The notes beneath the pieces were generated by a model, which ran no database searches, was not told the DNA's origin, and saw only the letters and a program-made list of their open reading frames with translations. 64,000 nucleotides of DNA. It comes from Haliotis rufescens (Eukaryota). Location of the stretch: contig NW_025963890.1 of the NCBI RefSeq assembly GCF_023055435.1, positions 6,758,001-6,822,000 on the forward strand, written 5' to 3'. The position numbers and the translations under genes were made by a program. How positions within the stretch are numbered: the stretch's first letter is position 1; each line of letters opens with the position of its first letter. Shown here one piece after another: positions 1 through 64,000 of this stretch.

Positions 1-720
1 GGCACATTGCGGTAAGGTAACTGAAGGCACATTGCGGTAAGGTAACTGTAAGCATATTGCGGTGAAGTAACTGAAGGCATATTGCGGTAAGGTAACTGAA
101 GGCATATCGCTTTGAAGTAACTGAAGGCATATTGCGGTGAAGTAACTGAAGGCATATCGCGGTGAAGTAACTGTAAGCATATTGTGGTGAAGTAACTGAA
201 GGCAGATTGCGGTAAGGTAACTGAAGGCATATTGCGGTGAAGTAACTGAAGGCATATCACGGTGAAGTAACTGTAAGCATATTGCGGTGTAGTAACTGAA
301 GGCATATTGCGGTGAAGTAACTGAAGGCACATTGCGGTAAGGTAACTGAAGGCATATCGCGGTGAAGTAACTAAAGGCATATCGCGGTGAAGTAACTGTA
401 AGCATATTGCGGTGAAGTAACTGAAGGCATAATGCGGTAAGGTAACTGAAGGCATATCGCGGTGAAGTAACTGTAAGCATATTGCGGTGTAGTAACTGAA
501 GGCATATTGTTTACAAGTAACAGTGAGCATATTGTTAACAAGTAACAGTAACCATATTATTGATAAGTAACTCTAAGCATATTATGCTGAACAACAGTAA
601 GCATTTTGTTGATAAGTAAGAGTGCGCATAGTGTGGTGAACAACAGTAAAAATATTAACTGTAAACGCATTGCGGGGAGGTAGTAGTAAACATGACAGCG
701 AGGTAACAGGAAGCATATAT
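1..720. repeat. 25-bp minisatellite (GGCATATTGCGGTGAAGTAACTGAA), about 20 good copies to ~510, then degenerate
   Basis: Visible 25-bp period from position 1 (runs off the window edge); units decay progressively from ~510 to ~720. Confidence 0.95.
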
Positions 721-847
721 TATTGTGTCAGGTAGCACATCGTCACCAACGGTATCTGCTGTGCTGTTGGCTGATAGGATGCCTTGGTGTACTATATTTT
801 ACAGTTGCTTCAAACAGTTAGTGGCATTACAATTAACAGAAGCGCAG

Positions 848-1090
848 TGTATGTATGTATGTATGTATGTATGTATGTATGTATGTATGTATGTATGTAT
901 GTGTGTATGTGCCTGCCTCTCTACCTGCGCTGCGTGTAACACCATGTGTGTACATGTGTGCGTATAAGTGTGTGTGCGCGTGATAATGTTTATATGTTTG
1001 TGCGCATGTGTGTAGTGTAAGAGTGTGCCTGAATATGCTTGCGTGTGTATGTAGTGTAAGTAAGCCTGGTTATGTGTGCGCATGTGTGTG
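848..1090. repeat. (GTAT)n / GT-rich microsatellite region
   Basis: Perfect GTAT run 848-901 followed by degenerate GT repeats. Confidence 0.9.
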
Positions 1091-2361
1091 TGTATATATC
1101 TTAACGGGTAATAAAGTAATTTGACCCAGACATGCTACCATAATCACACTGGAAGAAACTTACATGTTGGTCGTTTGTGGTAGAAACACATACATGTGTA
1201 TATATCTTAACGGGTAATAAAGTAATTTGACCCAGCCATGCTACCATAATCACACTAGAAGAAACTTACATGTTGGTAGTTTGTGGTAGAAACACATACA
1301 TGTGTGTATATCTTAACGGGTAATAAAGTTATTTGGCCCAGCCATGCTACCATAATCACACTGGAAGAAACTTACATGTTGGTCGTTTGTGGTAGAAACA
1401 CATACATGTGTATATATCTTAACGGGTAATAAAGTTATTTGGCCCAGCCATGCTACCATAATCACACTGGAAGAACCTTACATGTTGGTCGTTTGTGGTA
1501 GAAACACATACATGTGTATATATCTTAACGGGTAATAAAGTAATTTGACCCAGCCATGCTACCATAATCACACTGGAAGAAACTTACATGTTGGTCGTTT
1601 GTGGTAGAAACACATACATGTGTGTATATCTTAACGGGTAATAAAGTTATTTGGCCGAGCTATGCTACCATTATCACACTGGAAGAAACTTACATGTTGG
1701 TAGTTTGTGGTAGAAACACATACATGTGTGTATATCTTAACGGGTAATAAAGTAATTTGACCCAGCCATGCTACCATAATCACACTAGAAGAAACTTACA
1801 TGTTGGTAGTTTGTGGTAGAAACACATACATGTGTGTATATCTTAACGGGTAATAAAGTTATTTGGCCCAGCCATGCTACCATAATCACACTGGAAGAAA
1901 CTTACATGTTGGTCGTTTGTGGTAGAAACACATACATGTGTATATATCTTAACGGGTAATAAAGTTATTTGGCCCAGCCATGCTACCATAATCACACTGG
2001 AAGAAACTTACATGTTGGTCGTTTGTGGTAGAAACACATACATGTGTATATATCTTAACGGGTAATAAAGTAATTTGACCCAGACATGCTACCATAATCA
2101 CACTGGAAGAAACTTACATGTTGGTCGTTTGTGGTAGAAACACATACATGTGTGTATATCTTAACGGGTAATAAAGTTATTTGGCCCAGCCATGCTACCA
2201 TAATCACACTGGAAGAACCTTACATGTTGGTCGTTTGTGGTAGAAACACATACATGTGTGTATATCTTAACGGGTAATAAAGTAATTTGGCCCAGCCATG
2301 CTACCATATTCACACTAGAAGAACCTTACATGTTGGTCGTTTGTGGTAGAAACACATACAT
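1091..2361. repeat. 106-bp tandem satellite, about 12 near-identical copies
   Basis: TTAACGGGTAATAAAG recurs at 1101, 1207, 1313 and onward (106-bp period). Confidence 0.97.
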
Positions 2362-3192
2362 CGCGAATATATAGGAGCAGTTTTCACCACCTGTGATTTA
2401 TAATGCGAATGCCTCGCATCGCCAAACACCATCTCGTTAAGATCCCTTACCAAATAAATATCCCATGAAGAACTGAGAAAGAACTCCACTTGAAAGAAAA
2501 ATAAACGATGTCGGTCGTCCGCCATCACGAACATTAGGATCTATCACTTTTGATTGCGCGTAATGAAAGCAGACATACGGCAGGAGGTGGGCTCAGGTGG
2601 CCTGACCAATATACCCCGGCAGTGCTTCAGTGATGGGACCAATGTGTTATGTAGTGATTGAGTATGGTGAGGCGTGAGGCGGGGTGAGTCACTCCCTCCC
2701 TTGCCTTTTATACATTAGTTCTGCAGGATGGACAGAACGCAGGTGTGCGCGTGTGAAAGGCTATCTATCAATAGTTTATCAATTCTCGCAAACCCTTTTT
2801 TCTCAACTGTATATTTGGTTTGTTATTCGCTGTTATATGTAAGATTTTAATACGATAAAGTTATTCCATTAAGTTGTGTCTATTCGTGGAATGAATAGCG
2901 AGAGGTAGATGTGGGATGGGGAGATTTGACGATTTTTGCAATGTTTCAGCAAAATCTCTATAAGTGACAAAAAGAGGGCTGTTCATATCTAATTCGGTCC
3001 TTCGGTGAGAGGGAAGCGGAATGAAGCCACTCGGCTTGAGATTGAAGTGAGGGCAAAGAGCGTATACAAGATTTGGAAAGTTCGTGTGAGATATAGAACT
3101 AGATCAAACAATATGTTCATATAAATGTTACCGTTTGATATCTAGCTTCCACCCACACAGACACTTACCTAACCACCGGGATTTCACCCATA

Positions 3193-3410
3193 CGTCTAAG
3201 ACGCCGAGATACGATGAGTCGTTTAGTCGCCAGAATCGGGTTCGAATCCCAAATTAACTCATATTTTGATAATTTGATTGTGAGCACCATACCTGTGGTA
3301 GTAGGTTCCATCAGTGGTAAACATCAAAGACCTGCATCACTTCGGTCTTTCCTCCAACACAAACCTGACACGCCGTGCTATAACTGAAACGTCACTCACC
3401 CTCTCTCACT
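3193..3410 (+). mobile_element. SINE family C (tRNA-Leu-like head, V-like body), degraded
   Basis: GTCTAAGACGCC...GGGTTCGAATCCC head; CCTGCATCACTTCGG..TTTCCTCC body; CACTCAC tail; matches the 20236 and 56787 copies. Confidence 0.75.
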
Positions 3411-3733
3411 GACTCCAGTCGTTCTGCGAGTGAGAGGAGGGCAGACACAGGGGAAGCGTCAATTATTTTACGGGTGTTTCATCACCGTCTTTACGGGTGC
3501 TTAATCAATGTCACGCATGCTCTCAGGGAGCTTCGGCAACTCTCGCCCCTTTCCGTAATCGAAATCTTATTTTCAGCAGAAATGGCCGATCGTGTTCAGA
3601 TGAAGGGAGACATATCCCCTGGAACGACACTGACAGATTAGCAAGGGGAGCCGACCGTCAGTGCCAGAGGTGTGTGTCTCATCAGTTTAACTCAATATAA
3701 TCATGACTTTTCTTTATAGAGAATATGAAGAGA

Positions 3734-4070
3734 GGTGAGGTGAAATGGGGTTTAACGTCGCGTCCAAGATTATTGCACTTATTTAGCGACGTTCATGCAC
3801 GTGTATGTGGGTGTGTGGCTGCTTGTACTAGTCCGGACTGATGCCGATTTATAGTGCTAGCTCACTGAGATACCATGCCGCAGTTTAACATTAATACCCC
3901 ACTCAGACACAGTATACTGACTCCGAGCCGACCAGTCCTTGTTTTAGCCCCTTAATGCCGAGCGCCAGACAGGGTAACAACAAGTACCATCTTTTAACGT
4001 CTTTTGGTATCGAACCCCGGACCTTCCGCTCTCAGGGCGGACGCTCTACCACTAGACCACGGAGGTGGTC
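3734..4070 (-). mobile_element. SINE family B (tRNA head, MESC/Meta-like central domain), near full length
   Basis: Reverse complement of the 42167-42519 copy; 13-bp TSD GAATATGAAGAGA at 3721-3733 and 4071-4083. Confidence 0.92.
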
Positions 4071-4280
4071 GAATATGAAGAGAAGTTGGCAGCGCACAAT
4101 AACCAAGAATAATGAAGACGCTGTAGAGACGCAGAAATGTGTTCTTTAGACGTCAACTAGTTATGCCCACGATAGTGTCACGTGATCATATGAGCTCCTC
4201 CCATTGTACACTTAAGCCCCCTGAAGATTTTAGGGCACAACAGACGCATTTATCTCTTTAAAATCTAAGCGGAAGCTTTA

Positions 4281-4441
4281 AGGAGCGGAAGGTCCGGGGA
4301 TCGATCCCGGTGGCGTCATACCAAAAGACGTTAAAAGATGGTACTTGTTGTTACCCTGTCTGGCGCTCGGCATTAAGGGGCGGCATGGTATCTCAGTGAG
4401 CTAGCACTATAAATCAGCTCAGTCCGGACTAATACAAGCAG

Positions 4442-4503
<62 letters not shown>

Positions 4504-4558
4504 GCTATAAAGTGCAATAATCTCGGACGCGACGTTAAACCCAATTTCACCTCACTTT
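4281..4558 (+). mobile_element. SINE family B, 5'-truncated and internally deleted, with (CA)n expansion
   Basis: Matches the 42167 copy (GTCATACCAAAAGACGTTAAAAGATGGTACTTG..., GAGCTAGCACTATAAA); CA run 4444-4500 expands the CA-rich segment. Confidence 0.9.
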
Positions 4559-4913
4559 CAAAACGTTCTTGGGAAGTTCCATGGATGATTCGATTCTTCT
4601 TATATTTTCCCCGTTTTAAAGAAAATTATTAAGTCAGTTATGGACAAGGAGTTACAAATGCTCTTTGAAATTCAACTCTATATTGTAACATGAAACTCTC
4701 TTGCATGCACGAAAATGCAATAAGCCGTTGTATTTAATTTTTCCAGATGAAAGTTCACCTTAAAAGTGGTAACATTATGAAATACATCCTCAAATTAGAT
4801 TAAATAAGATGTTCATCAAAACAGTTACATTTATATACCTAGCTTTCACCCAGGCTGCCAATTATTTAAATTAATATTTACCAATATTGATGTCCGTGTG
4901 TCTCAAATTAATA

Positions 4914-5034
4914 GGGGCGGTGGTTTAGCCAAGTGGTTAAAGCGTACGACCGTAACATCGAAGTCCCGGGTTCGATTACCCACATGGGTACAGTATGTGA
5001 AGCCCATTTCTGGTGCTCTCCGCCGTGATATTGC
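4914..5034 (+). mobile_element. SINE family A (tRNA-derived head), 3'-truncated
   Basis: A box TAGCCAAGTGG, B box GGTTCGATTAC, body GGGTACA..TGTGAAGCCCATTTCTGGTG. Confidence 0.85.
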
Positions 5035-5195
5035 ACATACGTAAGTCTTGACAGAAATGGTCAGTTTTAATGCCTTCCGTTGTCAGTAGTGAAAGCAATG
5101 GCTTATTATGGATACATAAACATCATCATATTAAGCATATTATTCCGATGGAACTACCAGATGTTTTGAAAAGGACCTTAAGGTCACTTTGCTTT

Positions 5196-5478
5196 TGAGT
5201 GAGTGAGTGGGTCAGTACGGTCAGTCAAGTTTTAACGCCGTTTTGAACAGTATTCCAGTAATATCACGGCGCTGGAGGAAAGCCTGAAGTGATGCAGGTC
5301 TTTGACGTTTACCTCTTTGGTGAAGCCCACGAGCACCGGTATGGTGCTGACAAACCTAGAAACATATTCGGTTTAACCTGGATTCGAACCCACGATCATA
5401 GGTTTCTGAGGTGCCCATGGGACGCAACTCTGCACAGCGAATTGCGGCACCATAGACAACTGGGCCACCCGTGCCCCC
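5196..5478 (-). mobile_element. SINE family C, near full length
   Basis: (GAGT)n tail, shared 3' stem-loop, body and tRNA-like head matching 56787-57056. Confidence 0.88.
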
Positions 5479-5781
5479 GCTTAGCCCGTGACCGTTTACC
5501 ATTTAGAGGTTCCTTTCATACATCATCGGCACCATTCTCTACATATTGGTGCTTTGTAGACCTTATAATAAAGCCAAAGGTGATCAAAGCAACATGTCTT
5601 TGAATAGGCATCATTCCCACAGAAGATGTAGTGGAAACGACCCTTTAAAACTTACCCTTCACACAAAATTGTGTTTTGATAACTCAGAGGAATGTGCTTC
5701 TATGATCTACATTATCAAAGCAAAACAATTCAAATGATTGCCATTATGATTATATGTATCGTTTTCACATCAGTTGTACTG

Positions 5782-5884
5782 GAGTGAGTGAGTGAGTTGC
5801 GTTTAACGCTGCTTTTAAAAGGATTCCAGTTATATCACGGCGCTCAGCTTAATGTGGGAGGAAATCCCGAAGTGATGCAGGTCT
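5782..5884 (-). mobile_element. SINE family C, 3' fragment
   Basis: GAGTGAGT..TTTAACGCTGCTTTT..CAGCTTAATGTGGGAGGAAA. Confidence 0.8.
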
Positions 5885-6038
5885 CAGTAGTTGTAGTGGA
5901 AATACCCCATTCTTTTATCATAATCTAACACTGCAATACTTTGGTTATCTCCGAACATGGTGACCCTTTTATACCCAAGTCTCGACATTGATTCAAGCAC
6001 TCGCTCATTGCAGCATGGATGGCATTCACAGTAGATGT

Positions 6039-6261
6039 GATCCCCATGAGGATCCGAGTCAGATTTGGTCTTCAGCAACCCATGTTTGTCGTAGGAGGCG
6101 ACAAACGGGATCGGATGGTCAGGCTTGGTTGATCTATCCCCTTTCGATGCTCATCATGTCAATCACTTGATTGTCTGGTCTAGACTCGATTATTAACAGA
6201 CCGCCGTCATATAGCTTGAATATTGCGGAGTGCGGCGTTAAACAACAAACAAACAAACAAA
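6039..6261 (+). mobile_element. Family D headless short retroelement (structured 5' end, LINE-type tail, (AAAC)n)
   Basis: Homologous to the 21627 and 31172 copies; imperfect TSD CACAGTAGATGT (6027-6038) / CACAATAGCTGT (6262-6273). Confidence 0.85.
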
Positions 6262-7110
6262 CACAATAGCTGTCTTGAAAGTACCACATCCACAAATAGC
6301 CATAATACCGTTATAACGAGTGATTGAGTTAAAAATTGACATCACATCGACAATATAGCGTCTATATAACGTATCCGGATATAGCGAAGTGGTGACAAAT
6401 CCTCATTGAAAGTAAATGCTACTGTTCACGTCAGGACCCTTGGATAAAATAAATTAAGTTTAAACGTCCCTTTGACGTTAGTACCTGTAACATTTTACAC
6501 ATGGAGTTCCGGTCAAAGCTTATCTTTAAAAGCTCCTCATACGCAAAACAATATCCCTTTAAGTCCATATCTCATTACTGTCTGCGTGGAAATGTGTGTG
6601 ACTTATATTAAAACCAGTCCGCCCTGTATAGTCTGTTCCCACAGTACCCTGCAGGAGAAAATACCTGCCCTAAGATCAGGTACTAAGTTGACGACGGGCG
6701 TCCAATCTCGCCCCCTACTTGACACCACGTAGGTAAGTCGCGGATAACGCACATCCAACTGTAATCCTATAATTGCCTTCAGTCACAAACGTTTATCATG
6801 ATGTACCGAAACAGTTACAGAATCGTTACAGCGGGATTACAGTATCCGTTTACGACTGTCGTGTACAATCCTTAAGTCAATCTATTAGGATTTGGGTGAA
6901 CTGTTAATAATTCTTCCTGTTCATAATACGGCACCGACGAGATTAAAGTTAAGCCATTTTATTATCATTGTTTAATATTGTGTATGGCATACTATGTTGA
7001 TATTCATTCAGGGAAAATGTGACATCCTCGATATACGGCTCATGAATAGCGTTAACGTTTACGAAAAGCCACGCAAGATGGTCAAACAATTTAAAGTACA
7101 TGGTTACACC

Positions 7111-8185
7111 TAGTCCTGCACCATGACCGTGGAATATATTTATTTTATGAAAAAATAATAATCTAGAAATGCATACAAAAGCAAGTCTAGCCAGCTCAAG
7201 CTGGCTCTATTCCACAGCATCAGAAACAGCATAGGGAATTCTTTTTATTTTTAGAGTCAAGAAGAATATTGTGTAATATAAGATTTCAGAGACTAAATGT
7301 TAGTCTAGGTTACACCTAATCTGAAGAGGTACTTCAAATACTGAAGACGATTCATAATCACCAGGTATGCCATTTTGTAACTTACATCTATGAAGATTGG
7401 AACATAGCAGGGTATGAAACTCCCAAAAATTTCAGCCAGACCACAGGACTGGCTAGCTGAAATACTTGCCAGCCCTGACCAAAACCTGCCTGCCCACTAT
7501 AATCATATGTTTCTCAGGATAAGCTAACGGGATTTCTTTTTGGTTACATTTTATCATTCAACTTTACATGTGAATTAATGATTATCATCGGGAAATATTT
7601 AGAAAATTTTCACATATGAAATATAACCCGACCGTCGGGCAGGAGGATTTGAAAATCTGGCAGCCCGAGTTGAAATCAACCCGTCTCGGACGGTCGGGCA
7701 GGCAGGTATTTCGAACACTGAACATAGGGGGACTCAGACATTTAACTTTACGCCTCTATCACTTATTTGGACAAGGATATATTTACACAGATTACAGTTT
7801 CGAAAGCTGTCTTGTCACTCAAGTGTCATACACTTGTGGTAAGTTTACTCACTACAGATATTGTGTCGGTAACTGAAGCGAAGGTCCCCTTTTTCTTATT
7901 TTCGCATTTCTCCCCAATAATTATACATTTCAACATGACCCTGAGACTTTGTTTTCCGCTTGTACACGACATCCTACAATAAAAGACGTATCCATCCATG
8001 TAGACTAACATTTAGTCTCTGAAATCTTATATTACACAATATCCTACTTGACTCTAAAAATCAAAAAAAATCCCTATGCTGATTTCAGAATAGAGCTAGC
8101 TTGAGCTGGCTAGACTTGCTTTTGTATGCATTTCTAGATTTTTTTGTATAAAATAAATATATTCCACTTTCATGGTGCAGGACTA
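7111..8185. mobile_element. Non-autonomous DNA transposon with ~190-bp terminal inverted repeats (TAG...CTA ends)
   Basis: 7111-7308 is the reverse complement of 8001-8185 (TAGTCCTGCACCATG ... CATGGTGCAGGACTA); no transposase ORF; superfamily uncertain (Academ-like termini, or TA TSD). Confidence 0.88.
7408..7720. mobile_element. Small MITE (hAT/P-like CAG...CTG ends) nested in the long-TIR element
   Basis: Imperfect TIR CAGGGTATGAAA / TTTCGAACACTG; AACATAG duplicated at 7401-7407 and 7721-7727. Confidence 0.7.
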
Positions 8186-8562
8186 CCATCCATGTCTTGC
8201 GGCGGTTGCCAAAGTGCTGCTGACAGGGAGACAACTCATGTGACACTCTGATATAGAACCTTTGGGACCAGGTCATATTCGTGGGTTGAATGCAACCCTC
8301 AGGTTCTATTCCCAACAGTTTGTTTAACGTTTTTGTGCGCAACGTCAGGTATGTGACCGCAATATCGGTGAAAATCACATAACATAAAACAAACTCTCGA
8401 TAGAATTCGCACTTTCAATAGTAAAGATAAACACGTGAAGCGCCTTAAAATGACACTTAATCGCCATCGGTGTGCATCCGCTACCATAGGCTTGGGCGAC
8501 CTTCTGTACCTGTTGTCAGTTAACTCGTTTTCACATCATCTTTAAGAACGATAAGAGATTTA

Positions 8563-8937
8563 ATAATTTAAACGCAATAAGCGCCCCGCTCTAATAAGCG
8601 CCCAATATTTGCTAATATTTGGCTAGTAAACAATGCCAATCAGCACCCCTTCCGATTGATCAATATACACACGACTTATTTATTCGTGTATTATACGCAC
8701 TCGTGTGTTATATGCACCCTTAATTACGGGCAATTAAATTCTGGAAACATATATCTGTCGTATGTAAACATGTCCGGCTGTCACTATAAACCACGAAATT
8801 TACATTCTTTCAACTCTGTTTTTGTCACCAAAATAATATTCTAATAAGAATTTTTTGTCACCAAAATAATATGCTAATAAGAACCCCTATTTCTAATTTT
8901 GAGAGCGCCCTGTGCGCTTATTACGTCGAATACGGTA
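8563..8937. mobile_element. Tc1/mariner (pogo/Tigger-like) MITE
   Basis: Right end GCGCTTATTACGTCGAATACGG+TA; left end ACGCAATAAGCGCCC with repeated subterminal TAATAAGCGCCC-like motifs; left tip degraded. Confidence 0.65.
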
Positions 8938-9521
8938 CCCATAATTCATATAAGTTTTACATTAAAACTAAAGGACTTGGCTCTGGATAAAAAAATGTTA
9001 CACCTGGCAGAACATAGCCGAACATATGTAAATAGTTGCACCTCATATGTAGCATAATGTCCATGTTGATGTTCTAGAGATGACTTCACTGTGTGTTACC
9101 TTTATGTATCCTCTGTGGTTGTCTACTCGGGAGATTTTAAGTCATTTATCAGTCACGGGTGGGAATCCCGTCACGTGCACTCATGACTTTACAGTTATGA
9201 TTTCTGTATTTGGGTAAGTTTGTGATTTTAGATTGAGAATTGCATCCTGTAACCGAATGAAACCATGAGTTACAAAACAAGATGATCACAACGTGGGAGA
9301 TGGGAAGGACGCTGCCCTGAATCTAAATGAGTAGCAACCACCGTGATGGTCAGTTTGTCTTTTTTCCCTTTGGGACCCGAAGGACTATGTTGCACGACAG
9401 GTTGAGAAGGGTAGAGTGAGGTCAACCTTAGTGTCTACAGTCTGGCACTGCATGCATTTGATGTTTGACTCTCATTCAGTACTCCTAGACAAGCCGCTTG
9501 CGTATTATTTGGCTCAGTCAT

Positions 9522-9609
9522 TTAAGTTGTAAGTCATTTAGGGGTTTAGTATAGTTGCAATGACACTTGCAAAGGTACTAAACCCCCTAATTGGCTTACA
9601 AACCTTTAA
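9522..9609. repeat. Near-perfect palindrome / small fold-back element
   Basis: TTGTAAGTCATTTAGGGGTTTAGTA..TTGCAA vs TTGCAA..TACTAAACCCCCTAATTGGCTTACAA, ~6-nt spacer. Confidence 0.8.
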
Positions 9610-11116
9610 AGCACAAGGCATATATCTAATCAAAACCTGCCTACTTGGCCGCATTTAAAAAACAAAAGTACAACAAACAAGCTGCCAATAAACCCTAAAC
9701 TTCTAAACCTATAAAAACACACAAACACCCCCCCCCCCCCCCCCCCCCCTTTTGCATGCCATATTTCAAAATTCCAATTCTCCAAATTAAGTAGGCAACC
9801 CGTAAAAGCCCCACCTTGGTTGCCTCACCTTTTCGGACATACCCTTTTCGACCAAACACAAAATGGCCTGCGAAATACGCATATGTCGGAAAGCGCACGT
9901 TAAATTCCTAATTTAAGTAAGTAAGTACTGGGCTCAGCAGTTATGTACAACGTTAACTGTGTGGATTACGTTATACAAGTACCATGTACTATTTGCTATG
10001 TGTGCAGAATGATGTTTGAGGGGCTAATATATGGGTATCCTACTGTGTAACATATATATTTACATTTTAATTCAGTATTATTTCAATTACGTTTAGTGCC
10101 TCATAGGTCATTCTATGGTATCAGACTCGTTTTACTGTATATAGCAATATGTGACACGTAAATAAATTGATCATCTTCTGTATGAATATGTCTTGATGAT
10201 GATGTTGATTTTACGAGTGCTTCTGGTGGAACCGTTTTCACACTCAGCATGCCCTGTGTCTCCGATTCATCATCATAGCTTTCAGTCTCCGTCTAGACGC
10301 TGTAATTGGTGAAAAACACTGTTAGCCTGTCGCCACCCTTACAACGCAATAAAAATTAAAAACACACAGACATAAAAATGACTAAATACACACTGCTTAC
10401 TTTTCTCTATTTCAACAGCGTGTCAGTGTACAATGTCTAAATGTAAACATTCTCAAGGGTATGATTAACTATGTAATAAAGCACAAATCTACCCCTTTCC
10501 AAGTGTGGGGGTCGTAGGGTGGGTTGAGGATATCCCTTAGGGGACCTCATGCATCAGCGCCCGGGGTAGTGGTGATTAATACAAGGAAATTACAGTTGAC
10601 AGTACTCGCTGATGAAGATGTGACCAGGCACTACTGCAAGGCTTAACGCCCTTGATGTGGTTTATCAAATAATTACGTGTATAAACACCTGTAGGCTAAC
10701 TTCTCACACCAAACGTCCTACCGCCTCGACCGTAAAAGACCCCATTGAGATTAGCAAGTAACCAACCGAAGCGGACGGTTGGCGGAAACAACTGCTACAC
10801 CACGGGCGTTTTAAGATTAACTTATTGTTTGGATCCTCTGTTAGATTAGGGTTCCGCGCAACAGTGAATATCCTATGATACGAGTATTATTTTAATGTTT
10901 TTTTAAATTTAATTTCCTGTTGATATGTTTTGTCCGTTTAGAAATTCAATACAATAGAGACCCAGTCAATGCTGACAAGGGATAATGAACACGTTGCTCG
11001 GGGTCTATTATGAAATATTTAGTTTATTTAAGTTTCACCTAAAACATCTTAATAATACATAGTAGTACATCGACAGAAACCCCAACCGTTCCAGCAACTC
11101 AAAGTAATTGATCATG

Positions 11117-11945
11117 AAGCCCCACCACCCTCTCGCCCAAGCCCCACCGCCCTCTCCCCCAAGCCCCACCACCCTCTCCCCCAAGCCCCACCACCCTCTC
11201 CCCCAAGCCCCACCACCCTCTCACCCAAGCCCCACCACCCTCTCACCCAAGCCCCACCACCCTCTCCCCCAAGCCCCACCACCCTCCCCCCCAAGCCCCA
11301 CCACCCTCTCCCCCAAGCCCCACCACCCTCTCGCCCAAGCCCCACCACCCTCTCGCCCAAGCCCCACCACCCTCTCGCCCAAGCCCCACCACCCTCTCCC
11401 CCAAGCCCCACCACCCTCTCACCCAAGCCCCACCACCCTCTCACCCAAGCCCCACCACCCTCTCGCCCAAGCCCCACCACCCTCTCCCCCAAGTCCCACC
11501 ACCCTCTCGCCCAAGCCCCACCACCCTCTAGCCCAAGCCCAACCACCCTCTCGCCCAAGCCCCACCACCCTCTCCCCCAAGCCCCACCACCCTCTCGCCC
11601 AAGCCCTACCACACTCTCACCCAAGCCCCACCACCCTCTCACCCAAGCCCCACCACCCTCTCACCCAAGCCCCACCACCCTCTCACCCAAGCCCCACCAC
11701 CCTCTCGCCCAAGCCCCACCACCCTCTCACCCAAGCCCCACCACCCTCTCACCCAAGCCCCACCACCCTCTCACCCAAGCCCCACCACCCTCTCGCCCAA
11801 GCCCCACCACCCTCTCCCCCAAGCCCAACCACCCTCTCGCCCAAGCCCCACCACACTCTCGCCAAAGCCCCACCACCCTCTCGCCAAAGCCCCACCACCC
11901 TCTCACCCAAGCCCCACCACCCTCTCACCCAAGCCCAACCACCAA
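11117..11945. repeat. 22-bp C-rich minisatellite (AAGCCCCACCACCCTCTC[G/A/C]CCC), about 37 copies
   Basis: Strict 22-bp period; explains the spurious Pro-rich ORF 11108-11962. Confidence 0.97.
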
Positions 11946-12099
11946 CCCTAAAAAAAACATAAAGCGATTATATGGGTCACACGTACGTGGGTAGAACACT
12001 GTCTTTCGCACAAAGTTTAAAACTTCCTTTGCTCGCGTCATTTTGGTAATGGTCTCGCATGAAACTTAATTATACATCGTGACCTTAAGAAGGACTTTC

Positions 12100-12241
12100 G
12101 GATGGTGGGGCAGCCTAGCGGTTAAAGCACCGAATCCCCGGGTTCGATTCCAACATAGGTACAATGTGTGAAGCCCATTTCTGGTGTTAATCGGCGTGAT
12201 ATTGCTTTAATATAAGAGCGGTGTAAAACGATACTCACTCA
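12100..12241 (+). mobile_element. SINE family A, degraded
   Basis: GGTTAAAGC..GGGTTCGATTCC..TGTGTGAAGCCCATTTCTGGTG..TACTCACTC. Confidence 0.82.
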
Positions 12242-12488
12242 GTAAGATGGACATTGTTCCATGCTCTGGTGCCCATATCCAGTTTAGGTCGCGACTATAC
12301 CGATAACGCTTACCAAATGTACCTCGCTTGCTTGTATTGGTAATGGGAAAGAGGATTAAACACGTAAGCTGTAATCACATTTAGTAAACTATCAATTACA
12401 AGTGCACATATCTGCACCTACACTGTGAGCCCAATACACAGCTCTGAGCAGAGTGCTCTATGGATGCATATGTGTATAGATGTATGAC

Positions 12489-12662
12489 ATGTATGAGATT
12501 GCCGTGAGTGTTTTGTACGAGATTGCTGCGAGTGTTCTGAATGAGATTGTTGTGAGTGTTCTGTATGAAATTGTTGTGAGTGTTCTGTATGAAATTGTTG
12601 TGATTGTTCTGAATGAGACTGCTGTGAGTGTCCTGTATGAGATTGCTGTGAGCGTCCTGTAT
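12489..12662. repeat. 24-bp minisatellite (TGTATGAGATTGCTGTGAGTGTTC), about 7 copies
   Basis: 24-bp period, seen as an 8-aa repeat in ORFs on both strands. Confidence 0.9.
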
Positions 12663-13347
12663 GCTTACCTGTTTGTATGCTTACCTGTTTGAATGCTTTG
12701 AGCGGGATTTTAATGCGGATGTGTGTGTGGGTGTATCGGTGTGGGTGTGGGTGTGGGTGTGGGTGTGGGCGTGGGTGTAGTAATATACAAAGTTGCAACT
12801 AATTTTTCCTTTCTTTTTTTTATATATTTTAAATGTACCATTATGTAATTAGTGTCTCGTAGGCAAACTGGCCGGGTGCTGTTTTTTTTATTGAAATCTT
12901 TATATGTCCATATATTTAGTACTGCAGCATGTGACACTTTAATAAAACAATTTTCTTCTTCTTTCTTCTTCTTCCTCTAACTAGAACTGTTTCGTCACAG
13001 CTGTAGGTTTTGTCCTAGTTAGTCCAATACCTCACCGTCTCACTGGGTCCAACTAATGGGTATCTAACTGTACGAAAGAGAGACAGTGTCTTTATGTAGA
13101 TAAGGTAGTCATTATATGCACCTGTGTTGTTTGAGTCAGGCGAACAAAGTAGGATTTGAAGGACCCCAATCAATCTTGCTGGGACTGCCAATGGCCCGAG
13201 CCTAGCCCTCTTTAAATAATGTTTTAAAACGGTGATAAACCTACATATGTACTCGGAGTGATCCTGAGTTATTTAAAACGCATGACAATTAAATCGTGTT
13301 TTGTTACACAACCCAAAGCAATAGTCAAATACAGGTGAACGTGTGTA

Positions 13348-13482
13348 TGTCATCGTGTCCCCATTGCGTAGATCGATGCTCATGATGTCAACCACTGGAT
13401 TGTCTGGTCCAGACTCAATTATTTACAAACCGCCATCATATAGCTGGAATATTGCTGAGTGCAGCGTTAAACAATAAAACAT
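13348..13482 (+). mobile_element. Family D element, 5'-truncated
   Basis: GATCGATGCTCATGATG..GGATTGTCTGGTCCAGACTC..TAGCTGGAATATTGCTGAGTGC. Confidence 0.85.
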
Positions 13483-14887
13483 AATATAGTTCTGCGCTGA
13501 CATGATATAGCAAGGGAAGTGGTAAAACTATACATTTGAAGGCAGGGTAGGGTGGTTCACACAAGTCTCCACATGTGATCCGGGGACGCCATTAATTGAA
13601 ACTAACACACGCCCAACTGATTGATTGAGTACAAGGGTATTCTCGTGTTGGCGTCCATGGCGCAAGTCGTATGATACAACACAATGACACGCCTAGAATC
13701 TATAACTAACAGCTTATCAAACGATTTTTTTTCATGCGTAGCAAACACTGAAACGCTATCAAAATGCAAGAACAACACGCGAGTAAATGGAATAACTTCA
13801 ATCCTCAAATCACAATGTAAGCCTTTGAGATAAGATGATATCTTCTTTGACATTCTTAAGCACACATAAAAAGTTGCATCGTTAAAAGAATTTCCTTCAG
13901 CTTAATGAAACAGTAAACAAAGTTTATCGGACGTGGTCGTTCTTTGTCAATATTATTTAATCACTAAAAAACGAATTCGTACGTGTTTAATTATGTCTAT
14001 AGGTTTACTATGCAAGTATGATTTGGGGCGCTTAAAAGCTACTTAATTTAGCAGGGATAAAAATAATTTCGTTTACTCTTTCACTTTTTGCTATGTCCGT
14101 TTGCAGAGTAATCAAATTCCTAGGTGACTTCATGCCACAGGTATTCAGAATCCCACCTGCAGTAAAGCAAAGCTATAAATTTATATTCACTGCACAAAAC
14201 GTTTTACGAGACAAAAATACATCCGCAAATCAAATTATGATCCCCGCGTCGATAGGGCCCGTCAATCACAGTCCAAGGGAGGTAACCCTGGTATAACAAT
14301 CTACTCCTCCGCCAACTGGATATAGGTAATAAGAATAGATAACGGCGAGTAAGTGTCACTGCTCGTAACAAGCAAGCGCCGGCTACCTGACAATCAGCGA
14401 TAGGTTTGTGAGTTGAACAATCAACAGGTGCAACACGGTGTAAGAAACACGCACACTCGACAAGTGATTAATGAGGTATTAATCCGAGGCTACCATTAAA
14501 CAAGTACGATAGGTACACACCAAGAAATACAAGTTAACAAACTGTTCTTTGTTCCGAGTTGTGCTCCAATGTAAAGGTTATTCAAAAGTTGGTTGTAACT
14601 GTTTGCAAGGGTCCCAGCCGTGGTATTTCGCTGTTTCCTCCGGTGTGTATGTTTTCAATAGGACGAGCTGTAGGAATGTAGATATAGTTCTCCGCAACAT
14701 TCAACAAAGTAGCTGAAGCGGACAGTCTTCTAACCAGACCGGACATCTAGCTGGTGTGTACGTATAGCGTCATCGCTGATGGATATTAAAGGTTATACGA
14801 CAAAATGAACACAGTATGTAAGGGTAGCTGCAGATTCATGTTATACAATATATTTAAAAAAGTTGGGAACATCGGAGATGATACATA

Positions 14888-15518
14888 GGGAGAGAGACAC
14901 GGGAGAGAGGGAGAGTGAGAAAGAGAGAGAGAGGGAGAGAGAGAGATAGATAGAGAGGGGGAGAGAGGGGGAGGGAGAAAGAGGGAGAGAGAGGGGAGAG
15001 ATAGATATAGTGAGGGAGACAGAGAGAGAGAGGGGGGCAGAGGAATGGGGAAAGAGAGAGGGGAGAGAAAGGTAGAGGGGAGAGAGGGGTGAGAAAGGTA
15101 GAGGGAGAGAGAGGGAGAGAGGGGAGAAAGAGGGAGTGAGAGGGGAGAGAGAGGGAGAGAGATAGAGATAGTGAGGGAGACAGAGAGAGAGTGAGGGGCA
15201 GAGGGATAGGGAAAGAGAGAGTGGGGAGAGAAAGGTAAGGGGAGAGAGAGAGAGAGAGATAGAGATAGTGAGGGAGACAGAGAGAGAGAGAGGGAGGGGC
15301 AGATGGATAGGGAAAGAGAGTGGGGAGAGAAAGGGAGAGGGAGAGAGAGGGGTGAGGAGAGAGAGGGGTGAGAGAGAGAAAGAGAGAGAGAGAGGGGTGA
15401 GGAGAGAGAGGGGTGAGAGAGAGAGAGAGGGAGACAGAGAGAGAGGGAGGGGCAGAGGGATAGGGAAAGATAGTGGGGAGAGAAAGGGAGAGGGAGAGAG
15501 AGGGGTGAGGAGAGAGAG

Positions 15519-15549
<31 letters not shown>
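14888..15549. repeat. Complex GA-rich polypurine low-complexity tract with internal duplications
   Basis: ~660 bp that is predominantly A/G on the + strand; blocks such as GATAGAGATAGTGAGGGAGACAGAGAG recur. Confidence 0.95.
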
Positions 15550-15553
<4 letters not shown>

Positions 15554-17614
15554 CAGGCACCACAGGAGAGACCATCAGCATAAGAGGATGAAAAAGATAG
15601 GTCTTTTAGTTTATTGTTTCTCATAAACATAGCCAAGTTCAAGGCAGTATCCACCTGTTTACTCTAACGTAGGTGTCAAGTGAAGGCGTACAGGACACAA
15701 CGCCCACAACATATGACATGTTTATAATACAATACCGCTTCATAACCAGAAGATCCTAACACCCAGGGATATGTATGTCTTGATTTCAATTAAAAGGAGC
15801 CGGGCAGACACTGAGGAAATATCGCAGATTTAAGCACATTTATTGATATAGTTTAATCTAAACGGAATAATGAGTATACAGAGGAACGTAATATTGGGTC
15901 CATTCTAGTAACCAGGGTCCTTAGGATCTTTGTTTATTACAACTTGACTTCCCTCTGCGATATCTAATCTATGTACAGGTATCTACAGGTTACTGTCACC
16001 ATAGTGTGTCTGAACTTGTACTGAGGTAACCTAGGTCGGAGAAGATAGATATACGACTATTTACAGTATCTACTCAATATGGCATTATAACTATTTTTGA
16101 AACAACGGATATCGTTAATAAAGCCTGTTAATACCTATCAATAGTATATTAAAATACAAATACATGTCTCGAACATTTACTTCACAGTGGTGGCGGTTAA
16201 ACAAGTTCACGAGATAGGCTGATATTGAGGTTCGTTGTTAATAATTGACGTGTAGCGTAGACACCGAGTAAGCGAGTCCTACCGAAGACGAGACCGAGAG
16301 CTGAGTGAGGCAGGGTTGTGTGCTGGGGGTACCTACATTAGGCCCAGTCATACTCCAATGCCCGGCTAAGCATCAGTTGTGTGGGACGGTCGCGGACTGC
16401 AGTTTGCCAATCGCTGTGTCAATACCGTCCTCCAATGCAGTCAGAACTCGTCTCGATATGAAGCTGTAGACGGCGTTCCGTGAACTGGCGTGTGGGTATA
16501 GCAACAGTAGCGCCTGCAGTGGTGCAGAGGACCTCCCTCCTCCGACACGTGGGCTGAAGAGTTGAGATCAGCTGATCAGCTATGTCTGTGCTTGAGTTAT
16601 TCAAAGGGACAGTAATAGGGCTTGCGTTGGGAGTGTGAGTTTAGTCTGTACTGCATCGGACTACTTATGGGTGGAGAAAGGATTTTTTTAACTGGTTGAA
16701 ATCCAGCTATGACGTCAACGTGACTTATTCCCGTACCCGAGATCATTTGGAGTGGTTCAACGGAACGCCTTTTGTGTTGAGGAATTCCATGCGTTGTGTG
16801 TAGGTAAAAGAGGAATGATTCATGTAAGCAGTCTCTCACCTGGCGGGGCGGTAAACACGAGCTGGATTGAACTTTATGTCGTGGAATAGCCAACACCGTC
16901 TGTGATCGTCTGTGATGGTGTCTACCCCATGTAGGGGGGCACATAAACATATGTAAGTCACGGTGGTAGTATAAACCTGTCTCTTGACAGTCTGTGGCAA
17001 ACACTACGTATGTGTTTTATTTAATCTGGAATCTATGTTCACAAAGTACTGTCTATGCTTGTTCGATTATATCACAGCTTATCTTAACGTGATTGAATTA
17101 CTGGCATATCTGGCATAGTTGCTGGTGATTCTTATCTGTGATTTGTGAATTAATTATTAACCCTTGAAGACTGAACAGACCTAAATGAAGGCTGTAACGG
17201 AGGTTGTATAACGTGAGGGCTTTGAAAGTCGCACAGGGAGACGGACCCAGGAGGCAGGTGATAATCTGAGTCCGGGGTTGTGTATTGATGAACCGGACCC
17301 GAACAAGACACTGCCTAACGCATGCCAAGGCGACTAGCGTTTTTAAAGTATGACATGTTTTGTGTTCCTGTAACAACGGATGTTCACGACAATGATTTGA
17401 TTGTCCCTCAGCTCTCCACGTCTGGATAATACGCGTAATTATGAGAGTTGGTGTTACGGAGGGGAAGAGTTTTACAGAGTTATTTGAGCGTTTCAACCTA
17501 CAATAGATGACGTTTCATTCGGGAACTTGTAATCACGTTTTTAAAGTAATTGGTCACAGGACGTGAGTGTATGAACACACACGCACATATGAACCAGAAC
17601 CCAGTGAGGGCGTC

Positions 17615-17938
17615 ATGACAAGTATGACCAAAGACCAAGCCAAGGATCTTATCCCCCGGGCTGGTGCCCCACCCGGACAGGTGCCCGTCATGAGGAGGAG
17701 CCGGTCCCTCAGTGAGCTCCCTGGGAGCGTGAGGGTACCCATCATCAGACGGACGGACAATGAGAGGATGAGGGCGAGGTTGGAAGCCAGTGCTCAGGGG
17801 CTGGAGGAGTTGAAGCTGTTGCGTGAGCAGCAGCAGAAGCAGATGGAGGAGGTTCGGACGACGGCGTTGCAGAGGAAACCATCATCGTCGTCGTCAACGT
17901 CGTCTCAGAACGGACGCTTCTCCCAGAGCCAACCACAG
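17615..17938 (+). CDS. First coding exon of a Dapper/DACT-like coiled-coil adaptor protein (108 aa: MTSMTKDQAK...RRSRSLSELP...NERMRARLEASAQGLEELKLLREQQQKQMEEV...SQSQPQ)
   Basis: GC-rich open island in an AT-rich background; in-frame stop at 17564-17566; GTCATG start at 17615; CAG|GTAGGC donor at 17938/17939 (phase 0); helix matches the remembered DACT N-terminal motif RxRxRLEA(S/T)xxGLxELxxLRxxQ. Confidence 0.8.
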
Positions 17939-18499
17939 GTAGGCATCACACGTTACTTGAAATAAATCCACGTCATTGACAGTCGGTACCAGAGGGTTGT
18001 ATACTGTCTTTCAGACTAAGTTGGCTTTCAATAAAATAACTATATTTGACAATGACAGTTAGTATTATGAACGGAAGCTGTGGTACCAATGAGTCACAGG
18101 TAGGAATTCGTAATGAAATAAGCATGATATAATAACAATCAGTATCGTGGACATGCGGTGTACGAAAACGTGGACTGTTACTGTTGTATACATAAAAATA
18201 ATGGCTACACAGTATCCGATATATTCGATTTCTATGGATGTGCCTTATGTGAAGACCCATTCTTCAATGGACTGTTCATGAATGCAGTCGGTAGTTTAGA
18301 TTTCCTCGGACAAGAATTGTACGTGTATTTAAATCCAGTAGGGTTGTATGATGAATGGCCTGACAGACTGAACCAATGTACTAGCAATGTACAGCTAGGT
18401 ATGTGAGGTATGCAGCGCTGTAACTGATAGGTTCGCATACCACGTCAAGTACTGCATCCCAATCAACATGGGACACTGCGAGTTAAAACGTTAGGTATT

Positions 18500-19000
18500 A
18501 AGAGAAAGATTTGTTAATTTCTACATATATATTAATATATATGCATATGTTGTCAAATGTTTACAAACATGTATATCGTATACAAGTTCATAGGCACTTG
18601 ATACTAGTGCATGTACATTGCTTGTAAATTTCTACTTTTACCAAAATGTTATGTGCATAGGTCAAGTGTTTACAGACCCGTATATGCTAGACGAGTTTCA
18701 ATGCATAAATACTAGTTCACGTATACGTACATACGTTGTCAAGTGTTTACAGACCCGTATATGCTAGACGAGTTTCAATGCATAAATACTAGTTCACGTA
18801 TGTGTACATAAGTTGTCAAGTGTTTACATACATGTATATCGTAGACAAGTACAGTGGATAGGTACATGTGTGCTAGTGCAAGTATACTGCTTGTCAATTT
18901 CTACATTTACTTGAAGTATGTGCATAGGTCTTCAACTGTTTACATATACGTATGCTTGACTGGTTCATTCCATATATACACATATCTTAATGAATATATG
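18500..19000. repeat. Degenerate tandem repeat with one clean 77-bp duplication
   Basis: GTCAAGTGTTTACAGACCCGTATATGCTAGACGAG at 18661 and 18738; weaker copies on both sides. Confidence 0.75.
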
Positions 19001-20235
19001 TTATTTGTCAGTTAGCTTTTACATGCCGGATCTATACGTGCATAGCATTTTAACGGCATAGGCCAAGACTTGTCAATATACTAGAATTGCATATACACTA
19101 GTTGATGTCAATAACATGCCAATTTCTATATACATAATTGTCATGTACGTGGCCTGTCGATTTCTACATATGAACTGACACATGGCCATAGCTTAGCTTC
19201 CACACAAATACGTAGAGTGCACATTGCTCCCTAACCAGCACAGGGAAAACGATAAAATAATATGTTTATATCAGATGGCAGGTATGTACGCTTGTCCTTG
19301 TGGACGTCACATATGAATATCAAAAGTTTCAAACACGAGCCATGTAAAGAAAATGGAAGATAATAATTTCTACAAATACGCCCACAGAAAGTGCATGTAG
19401 CCACCCAACCAACGCAGGGGAAGCGGTATGCATATATCAGGGGCCAGCTTGTCCCACTCGACTTCACATATGACAGACCAACTGTTTCCAACACGAGCCG
19501 ATCAAAGAAAGGGGGAGAGCTCAATTGAATGACAGAGCTTACTGAAACTACCCACCAGAATCCCAGCGTGTGCCCGTAACACCAGTTCAGATTTTGTCAA
19601 GCGTTTACATGCCGCTGGATCCCCTGAAGTTGGCTGTATATCCGATCATTGTAAAGCTATAGAAAAGATTTAAGAGCTTATAATACTGTAATTAAAAGGC
19701 TAAACCCCCATTGTTGTGTTACAGTAGACGTGAGTTCTAATTTGTCAAGTTCCATTGTCTAAACATTGTTTTGTTCTATTGACAAAAGATGTAATTTGTA
19801 TTAGGGGATTTTTAGACTTAAGTATGTATTATTTCATTTGGGAGTTAGATTAAGCATCTAATCTTTGCGGGCACAGTGCATACCCTTGACTCATACCACA
19901 CATTTATGTTATATACCTATTATATCCGTTTGATATAAGGTTTATATACACACACCTATTACACATATGCTTGCATGTGACCTTACATGCAAGCGTAAAT
20001 TATATTCTCGTGGAGATTAGTTCGTTTTCCTTGTTATAAATATTTGAACAAGCGATATTGCTGCAACAAATCAGCTTTGTCATTTGAATCAGTCTTAAAG
20101 ATCCTATGTTTAAACAGCAACCATTATATTTAACTGATTTGAAGTCGGGGAAAGGGGTCCCACATATGACATAATGAAGGTAGAGGTGACAAATCACACT
20201 CTATGGTATAACCTGCCTTTTTTATTTGAGATATC

Positions 20236-20462
20236 CCCTTGGGCACGCCAGAAACCTATGATTGTGGGTTCGAATCCCGGTTCGCCCAAATTATGTTTCT
20301 AGGTTTGTCAGCACCATACCCGTGCTCGTGGGTTTCACCGAAGTGGTAAACGTCTGAAACCTGCATCACTTCGGGCTTTCCTCCCACATTAAGCTGACAC
20401 GCCGCGATATGACTGGAATACTGTTAAAAGCGGCGTTAAACCCAACTCACTTCTACTACTAC
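20236..20462 (+). mobile_element. SINE family C, 5'-truncated, with TSD
   Basis: TSD TTGAGATATC at 20226-20235 and 20463-20472; B box GGGTTCGAATCCC; shared tail. Confidence 0.92.
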
Positions 20463-21626
20463 TTGAGATATCGTTCATTATGTCGCATATGTGATGTTGT
20501 GTAGTAGTTGTGAACGACGCCCCCTATCGTATCCGCACATCTTGGTCTTCCGCTGCATTCCATCAGTTAATATACGAACAGCAGTGACCCTAAATAGCCA
20601 CTGAAATATTTCATTCATCAGCTGATAAGTGCCGGTGTTCCTTTGAACATGTGTAAGGCTACTGCATTGTTTGCTGACCACAAGTACAGAGTCATCACGG
20701 GAAGATGAAACTCCCGCTTGTTTCCAAGCATAAATCACGAATCTCAAAGTCTTCATTTTTTTACAGTTAGGACACGTGCTTAAACAGAATAAAATTCGCC
20801 TTCGTCCGGTGGAAAAAAAGAGAGTTTACTCAGGTTTGTAAGTCATCGGGCGGGGATACACCGACCGACTTGGACAGATCATGTAGAAACGTAGCAGACT
20901 GCGTGGATCGGTAGCTTTACAGCTTAAAGAAATATGCCAGACATGTTGGTGTCTTGCTGCAAAACCCAGTCACTTTTAGGCATGGATTAACGTAGCCCGG
21001 CCTTTGCCAAAACCCTTTAACACCACCCTGTTACCAAGCCAGATAGTCAAGCCAATAAGCCAAATTCCACCGAAGAGTAGTTATAACGCTTTGTAGGAAA
21101 TGTTTGGTTTGGAACGAAAACCTAGTGAAATCACCTTACGATCTTTGGTGACTATTCTTTGACTAAAAGCTGTGAATCGCTAGAAGGTGGTCAAAGTGAT
21201 TAGAAGCCACTGCTAAGTCTTAAGGTAACGATAGTGTTGTGGTCAGTGTTGGTCAAGAGTGACCTGTGAAGGTGTTGAAAGTATGTGCAGGGTTATGCTT
21301 GTTTGACGACATGGGTCATGAAAGGGAAAACAGATAGTTTAAGCTTTAAGGTGTCATCAAACAGACGGAAATCTAAGGGCTTGTGGGGGTTTGGGGGGTT
21401 AGGGGGGTTAGGGAGAGTTTTCCTAGCCTTTTCTGGGTTGGTTTTTATGTTTTACGATGTTAAATGTAAAGAAATCGTGAAATGAATGTCGCCATCCGCA
21501 CTTCCTTTGTCACTGAGAGATATGTCAAATCGACAAGACCGTTCATATTTTCTTGGGTATTTTTATCAGATGAAAAGGTTGCTCTGTTATTTCTACATGC
21601 ATGAACTTGTTGTAAAAAGTTTGCCT

Positions 21627-21894
21627 CTTGTTTGTTTATTTGTTGTTCAACGCCGCACTCAGCAATATTCCAGCTATATGACAGCGGTCTGTAAATAATC
21701 AAGTCTGGGCCAGACAATCCAGTGATTGACATCATGAGCATCGATCCACGCAATTGGGATCGATGACATGCATCAACCAAGTCAGCGAGCCTGACCACCA
21801 GATCCCGTTAGTGGCCTCTTACGACAAGATTATTCGCCTTTTACGGCAAGCATTGGTTGCTGAAGACCCATTCTACCCTGAATTTTAACGGGTC
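21627..21894 (-). mobile_element. Family D element, full length
   Basis: Begins GACCCG on the minus strand; highly similar to 31172-31442. Confidence 0.9.
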
Positions 21895-23199
21895 CATAGA
21901 AAAAAAAAAGACTATATGAGTTTTCTTATCTAGTCTCTTTTGGAACGACGTCACAACTATCGTAAATTATTTCCGGAAATATTGTTGTTATGAACATCTT
22001 AAACAATGAAAACAATTGGAGTGAACATGCAAATCAGAATGTAGCACAAATAACAATGCTCAGTGAGTATTATTTAACATAAACATAACCCGTGATAAAT
22101 ATGAAATGCAAATTATTAACACAATGGCAGTTTTAAAACAACCAGATGTTTGCATTGAGGAACATGACGGTGTAGGTTACTGTATTCTGATATATATTCA
22201 ATAGTTATTATATGCTTTATGGCACGTTGTTCCGATGTTACGGGAAATCATTGTGACGTCAGGGTCAGATACACCGGTTTCTGATAGCTTGAGAAATCAT
22301 CCTCGCCGTTGGGGTATGTCGACGTACAACCAGCCAATTCCCACGTTGTAGACATCAGATCTCCATTCGTGTGCAGTTTAAAACATTATTACATGTGCAT
22401 GGAATTCAGTTCATAATTGACATGATGCACGTGAAAGTACTTACGAATAGGAGGTATACGTACACAGAGGTTATGGGATTAAGAAAGGTGTTTAATCCTG
22501 TCATGGAAATACCTGACAAATAATACTTAATTGCTATGGCCACGGACGTACATTTGCATAATAATAAATTATTCATAACACCTCCATGTGCATGTGGTTC
22601 GTGTCCATAACATTTGTCTTATTCACATGGATTTGTTATTCTAAAATAGACTTGGATATTAGGAGGTTTCATCTGGAAACACTTCAGCACAGGTATCAAC
22701 CATTCACGTAACTTTGAATTCTTTATAAGATCCACATCTAATCAGACCCCCCCCCCCCCCCCCCCATGTGTACCAATTCAAACGATTCAAACCCAAGAAT
22801 GTTATATTTTATTAAGACCCCTAATCCTGGTATAACAAGACAGATGACAAAATGTCAAAATAATTGGCCTTTGGACATTTAACACGGCCCTCTCGGCACA
22901 AATGTCACAGTGAACACCACCACTATAATACATTATCTCACCCCTGTCGGGCACCTGTTCAGTCCAGTTACATCCCAGAATAATTGGGGGAGGCTAAATA
23001 CGGGGCTCAGGTGTGCGGGCACTGATACACACTTGTTACAGGGGTAGCCGAGGCGTACATCTATTTTAGACTCAAGATGGGTGGTCAGTTTTATCTCTTA
23101 CTATCTGTGTTATGCATAACCGCCTCAGACCATAGGATGATTCTGTTACATACTCTCAGATGTACTATAATTAAAATAGGTTTTCATCAGTTTATAGTA

Positions 23200-23420
23200 A
23201 AAAACCATTGGTGTTAGACAAGGTCATGGTGTCTCCCCATTACGTTTAACGTTAAATGTGAATATATTAAATGCGCATACTCTTCTGGAGAAAGACACGC
23301 ATAATTTCAGATTGTTTATTAAAACATTGGTGTCAGACAAGGTTATGTTGTCTCCTCTTAACGTTTACCGTTAAATGTGAATATATTGCGCACATTGCTG
23401 TGTAGAAACACGCATTATTG
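23200..23420 (+). mobile_element. Tandemly duplicated (~119 bp) LINE RT fragment, RTE-like
   Basis: Two copies encode IGVRQGHGVSP / IGVRQGYVVS, resembling the RT motif GVRQGxxLSP. Confidence 0.55.
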
Positions 23421-23957
23421 CATTTGAACTGCAAGTGACAGTGTTCTATTGATATATGTCGATGTGATTTAAATAACGAGAAGTCCATTTAATGAGGTGT
23501 ATTTCTTGGCAATGTATTCTGAGAGATCAGAGTTAAGGTAGTGTTAGATAGTGATTATATCATGATGGGGATACACTTGTAAGGGGATTAGTGGGATTAT
23601 TATAGAGGTCACTCTGCGGTCAACGAGTTTCATCTCGTATTGATTAATCAGTATTAGGCTTTTGCTGGACAGGTGGATTCGGCGTTAATAAGAGGATGAA
23701 ATAGATCTGGAACCTGTTTGATAGTGCCAGACGTGGTTAGTCGGGAATTCTTCTACATGTGAATATCCAGAGGATTAGCGGTAGGCTAATATTGCATGTA
23801 CACCAGTTTCAATTAGATGTGGTCAATACAATATTGACTTTTGGACACATTGAGCCTATATAAACCCGGATCTGGACGGTAATCGCCCAAAGTTGACGTA
23901 TATATATATGAGTATAAATAATATGTCGTTGTTCACAGTCACTGGTTATATGGATAT

Positions 23958-24070
23958 GAGTGAGTGAGTGAGTTGGGTTTAAAAGTATTTGAGTTACATA
24001 TCGTATCATGGCGTGTCAGCTTGAAGGCCAAAGTGATGCAGGTATAGGATGTTTTATACTTTGGTGAACA
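23958..24070 (-). mobile_element. SINE family C, degraded 3' fragment
   Basis: (TGAG)n tail, GGCGTGTCAGCTT..AAGTGATGCAGGT. Confidence 0.7.
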
Positions 24071-27000
24071 CGTCATAGAAGGAGACATCTAGATTCATCT
24101 GCATACTGCACACAGACGTGCTATTTTAGCTCAAACATTGTGTTTTTATCAAAATATTTTTTTTTGTAACTGGAATAATAGTTTACTGGAACAATATTTA
24201 ATCATTATCAAATTGTGTATTATTCCCTTATCATTTATTAATGTGAGCGACTGCCTCACGTTCCAGAACATTATTTGTGAAAAATGTAACAACTTTTTAT
24301 ATGTCAGAGAATGCTCCTATTAAGGCAAATGGGCCTTAGTTCCCGTTCTGTGCATGGCGTACATTGGGTATCATTATTCACCTTCTAATTTTACCTAAAG
24401 TGCACCACTAGCAAAACAAGTCGATGAAACATTTACGCTTCAGTTTATGCTAACAGAGCAGAATTTCTGCCACAATAAGTGTGTATGATGATCGCTGCCA
24501 TCTATACGTCTTAATTACTTCAGGGACACGAAGAGTAGAAGCAGTTAACTAATGCTTTAAAAGCTTTTAGATATCGCTTCAAGGACGCGACTGACACTTC
24601 GTTGTTAACTACTTCTAGAACTTAACAAAGTCATTATGTTTTGTAATGGAGTTATAGTTTTTCAAATAATCCGATCCACAGGTTCACAAACTGTGGGAGA
24701 GGCATGCAAATGCGAAAGGCATGTTTGTGGTGGTTTAATGTGTATAGAGTTATGAGCCATGAATAATGGCCAACATTACGAACTGTTCTTAGCTGAGCAG
24801 TTAGTGTCGTTTCGTAATGTTTGATCAATTTTACGTCATTCATATGTCTCGCGTCTTATGTTTGCACCTGTCCTTTTATGAAAGCAAAAACCAGAAACGT
24901 GTCATGGTTATTTTTTCAAACATACGACATCGTATGCTGTATGTTATGTTTGCTGGCATTATTTTAGTATGACTTAGTTACCTGCAACAACTACCTTGGT
25001 TATCACGTGGTAAAGGGAGATCAAACTCCACGAACTGGTCCGCATTTCGGCCTTGACGTAATTAGTATCATCTTTAAATTGCGACGTCGTCCCTGTTTAT
25101 GTGTGGTTATTTGTTGTCTGTTATATTTATGATATAAATAATACTATATAACTCAAATATAATCTAGCTTACCAGACACACAGTTATTATGTGACAGGCC
25201 ATGGGAGCCGTGCCAAGTTACACATATCAGAGGGGTAAATAAAGTACCTGATCCAGACTACTAGTTGTCGGAGTTCCATTTTTGGTTTGGCCCCTAACTT
25301 TGTGTGCGTTACTCTGAGCGTGTGGGTTCGAATCCCGGATTGGACTCAACCCAACAAAGTACTAGAATTTGTATTTTACTAACAAAGCACAATCTCAAAT
25401 ATAACATATGTTTCATTTGACCACTTTCTAAAAAGGCATTGTCTGTTCACATATAACGGTGTTTGAACTATTTAGCTTGCTAGGACAGATAGTTTGGCTG
25501 ATCCTGGTTCACCTTCAATGGAAAGTATAATTAAATAACATGAAAACAGTCGCGGAGCGTGAACCATCACCGGTACTACCATGTAAGTAAACCCAGCTGA
25601 TTAGATCTCATTTTTATTATCCTAATAGTCAATTTCACGCTCGTTTGCCGCTCTTAACGCACTCTCACGTAAGACCAGGGTAGATGTCAGATACTTATTA
25701 CATCACCAAGGACATTTGAGCCCATCTAGGACACAATTATCCGTTTTCAAGGTAACACTTCGTGGTTGATTGTTGTCAATGACTTTGGCTGGCATGTCGG
25801 TTCTCATCAGCTTAGCAAATAAAATCAATTTTAGAGAACGGAAGCTAGAAAATAGTGCGATGGTCCCCATCTTGTTGCGTAAAGCTAGTCCCTAATTGTA
25901 CGGTGGCTAACAATGCTTCTTTGTATGTTGAACGCAGCGGATTAATTGCGTTTGTTTGGCAATGGTTGGGCAAACACGTTCTTAACACATCCTTGGTTTA
26001 CTTGCGCCTTGGAGCGAAATCTACTTTGATATTGCTTAACAGAGCAAAGTCAGCGTGTTAGATTGACGCTTAGATGTGTGTCCAATTGTCTTCAAAAGGT
26101 TCCCCGTGTCATGTCAAATGTTGTACTTTACAAGAGGTGGTTGCTTTTCATTTTTACAGCTTTCTTTAAAACAGTCTTTCTTAAATTCGTATAGGACGAT
26201 GTTGGACAAATGTCGGACATATTGCTATTACGAATCCAAATTATGTTACACAGTTCTTATCATGGAAGAATGATAATCAAGACATGTTTTCAAAGTATCT
26301 GTAAAACATAAAGTTTTAGGTCCACTGAATTTCGTTAAATGTAGATTTGACCATATACATCGAACAATTCAGTTCAGCAAGGTTGCATGTGTTACCAGTT
26401 CAACGTTTTCTTTATGATTTATCAAAATAAACATCATGTCTCCAGATATTATCAGAGAAAGGCCCCTAGGCATATAGGGAGACCTTCTATCTTTTTTTGG
26501 CGGTTAACGTTTGCGTGTAACAAGAATGCACATGCATCATTGGGTTAGGTAGGTCTAGAGAGATATTTTGGGAAAGTATAAGTGTATATACACCGAGGTT
26601 ATATATATTTAATGATACTGAGTGGTGCTTCTGAATGGGTGGTGACGCGACGCATGAGTATGCATTTTTTACCTACAGCGAAGTATTTCATCCCGAGGGT
26701 GCCTTTTGATGGGGGAATTGTGAGATGCATGGTATGTAATTTACAGCCACAGATATATAAGTATATGACCTTCGGAAAAACAGATTCAAGATACTGAAAT
26801 ACCAAGATAAAAGGTACAAGAAGTTTAATGTGTTGGAGGGCTGATGAAACAACATTAATGTGTTACCTATCAACACTGGTCTATAAAGTGTTACATGCAT
26901 ATGTTACGAATATAAAAGCCAAAGTGTGTGTATTTATAAAAAAAACCCTCTGTTTTTCTTTCAAAGTCGTCATTGTTTTCCAATTTGTAACAAAGGTATG

Positions 27001-27870
27001 CTAAAAGCACACTCAGACACAGCAAATTTGATCTTTCTGATATCTTTCTATGGATACCGTTTAAACTCTTTCAATAACAAGTGACCACTGATCTAACCAC
27101 AGAGATAAACCTAGCCTGTCTTAACACATATCCGCCACCTTGTGGCCGTCCTGTCCTAGGGCCGTTATATCAGTATGTCAATATCATCTCGTGTTTTGCT
27201 TGTGGCTTACGAGGTCAGTCGGTGACGGGAGAATGACAGGTGGTATGCAGGGAGGTATGCTGGCTCCCACTGTATTTATGCTAATTGTCTACTTTTGTGT
27301 TTTACAACAACAAAACATTTGAGACATGTCGTGATGTGGTACTGGTTTGGTCATTTGTCATTTGTTCCCGTCATTGTGTTTGGGTTCTCAAAGAACTTCG
27401 TGTATTGTTGATTTTTCGTTGCCATTGATTCAAACATATTGAACCACTTTGTAACACAGTACAGACAGATGGGTTGTGTGGCGTGTAAGGACACAGATTT
27501 GGTTACAAATTGTTAAGCACCTGTTATTACATGTATGCTGTAAAATTGCCCATGAATGAACATATTGGCATTTTTGTAACTGGAGCGCTTTATTGTTATA
27601 TACACCGTATGTATTAGTTGCATGAGTCTAGTTACGCGAATATATACACCTTTCTTTCTGATGTGCGCACTGTTATGATTTGCTTCCATGTTTTAGCATC
27701 AATTATATAAATAATCACCTGTAACTACATTCCCAAATTGTTCATTTACCTAAGAACAGAGACAAAAAGACAGTCATGTTTTTCACCTGACACGGATGCA
27801 ACCATCTATGAAAGTATATTACACCCGTATTGAATCTAAACCACATCTATACCTTTTACCCGATAAATAG

Positions 27871-28031
27871 TGAGTGAGTACGGTTTTACGCCGCTTTTAA
27901 TAATATTCCAGCAATATCACGGCGGGGGACACCAGAAATTGGCTTCACACATTGTACCCATGTCGGGAATCGAACCCGGGTCTTCGGCGTGACGAGCGAA
28001 CGCTTTAACCACTAGGCTACCCGACCGCCCC
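27871..28031 (-). mobile_element. SINE family A, full length
   Basis: Intact A/B boxes; TSD TT(A/G)CCCGATAAATAG at 27856-27870 and 28032-28046. Confidence 0.95.
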
Positions 28032-28949
28032 TTGCCCGATAAATAGGATAAATCTGTAATTCATGTCAGTATTTAGCGAGGAGGTCGTTTTCGTAGCGAT
28101 AAGAGCACAAATGAAAGCTTACATTACGAAATGTTTATGTGTAACACGTTATCTCAACCATGGCGTCTTGGCCACTCTGCCGCCATATTAATCCCAAACT
28201 CTCGCCCCTTTCTTGTTATCTGCACGTAAAAAGGATGACATCTATTGTTTGCAGCCGTATATCTAGAAGTACTTGATTTCCACCATGTAACACTACTTAT
28301 ATACATCATTGTATTTAACTTTCCTTCCTTTAATATATGGTTTAGTATGGTCAACCGATTTGAATTGGAGTAAACAGGTACAGATTACGATTCTTGTTAT
28401 AAAGTAATTGTAAATGATTTTACCCCATATGGAGGCCTAGAAATGTGGAGAAATATAAATGCCATTGATATTTTACTTATGGACTTATGACGTCGATATA
28501 CGGTTATGAAATGCAATGACGCTGAGTATGTAAGTGTGTATGTCCTATCAACCCATCATAGATCAACGCTGATGCAAACATGTAGTCACGACCGCAGGGT
28601 ACCCACCCTTGTAATGTTACTCTTTGAGAGCCCTGCTTCATATCTCAAATAGGCTATGTCGCTAAATGGTAGAATTATTTCTTTGGTAATGCATACACAC
28701 CTACAGCTGATATTAATCTTCATTCTGTTACCCTTGATTTACCAAATGCTTTCATACTAGGAACACACTGAACGTGAGAGTGGATTTCATATTTATGTTA
28801 GCATTAATGTAAAGTAGGCCACGAATAAACATTTGGACTTCTTCAAAGCAGATTTTTCACTTCTCTACCAGACACATTCTATGATTAAATAGACACCCTG
28901 TTGTATATACTTTTTTATATACCAGTCTTACGCGGAAGACGTCTAATAT

Positions 28950-29640
28950 TGACATTGTGTGTAACGCCTATTGACACTGTCATGTTATTGCCCACCGAAT
29001 CCCAAATTTCATAACAAACTGCCATTGAGGGTACGAAATTCCATTCAGATTGCCATGTTCGGGGAATTTACAAAGCCTATTTGTCGATATGCCATCAATA
29101 ATTGCCCTCCCTGGAGGCTATAAATTCCCCATCGCTCGAAGATCCTCAAACGCATACGGCCACAAATGACCCTTTTCATAAAACTGGATTGGAGTGATCC
29201 TTGAGCCTGTTTGTCCCTCCACTAGTAGGCAGCCCTTACCGACAGTAGGCTACCCAAGGCAAACACAGAAGTGTGTGTTCAGGAGGCCCCGTTGACAACG
29301 TCCAGAGGAACTAAAGGAACATGAATGTAGATGTGTGTTTGGACAAAGTATTTCTTATAATGGATGAGGCGGTATAATGATAGTATTGTTTGATCCCTGC
29401 CACGTGCTGGGCGACGCACGAGGGTGGCAGTAGTCTGTAACTTCAGGAAGATGGATGGGGACACGCCCCCTCCTCATCGCATTCTCAGACATCGATATGG
29501 GTAAAGCTATGTATGAAGTTGTCAACTTCACAAGCCTAGTATTAAGCATTAAGGGGGTATTGATCCCTACATCAAACATCAATAAGTTAGGGTCACTGCT
29601 TGAAGGAGATTTACATCTACCTATAACTAGAACCACTTCA
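28950..29640 (-). mobile_element. Possible fossil 3' end of a LINE ORF2 (CR1/L2-group-like)
   Basis: Frameshifted peptides VIGRCKSPS..LLMFDVG..RL, GRVPIHL and LYRLIHYKKYFV loosely resemble the post-RT region of LINE ORF2; weak. Confidence 0.35.
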
Positions 29641-29788
29641 TAGACGTTTATGATTTATTATGACGATTACGGGAATTGACATGTGAACCGCGAAACTACT
29701 ACTTCTACGAGTATATTGCAACTGTAGTGCCATTCAATCAGTATAATCAGTATAATCAGTCACCATACCTTTCCCTACCCTACTATTC

Positions 29789-29860
29789 CCTACTGCACTA
29801 CTGCACTACTGCACTACTGCACTACGCCACGCCACGCCACGCCACGCCACGCCACGCCAC
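29789..29860. repeat. Compound (CACTA/CACTG)n-(CACGC)n microsatellite
   Basis: Visible pentanucleotide repeats. Confidence 0.9.
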
Positions 29861-31084
29861 GCTACTACGACTAATGGTGCTCCTACCGCTGCTCTAACAT
29901 CTGGTATCACCGCAGCTAAGCCTTCGTCCACATTTATTACAAACAATTATAATAGCATATTTTTGTATCAACATTTTCACATTTACTACTACCTCTTCGC
30001 CTACGACCACAATTAGCTACAACTTCAGCTACTTCTGTAGCTAATGTCACTTTCAAACAACCAAGACCTAGCCACATGTCATTCAGTGCTTTATACCTTG
30101 CGAGGTTAAATTTAAAAAGTTTCAGATTTGTTTCTGTGACGTCGTACTGTTAGATTGTTGCTACAGTTGCGGCAGATATTTAGATATCAAATATGTTTTC
30201 CTGTTACAATTTCCATGAAAATTCGAAAAAGTCAAATCGTTTTAACCCTACAAAATGTCTGGGGCAGTCTAGTACGTTGCCATAAGGTTCGCCAGGTACA
30301 TAGTCATGATTCAGTCATGAGAAACGCTGTATATACTTATATCGCTGTTACGGAAAAGCGACGTTCGAGAAGTGAATAATTCAACGTGTTTACTGACGTG
30401 GAAATTACGACTAATATATATTGAGATAAATGGTAAATACGAAACTTGTAAGAAGAACAGGTATATGACATATATAAATATTTCATATTGCTCTCTGTGT
30501 TTCGTGTGTAGACACTCTTGCGTGTAGCGTGCAGAGAGCCAGAGAGCAGGACACCGGTGATTCAAATATCAATATTTAGAAAGACAATTACTCACACATG
30601 TGTATTAACATGTATTTTTATATGTATATATGCTAAAAATTGTACTATACAAGGATAGATTGGGTTCATTAGGAAACAAGAGAATATAATTTGTTATTAA
30701 TTGTGTATTTCCACTTCGCGTTTGTGTGACTGTATAAGCACAACACGAACAGACCTGTGAAATGTAAAATCAGTAGTGTTTGATATTTCATTTTGAAATT
30801 TAAAGTGTAAAGTAAGCTTTCATGTGGATACACACAGAGAAACACCGTGAACTCGAAATGCCAGAACCATCAAATATACATGGCATTATGTGTGCGTGGA
30901 AAGAGGGACTACACCACTCTATATGTTAGCCTGGTGGTTAAATCGTTGCTTCGTGAGATGGTGGCCCCCGTGGTGTTATTGCCGGTGTAAAACCCAACTC
31001 ATTTACTCATATAACGTGTATCTGTTGCACAAAGGTATAAAAATATATTAAAATAGATAAAAATATATAAAAAATGTTTCCGGA

Positions 31085-31487
31085 AATATCATTGCGCGGG
31101 ACACAATATGTGGGTTTCACAAATTGTAACCATGTAGGGAAATGAACCCAGGGCTCTGGCGTGACGAGTGATTGGTTGTTGTTGGTTTGTTGTTTAATAC
31201 CGCACTCAGCAATATTCCAGCTATATGACGGCGGTCTGTAAAATAATGGAGTCTGGACCAGACAATCCAGTGATTGATATCATGAGTATCGATCCACGCA
31301 ATTGGGATCGATGACATGCATCAATCAAGTCAGCGAGCCTGACCACCCGATCCCGTTAGTCGCCTCTTACGACAAGCAAAGTCGCCTTTTACGGCAAGCA
31401 TTGGTTGCTGAAGACCTATTCTACCCCGGATCTTCACGGGTCGCGTGACGAGTGAACGCTTTATCCACTAGGCTACCCCATCAACCC
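31085..31487 (-). mobile_element. Old SINE family A copy split by a family D insertion
   Basis: A-type body 31085-31171 continues at 31443-31487 (GAACGCTTTATCCACTAGGCTACCC). Confidence 0.8.
31172..31442 (-). mobile_element. Family D element, full length, with TSD
   Basis: Perfect 13-bp TSD GCGTGACGAGTGA at 31159-31171 and 31443-31455; 5' end GACCCGTGAAGATCC. Confidence 0.95.
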
Positions 31488-32713
31488 TGAAGGTATATGA
31501 AAGGTGATGTGGCGCCATTACTTTTTATAATGATGACGAGGATCAACATCGCGCGTTGGTTTATCCGATACTTCGACTAACCCAACTTCAAATGAAGTCA
31601 AATGATATATAAAGAAAAAATATGTCGGGAATATGAGAAAAAAAACTAATCCTTAATGATATGTGAAGTAATTCAAGCTCGATTTATTTGTGTTTCACGA
31701 CCGCATTGTTGTAATATTCCTAGATTCTAAGGCGACAACCAAACCGGAGACGGAGGAGCCAAGACACGAACCGGTGTTTGAAGAAGAAGTGTGTAAAAGG
31801 TTCTCTGACTATGCGCAAACATGTACACTGATTACAAGTGTTTAATCAAATGTTAAACTTATTCATGTTTCGGCCTGATTTCATGACCTACATCCACCTC
31901 TCATTATCTGTACGCTAAAATCAACCATGTGATCACTTATGCATTGGCCGTCATCATCGCTGCCGAAGCCAGCTAATCGTGGAGATATACACGTTGTATT
32001 CTGTATCCGTGTGCTTAAGAGGATAGTGTGTCCCGTCAATGTGAGGGGTGCCCTAAAGTTCTGAAGATAAACACTACGAGGGATACACCGATATAAACAA
32101 ATATTTATGAGGTCCCTGAGTCAATTTATGTTGTGTTTAACTCGGCAAATAGACCAGAAAAAGTGACTGAACTCTCCATACACAGTTCAGTTCCTTGTGA
32201 GTGACAAACAGTTGTGATTATATAGAATCATTTAGTGGAAAAATCGGTCAATATTGTCCATATTGTGCACACATTGCCGCCTTGATCTGAACATATATGT
32301 GTAAATGGTTTTGTGGCATATTGAATACCAATTGCCTCCAAGGACATATATTTATGTAAATGGTCTTATAATGCATACATACACACGTCTATAATTCTTC
32401 ATTGGAATGTTTATGACGTGTTGACTATGTGTTGGGTTTCCTTCAAGTACTAATAGTAGAGAAGAGGTGATCAAGCTTGGCTGACTCTGATACCGCGACC
32501 TCAACAATGCCTGGTACCGCATGGGAGCCAGACACACTCTGATGACTGCCCTATTGAATAGGAAAATATGTTTCGTCAGTGGGTCTAAGTTAGCGTCATT
32601 GTGGTTATTTCGTACATAAGCCACACGCCCATGTACATTACCATACAATACAGTACAATTTAATACCATCATAAAAGATACAAAATACCACAAAGTACAG
32701 TCCGGTGCAGTGC

Positions 32714-32773
32714 AATAGAATAGAATAGAATAGAATAGAATAGAATAGAATAGAATAGAATAGAATAGAATAG
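32714..32773. repeat. (AATAG)n microsatellite
   Basis: Perfect pentamer run. Confidence 0.97.
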
Positions 32774-32885
32774 GTAAATGGAATTTATATACCATTTGTT
32801 CCATACAAATGTGAATAAATGCAATATGATGTTTCGTTATCCATTGTGGTGAGATGAGGTGAAATCGGGTGGAAATGACTCCCCT

Positions 32886-33050
32886 GTTTTTAAGGTCAAC
32901 AATTGACTTGCCTTTGCATGTGTTTTGTGACGGGTGCCACAGGTGGGGCAGGATATGCTCACCTCTTCGCGAACACCTGGTATCATCACTGTATATTGAT
33001 TCAAAGACACATGCTCATGATATAGTCGGAATCGTAAAATGGACTCTTCT
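32886..33050 (+). mobile_element. Dispersed repeat family E (GGGTGCCACAGGTGGGGCAGG...CGCGAACACCTG...GTCGGAATCGT)
   Basis: Homologous copies at 49645-49805(-), 51086-51125(-), 52134-52300(+), 56281-56405(+), 58760-58820(-); class not determined. Confidence 0.8.
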
Positions 33051-36000
33051 TTTAGCTGAGATTTATTATGAATATGAAAATTTCTTTGTGTATATAACGC
33101 CGCGTTCGGGCGATTTTTTTTTATCCATGGAACATGACTACATGAATTAACTGAGGGTAGCTTTATCTGAATAAATATTCGCTGGGAAGGCAATCAAGAC
33201 AGTTTGCAGTCATTGTGACAAATACATATTATACTAATTACCCATTAAACTAAAGGCAATTAGATGTGAAGCACTGTGTTATGTAAAGTTGAAAACCGAT
33301 ATCCATATTCCTACAACCACAACGCGCAACGACCTTGGCCCAACTCACGGGCTTATACGTCTGAAAACAACCCCGAGGACCTCTCATTGGTGATATGTGA
33401 TTCTACTTGTGTTTAAGATGCCAGCTTGTTCCCCTTACACGGATAATGTCTATCACGACACAGGTTAGACCCTTGTACACAAAGACCCCTCTTCACACTG
33501 GTATGATTTCTTAGTGAAATTAGTCAAGTGAATCTCCCATCACAGGATGAATAGACGATCAGGTGACCCCGTGCCCATTTATCATACAAAAGGTAGTTTA
33601 ATAAGATTCACGATCCTAACGGGTGACACTCTTATGTACGGTTTACCTATCGTAAAGCATCCTTTAGCATTGCAGATCCGATATCATCTGTCCATCGTGC
33701 CCATGAAATAATGGTTTAGCGGGTGCTGGATTTGTATCATACGTAATAACTTACGTAACCCGACCAGGGTAGCGAGACTATGTCTTTATATGATGTTATT
33801 CTAAAGTTTATAATGGCGCGGTTAAGTGGTTCTTAAATTCTGTAATGGTTAACGTATCTTCCTTATTGCTTTGGGTATTGTAGCGTCTGTGACATTAAAT
33901 TCTACGATCTTCTCTCATGCCTACATATACATTCTTCTCCTTTGTTAAAATGATGCAATTATAGTAAACACACCAAACGTACCGAGAGTCATTATTTTGT
34001 CGTAATGTCTGGACATATTTTACAAGAGTTTCTGAACAATACATAAATGTATTTCTCTTGTATTGAACAATGCTGTTGTTATTTGATAAAATTCTTATGT
34101 AGGAGAGTACGAGTACTTTGTCAACATTCTATAAGAAAGAAAGATGATAGATATACACAAACAAGCTCGGGTGGGTTCCTGACTGACAGGAATTTCAAAT
34201 ATGTAAAGAATGTAACTATATTGTATTCATGTCTCATGTGGTTGGTATATTCACAGTCCTTAACTTTCATATTGTCTTCCGAAATATGATTTTGAAACTA
34301 TATAAAAAGTGTTGCATTATTTCAGAACAAAATAAATGATAATTTAAACACGGATTGTGCTTTCTCTCTTCAACAGAAGTCAATGTAGTCACTTGAATTC
34401 AAATCTATATTTACCTCAAGCTTTACAGCTTATCAGTATATAAATCTACTGTTGAAAAATGTAATAATGCCTTGTGTAGGGTATGTAGTAATAAATAAGA
34501 ATATGTCACGAGTTCCAGATGGAAAATACACATACTTAATTAACTCACATGTGGACTTACTTGATGATACAGAAACATTCCTAAGTTACATAACTGCTTT
34601 ACATTCTGTTACATTAATTAGTAATTGAACAATTTTGGATTTTGTGTTTTTTGCCAAAAGTATATTTTTTTCTAATTTCCAAATATAATCAACACTGTCA
34701 AACGTCCCTGGCCGATAGCAATCATCGGTTAAGGAATACTGTTTCACTTCGCCAAAGCCCAATCTGTAATGAGAGAATGGAAATACCACTACACTCCCAA
34801 TCATAACGTTTGCATCACGCCAACATAGGTTCTCCTTACAAATGTGTGTTAACATTGTGCAAGAGATTAAAATCACAACCTTAAGGTTGCGTTAAGAACA
34901 CGTGTTTTGATCATTTCGTTAAGTTATCAAACACGTACACTGCTCAAAAAAATTATGATATTTGACCCTGGTATTGGGGACAATATTCTTGATTTTATCA
35001 GTGGACACGCTTGTTGGGGAATGTGGTTTGGTACCTTTGTACTTTGCACTGACACCCGCAGGTGTCATTAATCGTGTTGTGATTGTCGCGAAGTTCCTTA
35101 CGAATGTGATAAATGTGGCGAACACTATGTCAAGAATATTTATATGTGTGTGTGCGTGTGCATGAACGTATATCTCTGTGTTGGTGTGGGTGTATGTGTG
35201 TGTATGTATGTATGTATGTATGTACATTCTTCATAAACTACAATGCACGTACAATAATAACGCTTAAATATACCAACACTGCACGCGCATACTCCAACTG
35301 CAAATACCAGCACACACTGATAGATGAGAATTGTGTGGTGGACACGAAGGTTGGCCATTTTGTAAATTATTTATCGTTATAACCTCCCGTCTTTAAGCAT
35401 TAGACGGGCACTTATAATTTGGCAATAAATAAATAAAGACACAAGTCACGGTGGCTAATTAACAGCCACACAAATAGATTAACTTCCTGGAGATTTATGT
35501 GATCATTTAATGCTTTTACGATGATGGTCGTATCTTTAGCAATAATCGTATCTTTATAATCGTTAATATCAAAGTAGTAATGATTTAAATGTGCTCTGGG
35601 TGAATGAACCTAAGCAAATGGTCTGGACACAGTTAGGTTAGATAGGATCATGCTATTACAATGTCGTTTACATCTGTTATGAAGTTCAATTTCGCGAAAA
35701 CCTAATTTTCAGTGGTCCGTTCATATACGTTTCACCACTGTTTTGTCTTTTACGCCAAAAGGAATCTTTTCGGCGGATACTCGAGACTCGTTTTATTTCA
35801 TATTTTCCACAGCTTTGTCTAGATATTGTTTCGTATAATCATAACACAGAAGATCATTCATAATATTTTACTCTATGAAAATAAAATCCGATATCTTCTG
35901 TAAGTGTAAAATGTAGGGTCGGCGAGACCTTCTGACAAAACAAATGCGCGTCCTTGTTTAGATTTGACAATGTAAGGAGTAATGTGATAGATGTGCTATC

Positions 36001-37899
36001 AAAGCCACACTGACACCATAAATCACATGCTAACGTGTTTGTATAACAACTGCTGCTTAATGCATGAAAAACGAAAGTTTACTTATATTTTTTTATGAAA
36101 TCCGCCCCTGGTCTGTTATTGTAAAGAAACATTGGTATCGACAATGATGTATTATTGTATCGTATTGCTCGGCGAGGTTAGCGTAACCTTGACTCAGACT
36201 GTACGTGTTCGCCATGTTGTTACAGATGAGTATCAAGGCGCAACACAAAGGAATCGTGTACGACGTGTAACAGGTTTTATGTGGGTAGATCAAGTGACAA
36301 GGCCATATCCGTGTGCTAACGTTCCTGTTGAAATATATCAATTTCATCTGGACTGTAGTGTGCACATATGATATGATTCAAAGCGTCGTATTAGGAGGCA
36401 GACCACAAAACTAGCCCGTGGCATGACTCATATTTGCATCGTGTATTGAAGGCGTTTATTTCCGAAACCGTAATTAAGAGATAAAGATCCTATGTTTTCA
36501 GACTTGCGGGTGTCATGAGTATTTTATGCGTTAGAAATGAAAAAGTAAGCGTCGAATACTCAGTATCAAGCGAAAATCACTTTATTTTAGAAGTAACATT
36601 ATATACATACGTTATGCTATGACGTCATGATATATGGCTACGGCCATAATGTATGTTACCGTTATAACTGAATCCGCCCTGTCAGCAGAAAGTGGGGAAC
36701 AATTAACCCAAATGAGGTTAAATATTGATCTTACTTATTATTTTATGAATGCGGTACCCATTCCACCAAAGCGAAAGAGGTGCATTTTTTCCAAATTTGG
36801 ACATTAAACGACAGATTTTCAGGTTTTAAATGGCAGATTTTTCAACCAATCAGATTTCAGCACACACTTTTACTCGTTTAACACCTGTATACAATGCAAA
36901 CATGCACACCTATACTTACGTCAATAAAAGTATTCTTAGTGCAAACCTACATTTACTCCTGTTCATATATCACCTGAACACCCAACCCTTGTATGTCACC
37001 AGACAATTGTAAAAGAAGTATATATACCAATGTTTGATGGTGATTAAAACGAAACAAACACGTAATGGTTATTCAATAGGGATGTGGGTATCATAGGCGA
37101 TATTACACGCATCATATCAATGAATATCTCACAACAGGGGTCAGCATAGTAACGGTTTGATAACATTTGTAATTTTTTGGCCAAATCCAATTTTAGACTT
37201 TCACAGTCCTTATCACATTTTCATTTTCTCCAGTTTACTCTTGATGAAAGTAAATGGCTACATTTACTTGCGCGCGTGAACGACCACCTCAAGGTTTATA
37301 GCGTATTTTATAGCTGTACACTAAACATCGGTTGGCGTCAAGCCTTCTGAAAGTACATATGCTAAGGGTTTTCTATGAATCATTCTTCATGTCACCATAT
37401 ATTACTTTATGATCTACCAAAGGTTAAAGCGCTACGCTAGACCATCTATAATACACTATAGACATATATACTCCGAGCATTGTATTTGATAGATGAGGTA
37501 TGCATACTGGCCATGTAATGTATATGCCTACAATGATGTAAGGAGTTCGAGGACAGTTGTACTTATAGCATGGTAAACCTCTTGAACATGAAATTACATG
37601 TATCACATAATTATGTATAAAGTATAATAATGGTCGGGGTATTACTATGAAATGGACAAACCGTATAACAACCAGTGTAGGAGAAATTTAAAGGGGGCTA
37701 GTCTCGGGATATTTGGCAGTCCGAACAAATTTGATTCAAGTCGATCAAACACCATTTTGTCCGTTAGTTCAAATTATTTGAGGTATATCAACAAATAAAG
37801 ACTACTTGACTACAAAGTCTTTGTTTTACACATGCTGTTAATTGCCATGCTGAGAACTCGGCCGAAATTAACACTAGAATACCGAGCATAGACCCTCTT

Positions 37900-39250
37900 T
37901 AAACTGGAACATGCCATTTAAATGTTCATCACAAGGTCTACATGCATAGCGTGTATGACATATGTCATTAGTTTGTCTTAAAAACACGACATACACTCAT
38001 GTAGACGACCCCGTGCATCTGATTACTTGTTGCCAATAGCTAATGATTGCCCCCTGTCGTTCTGTGTCAAAATACATTCTACCCCATGCACATCGGGAGA
38101 TATTATTTTACATGAAATCGGTGCTCTATTGGCCTTGTGTATTTCACTGTATTCTGATATTATATTCCCCTCTCCTCAAGTACTCAATAGTGAATGGATC
38201 GTTTGCACCACAGTCATCAGTATTTACAGTATATCACGATGGTTTGGAATAATCGAGTATTAAACTGATAAATCAGTATTGATAACAGTCAGGGTACCAT
38301 GAAGAACATTCAGTCGAGTCAAACATTGAAACAACCCGATCTCCTTTTTTTCAGTCAGCATTTATGACCTTCTGTGAACCTGCCTTGCACCGGAATCCAA
38401 ATAGATGGTCAAAAGCAAGAAATGATTTGTGTATTGCATCTACCCGAACTGGGCCACCCCCTGACATAGTATCCGAAACTGTGAATGTGCACAGAATCCC
38501 CTGCAGTTACCTGGGATTTTTGAAATTGACGTTTATCTATGACCTTTTTCCTGTTCAAGGATGCGTCTTCATTACCACTGCAATTATATGTCATAAAAGA
38601 TTTACAAATATTATCTATGAAGTTACTTCGTCAATACCATCACGATATGCTTTCATTCGACTGATACAAATGTATAGCCGAGACTTTATTACATATATGT
38701 ACTATTCTGGTTCCTGTCAGGTAAATATCCCGACTATGTGCCAACTCCCGCTGTCTGCATTGGTGGCGACAACAGCTTTACGTCCCATCTTAACAATGAC
38801 CGTGAACAAACCATATCAACAATTTAGCTGCAGATCGGTGTACATGGCGTCCTACATGGTCATTAGATTGAGTTCCAGCAGTGTTAACACAAGTGGTTTG
38901 GCCTTCTATATTACAATGTAGACAGTGATCAAATCCGGGAGAAGGAAGCGATGCTAATGAGGCTTTTAGTGAATCGGTAATGAGAAAATAATACTATATA
39001 CCTCAAGGGTGGTGAAAGTAGGGAAGCATCGCCCTGCTGGTTTAGAGTCATCGTTCTTGAGGGTAATCTGGCAGATGCAGCTAGGTACCATCAAGGGTGG
39101 TGAGAATGTGGAAGCGTCGCCCTGTTGGTTTACAATCATCGTTCTTTCAAAGTAAATAAATCTGTCAGATGTGGAGAGGCACCAAGAGGATAATGCTTTT
39201 AGCAGAACAGCCATGTTTAATTGTATGAAACAACATTCTATTAACTTTGT
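37900..39250 (-). mobile_element. Fossil LINE reverse-transcriptase region (CR1/L2-group-like)
   Basis: Collinear degenerate peptides on the minus strand: FERTMIV, QGDAST, VYIVI*KA (~VFxDISKAF), KLLIWF, SGSWHIVG (~SxWxxVxAGVPQGS), NVNFKNP (~VxFNPxK), RDIL*Y (~RPILEY); many stops and frameshifts. Confidence 0.55.
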
Positions 39251-41712
39251 ACGCTTTTGCGGAAACTACAAAATTAATATTTACATGTACAAACCATCCG
39301 TCTTCATTAATGAATGATGCTTAAGGTGTCCGATATCCATTTCTAGTAAAGAAATACTGTTGGTGGGAATTTTAATTTGTGAATTTTGGGACTGAGAGGA
39401 GCATAAGTTTGTATTTAAAACAGAGCTAAAGGCTTTATTCCAATGGTTGTGTGTCATTTCGGTCACGTGTCCTAGAACTATACTTCATACAACAGTGTCG
39501 CTCGAGCTGCGTGTGCCTTAACATTTCACTGACGCCTATGCCAAAAGAGTCGTTTGGAAGAACTATTCACTTCATACACATATCCTATACACGAGACTCA
39601 AGTATTTGGTTGTGCTCTAAGACAGACACGTGTGACTGTACTTTATCGGCAAAAACGGCACAGTTACGAGAACAAAGGGAGAGGCGAAACTCGTTCTCTA
39701 TCTATTAACTTAAAAGGAAACATAAAGAAATGATGTATTAAATTGGAACTGCACACGCCTTCTGAGCCATTTTTTCCACTTATTTCAAGTATATACTAAA
39801 CGTTAAGGTCGGTGTCCATTGTTGAAAGGTGCAGACAAAGGTATGAGTCATTTTTGTACAAGAAATGCCAACAATATTTGTTAGTGAAGTAATCGGTGCC
39901 ATTTGCGGATTAACCTTAGAAGTTACACATTGTCAACGACATCAAAGTGTATGTACAGTAGCTGTCAAAGCTACAACTACCCATAAGCATATCATTCAAT
40001 ATTCAGAAAATAGGACACCGGTCTAGAACACAAAAGTCAGCAATTTGGCAGGAATTCCGAAGTCATATTTCTGCTATTAAACAGTTATACATGTGATGGA
40101 TGGGTGCGGTTTATGTTTCTAGACACGTCTGTCAAGCAATGATCCCCTCGCTATGCCTGAAATTCCTCCATATGCATATGTGTTCCATAGGTACAAGGCT
40201 TTAATGGCGTATTGACGGAAATTGATTACCCTGATACTTAATAAGGTACTTTATCTTGATTTCTCATCTGAACGTTATGTTTTATGTACTTGTGGTTACT
40301 TTTGTGGCAGTCAAGGCACGAAGCCGGATTTATGATGATCATTAAACTGGAAGAGCTGTAGCCATACCTTGCTTGAAGTCTTCCCTTAAATCGAATCTGT
40401 GTTAATGAAACATACTGCAAAATATACTCCAACAGGACGACAAGAAATAGCTACAGAGTGTTGTTTCTGTGGATTTTATCTTTGAATTTGGTTTTGTTTG
40501 ATGCAAGATTGGACTGACATATTCCTGGGACACATATGGCATTGATTAATTGAATATTGATGCTTATAATATGCAGTATGTATTTTCATCGTAAGGGATG
40601 AGGATGTTTTAAAATTGGTTATGAGTTTTATTAAATACTGTAGATTACAATCTGTTTTATCTTCGTTTTTGGAAGGCAATGATGGTATTTTCAAATGCAA
40701 CAGCATCATAAGAAATAACCCCTTATCAGCACATATTTCACGAGTTATGCTGACGCTCTTTTGAAAAGGATATGAAAAAGAAATTTGAGAAATACCTTTT
40801 ATGTCAAACTTCCCATTTTCATGGCTGGTTTGCATTTTACTCAGTATCCTTGTGCCTTCATTCTATTTTAAAGGCTAATGATTTATGAATAGATATTGCT
40901 AAATTTTGTAATTCAAATCCCTCTTCTTAAAACAACTTAAACAAAACATCGGTGTTGATACCTGTTTGGCATAGCTATTCAAGCTCAGCTAAAAGACAAT
41001 AAACCAGACAAAATACCAAGAAAACGTCCCAAGCGTCCAAATTAGCAGTGTTGTTTGATTATCCATATGCACACTGTTTGACCTTTTAGATGCAGGTGCA
41101 AATTGGATTTTTAATTCTATTCACAGTTTCAAAAATCTAGTTACTGTCACCGTCAATATAGTTAACGAATCGTTTACCTTGTGTAAACTTAGAAGTCTAT
41201 TGATGCCATGGATGGGATATTTTGGATACCCTAAGACATTTTGGACAGTTTTGGGGCAATTGTCAGTGTTCGACCACCCACTTCTGTACATAACCTTCTG
41301 TCGTCAGGACAACATATTGACGTTCTGTCTACATTCTTTGTCATTTCTCAGGACCAACTGAAATTCCTACCTACTTTACTCGCTAACTTCAATTACGATT
41401 TCCTTTTGTGAAATGGCCATCACCTCTCACCTGGACACTTATAAAACACGTGTATATATTTGATAAAGAGGGTAATTAGGGATGTATCGTTATTTTATTT
41501 ATCTGTGAATTACCTCAGACAATTAAAGTCTTTTCGTTGTGTCCAATACATACCTGCCGAGGGACAACTAACAACTCTAGCCATTTAACAATGGCTTGGG
41601 AATGGAGGCATTTGTGTCACCCACTAATGGAATTTAAGACCAGCAAATTGGGACTTCAATCTCAACAAGGTACTTGTTTGCCTTTGTGGGTTCTACAACC
41701 TTTGTGCCAATC

Positions 41713-41920
41713 GGTGATAGGTGGTACGTTTATTCTGGCCGATTGTACATGGCTAAGATTGACTAAATGTTAGATGTCCATGTGGTTGAGGGTGTTAAGT
41801 GAGCTTGAGAATATAAAAGTTATTGATTACGTGTTTTTTTTAAATAGATTTTCATATACATTTAGTCAGTCTTAGGCATGTGTAATCGGCCAGAATAAAC
41901 GTAACGTACCACCTATCACC
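41713..41920. repeat. Fold-back inverted repeat (probable MITE) running into an assembly gap
   Basis: 41713-41770 is the reverse complement of 41858-41920 (GGTGATAGGTGGTACGTT..ATTCTGGCCGATT..GACTAAATGT). Confidence 0.85.
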
Positions 41921-42166
41921 NNNNNNNNNNNNNNNNNNNNNNNNNNNNNNNNNNNNNNNNNNNNNNNNNNNNNNNNNNNNNNNNNNNNNNNNNNNNNNNN
42001 NNNNNNNNNNNNNNNNNNNNNNNNNNNNNNNNNNNNNNNNNNNNNNNNNNNNNNNNNNNNNNNNNNAAGATGAGACTCATGAAGTATTGGTTTGATATGG
42101 TGGAGTAAAACAACCACACAACGGAGAACACTGTGCAAGTTTTATAGCCGAACGCATAAGCAAGTC

Positions 42167-42519
42167 GACCGCCTCCGTGGTCTTGTGGTAGAGCGTCCGC
42201 CCGGAGAGCGGAAGGTCCAGGGTTCGATCCCGGGCCGCGTCATACAAAAAGACGTTAAAAGATTGTACTTGTTGTTACCCTGTCTGGCGCTCGGCATTAA
42301 GGGGCTAAAACAAGGACTGGTCGGCTCGGAGTCAGTATACTGTGTCTGAGTGGGGTATTCATGTTAAACTGCGGTATGGTATCTCAGTGAGCTAGCACTA
42401 TAAATCGGCATCAGTCCGGACTAGTACAAGCAGCCACACACCCACATACACGTGCATGCACGTCGCTATATAAGTGCAATAATCTTGGACGCGACGTTAA
42501 ACCCAATTTAACCTCACCT
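42167..42519 (+). mobile_element. SINE family B (tRNA head, MESC/Meta-like domain), full length
   Basis: A box TGGTCTTGTGG, B box GGTTCGATCCC; TSD CAT(A/C)AGCAAGTC at 42155-42166 and 42520-42531. Confidence 0.93.
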
Positions 42520-43522
42520 CATCAGCAAGTCTGTTGTTTCAACAAGCACGAACCCTTATTTGTACACCCAAAAAAATGATTACATCTACGACTAAACATA
42601 TACACGAATGATTTCACATGGTGTATATGATTCTACGCTCCTCACATCATAGTTCACATCAATCAACCATCGTTTTATAGAAACACCACAGTTCAAAATA
42701 TTGTGGCATAAAACATGTTCTAAAATAAGTTAGAACGGAAATCTTTCATGGGCGTTTTACTAATAAGTAAAATGGGGTTATAAAGAGTGGTATAATAACG
42801 GGGTTGAATGTAAGATAGACCAGGCAGGCTGTGGTGATATCACAGTCGGTATTGAAACGTATCGGGATTTGACCTTATCCTGGTTGTCAACATGCCTGTA
42901 CCATGAGGTAGTTGCTCACGACATATCAATTAACCGAATGAACGATGTCTAGATCTCATCACACGACGCCAGTAACGCCGTGTTACGGCGCAGCGGGAGT
43001 TACATCATCTTCGACATATTTAGCCTCTTGAACTTTGGTCGACAGGTTCATTATATAGTTTAAATGCAGGATGATATGGGGCCAGGTAACTGTGGAGTAG
43101 ACTAGGATAATATATACTTAGAATATCTGCATCTATCTGGCTATCGATATCTACCGTGTGGCGAATATTAAGTGGTTTATTATTCGGGTCCCTTGTGTTG
43201 GCTTATATTGCACACCGCTGAGACAGGCAAATACTTTGGTGTTCTGAGTGCGAAACGTATGGTTCGGCATTCAAACCTACGGTCAGGGTCAATGACAAGG
43301 GTAAGCTATTATCTGATAGAATATTTATTAAAATATCAAATCATTTTCAAGACAATTATATCAATTAGGCCGTTATTGTGAAAATACACCATATAAGAAG
43401 CAAAGAATATACACATTGGTTCTGCAGAGATAACATTTGTCTACATTTCGTAACCGATAAAGAATACTTCTGATATTGCAGTTGTGATGACAGGCTAGCA
43501 TGTTATTCGCTGCTCGAAACAA

Positions 43523-45560
43523 ACACTGTTAATCTGGGCCCGTCGTCCCTTGGACACGTATCTAACTAGCCTCCACACAACACTGTTTATCTGGGCACAT
43601 CGTCCCCTTGACACGTATCAAGCTGCCCCCCATACAGCACTGTCTATCTGGGCACATCGTCCCCTTGACACGTATCAAGCTGCCCTCCACACAGCACTGT
43701 CTATCTGGGCACATCGTCCCCTTGACACGTATCAAGCTGCCCTCCACACAGCACTGTCTATCTGGGCAAATCGGCCCCTTGACACGTATCAAGCTGCCCA
43801 CCATACAGCACTGTCTATCTGGGCACATCGTCCCCTTGACACGTATCAATCTGCCCTCCACAGAGCACTGTCTATCTGGGCACATCGTCCCCTTGACACG
43901 TATCTAGCTGCGCTTCAAACAACACTGTCTATCTGGGCACATCGTCCCCTTGACACGTATCTAGCTACCCCCCATACAGCACTGTCTATCTGGGCACATC
44001 GGCCCCTTGACACGTATCTAGCTGCCCTGAACACAACACTGTCTATGTGGGCACATCGTCCCCTTGTCACGTATCTAGCTACCCCCCATACAGCACTGTC
44101 TATCTGGGCACATCGGCCCCTTGACATGTATCTAGCTGCCCTTCACACAACACTGTCTATCTGGGCACATCGTCCCCTTGACACGTATCTAGCTGCCCTC
44201 TACACAGCACTCTCTATCTGGGCACATCGTCCCCTTGACACGTATCTAGCTACCCCCCATACAGCACTGTCTATCTGGGCACATCGTCCCCGTGACACGT
44301 ATCTAACTGCCCTCCACACAGCACTGTCTATCTGGGCACATCGTCCCCGTGACACGTATCTAGCTGCCCTCCACACAGCACTGTCTATCTGGGCACATCG
44401 TCCCCGTGACACGTATCAAGCTGCCCTCCACACAGCACTGTCTATCTGGGCACATCGTCCCCTTGACACGTATCAAGCTGCCCTCCACACAGCACTGTCT
44501 ATCTGGGCAAATCGGCCCCTTGACACGTATCTAGCTGCCCACCATACAGCACTGTCTATCTGGGCACATCGTCCCCTTGACACGTATCAATCTGCCCTCC
44601 ACAGAGCACTGTCTATCTGGGCACATCGTCCCCTTGACACGTATCTAGCTGCGCTTCAAACAACACTGTCTATCTGGGCACATCGTCCCCTTGACACGTA
44701 TCTAGCTACCCCCCATACAGCACTGTCTATCTGGGCACATCGGCCCCTTGACACGTATCTAGCTGCCCTGAACACAACACTGTCTATGTGGGCACATCGT
44801 CCCCTTGTCACGTATCTAGCTACCCCCATACAGCACTGTCTATCTGGGCACATCGGCCCCTTGACATGTATCTAGCTGCCCTTCACACAACACTGTCTAT
44901 CTGGGCACATCGTCCCCTTGACACGTATCTACCCCCCATACAGCACTGTCTATCTGGGCACATCGTCCCCTTGACACGTATCTAGCTGCCCTCTACACAG
45001 CACTCTCTATCTGGGCACATCGTCCCCTTGACACGTATCTAGCTACCCCCCATACAGCACTGTCTATCTGGGCACATCGTCCCCGTGACACGTATCTAGC
45101 TGCCCTCCACACAGCACTGTCTATCTGGGCACATCGTCCCCGTGACACGTATCTAGCTGCCCTCCACACAGCACTGTCTATCTGGGCACATCGTCCCCGT
45201 TACACGTATCTAGCTGCCCTTCACACAACACTGTCTATCGGGGCACATTTTCGCCAAGACACTTATCCAGCTACCCCCCACACATTACTGTCTGGGCACA
45301 TCTTCACCAAGACAATTATTTAGGTACCCAACTCACATCACTGTCTATCTGGGCACATCTTCCCAAAGATACTTTTTAAGGTACCAAACTCACATCACTG
45401 TATATATTGGCACATCTTCCAAAAGACAATTATTTAGGTACCCAACTCACCTCACTGTCTATATTGGCACACTTATTTAGGCACCACATTCACATCATTG
45501 TCTATCTGGGCACATCTTCCCCAAGACACGTATCTAACTACCCCGCACACAACACTGTTG
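43523..45560. repeat. 57-bp minisatellite, about 35 copies, with a 741-bp higher-order duplication
   Basis: Unit GCACTGTCTATCTGGGCACATCGTCCCCTTGACACGTATCTAGCTGCCCTCCACACA; degenerate after ~45230. Confidence 0.97.
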
Positions 45561-48132
45561 CCCCTGGAGACACGTGAACTTGGGGTAGCTGGCCGCAGGT
45601 GCTGGGCGTCCACCAGACTAATCAATCTTGATAATGTCTTTCTGTGGGGTCCAGGGCGGATCCCCGTGAAGATGTCCAACAGGAATTTATTAAAGATTGG
45701 CATTTTTATGTTCGGGATAATGAAATAGAAATTATCTGTCAGCATTAAAGAATGACATGATGACATTGGTACAACATAACATGACATATTAACAAACTAC
45801 AATATTGCTCTGAGGTAGTAAAACAATTTATTGACAATATCCGTGTCTTGACAGGAAGACGCGAATCGGTTATCCGGACTAACTAGATTCTGATAAAAAA
45901 AAGATATATTAACAGATATGTCGAGTATCAACGCTCTGGACTACTCCTCTAGGTGGCGGGGTGGGTATACACTGTATCGTAATGGTAATAATTCANNNNN
46001 NNNNNNNNNNNNNNNNNNNNNNNNNNNNNNNNNNNNNNNNNNNNNNNNNNNNNNNNNNNNNNNNNNNNNNNNNNNNNNNNNNNNNNNNNNNNNNNNNNNN
46101 NNNNNNNNNNNNNNNNNNNNNNNNNNNNNNNNNNNNNNNNNNNNNNNNNNNNNNNNNGTGGAGCAGCAATTAAAAAAAATTCAACTTAATTTGACCTCTA
46201 CACAATACCTTATGGAAGTAGGGTACTAGAATGTGAAACTCCTGCTAACCCGTGCAATCACCTCGAGATTGCCCGGAAAGTCCTACATAGTTATCCATTA
46301 TTTATGGACTTTTAATAGTTTTACTTACTAGAAACGGCAAGGTGCCATTCTTGCTCCAGTCTCGTTCTATAAAGAGCAAGATAAATACATTCATCTTTAA
46401 TATGTCACGTTACAAGAAGTTTTAGTTAAACGGAATTTACCCTTTTAACTATTCTGTCGAAACTGTTTGAAGATAATCGTTATTATATCCCTTGGGCTTA
46501 TTGCTTGACCTTTATCACGGCCCGCTTTTTGGGTGGATTTCTAATAATGCACGTTGAGGCCTGTCCTTTCACTTCTGAAAAGAATAAATGATTTACTGGG
46601 ATATTTCTGGCACAAAGAACCACATCGTTTCAGATGGTAAGTACACGAACCGTCTTTTTAGGACTTTCCAATTCACGCGAGCAATAGCCTTTCTCATAAT
46701 ATATAAAAGGACTACTTGTAAACAGAGGGAGCTCGTGCGACCTTTCAGCCAATATTGGCTATAAGCGGTAGGTGGGCCTGGCTACACTACCCCCACAACC
46801 TAGAAATGGAAATCATGACTGTTTAATACCACGACACATTTTCGCCAACAGATTAAGTTTATGAATTTGATCAAAGAAATGATTCATTGCGAATTATTTC
46901 TTTTGAGCAGATTGGGTGAAATTCCGAACCGATAACTTATGAATGTAGTGTACAAAATTATTTTCACTTCTATAATATATTAATACAGTTTTAATGTAAG
47001 GTTCGTTATTGCATGTATACAAAACCTCATAGGTTATATTCAGCAGTGTATGTTTGATGTAAAGCTAACTGACTTTAATAGCTGGTTATTCACGCAATGT
47101 AAATGTTCACTGAAGCCCTTCGAGTTGAGGGAATTACTTTAGGGCATAGAGAAGAATATATATATGAAAAAGAGTAGGTGTTTTCATAAATGAGAAATAT
47201 GTCAAGGATTTCCTGCGTCCTTGAACAAGATCCCGCACCGTCGCCTGCTTGTGTTACTCGGATATACAATTTGAGCGATGTAAATCTTTTCTGACACTAG
47301 ATTAAGGTTTTTGTGCGTTCTTTCCGTGTCGCTGTTTATCGAAACAGACAAGTATTTCTCTCCAATCTCTTCAGGATATTTGAACTTAAATTTTGGGCAA
47401 ATATTGGTCAACGATAACGCCCCAGGCTGATGAGATTAAATTGTAAATGCATTTCGCCTCAATGTTGTTTTATTCCGCACTCTGAAATATCCCATGTAAA
47501 TAATTGAGCCAGGCCACACTTTAATCACCGGATCCCCCATCTCAGTCTTGTCTCGTCACAAACATACGGCACAATGTACATGTATCAGTTTTGCCCCGGA
47601 ATATCCACGGGGGACGATTTTTGACTTTTGTTACCATGTAATCTTACGCAAAGAAAATTAATTGACATGTTCATTTGGCAGTTTTAGCACAGTTACGAAA
47701 GTAAATTCATTTGAAGAAAATATTGTACCCTGCCAGGTGGATGTGAATGTATGGAAATATGATACTTTGAAGGCTACCGATGAATGTTTAATGACGGGTA
47801 TTAAATGTAGAATCATATATGTAAGCGATCAGCGATGTGGAATGTTACTTTGTTTTATGTATATACCATTGATTTATTATTAAAGGGTTAAAGCGGAAGT
47901 GTGTAGTGTACACCTATTTCCATTATTAGCGAATATATTCTTCTATAGGGGGAAGAGTTGCAGTTGAAATATTTTTCTACCTTTCCTGCTTCTCTTTTTA
48001 TGCATGTACAGTGACACATTGTTAATCTTGAGGGTAACGTCCCAAGGGAAATCACCCGGGTTAACAATTTCCTGATTAACTATTCATGGGAACGTAATTA
48101 TATAAATACGACCCAAACAGTTATCGCACAGG

Positions 48133-48358
48133 GTTGGGTTTTATCGCCGCTTTAAGCAGTTTTTCAGTAATATCGCGGCGTGTTACCTTGATGTTGGAGG
48201 AGAGCCCGAAGTGTTGCAGGTCCTGGATCTTTACCACTCGATGAAACCCACGAGCACGAGTATGCCGCTGACAAACCTAGAAATATAATCAAGGCGAACT
48301 GGGATTCAAACCCACGCCTGAAGAACGCAGATATGAGACGACTGGGTCATTCGTGGCC
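48133..48358 (-). mobile_element. SINE family C, degraded, short-head variant
   Basis: Body GAAACCCACGAGCAC..GCTGACAAACCTAGAAA; head reads AGGCGTGGGTTTGAATCCC on the minus strand. Confidence 0.8.
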
Positions 48359-49644
48359 TCTTATCGCCCGGAAAGACTTTACCTGCATTCGAAAAATATT
48401 CTTCTGCACTTTATCATGCATTAAAATAGTGAAACGTAATCGATGTAAAAAAAAGTGGAATTTTCGGTTTTAAGTTTGTACAGTTTTGTCCAGATGCATT
48501 ATAGACTGATATCCTCACTCGTAATTCTTTAGTTTTCAATTCGCTAATTTCTCGTACTATTCACTTGAATCATATTGACACGTCACATTGTGTTTCTGTT
48601 ACAAGAAATAGTCCACGAAGTCCATGAATGTGACATAGACATTTTTACTGTACACAAGAATTTGATGAATTTGATGCAGAAGTCATAATAAAGAAACAAC
48701 CACTTGTTAAGCACTGTTACGTCAGCCTGTCCACGCCACAACCCCGTAATGAGACTTCAGCCATCCATCTCAGTACTTATCTTGCCGCAGACAAAGGAAC
48801 ATACCCTTTGATCTTACATCCTATTACAATAGATAAAGCCCAATCTTTGTTCATTATACTAACACATGCCCTTGAAGTCACACATATTCCCTTATGGAAT
48901 CTTATGAAGTAACGAACGGAGTACACCACTGGCGACAAGAGGTGCAGTACATGGAGGGCTCAGACAAGGGCGCTCTATACTACCTGCTTTATTCAATGAT
49001 TGTGACGTTCTACTGCAACACATGTTTACCTTATTTCTTAACGGTTTTTGCGATCAGCCTTTTGGGTTAAAGAAAAGGAGGGTCTGAAGGAAAATCCTGC
49101 AGTAACGAGCCAACTACATGATTCTATGTTTGCTCGCGGGTCTTTCTTACACGTGTGAATGACGCTTGGCGTGATTTTCGACGTTATATGCAGCTAGACA
49201 AAGGTGTTTTATACGCATGTGTTGACACGCTGGAAGATTTGCAGAGAAATTATATGAATATTTGTTGTAACAGTGTTGTATTCCTGTGAATTGGATTGTA
49301 AATTATGGCCACCTTGAAACATAATAAGACCAGTAAACATGTCTTAGATGTACACAATGGCGAATTCTTGATTGTAAAAGAAATGTCATTTAGAATGCCG
49401 CCATGGCTTTATCGAAATGTGTTGTAAGCACGTTAAATACGTTTATACACCAACGTATAGTGAAAATGGTTGTATTAATAGTCAGAATAGTTTTGAATAG
49501 TATATGTGTTTATTGTTTGTATACATTACACTATTACCTATGACATATTATGTATAGTATTATATACAAACTATAGCAATGCTACAAATGCAGGTAATAT
49601 ATTTCACATATATGTACTATACGTTATGCCCAGGTAATGCAATG

Positions 49645-49805
49645 TGGTCCATTGCACGATTCCGGCTATATCGGAAGGTGTTTATGAATCACTATCAAAT
49701 AGTGATGATACCATGTGTTCGCGAGAAGGTGAGCGTATTCTTCCCCTACGGTGGCACCCGACACAATACACGCAAAGGCATGTCAAATATTCACCTGAAA
49801 ACAAC
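49645..49805 (-). mobile_element. Dispersed repeat family E
   Basis: Reverse-complement match to 32886-33050 and 52134-52300. Confidence 0.8.
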
Positions 49806-50756
49806 ACGGGAACATGAAATGATGGTACAAGACAAGGGAATTGCAACGAGTGTCATTTTTGTCTTTCATGCGTCAAATTTGTAAATGTTCTCCACATGTC
49901 TACCATTAATCTTTTTGAAAGCTTAGCTAAAGGCCTTGAATGTTGTAACCTTGATCAAACAACCTTTGAGCAAGAGTCTTAAGGACGCTCTTTGAAATCG
50001 TTGTGGAAAGAGCATGCTCGCTTGTACCTAAAAAGTTGACACTAAAGGCTGGGGCTGCTAAAACTTTGCTCAAATCTGGAGTTGATTATTGGAGAGTTGA
50101 AATCAGCCCTCCTGCCCTACAGCCTTGTGGAGAGTGAAAGTCAAACCACAGCCTACTTATGATACACACATACTTTGTGTTGTTCAAGCAACTCTTCAGA
50201 TCAAGTCAGTATCGCCTCTAGTATTCTATTACAAATACCGCGGTGCGTCACCGTGACAGAAGTATAAGTCCATTTTACGCTCATGTGACAAACGTTATTA
50301 TCTCACTTAATCCAAACAACTGGTCCAAAAACTAATCACAGGTATATAATTGGCGCCACCTGCGGTCGCCTATAACTATGTGGTTATCTGACCGATCAAG
50401 CAGGGAAGGACGGAGCAGTCTCGCCCTTCCATTAGAGAGTCCTCGACTATTGAATCTGGTCAAGTTGCAACTGTCCCGCGATGAGCAAGGTCCGGGGGCA
50501 CGTTAGTTAAAGTACTGTAGCCAGCGGCATTTGGTCATGGCTCTCCTGCGATATGAACTTAGTGGTTCTGATAAAAATGTTCTCAGTTGTTCTGTAATAG
50601 TCGACAACAAATGATTGCATGGTCTACTGAACCTCACTGTATGTATAACGACTTCTCTTTAATACGTTTAGGTGTGGATATTAGCCAAGTGGATAAAACA
50701 TTCGCTAGGTTACGCCGAAGGCCCGGGTTCGACTCCATACATCCCTTATCTTAGCT

Positions 50757-50922
50757 GGGGCGGTCGGGTAGCCTAGTGGTTAAAGCGTTCGCTCGTCACG
50801 CCGAAGACCCGGATTCGATTCCCGACATGGGTACAATGTGTGAAGCCCATTTCTGGTGTCCCCCGCCGTGATATTGCTGGAATATTGCTAAAAGCGGCCT
50901 AAAAACCATACACACTCACACA
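50757..50922 (+). mobile_element. SINE family A, full length, just downstream of an older truncated A head (50671-50740)
   Basis: TSD CTTATCTTAGCT at 50745-50756 and 50923-50934. Confidence 0.95.
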
Positions 50923-51224
50923 CTTATCTTAGCTATCGTTATCAACAAACTATGTTCTCGTTCATTTGGAACAGTGAATGTTAATACAACACGTCAACGC
51001 CAGACAATAACCAGTCTCGATTTTCCAACGAAACAGATTCCATTGGGCGCAAAAAAGCAAAATAGCGGTGAAAATTGTGTGAATGGATCACCAGGTGTTC
51101 GTGATAAGGGTAAGCATGTCCTGCCATATCGAAAATCTCTCCCTAGAATTCATGCATTAGAGACCAATATGAGCCACTTCGTGGTACAGTATATATTAGA
51201 CATAGAATGATCACTTCTGAACCG

Positions 51225-51322
51225 GAGGAGTAGCCAAGTGGTTAAGGTGTTGGCTTATCAAGCCGAAGCAGGTTCGATTCTCTACCTAGGTTAAATATAT
51301 GAAGCCCTTTCTTGCTGTTCCC
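51225..51322 (+). mobile_element. SINE family A, heavily degraded
   Basis: GTAGCCAAGTGGTTAAGG..GGTTCGATTC..GAAGCCC. Confidence 0.6.
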
Positions 51323-52133
51323 CGACTTACGCTGCTCACCAACTCGCTTATAATCATTGCGATTAAGAGAGGTCATTAACACCCTAAGAGTAAGCATTGC
51401 CCATGGTGAGTTGGGCGTCAGAATGTTTAGTATTCGCATACAAAGGAAAATGTGCATTGCATTCGTTTTATGGTATAGAGTCGTGCCCTTTACCACAAGT
51501 CATCTTATTTTAATTATTATCAGCTGATACACATGATGCTGATAGTGTGTACACGGTGCCCCAAAAAGGATTTCGTACTGCTATCTGACTATTTACCGGT
51601 ACATAGTATTTTTTATAAAACTGGCCACTGACCAGATACATGACCTTAAACAAATGACTATCAATTAGAAAGTTTTGGCTACAATGTCCAACACGATTAG
51701 CACACTTGTTGAGGTGTAAAGCTGCCTCTGGTTTGTGACACTATTTACACGACATTGCTCTCACATGCGTCCGCCAGCTTCATCAACCTGAAGGTCCAAT
51801 GTCGGGACTAGTTCATACATACCTGCACTCCCTTTCACAGTAAACTGAAACGACCTTCATTAAACAGGCCGTGACCCCACCACGGTCACCTCGTTCTGCT
51901 GACACAGGCGTTACCAACTGTACAATTAGCTTTGCGTGGACAGTGTTGGTACCAATATCACTTATAGAACCACTGGTAATACGTGGATAATCTTAGTGAC
52001 AATATATAGTTTATAGTTTTATGAATGAATCGTGAACAGTATCCACGACATTGGTTTATGGTAAGCTAAATTAGAGAATATTCACCATGATGGTTAATGC
52101 AATTCCCTATTTTGACTTGTAGGATATATTCGT

Positions 52134-52300
52134 GTGTTTTTAGGTGAACAATTGACTTGCCTTTGCATATGTTTGTAATGGTGCCACCGCCGGGGAAGGA
52201 TAGGCTCACCTTTTCGCGAACACCAAGTATCATCTCTATTTGATAGTGATTCATAAACACATGCTCGTGATAAAGTCGGAATCGTACAATGGACTCTGCT
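52134..52300 (+). mobile_element. Dispersed repeat family E
   Basis: AACAATTGACTTGCCTTTGCAT..GCTCACC..TCGCGAACACC..GTCGGAATCGTA shared with the 32886 copy. Confidence 0.82.
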
Positions 52301-52657
52301 TTTATCGGAGATTTCGCTTGTGTTTGGAACGTATTTGTTGCTTGTGTTAATGGTATATGAGTGAAACGTTGATTATGTTCATGACAGTAGTTTATAGTTA
52401 AATGAATGAAAATTTGCAGGAAAATGGCTATGAACTACATTCTTTGTTAAAACGTGTTCACGACAGTATCAAATCAACATCTTGTAGACAATGTCTTCAT
52501 TACAATGGCTTATGGAATCATACATGGCGCGATCGTTTAAAGGGTTTAAGCTGTATGAGTTACATATGGACAGTTTCCAGTATCTGAAAAACACGTGGTA
52601 TTTCTCACGACAATATTTTGTAGTATATGAATGACCCGTAGACAGCGTTCATGAGAA

Positions 52658-52790
52658 TAGTTAATAGATAATAGATGATACACGGACAGTGATAGCTAAT
52701 AGATGATAAACGGACAGTGATAGTTAACAGATGATACACGGACAGTGAACATGAAAATTGTTAATAGATAATAGATGATACACGGACAGT
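52658..52790. repeat. Short imperfect tandem repeat (AGATGATACACGGACAGTG)
   Basis: Four copies of the core motif. Confidence 0.8.
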
Positions 52791-54139
52791 GCTCAATAAC
52801 CTACATAATAACCTGTAGGTAGTGCTTCAGTTAGGTATATGATAATTTGAATATATGAGAAAACAGTAGGTTCGTTTACGGTTTTGTTGTTTGAAAATAC
52901 AAGAACCTTTTGCGAAAATAAGAACCTCCTGTTTTATCACACATTTTCATTTTGACTCACTGGGCACGTGTTATTTGTCATATTTGTATCTTCAGATTCA
53001 TAATTCTCACATGGTGCTTCATTCAGATCTATATACCAAGACGGAGCAGAATCTGTGCATTGCATAACGCTGCCTTGGCAATAGTAAACTAGTAATCAGT
53101 AATTATCACGTAATTCCAAGAAAATAACAATATAACTTAAGCTGAGAAAGCCAATCTTTATTTTGCATGGTAAAATTAATAGTTGTACTGGTAATAGTCA
53201 TTTCAGAGGTTTAAGACTTACAGTCCTGATAAGCCAGGCCGCGATGTGCCCTTTGTCCTTCTTTAGTTCTTGTTATCATACACCGTGAGGCATTACAACA
53301 TGAGTTATTATACCTCTGACATTTACATTAGAGTTCTTGATTTATTTGTGGTAATGCATTACTCTTTACAATTACACACTAACGGTGACAGTTGTAATTA
53401 GAAAGGAGTAAGAGGTTGATGTGAGTAAATAATAATTTCTCCTGTGTGACATGTTTAGAACATAAATAATAAATTATTTTAACTTATGTTCATCGTAAGT
53501 TGTTTTCACGAGTTGCCATCGATGTAGTAGTTGTATTTTGATAAATATATGCATGAAACATTCGCTATTTACATATTCAAATGTATGATTTACATGTTAA
53601 TGATTCGAATTTCAAATATGTTTGCTTCTTTCAGCTACGAAGTTATGATAATTAGATAATTTCATGTGAGCAGCTGATTGGGTGATGCGTCAGAAAAAAA
53701 TTATGTAAGGACTGAAAAGAACACTTTCCTTTGATCTCATTTTGTTCTTAAATGTTGAAATGGTGTAGTGTTCGAACTTCAGATTTCCTATGAATAATCC
53801 AGAAGTATTTTTGTTCTTGTTTCCGAAAAAGCCATCCTTTCCTGAATTCCAGTCATCGCACAATTGACCCTCCTGGCCCCGTCATTTACCCGCACGTTGG
53901 TGTGATAAATACAAAACCCTCAGGCGGATCGACTTTGTTTGCTGCCAGATCTCATGTAAAACATTTCCCATCCCAGCAGAAGAGGGTAAATGAGTTTCTG
54001 TTAAAGTTTCAAAACTGGTAAAACAATTAGCTTTATAGGCATTACGTCGTCTTTCCATAGAATACAAGAATACAACATAATTACTATATCCCGCCATGGA
54101 TGTGTGAGTAAGATGGGTTTAACATCATATTCTAGCTGA

Positions 54140-54376
54140 AAGTTAAAAAGTATGGGGCAAGGGCCTCAACTCTATAAAAAAATAATTTAAGACACCAATT
54201 ATCGAACTCATTTGGGATCGTGAACAGTAATATCAGTGTGTCAAATTTCATTTCTCCAACTTAAATACTTTTTGAGACAATTTGTCGCCATCGAGAAGTG
54301 AACGGACGGATGGACGGACGGAAGGACGAACTCCGTTCCTGTATCCCCCGCACCTCTTCGTTGCGGGGAATAATAA
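54140..54376 (+). mobile_element. Helentron-associated (HINE/DINE-1-like) element 3' end
   Basis: (GGAC)n microsatellite, then terminal hairpin CCCCGCA-N9-TGCGGGG and an AATAATAA end; upstream TCAAATTTCA motif. Confidence 0.7.
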
Positions 54377-55159
54377 CCAAATGTGGCAAGTTGTAAAGAA
54401 ACGCAGGAAACGTTTACCCAAAAAATATAACTTTCGAAAAAATCCTCGTGGATGTGAGATGTGTTTTTTGAGAAAAAAATAAAGTAATCATTTTATGAAC
54501 TGCGAGAGTGAAAAACGTCTTTGTTTTTACAGTGGCAAGAATTCCAATTCCAACGCAGTCAAAGAAAGGTCTCGGTGTAGTGTTTGAAAATATTTTGGCT
54601 GTGCCATGTGGCGATGTCGCCGAGCTGTAATCCGCTATTCAATCAAGGAACAATTGTGAAGAATTCGATAGCAAATTTATACAAATATTTGTTGGGTGGT
54701 TCATTGCAACCACTGTCATGCGACTAGGGGTTTAACTGCAATCTACAACGGGTTTCCAATGTTCCAATGGAATTATCTAATCTTAGAAAAACAAGCTCGG
54801 CCATTAAGCAATTTGCAAGGTCACCCGAAGGACGAGCCACGTTGAGCGTCTCTCTTTCAGTATTTGAGCTGCCGTGAAAATGTGAAATATCTTTAACATC
54901 CAGTACGTTCAAATCCCCGAAACGCAGATATGGGCAGTGTTTTATATATTGATCCTTGTGTACATTAAACTGTTGTCACAGCGATAGCCACTGTTCGAAG
55001 ACTGCCGGTGCACTTATGAGATCAGAACGACCCAAAAATGTCCATACATTTTACAAATAGACATTAGGCTAACAATGAATACCCATAAAAATACAGATGT
55101 TGGCTCGGCTGATTGCAAGTCGCGATTTTACCCAGTGAACTGAGCAAGCTCTTAATTAT

Positions 55160-55329
55160 TGAGTGAATTAGTGAGCTTTAAACAGTATTTGAGTTTTATC
55201 ACAGCATGTTATGTTGATGTGCGAGGAAAGTGTTGCAGGTCTTAGACGTTTACCGCTTTGGTGAAATCAACATAACGAGTATCGTGCTGCCTGGAAACAT
55301 ACTTGTAATCTGGGAACCGGGATTCGAAT
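55160..55329 (-). mobile_element. SINE family C, degraded
   Basis: GCAGGTCTTAGACGTTTACC..GGTGAAA..CCGGGATTCGAA. Confidence 0.65.
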
Positions 55330-56280
55330 ATTATTAATAACAAATGCATCTTCTCACTAACAAAGAGTATAGGGGTATAGATAACAATATGTATTCATAA
55401 AGGCGATGTACATCTAACCTACATCAACATTGGGGTGTTTGATAACAATAAGGTCATTTAGTATCGTCATGTCAATAACATTAGTGTGTTATAACACTTG
55501 CATTATTATACAACCATGATTATATTCATTCATTCAACAGCTGTCCAGCATGTCTTTTCAAATATATTCTTACAAGTTAAACTATTGCATTATCTTTGAC
55601 GCCCATATAAATTGATTAAAATCAGTTTGATATGTAATAGTTATTGTCAATACCCTGGACAGATATACCCGTCGTCAACAAATTATGATAGTGCTTTTTT
55701 CTCACACGATATACTTGATAACACAATGTGTCAGTCTGACCTACATCTACATTACAACAATCAAATATATGACTCTGCAAATATGTATTCCAATATATCA
55801 TCTCAGCATGACGTATCTATCGTATAATAAGTGGTATTCAAATAACAGGTCTATGGATCACACATGGTAATGACAGCTGAAATATATCATTAGCAGGACC
55901 ATGCCTGCGGTTAACTTGTAGCTACCTCAACGAAGGTTACACTTGAATCTTTTAAGGACCATCTACATTGTGCACAAGCATAAAATTGCTAATATCATTG
56001 GTGGGATAGCCAATTACGAAGAAGTGCTACCTCATGACTCGCGGCCCTGGCACATTGGCAACGTGACAAGTTAAGCATTTTCTGTTTTTGTTTATTCTGA
56101 AATATATCGAACATGTATCATTACATGCAGGTGTGCAATGACAAAGAACATCTGTAACTGGGGACACTTTAAAGCATGCAAACTAACTTGTATACAGTAG
56201 ACACATTCTTGGCTGCTTCAGAATATACACAGGACATGCTTAAACCGGGAATGTAAAGAGTGTTGACCAACACGCTATGA

Positions 56281-56405
56281 TCCCTTGTGTTTGTGACGAA
56301 TGCCACAGGTGGGGCAGGGTACGTTCACCTTGGGTACACCTGATACCGTCACCATGTGATAGTGATTCATTAACACATGTTTATGACAGTCGTAATCGTA
56401 CGATG
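56281..56405 (+). mobile_element. Dispersed repeat family E
   Basis: TGCCACAGGTGGGGCAGG..CACCTGAT..GATAGTGATTCAT. Confidence 0.75.
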
Positions 56406-56786
56406 GTGTAGCCTTCATCAGAGTTTTCTTATTATGATAGAACGTATTTTTTCCCTTTTATTTATTAAAAGATCTTGCAAAGTGTTAATTCACTTGACAT
56501 TACCATTTGTCTCAGCATTAAAGCTTTCAGATGTTGTTTCTGTGTTGGCATCGCTATACGAAGATGTACTATTACCACATCTTTGTAAAACACACATATT
56601 TTGCCTCTATTCACTCGGTGCATGCTCAGAGCGCCACATTATTACCCCGGTCAATTGATCAGTGTGCATTTGATTTTTATTCTCTTCTCCTCGGTGTGTA
56701 TACATAGGTTTTTAAATGTTGCTGCTCTTGAACCAATTCAGTTGTAATCATAGATGGGAACAAGTATTTGGCGTTTCAGCTTCATG

Positions 56787-57056
56787 ACTGAGTTTGGTTT
56801 AACGCCGCTTTTAACATTATTCATTATATCACGGCTTTTCAGCTTAATGTGGGAGGAAAGCCCGAAGTGATGCAAGTCTCATACGTTTGCCACTTCGGTG
56901 AAACCCACGAGCACGGGTATGGTGCTGACAAACCTAGAAACATAATCGGGGCGAATCGGGATTCGAACCCACAATCCTAGATTTCTGGCGTGCCCAAGGG
57001 ACGCAACTCTGCACAGCGAATCACGGCGCCTTAGACGACAGGGTACATGTGTCCCC
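56787..57056 (-). mobile_element. SINE family C, full length
   Basis: TSD TTCAGCTTCATG at 56775-56786 and 57057-57068; head GTCTAAGGCGCC..GTGGGTTCGAATCCC. Confidence 0.93.
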
Positions 57057-57915
57057 TTCAGCTTCATGTGTCCAGGACGTTTCTCAAGATTATCTTCATC
57101 AATCTCTCGCAAACGTATCTTCTCTGTCTGTGAGGCGCTAGAAGGTTAACAGCCATCTCATTCTCCCGGGTACCCATACACTGCTCTGTGAACAAAGGCA
57201 TGTTATGAACAAAGTCACTGGTCAAAGGTGACACCATATGCGTCACATGTGCTTCATTGTGGAGCAGGACCGAAGCGCTAGAAATTCACAGCCTAATATG
57301 TATTTATTATATTGTATACAGTTCAGACACAATTCTTTCAGATATATTCGCGCAGCTCAAAGTCCAAATTGAACGTCCCAAACATCTTGATCATGTACCG
57401 ACTATCCCTGAAACATTCATTATATATGATTACAGTCGCTTATTCATACAAATCAAAATGACAACCAGAAAAAAGTTACGTGGCTTTTCTGGCATCGTTA
57501 CAACAAAAAGCCTAAGTGTAGAATCTCTGATGCGAGAAATATCGGTATGGTTTGACAAACACGGCATTCAGAGGTTTGCTCAATTGTGAAAGGAAAACTG
57601 AAATTGTGCTCCTCTCTCCTTCGTTCATAGCGTGGACTACTGGGTAACAGGGTGGTCCTATTGTGAGGTAAATACCTAATGAGTACATTTCTGGGTGGTG
57701 CCATATTTTCATGAAAACACGTGTCTCTATTATCAGTGTCACCTGTCAGAGTAGGATGCCATTTGAAAGAGGTATTTTGTGAAAACGTGCATGCCATGTA
57801 AGGTAATAATGAAAACCATTTGTACGCGATGGTCATGGTATGCGTCTGAACCAATCACATGAGACGTAACACTTTTATTTCTAATATTCTACAAGGAATG
57901 ACCATCAATCCAAAA

Positions 57916-58077
57916 TGAATAAGGGAGTTCGGTTTTACCTCGCTTTTAGCAATATTCCTTTTATATCCCGGCGGGGGACACCAGAAATGGGCATCACACC
58001 TTGTACCCATGTGGGGAATCGAACCCGGGTCTTCGGCGTGACGAGAGAACACTTTAACCACTAGGCTACCCCGCCCC
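57916..58077 (-). mobile_element. SINE family A
   Basis: Reverse-complement match to 58335-58500. Confidence 0.92.
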
Positions 58078-58334
58078 GTCCTGAATGCAATGTGGCAAAC
58101 CAAACTTACCAAAAGAAAGTTCTTAATACATTTATTCGTTTTATATTAGAATTAAACGATAACAAGAATGAACACATATATTATTTTAACACTTTATACA
58201 CTTGAAAATTGGATGTGAATTGTTTTTAAGCGTTATTAAAACGTTACAGGGCTGAAAACAGTCGCTGAAACACTGCAAACGTAAGGTCCAAAATACAACT
58301 ATGATACCTGTATATAAGACGTCACCATCAAACA

Positions 58335-58500
58335 TGGGCGGTCGGGTAGCCTGGTGGTTAAAGCGTTCGCTCGTCACGCCGAAGATCCGGGTTCGATTCC
58401 CGACATGGGTACAATGTGTGAAGCCCATTTCTGGTGTCCCCCGCCATGATATAGCTGGAATATTGCTAAAAGCGGCGTAAAACCATATTCACTCACTCAC
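58335..58500 (+). mobile_element. SINE family A, full length
   Basis: TSD TCACCATCAAACA at 58322-58334 and 58501-58513; intact A/B boxes; (CACT)n tail. Confidence 0.95.
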
Positions 58501-59680
58501 TCACCATCAAACAACCGTTTCTTGTTTGTTTCATTTTTTGCCATTATCAAACTTGGGTGTATACTTTCTTTTGCCCCGCAGTTTAGTATATCGATAAATG
58601 TATTTGATAAAATGAAAATCGTAATCCTATTCAGTCACCGACCCCCTGTTAGTAAACATCACTGACATTAATTTCATAATTCATTCATGACGAAAAAATA
58701 TAATATATGAGTCAAAACCCATTCCATTGCCACTAGAAATCTCTGCTTAAGCAGAGTCGATTGTACCATTGCAACTTTATCATGAGCATGTGTTTATGAA
58801 TTACTATCAAATAGTGATGATGCTAGGTAATGATACCAGAATTGAATAAACATGATTTTATATTCTTCTGATATAATTGTATACATACACATTGGTATCT
58901 TAATCAGTGTATGTGGTCGTTGTTCACATCTGTTAAAAGTAGGTTCATTCAGCGACTTTCACAGTCATCCTCCACAGTTGTGTGGAATGCTGAATGGTGT
59001 TAGGTTTAATCAATGACATATAAAAGCTAGTACACATCTGAAACCAGTTGGTTCGTCTCCGCTTACATATGTTATTATTTTGAAAAGACATTTCTTAAAG
59101 CTTCTACATTTCACACAAACTGTTAGTGCACACCCCGTGTGTCTTTGTTAATCCAGATTGTGAACCCGTGAATAGACAGGGCGTCCTCTAACTTGTCTCT
59201 TGTCAACGTACAAGATTCGAACGTAGAGCTAAGGAAAGATGAGCGGTATTTGTTTGCTTTCCCTCTCAATTTAAGTTCACGGAGTCCGCCCATTTGAAAG
59301 AGAATGCAGCATTTGGCTTAGCCTGTCTCTGGATTGCATTGGAATGTCGAGTGCACCACCATTATATGCAGCCGAGAGAGTATGGAAGGCCAGCTGGATC
59401 AGGTTATTGCATAAGTGCTTTTCTTGCAGTTGTTAGTGTGAAATTCCTGATTGGATGACTCAGACCCGAGCAAACATTATCTGTCCCCGAAGAACGATTT
59501 ATATATCGTTATGTACCCTTGAAATGTTAATGGGCTCTTGAGAACTGTTTGGGGCGTATATCTATTAATCCCTGGTCTACATTATATGCAAATAAACCGA
59601 AAACACAAGGGCCTTCTGAAGTTTGTTGCGTGTGTTGTTTAGTGCAAGAATTAAGTCCTTAGTTCTCATACAGCTGCCTC

Positions 59681-59791
59681 TACGCTGAGATATCTTAAAT
59701 ACTGTTCAAAGCGGCGTTCATTTGTCCTGCTTGGCAGAAATAGTGCCAATGCACTCACTCACTCACTCACTCACTCACTCACTCACTCACT
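59681..59791 (+). repeat. SINE tail remnant with (CACT)n microsatellite
   Basis: GATAT..AATACTGTTCAAAGCGGCGTT followed by a CACT run at 59752-59791. Confidence 0.65.
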
Positions 59792-60701
59792 GAAAACGGA
59801 CTTCAATCACACTCAATATCTCACCACAGCCGCATATATATATGATTGTGTAAATGTCACAATTTATTCCCACCTTCAATAATATATTATTCCTATGAAA
59901 TTCATATCTGTTAAGGGATGAATGTTTATCGATATGTATTGTTATTATTTTTTAAAAGATCACTTCCCATATTTATAAATGTCAAAGCGTGAAGAACCCA
60001 ATCTACTAGAAAACAACCTTCTACAGTAGCACTACCACGTGTAGCCCATGTGATATAATTTCTTTTAATTGTTTATTTTCTAAGGCTATTCCTTCAGAGC
60101 GTCATGCCTTACAGATGTCCGTGAACACGAGTTGTAGCCCCATAGGTTATCCATACAAAACAGGAAACGGAAAAATAAACACAGACTGAAATAAAACCGC
60201 GGACGGTAGGAGAGGCGGACATGTTTGTGGGTTTGGAGGCTCATAAACACATGGAATAATCCAATAAATAGCTTGAGCGGAGGGACATGTACAATCTGTG
60301 ACGAAATATGTTCACAGGTGGCACGTCGTTCAAGGATAGAATAAAAAACGTATCAAATGTCAGCTTGATGCGCCAATCTTTCGAGAAGTCTGAGACTAAA
60401 TATTGAAGCGACCTCACCCAAACTTATTCAAATGGCTACACCATACCTCTGATGAAGATTGTTGAGATAACGAATATCTTCAGGGCTCTGGGTAAAAAAA
60501 AGAAAATCCACAAAGAAAAGATCAGAGAGAAAATTAAATATATGTTGTGCCGGGGTCTTCAGACAGCTGTGCTGATTTCAATAGCGATTTGACCTATGTT
60601 GCACGAGTTGTACATTTCACTTTTTGTTTAAATTCTTTAGTAACTATCTCTTTATGTAGTTGTGTAAGTTTACATGTTCAATCTGCTTGTGAACTTTGAT
60701 A

Positions 60702-61336
60702 GAGCAGCCTAGTGATTAAAACATTCGCTAGTCGTGTTGAAGTCCCGGCTTCGCTAGTCGTGTTGAATTCCCGGCTTCGCTAGTCGTGTTGAATTCCCGG
60801 CTTCACTAGTCATGTTGAATTCCCGGCTTCGCTAGTCGTGTTGAATTCCCGGCTTCGCTAGTCATGTTGAATTCCTGGCTTCACTAGTCGTGTTGAATTC
60901 CCTGCTTCACTAGTCATGTTGAATTCCCGGCTTCACTAGTCATGTTGAATTCCTGGCTTCACTAGTCATGTTGAATTCCCGGCTTCACTAGTCATGTTGA
61001 ATTCCCTGCTTCACTAGTCATGTTGAATTCCCGGCTTCACTAGTCATGTTGAATTCCCGGCTTCACTAGTCATGTTGAATTTCCGGCTTCGCTAGTCGTG
61101 TTGAATTCCCGGCTTCGCTAGTCGTGTTGAATTCCCGGCTTCGCTAGTCGTGTTGAATTCCCGGCTTCGCTAGTCGTGTTGAATTCCCGGCTTCGCTAGT
61201 CGTGTTGAATTCCCGGCTTCGCTGGCCATGTTGAATGCCCGGCTTCGATTCCCATAATAGATACTATTTGTGAAACACATTTCTCCTGGCCCTAGCCGTG
61301 ATTGCAAAAAGCGGAGTAAAACCATACCCACTCACT
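60702..61336 (+). mobile_element. SINE family A copy with a 26-bp minisatellite expansion in its tRNA head
   Basis: A box GCAGCCTAGTGATTAAA before the array; TTCGATTCCC, TGTGAAACACATTTC and GCGGAGTAAAACCATACCCACTCAC after it. Confidence 0.88.
60724..61247. repeat. 26-bp minisatellite (TTC[G/A]CTAGTC[G/A]TGTTGAATTCCCGGC) x20
   Basis: TTCG at 60724 to TTCG at 61244 = 520 bp = 20 x 26. Confidence 0.97.
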
Positions 61337-62299
61337 ATTACTGCATACATACAATGAAGGCATGGTCTTCCTTTGCTTGTCTCTTCAAAGTTATCATTGT
61401 CGCTAACGTATAAAATCTTATAACACCATTTCGTATGCGTATTAAGAAGTTTGGTTTTTCTCTTTTAAGAAAGTTTGAAAGGCTATTTTGCTTGGACAAG
61501 AAATTCACCTAGCAAGCTAAACATCACAGAGGAAGTTCTTAATACGTTTCATCTTATATTTGAATTTAACGTTGTAATGATTACAAAACTGAACGTATTA
61601 TTTGAATACTAGTATATGTTGAACCTGTCCGTTTGGCTGACCAATATGTAATGATGAGGACGAATACCGTTTCCTGTTTTTTTCTCCATAAAATGAGTTG
61701 ATTTTAGAAGTAAGTAGTTATCCTTCTTGTACTTCTTCCGTAGTGTACGCACGNNNNNNNNNNNNNNNNNNNNNNNNNNNNNNNNNNNNNNNNNNNNNNN
61801 NNNNNNNNNNNNNNNNNNNNNNNNNNNNNNNNNNNNNNNNNNNNNNNNNNNNNNNNNNNNNNNNNNNNNNNNNNNNNNNNNNNNNNNNNNNNNNNNNNNN
61901 NNNNNNNNNNNNNNNNNNNNNNNNNNNNNNNNNNNNNNNNNNNNNNNNNNNNNNNNNNNNNNNNNNNNNNNNNNNNNNNNNNNNNNNNNNNNNNNNNNNN
62001 NNNNNNNNNNNNNNNNNNNNNNNNNNNNNNNNNNNNNNNNNNNNNNNNNNNNNNNNNNNNNNNNNNTCTTGACCTGTACGTTGAACCCAATTTCGCCTTA
62101 CCCTCCTTGTATTGATCACGTATCTGCTCTCAATCATTCATTCATATAATAAAGGTCTGGTAAGTGTAATACCTGACAACCAAGAATTACTTTGTACACA
62201 TGAACAGTTATAATTGCACACATAAATAATGTCTTGACGTTACACTATAGATGTTCTTGCGTATTGCTAAGTGTTTCATAACATAATAACACAAATAGA

Positions 62300-63730
62300 T
62301 ATAAAACAAAAAAATAATGAAATTACGGATATTGCAAATTCGATCGTAAACAAATTGTTGTTATCTTTTCAGGTGCTAATCTAAAACTTTTGGAAGTTAA
62401 CTTGCTGTGAAAATAAATTATGAATAATTGCCAAATCTGGTAAAGAGAAAAACTATCAAGAAAGATTAACAGTTTGTCGCAAATCAAATTGTATTTTTTC
62501 AGAAATGCCACTGTCATTTGCTTGTCTTCGAAATAATGCTATCTTTCTATGAAGACGACAAAATTGCGAACCCTGTGTTGACTGCATATAAACATCATGG
62601 ATGTATTATTCGACATTGTAGGAAAAAATAATCTTCAATAAAAACGTCTTTCGAGTAAAATGTCAAACGGTGATTGAAAAGTTCAAGGAGGAGATTTCAA
62701 CTACAGCAGCGTGGGAAAACATTAAAATCGTGAATACATTTACCAGATAAACTGCACATTTCTTTCAAATTTTCAGATTTAAAAATTATCAAAGAATGAA
62801 TGGAGAATTTGTACCCCCGCCATATGTTGTTTGAATCCGAAAAACATCACGTGTCAACTAGAATTGCTGTTGTCAAATATCCCTAGATAATTTCATATTT
62901 ACAGTTGAAACGTGTTTATGGGTTGAAAATTTCACATATGGAAGTCAATATTGGGCGTTATGAGCACTGATATCAGCAGTGAGCACCACGTTCACAAAGC
63001 TTCTCATACAGCCACCAGTTTTCCGTGATTCTCCCCTACAGTGGATTTCCACGGCTTAGCGAACATCCAGAATAACTTTCTTCAATACCGTAGCGTCTAT
63101 TCTGTTTGTGGCCACGGTAGTCGGGTCTTGGATAAACTTAAGTCAGCCCTAAAGATCCTTTGTTATTTTCTTTGTTCAGAATTCATAATCCTTTGGCAAT
63201 CTCTGGGCGGATAGTTCGGAGATATGAAAGAGGATTTTCTGTACAAACCAGCTGTGAATTGAGGTGCTATCACGTATGTAGACAAGCAGGTCGCGGGATA
63301 TACCTTCGATAGTGGAGTTAGTTGAACATGAAATCATCTTAGTGACGCTTTTCAGGCACGAATCGATAGAAGCAAGAATTCAGGAATGTTATGACCACGT
63401 TTGATGTTGGCCACTGGTCAAGGCTAGTATAGGTATTTGACAAGGATATTATTTTATCCCAATGCTGTTTTCATAGCGAATCATGTATAGACGTACTGAA
63501 ACGTTTGAAGACATGGCTTTTATTGATACATTTTATTGCTCCACTGTTACAACGTTTGACTACCCCTTAGCTAAACGGTCCACACCATCGAGTAGGTTTG
63601 CTGTTTATTATTATCATTATAGAAGAAGCATTATTAGAAATATGTTATTATTTATGCAAGATCCCACCAGACATAAAAGAGATTAATTTAGATATGTTCC
63701 TTTCTGTGGTATGTGTGATCTCGCCAATGA
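62300..63730 (-). mobile_element. Fossil LINE ORF2 (RT to C-terminal Cys region), CR1/L2-group-like
   Basis: Collinear degenerate peptides on the minus strand: MIIINSKPTRW (~RVVINGxxSxW), SNVSVRLY(-)DS (~IRLFADDT), LDQWPTSNVVITF, LKKVILDVR (~LEKVQxxAAR), LELFNHRL..IEDYFFLQC (~EDxxHFFxxC). Confidence 0.6.
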
Positions 63731-63791
63731 GTAGATTTTCCATTTAGTGACAATTGAGGTGAAATGTGGTTTAGCGTTCAAGGTTATGATG

Positions 63792-63793
<2 letters not shown>

Positions 63794-63863
<70 letters not shown>

Positions 63864-64000
63864 TGTGAGAGTGTGAGTGAGTGAATGTGTGTGTGAGTAT
63901 GTGTGTGAGAGAGTGTGCGAAGGCGTGTGAGTGTGTGTGTTAGTGAGTGAGTGAGTGTGTGTGTGTGTGTGTGTTTGAGTGTATGTGTGTGTGAGAGTGT
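63794..64000. repeat. (GT)n microsatellite and GT/GA-rich extension
   Basis: Perfect GT run ~63794-63860, then degenerate. Confidence 0.95.

Follow-up and report, generated by a model that had tools for sequence, protein, structure and literature searches.

DACT1-4 (Dapper/Frodo; PF15268) are Dishevelled-binding proteins of vertebrates that regulate Wnt/PCP and TGF-beta signaling. The reference survey of these genes, entitled 'Dact genes are chordate specific', reported that a dedicated search with Dact queries in 2014 retrieved nothing from Aplysia, and the dact gene of the amphioxus Branchiostoma floridae is so far the sole non-vertebrate member (Schubert et al., 2014; PMC4236578). A 2025 study ascribes the vertebrate use of PCP for convergent extension partly to 'a chordate-specific protein Dact1' (PMC11897371), and our literature search found no report of a Dact relative outside chordates. 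The amphioxus protein is highly diverged: its motif 1 is recognizable (ending in ARLMASEAAMEELRLLRQRE) and its motif 4b is degenerate (YPYSPMHAI), while it keeps the leucine zipper, which exon 2 encodes, and lacks a PDZ ligand. Dact4 and some Dact3 proteins lack the zipper, which is accordingly not universal among DACT proteins (Schubert et al., 2014; PMC4236578). Dact4 and dact4r, found in fishes and reptiles, possess an extended motif 1 (ending in VAGLLELEVLRVKHKVMVE), and Dact4 has lost the PDZ ligand MTTV.

The locus described here lies in a 64,000-nt stretch of a 1.33-Gb abalone (Haliotis) genome, on a scaffold of 79.7 Mb (C112; G000:C112:6758001-6822000), which is referred to below as the window and is numbered from its first nucleotide. 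An earlier note, drawn up from the letters of the window, had drawn attention to an open frame encoding a DACT-type N-terminal motif and had suggested either a lophotrochozoan Dact ortholog or an adaptor related to DACT, LURAP1, or FAM89. The analysis presented here indicates that the DACT family, as yet described in chordates only, probably has a diverged relative throughout the molluscs.

Gene structure and transcripts

The locus represents coding exon 1 of two in an abalone gene for a protein of 716 aa. An open frame of 108 codons extends from an ATG at 17615 to 17938 and is followed by GT at 17939, bearing out the coding exon proposed in the earlier note; the peptide singled out there, NERMRARLEASAQGLEELKLLREQQQKQMEEV, represents residues 49-80 and is encoded by nucleotides 17759-17854, precisely where it had been placed. 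The features of the gene are as follows (window positions, unless a scaffold is named):

16300 to 17614, plus strand: 5' UTR of exon 1; transcript-type contigs run unbroken from 16300 (X1) into the coding part
17615 to 17938, plus strand: first coding exon; 108 codons between the ATG and the GT donor, ending in phase 0
17690 to 17758, plus strand: basic block with phosphorylatable residues, MRRSRSLSELPGSVRVPIIRRTD (residues 26-48); conserved and immediately N-terminal to the helix
17759 to 17872, plus strand: amphipathic alpha-helix (residues 49-86); DACT motif 1 aligns with residues 48-74
17939 to 64000 and beyond, to G000:C112:6827178, plus strand: intron 1; GT donor at 17939-17940, total length 51,240 nt
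C112:6827179-6829002 plus the stop codon (this would be 69179 to 71005 in window numbering), plus strand: exon 2; outside the window

Transcript assemblies from three runs belonging to three studies (X1, X3, and X12) leave the genome exactly at 17938; the sequence that follows in them, CTCAACCAGAGAAGAATGTCAGCTGCCTCC, is identical to the initial 30 nt of exon 2, past the acceptor AG. Since the contigs cover 16300-17938 and then continue into exon 2, both transcription and the splice are proven, and the 5' UTR has a length of at least 1.3 kb. Contigs from X3, X12, and X9 begin at about 16500-16540 and likewise reach the coding part of exon 1 unbroken; position 16300 is to be read as the minimum 5' extent, with the transcription start located there or upstream.

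Exon 2 begins 5.2 kb past the end of the window and consists of a single open frame of 608 codons, which is preceded by a polypyrimidine tract and an AG acceptor, contains a block resembling motif 4b (IQCE ... MPSPLHAVLHGF) as well as a PDZ ligand, and ends RQTEV-stop. The exons were searched one at a time, with the closest database relative, the Haliotis asinina ortholog (P0003, 710 aa), and P0039, a Haliotis cracherodii protein from RefSeq (716 aa = 108 + 608), serving as stand-ins for the full-length product. The abalone genome matches P0003 in two pieces only, corresponding to exon 1 and exon 2. Exon 1 is identical to P0039 throughout and exon 2 shares 97% identity with it; this agreement establishes Haliotis as the source, so that the gene is molluscan, as had been supposed, and a chordate source is ruled out.

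The abalone gene has two coding exons, compared with four in DACT genes. In amphioxus dact, the exons encode 73, 58, and 872 aa (PMC4236578); the corresponding values in abalone are 108 and 608 aa, and, as in amphioxus, the bulk of the protein is derived from one very large last exon. In Haliotis rubra, a RefSeq isoform (X2; P0040) begins with MFRYEAEIR, nine residues of different sequence, followed by exon 2, and an alternative first exon may thus yield a protein without the exon that encodes DACT motif 1; no counterpart of the MFRYEAEIR exon was found in the intron-1 sequence covered (the window, L006, and L002).

A family of molluscan proteins

A phmmer search with exon 1 against 1.84 billion proteins gave 30 matches at E<=1e-3, of which 14 carry a source name, in every case that of a mollusc; the others are unnamed and untyped fragments, and no DACT protein was among the matches at this threshold. 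The named gastropods are Haliotis, Gigantopelta, Lottia, Plakobranchus, Elysia, Lymnaea, Biomphalaria, and Bulinus, and the named bivalves Mytilus, Saccostrea, Pinctada, and Sinanodonta; word searches added two further genera, Bradybaena (gastropod) and Potamilus (bivalve). Family members are labeled as uncharacterized or hypothetical, with the exception of two automatic names (LIM domain-containing protein A-like and CUPID-domain protein).

Alignments of 13 full-length proteins (A1) and of 18 N-termini (A2) revealed a small number of conserved blocks separated by long, variable, serine-rich stretches. These are RSRSL.ELPG..RVPIL.R, R..ARLEA..AGL.EL..LRE.Q, ST.SL.SI.EE, SW..LL, RS.SF, RRASIQCE.VLT, P[SG]P[LMV]HAV.LQY, DDGY.T.DS with a serine run, and the C-terminus. 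In the 18 N-terminal sequences, L35, P36, G37, R40, and V41 do not vary, and RSRSL hardly does. A CAG|GT boundary is read through at one common place in many N-terminal fragments, which suggests that the position of the intron is common to gastropod-type fragments, several of which are unnamed.

Most of the protein is probably disordered, judging from an ESM Atlas model of the whole H. asinina protein (P0003) with a mean pLDDT of 0.39. A profile search of the PDB gave no match, and searches of the ESM atlas with the whole protein and with its N-terminal part returned noise-level rows only (ITPR-interacting, APC, Dendrin, and MACIR), Dapper being absent from them.

The N-terminal helix and DACT motif 1

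AlphaFold2, supplied with the 18-sequence alignment A2, predicted a single helix, H49-86, with a pLDDT of 92-97 and no other fold. The block that precedes it (MRRSRSLSELPGSVRVPIIRRTD) is predicted without secondary structure (pLDDT approximately 67-73); it has no clear counterpart in DACT1-3 and represents an addition of the molluscan family relative to DACT (RSRSL..LPG..RVPI). By eye only, this block resembles the SLWSG..RVRIG lead-in of Dact4 motif 1.

Comparison with DACT was made by means of the short motif strings published in Additional file 9 of the reference survey (Schubert et al., 2014; PMC4236578). The vertebrate DACT sequences given in the earlier note agree in substance with these published motifs, and the tests relied on the published strings. 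Motif 1 of lamprey dactB is ERSRASERLEASMAGLAELELLRRRHE and that of lamprey dactC/D is ERIRARERLEASIAALRELQLLREERE (PMC4236578, Additional file 9). The Haliotis segment that aligns with them, DNERMRARLEASAQGLEELKLLREQQQ, is identical without gaps at 13 of 27 positions to the former and at 14 of 27 to the latter. When the lamprey dactB, lamprey dactC/D, and dact4r strings were placed without gaps on the 13 full-length family proteins and scored with BLOSUM62, the best match was the helix in every protein, in one and the same register, with scores of 36-67. When either the motif or the target was shuffled, p was at the floor of the test (3e-4) in most comparisons and <=5e-3 in all of them, and exon 2 alone, used as a control, gave nothing with the motif-1 strings.

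Exon 1 is also the top match of each of the three strings in the six-frame translation of the window, by 59 against 35, 65 against 33, and 46 against 34, the first two scores being those of the lamprey strings and the third that of dact4r. In 3 × 10^7 random residues, maximum scores were 47-52 for a generic composition and 57-64 for a composition matched to the helix; for the two lamprey strings, these maxima were 49 and 47 (generic) and 58 and 64 (helix composition). Scores of 59-67, the Haliotis values of 59 and 65 among them, surpass the random maxima of both compositions, which the dact4r score of 46 does not. Scores of bivalve proteins reach 67, the value obtained for the Mytilus sequence NVAGLEELKMLRQKHGKMVE, and the agreement of the bivalve helices continues into the extended tail of Dact4 type (..LR.KH.KMVE), the extended motif 1 of Dact4 and dact4r being close to that of the bivalve members. 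The columns conserved within the molluscan family, R.LEA..AGL.EL..LR, are those conserved in DACT, and in both groups of proteins motif 1 (ER..R.RLEAS.AGL.EL..LR..Q) is encoded by the first coding exon. The helix pattern that the earlier note had recognized is therefore a match to DACT motif 1 beyond chance, as assessed with both shuffled and random sequences.

The central block and the C-terminal tail

Between the helix and the tail, the family appears, from sequence likeness, to possess a further hallmark of DACT proteins that the earlier note had not predicted, namely motif 4b. In Dact1, this motif reads PKYQCDLVSKNGND.YRYPSPLHAVAVQSPMF (PMC4236578), and its core string, YPSPLHAVALQSPLF, matches the conserved central block of the family, which is MPSPLHAVLHGF in Haliotis, FPSPVHAVTRQY in Mytilus, YPSPMHAVLRQF in unionids, and PGPLHAVTLQY in heterobranchs. 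Scores of 36-45 were obtained, with p at about 1e-3 or lower in 11 of the 13 proteins. The two exceptions are Pinctada, with a score of 28 and p of 0.03, and H. asinina P0003, in which the central block, at 38, is narrowly outscored by a C-terminal EPSPVHG segment at 39. By chance, such matches are expected at 0.7-4 per 10^7 residues, the rate at the Haliotis score being about 4, which for one protein of 716 aa amounts to a chance of roughly 3e-4. An element of the type [IF][QR]C[DE] is situated 26-31 residues N-terminal of the PSP block in 15 of 17 proteins. The QC[DE] element corresponds to the YQCD of DACT, and the central motif in both cases takes the form [YF]QC[DE].. followed by [YF]PSP[LM]HAV.[LV]Q; the spacer between the two parts is longer in the molluscan family, at 26-31 residues compared with 16 in Dact1.

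A C-terminal PDZ-binding motif had been predicted before the C-terminus was known. Haliotis proves to end in RQTEV, and [ST]-x-[VL] is found at the end of all 16 complete family proteins, whose C-termini are RQTEV, [KRQ]QTAV, KQTDV, KQTDL, KQTSV, and LETAL. The molluscan tails, like those of DACT (T-x-V), belong to class I as a class, although in their actual residues (QT[AEDS]V, QTDL, or ETAL) they differ from MTTV. The DACT tail is [LV]MTTV, and lamprey dactC ends in STDV (PMC4236578). In retaining a PDZ ligand, the molluscan proteins differ from Dact4, with which they share the lack of a zipper, and they present the reverse of amphioxus dact, in which the zipper has been kept and the ligand is missing.

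DACT features that are absent

The leucine zipper that had been predicted downstream of the helix is absent: no run of four heptad-spaced L/I/V/M residues in a helical context was found in 17 proteins. A pattern scan of the same number of proteins detected none of motifs 2d/2e (DSRPSS, GFYELSD), motif 8b, or a nuclear localization signal of the KKCRF type. In relation to DACT, the molluscan family is therefore without the zipper (motifs 2a-c, which serve homo- and heterodimerization) and motifs 2d/2e, and motifs 5, 8b, and 11d/e do not rise above chance. The zipper together with motifs 2d/2e and 8b are the parts that are derived from exon 2 (and exon 3) of chordate Dact genes, and abalone transcripts splice exon 1 directly to the last exon. 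Two further candidate likenesses were dropped. That of RS.SF to motif 4a (RRSFSAP) does not exceed what chance yields in proteins so rich in serine, and that of DDGYSTCDS to motif 11d (SDSEYSAEC), which with 11e marks the serine-rich region of DACT that binds Vangl, gave p >0.1 in 15 of 16 proteins, with the matches scattered.

The Pfam Dapper profile (PF15268) had no match at E<=10 in the exon, in 13 full-length proteins, in four central segments, or in the six-frame translated genome. The earlier note had counted such an outcome against its proposal. This test has low power, as the model has 817 positions and a local match is charged about 18 bits (log2 of M(M+1)/2), which is all that a short motif can score; the null result is thus given limited weight. 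The six-frame Pfam search found no other Dapper-like locus in the genome.

Genomic context

Genes of the Ehd, Eml, Fos, Mark, Rtn, and Sipa1l families are linked to all Dact loci (Schubert et al., 2014; PMC4236578). In abalone, EHD, EML, MARK, and two Rap_GAP genes, which may include the counterpart of SIPA1L, are all located on scaffold C223 (at 9.98, 33.3, 37.2, 56.9, and 63.96 Mb), and Reticulon is on C587. The DACT-like gene, on C112, is unlinked to these counterparts of vertebrate Dact neighbors, and linkage accordingly lends the DACT relationship no support; the comparison constitutes a weak test over such an evolutionary distance. The EML/Rap_GAP/MARK/EHD paralogon that flanks the four vertebrate Dact loci is an old linkage group, and the DACT-like gene lies outside it. 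Neither RPA2, the neighbor of amphioxus dact, nor SPAR_C was detected in the abalone genome.

The genome contains a Dishevelled gene. The Dishevelled-specific domain was matched at three places with equal scores, two of them about 107 kb apart on C35:30.77-30.88 Mb and one at C97:0.03-0.06 Mb; the pattern points to tandem duplication and/or to a haplotig left uncollapsed, C97 being a small contig.

Relationship to DACT proteins

Three DACT features occur in the molluscan proteins in DACT order, and two of them are individually well beyond chance. The reading we prefer, with a probability of about 0.65, is that the family, which encompasses gastropods and bivalves, is a diverged DACT homolog without the zipper. 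Its support consists of short motifs in a disordered protein, and DACT1-4 and the molluscan proteins also resemble each other in being long, serine-rich, disordered adaptors with a large last exon. Alternatively, the family could be a mollusc-specific disordered adaptor without DACT ancestry, in which the helix, the PSPLHAV block, and the PDZ ligand were gained independently, perhaps for the same conserved partners. PDZ ligands evolve convergently, T-x-V forms are common, and such an origin would be in keeping with the null result for the Dapper profile, the restriction of named relatives to molluscs, the unlinked Dact neighbors, the missing zipper and motifs 2d/2e, and the chance-level likeness to motifs 4a and 11d. 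Independent gain would, however, have had to produce three motifs in the order found in DACT, two of them with high positional identity over 12-27 residues that is far above the controls, and conserved columns that coincide in both families. The joint chance of motif 4b (about 3e-4) and a class I tail in a protein picked for motif 1 is about 1e-5, a rough figure in which the chance of a class I tail, 'a few percent', is an estimate from background amino-acid frequencies. We consequently regard independent gain as unlikely, while taking it seriously as an explanation.

The other candidates are far less credible. LURAP1 and FAM89B (LRAP25) are small adaptors with a leucine-rich helix, and an adaptor of the LURAP1/FAM89 (LRAP) type, as put forward in the earlier note, has nothing in its favor beyond a general resemblance to a short leucine-rich helix. 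Neither exon 1 nor any of 13 full-length proteins matched Pfam LURAP or any other family at E<=10, no zipper segment of the LRxxD..LL.QL type is present in the family, and the molluscan proteins share no common motif with these adaptors; on present evidence they are unrelated, and the suggestion is very improbable. Equally hard to credit is membership of another named family, whether CUPID-domain, LIM-domain protein A-like, or MACIR/UNC119-binding. The first two are the UniRef name of the Elysia marginata member and the RefSeq name of the Gigantopelta member, respectively, and the third is the first row returned by the ESM atlas; against these names, no member contains a CUPID, LIM, or UNC119_bdg Pfam domain at E<=10, and the atlas rows score 0.76-0.79, where the calibration of the tool itself puts scores below 0.8 on a par with shuffled proteins.

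For the preferred reading of the family as a diverged DACT homolog, a narrower question is that of orthology. The earlier proposal of a Dact ortholog gained from the helix, the PDZ tail, and the molluscan origin of the gene, and lost ground over the zipper, the Dapper profile, and linkage. The chances stand about even that the family is the true Dact ortholog and that a core of helix, PSPLHAV block, and PDZ ligand predates the split between protostomes and deuterostomes. Were that the case, the zipper exon would either have been added later, in chordates, or have been lost in molluscs, and the label 'chordate-specific' would be wrong. The further step to the bilaterian ancestor that was taken in the earlier note is an inferred one: linkage to the Dact neighbors is not conserved and, because all named relatives are molluscan, the step depends entirely on the link to DACT.

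Putative function and significance

By analogy with DACT, the protein would be a phosphorylation-regulated scaffold, in which the RSRS and RS.SF sites point to basophilic kinases as regulators. The C-terminal tail may dock in a PDZ domain. Dishevelled, for which the genome has a gene, is its most likely partner, although a class I ligand of so generic a type could likewise be used by Scribble, Dlg, or other PDZ proteins. The central motif, as the putative counterpart of a region implicated in Tcf3 binding and internal Dishevelled binding, may add a second contact, and the N-terminal helix, which corresponds to a predicted nuclear export signal, may function in partner binding or nuclear export. 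Vertebrate (Xenopus) Dact1 has been described as a Dishevelled 'cross-linker' that acts through zipper dimerization in convergent extension (PMC11897371). As it has no zipper, the molluscan protein probably cannot cross-link Dishevelled through zipper-mediated self-dimerization, and at the PDZ domain of Dishevelled it is more likely a monovalent competitor or recruiter than a cross-linker.

A molluscan relative without the zipper would shift the origin of this Dishevelled adaptor far back, and would make zipper-mediated cross-linking a candidate chordate novelty. It would likewise provide about twenty 'uncharacterized' molluscan proteins with a testable function, and a natural zipper-less DACT for comparison in the embryos of snails and oysters, in which Wnt/PCP signaling controls spiral cleavage, axis formation, and shell-field development.

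Repeats around the gene

A (GA)n tract of approximately 660 nt occupies window positions 14890-15549. It lies upstream of the transcript contigs, whose 5' end is some 750 nt away, and may be a promoter-proximal element of the GAGA type or a mere microsatellite. Further upstream, positions 11117-11943 contain open frames rich in proline and serine in all three plus-strand frames; the region comprises 38 copies of a 22-nt unit with 95% matches, and was rejected as a gene and assigned to satellite DNA. Another satellite, with 32 copies of a 57-nt unit (43524-45471), lies within the 51-kb intron, and others consist of a 106-nt unit in 12 copies (1089-2361), a 26-nt unit in 20 copies (60724-61247), and a 25-nt unit in 20 copies (1-583).
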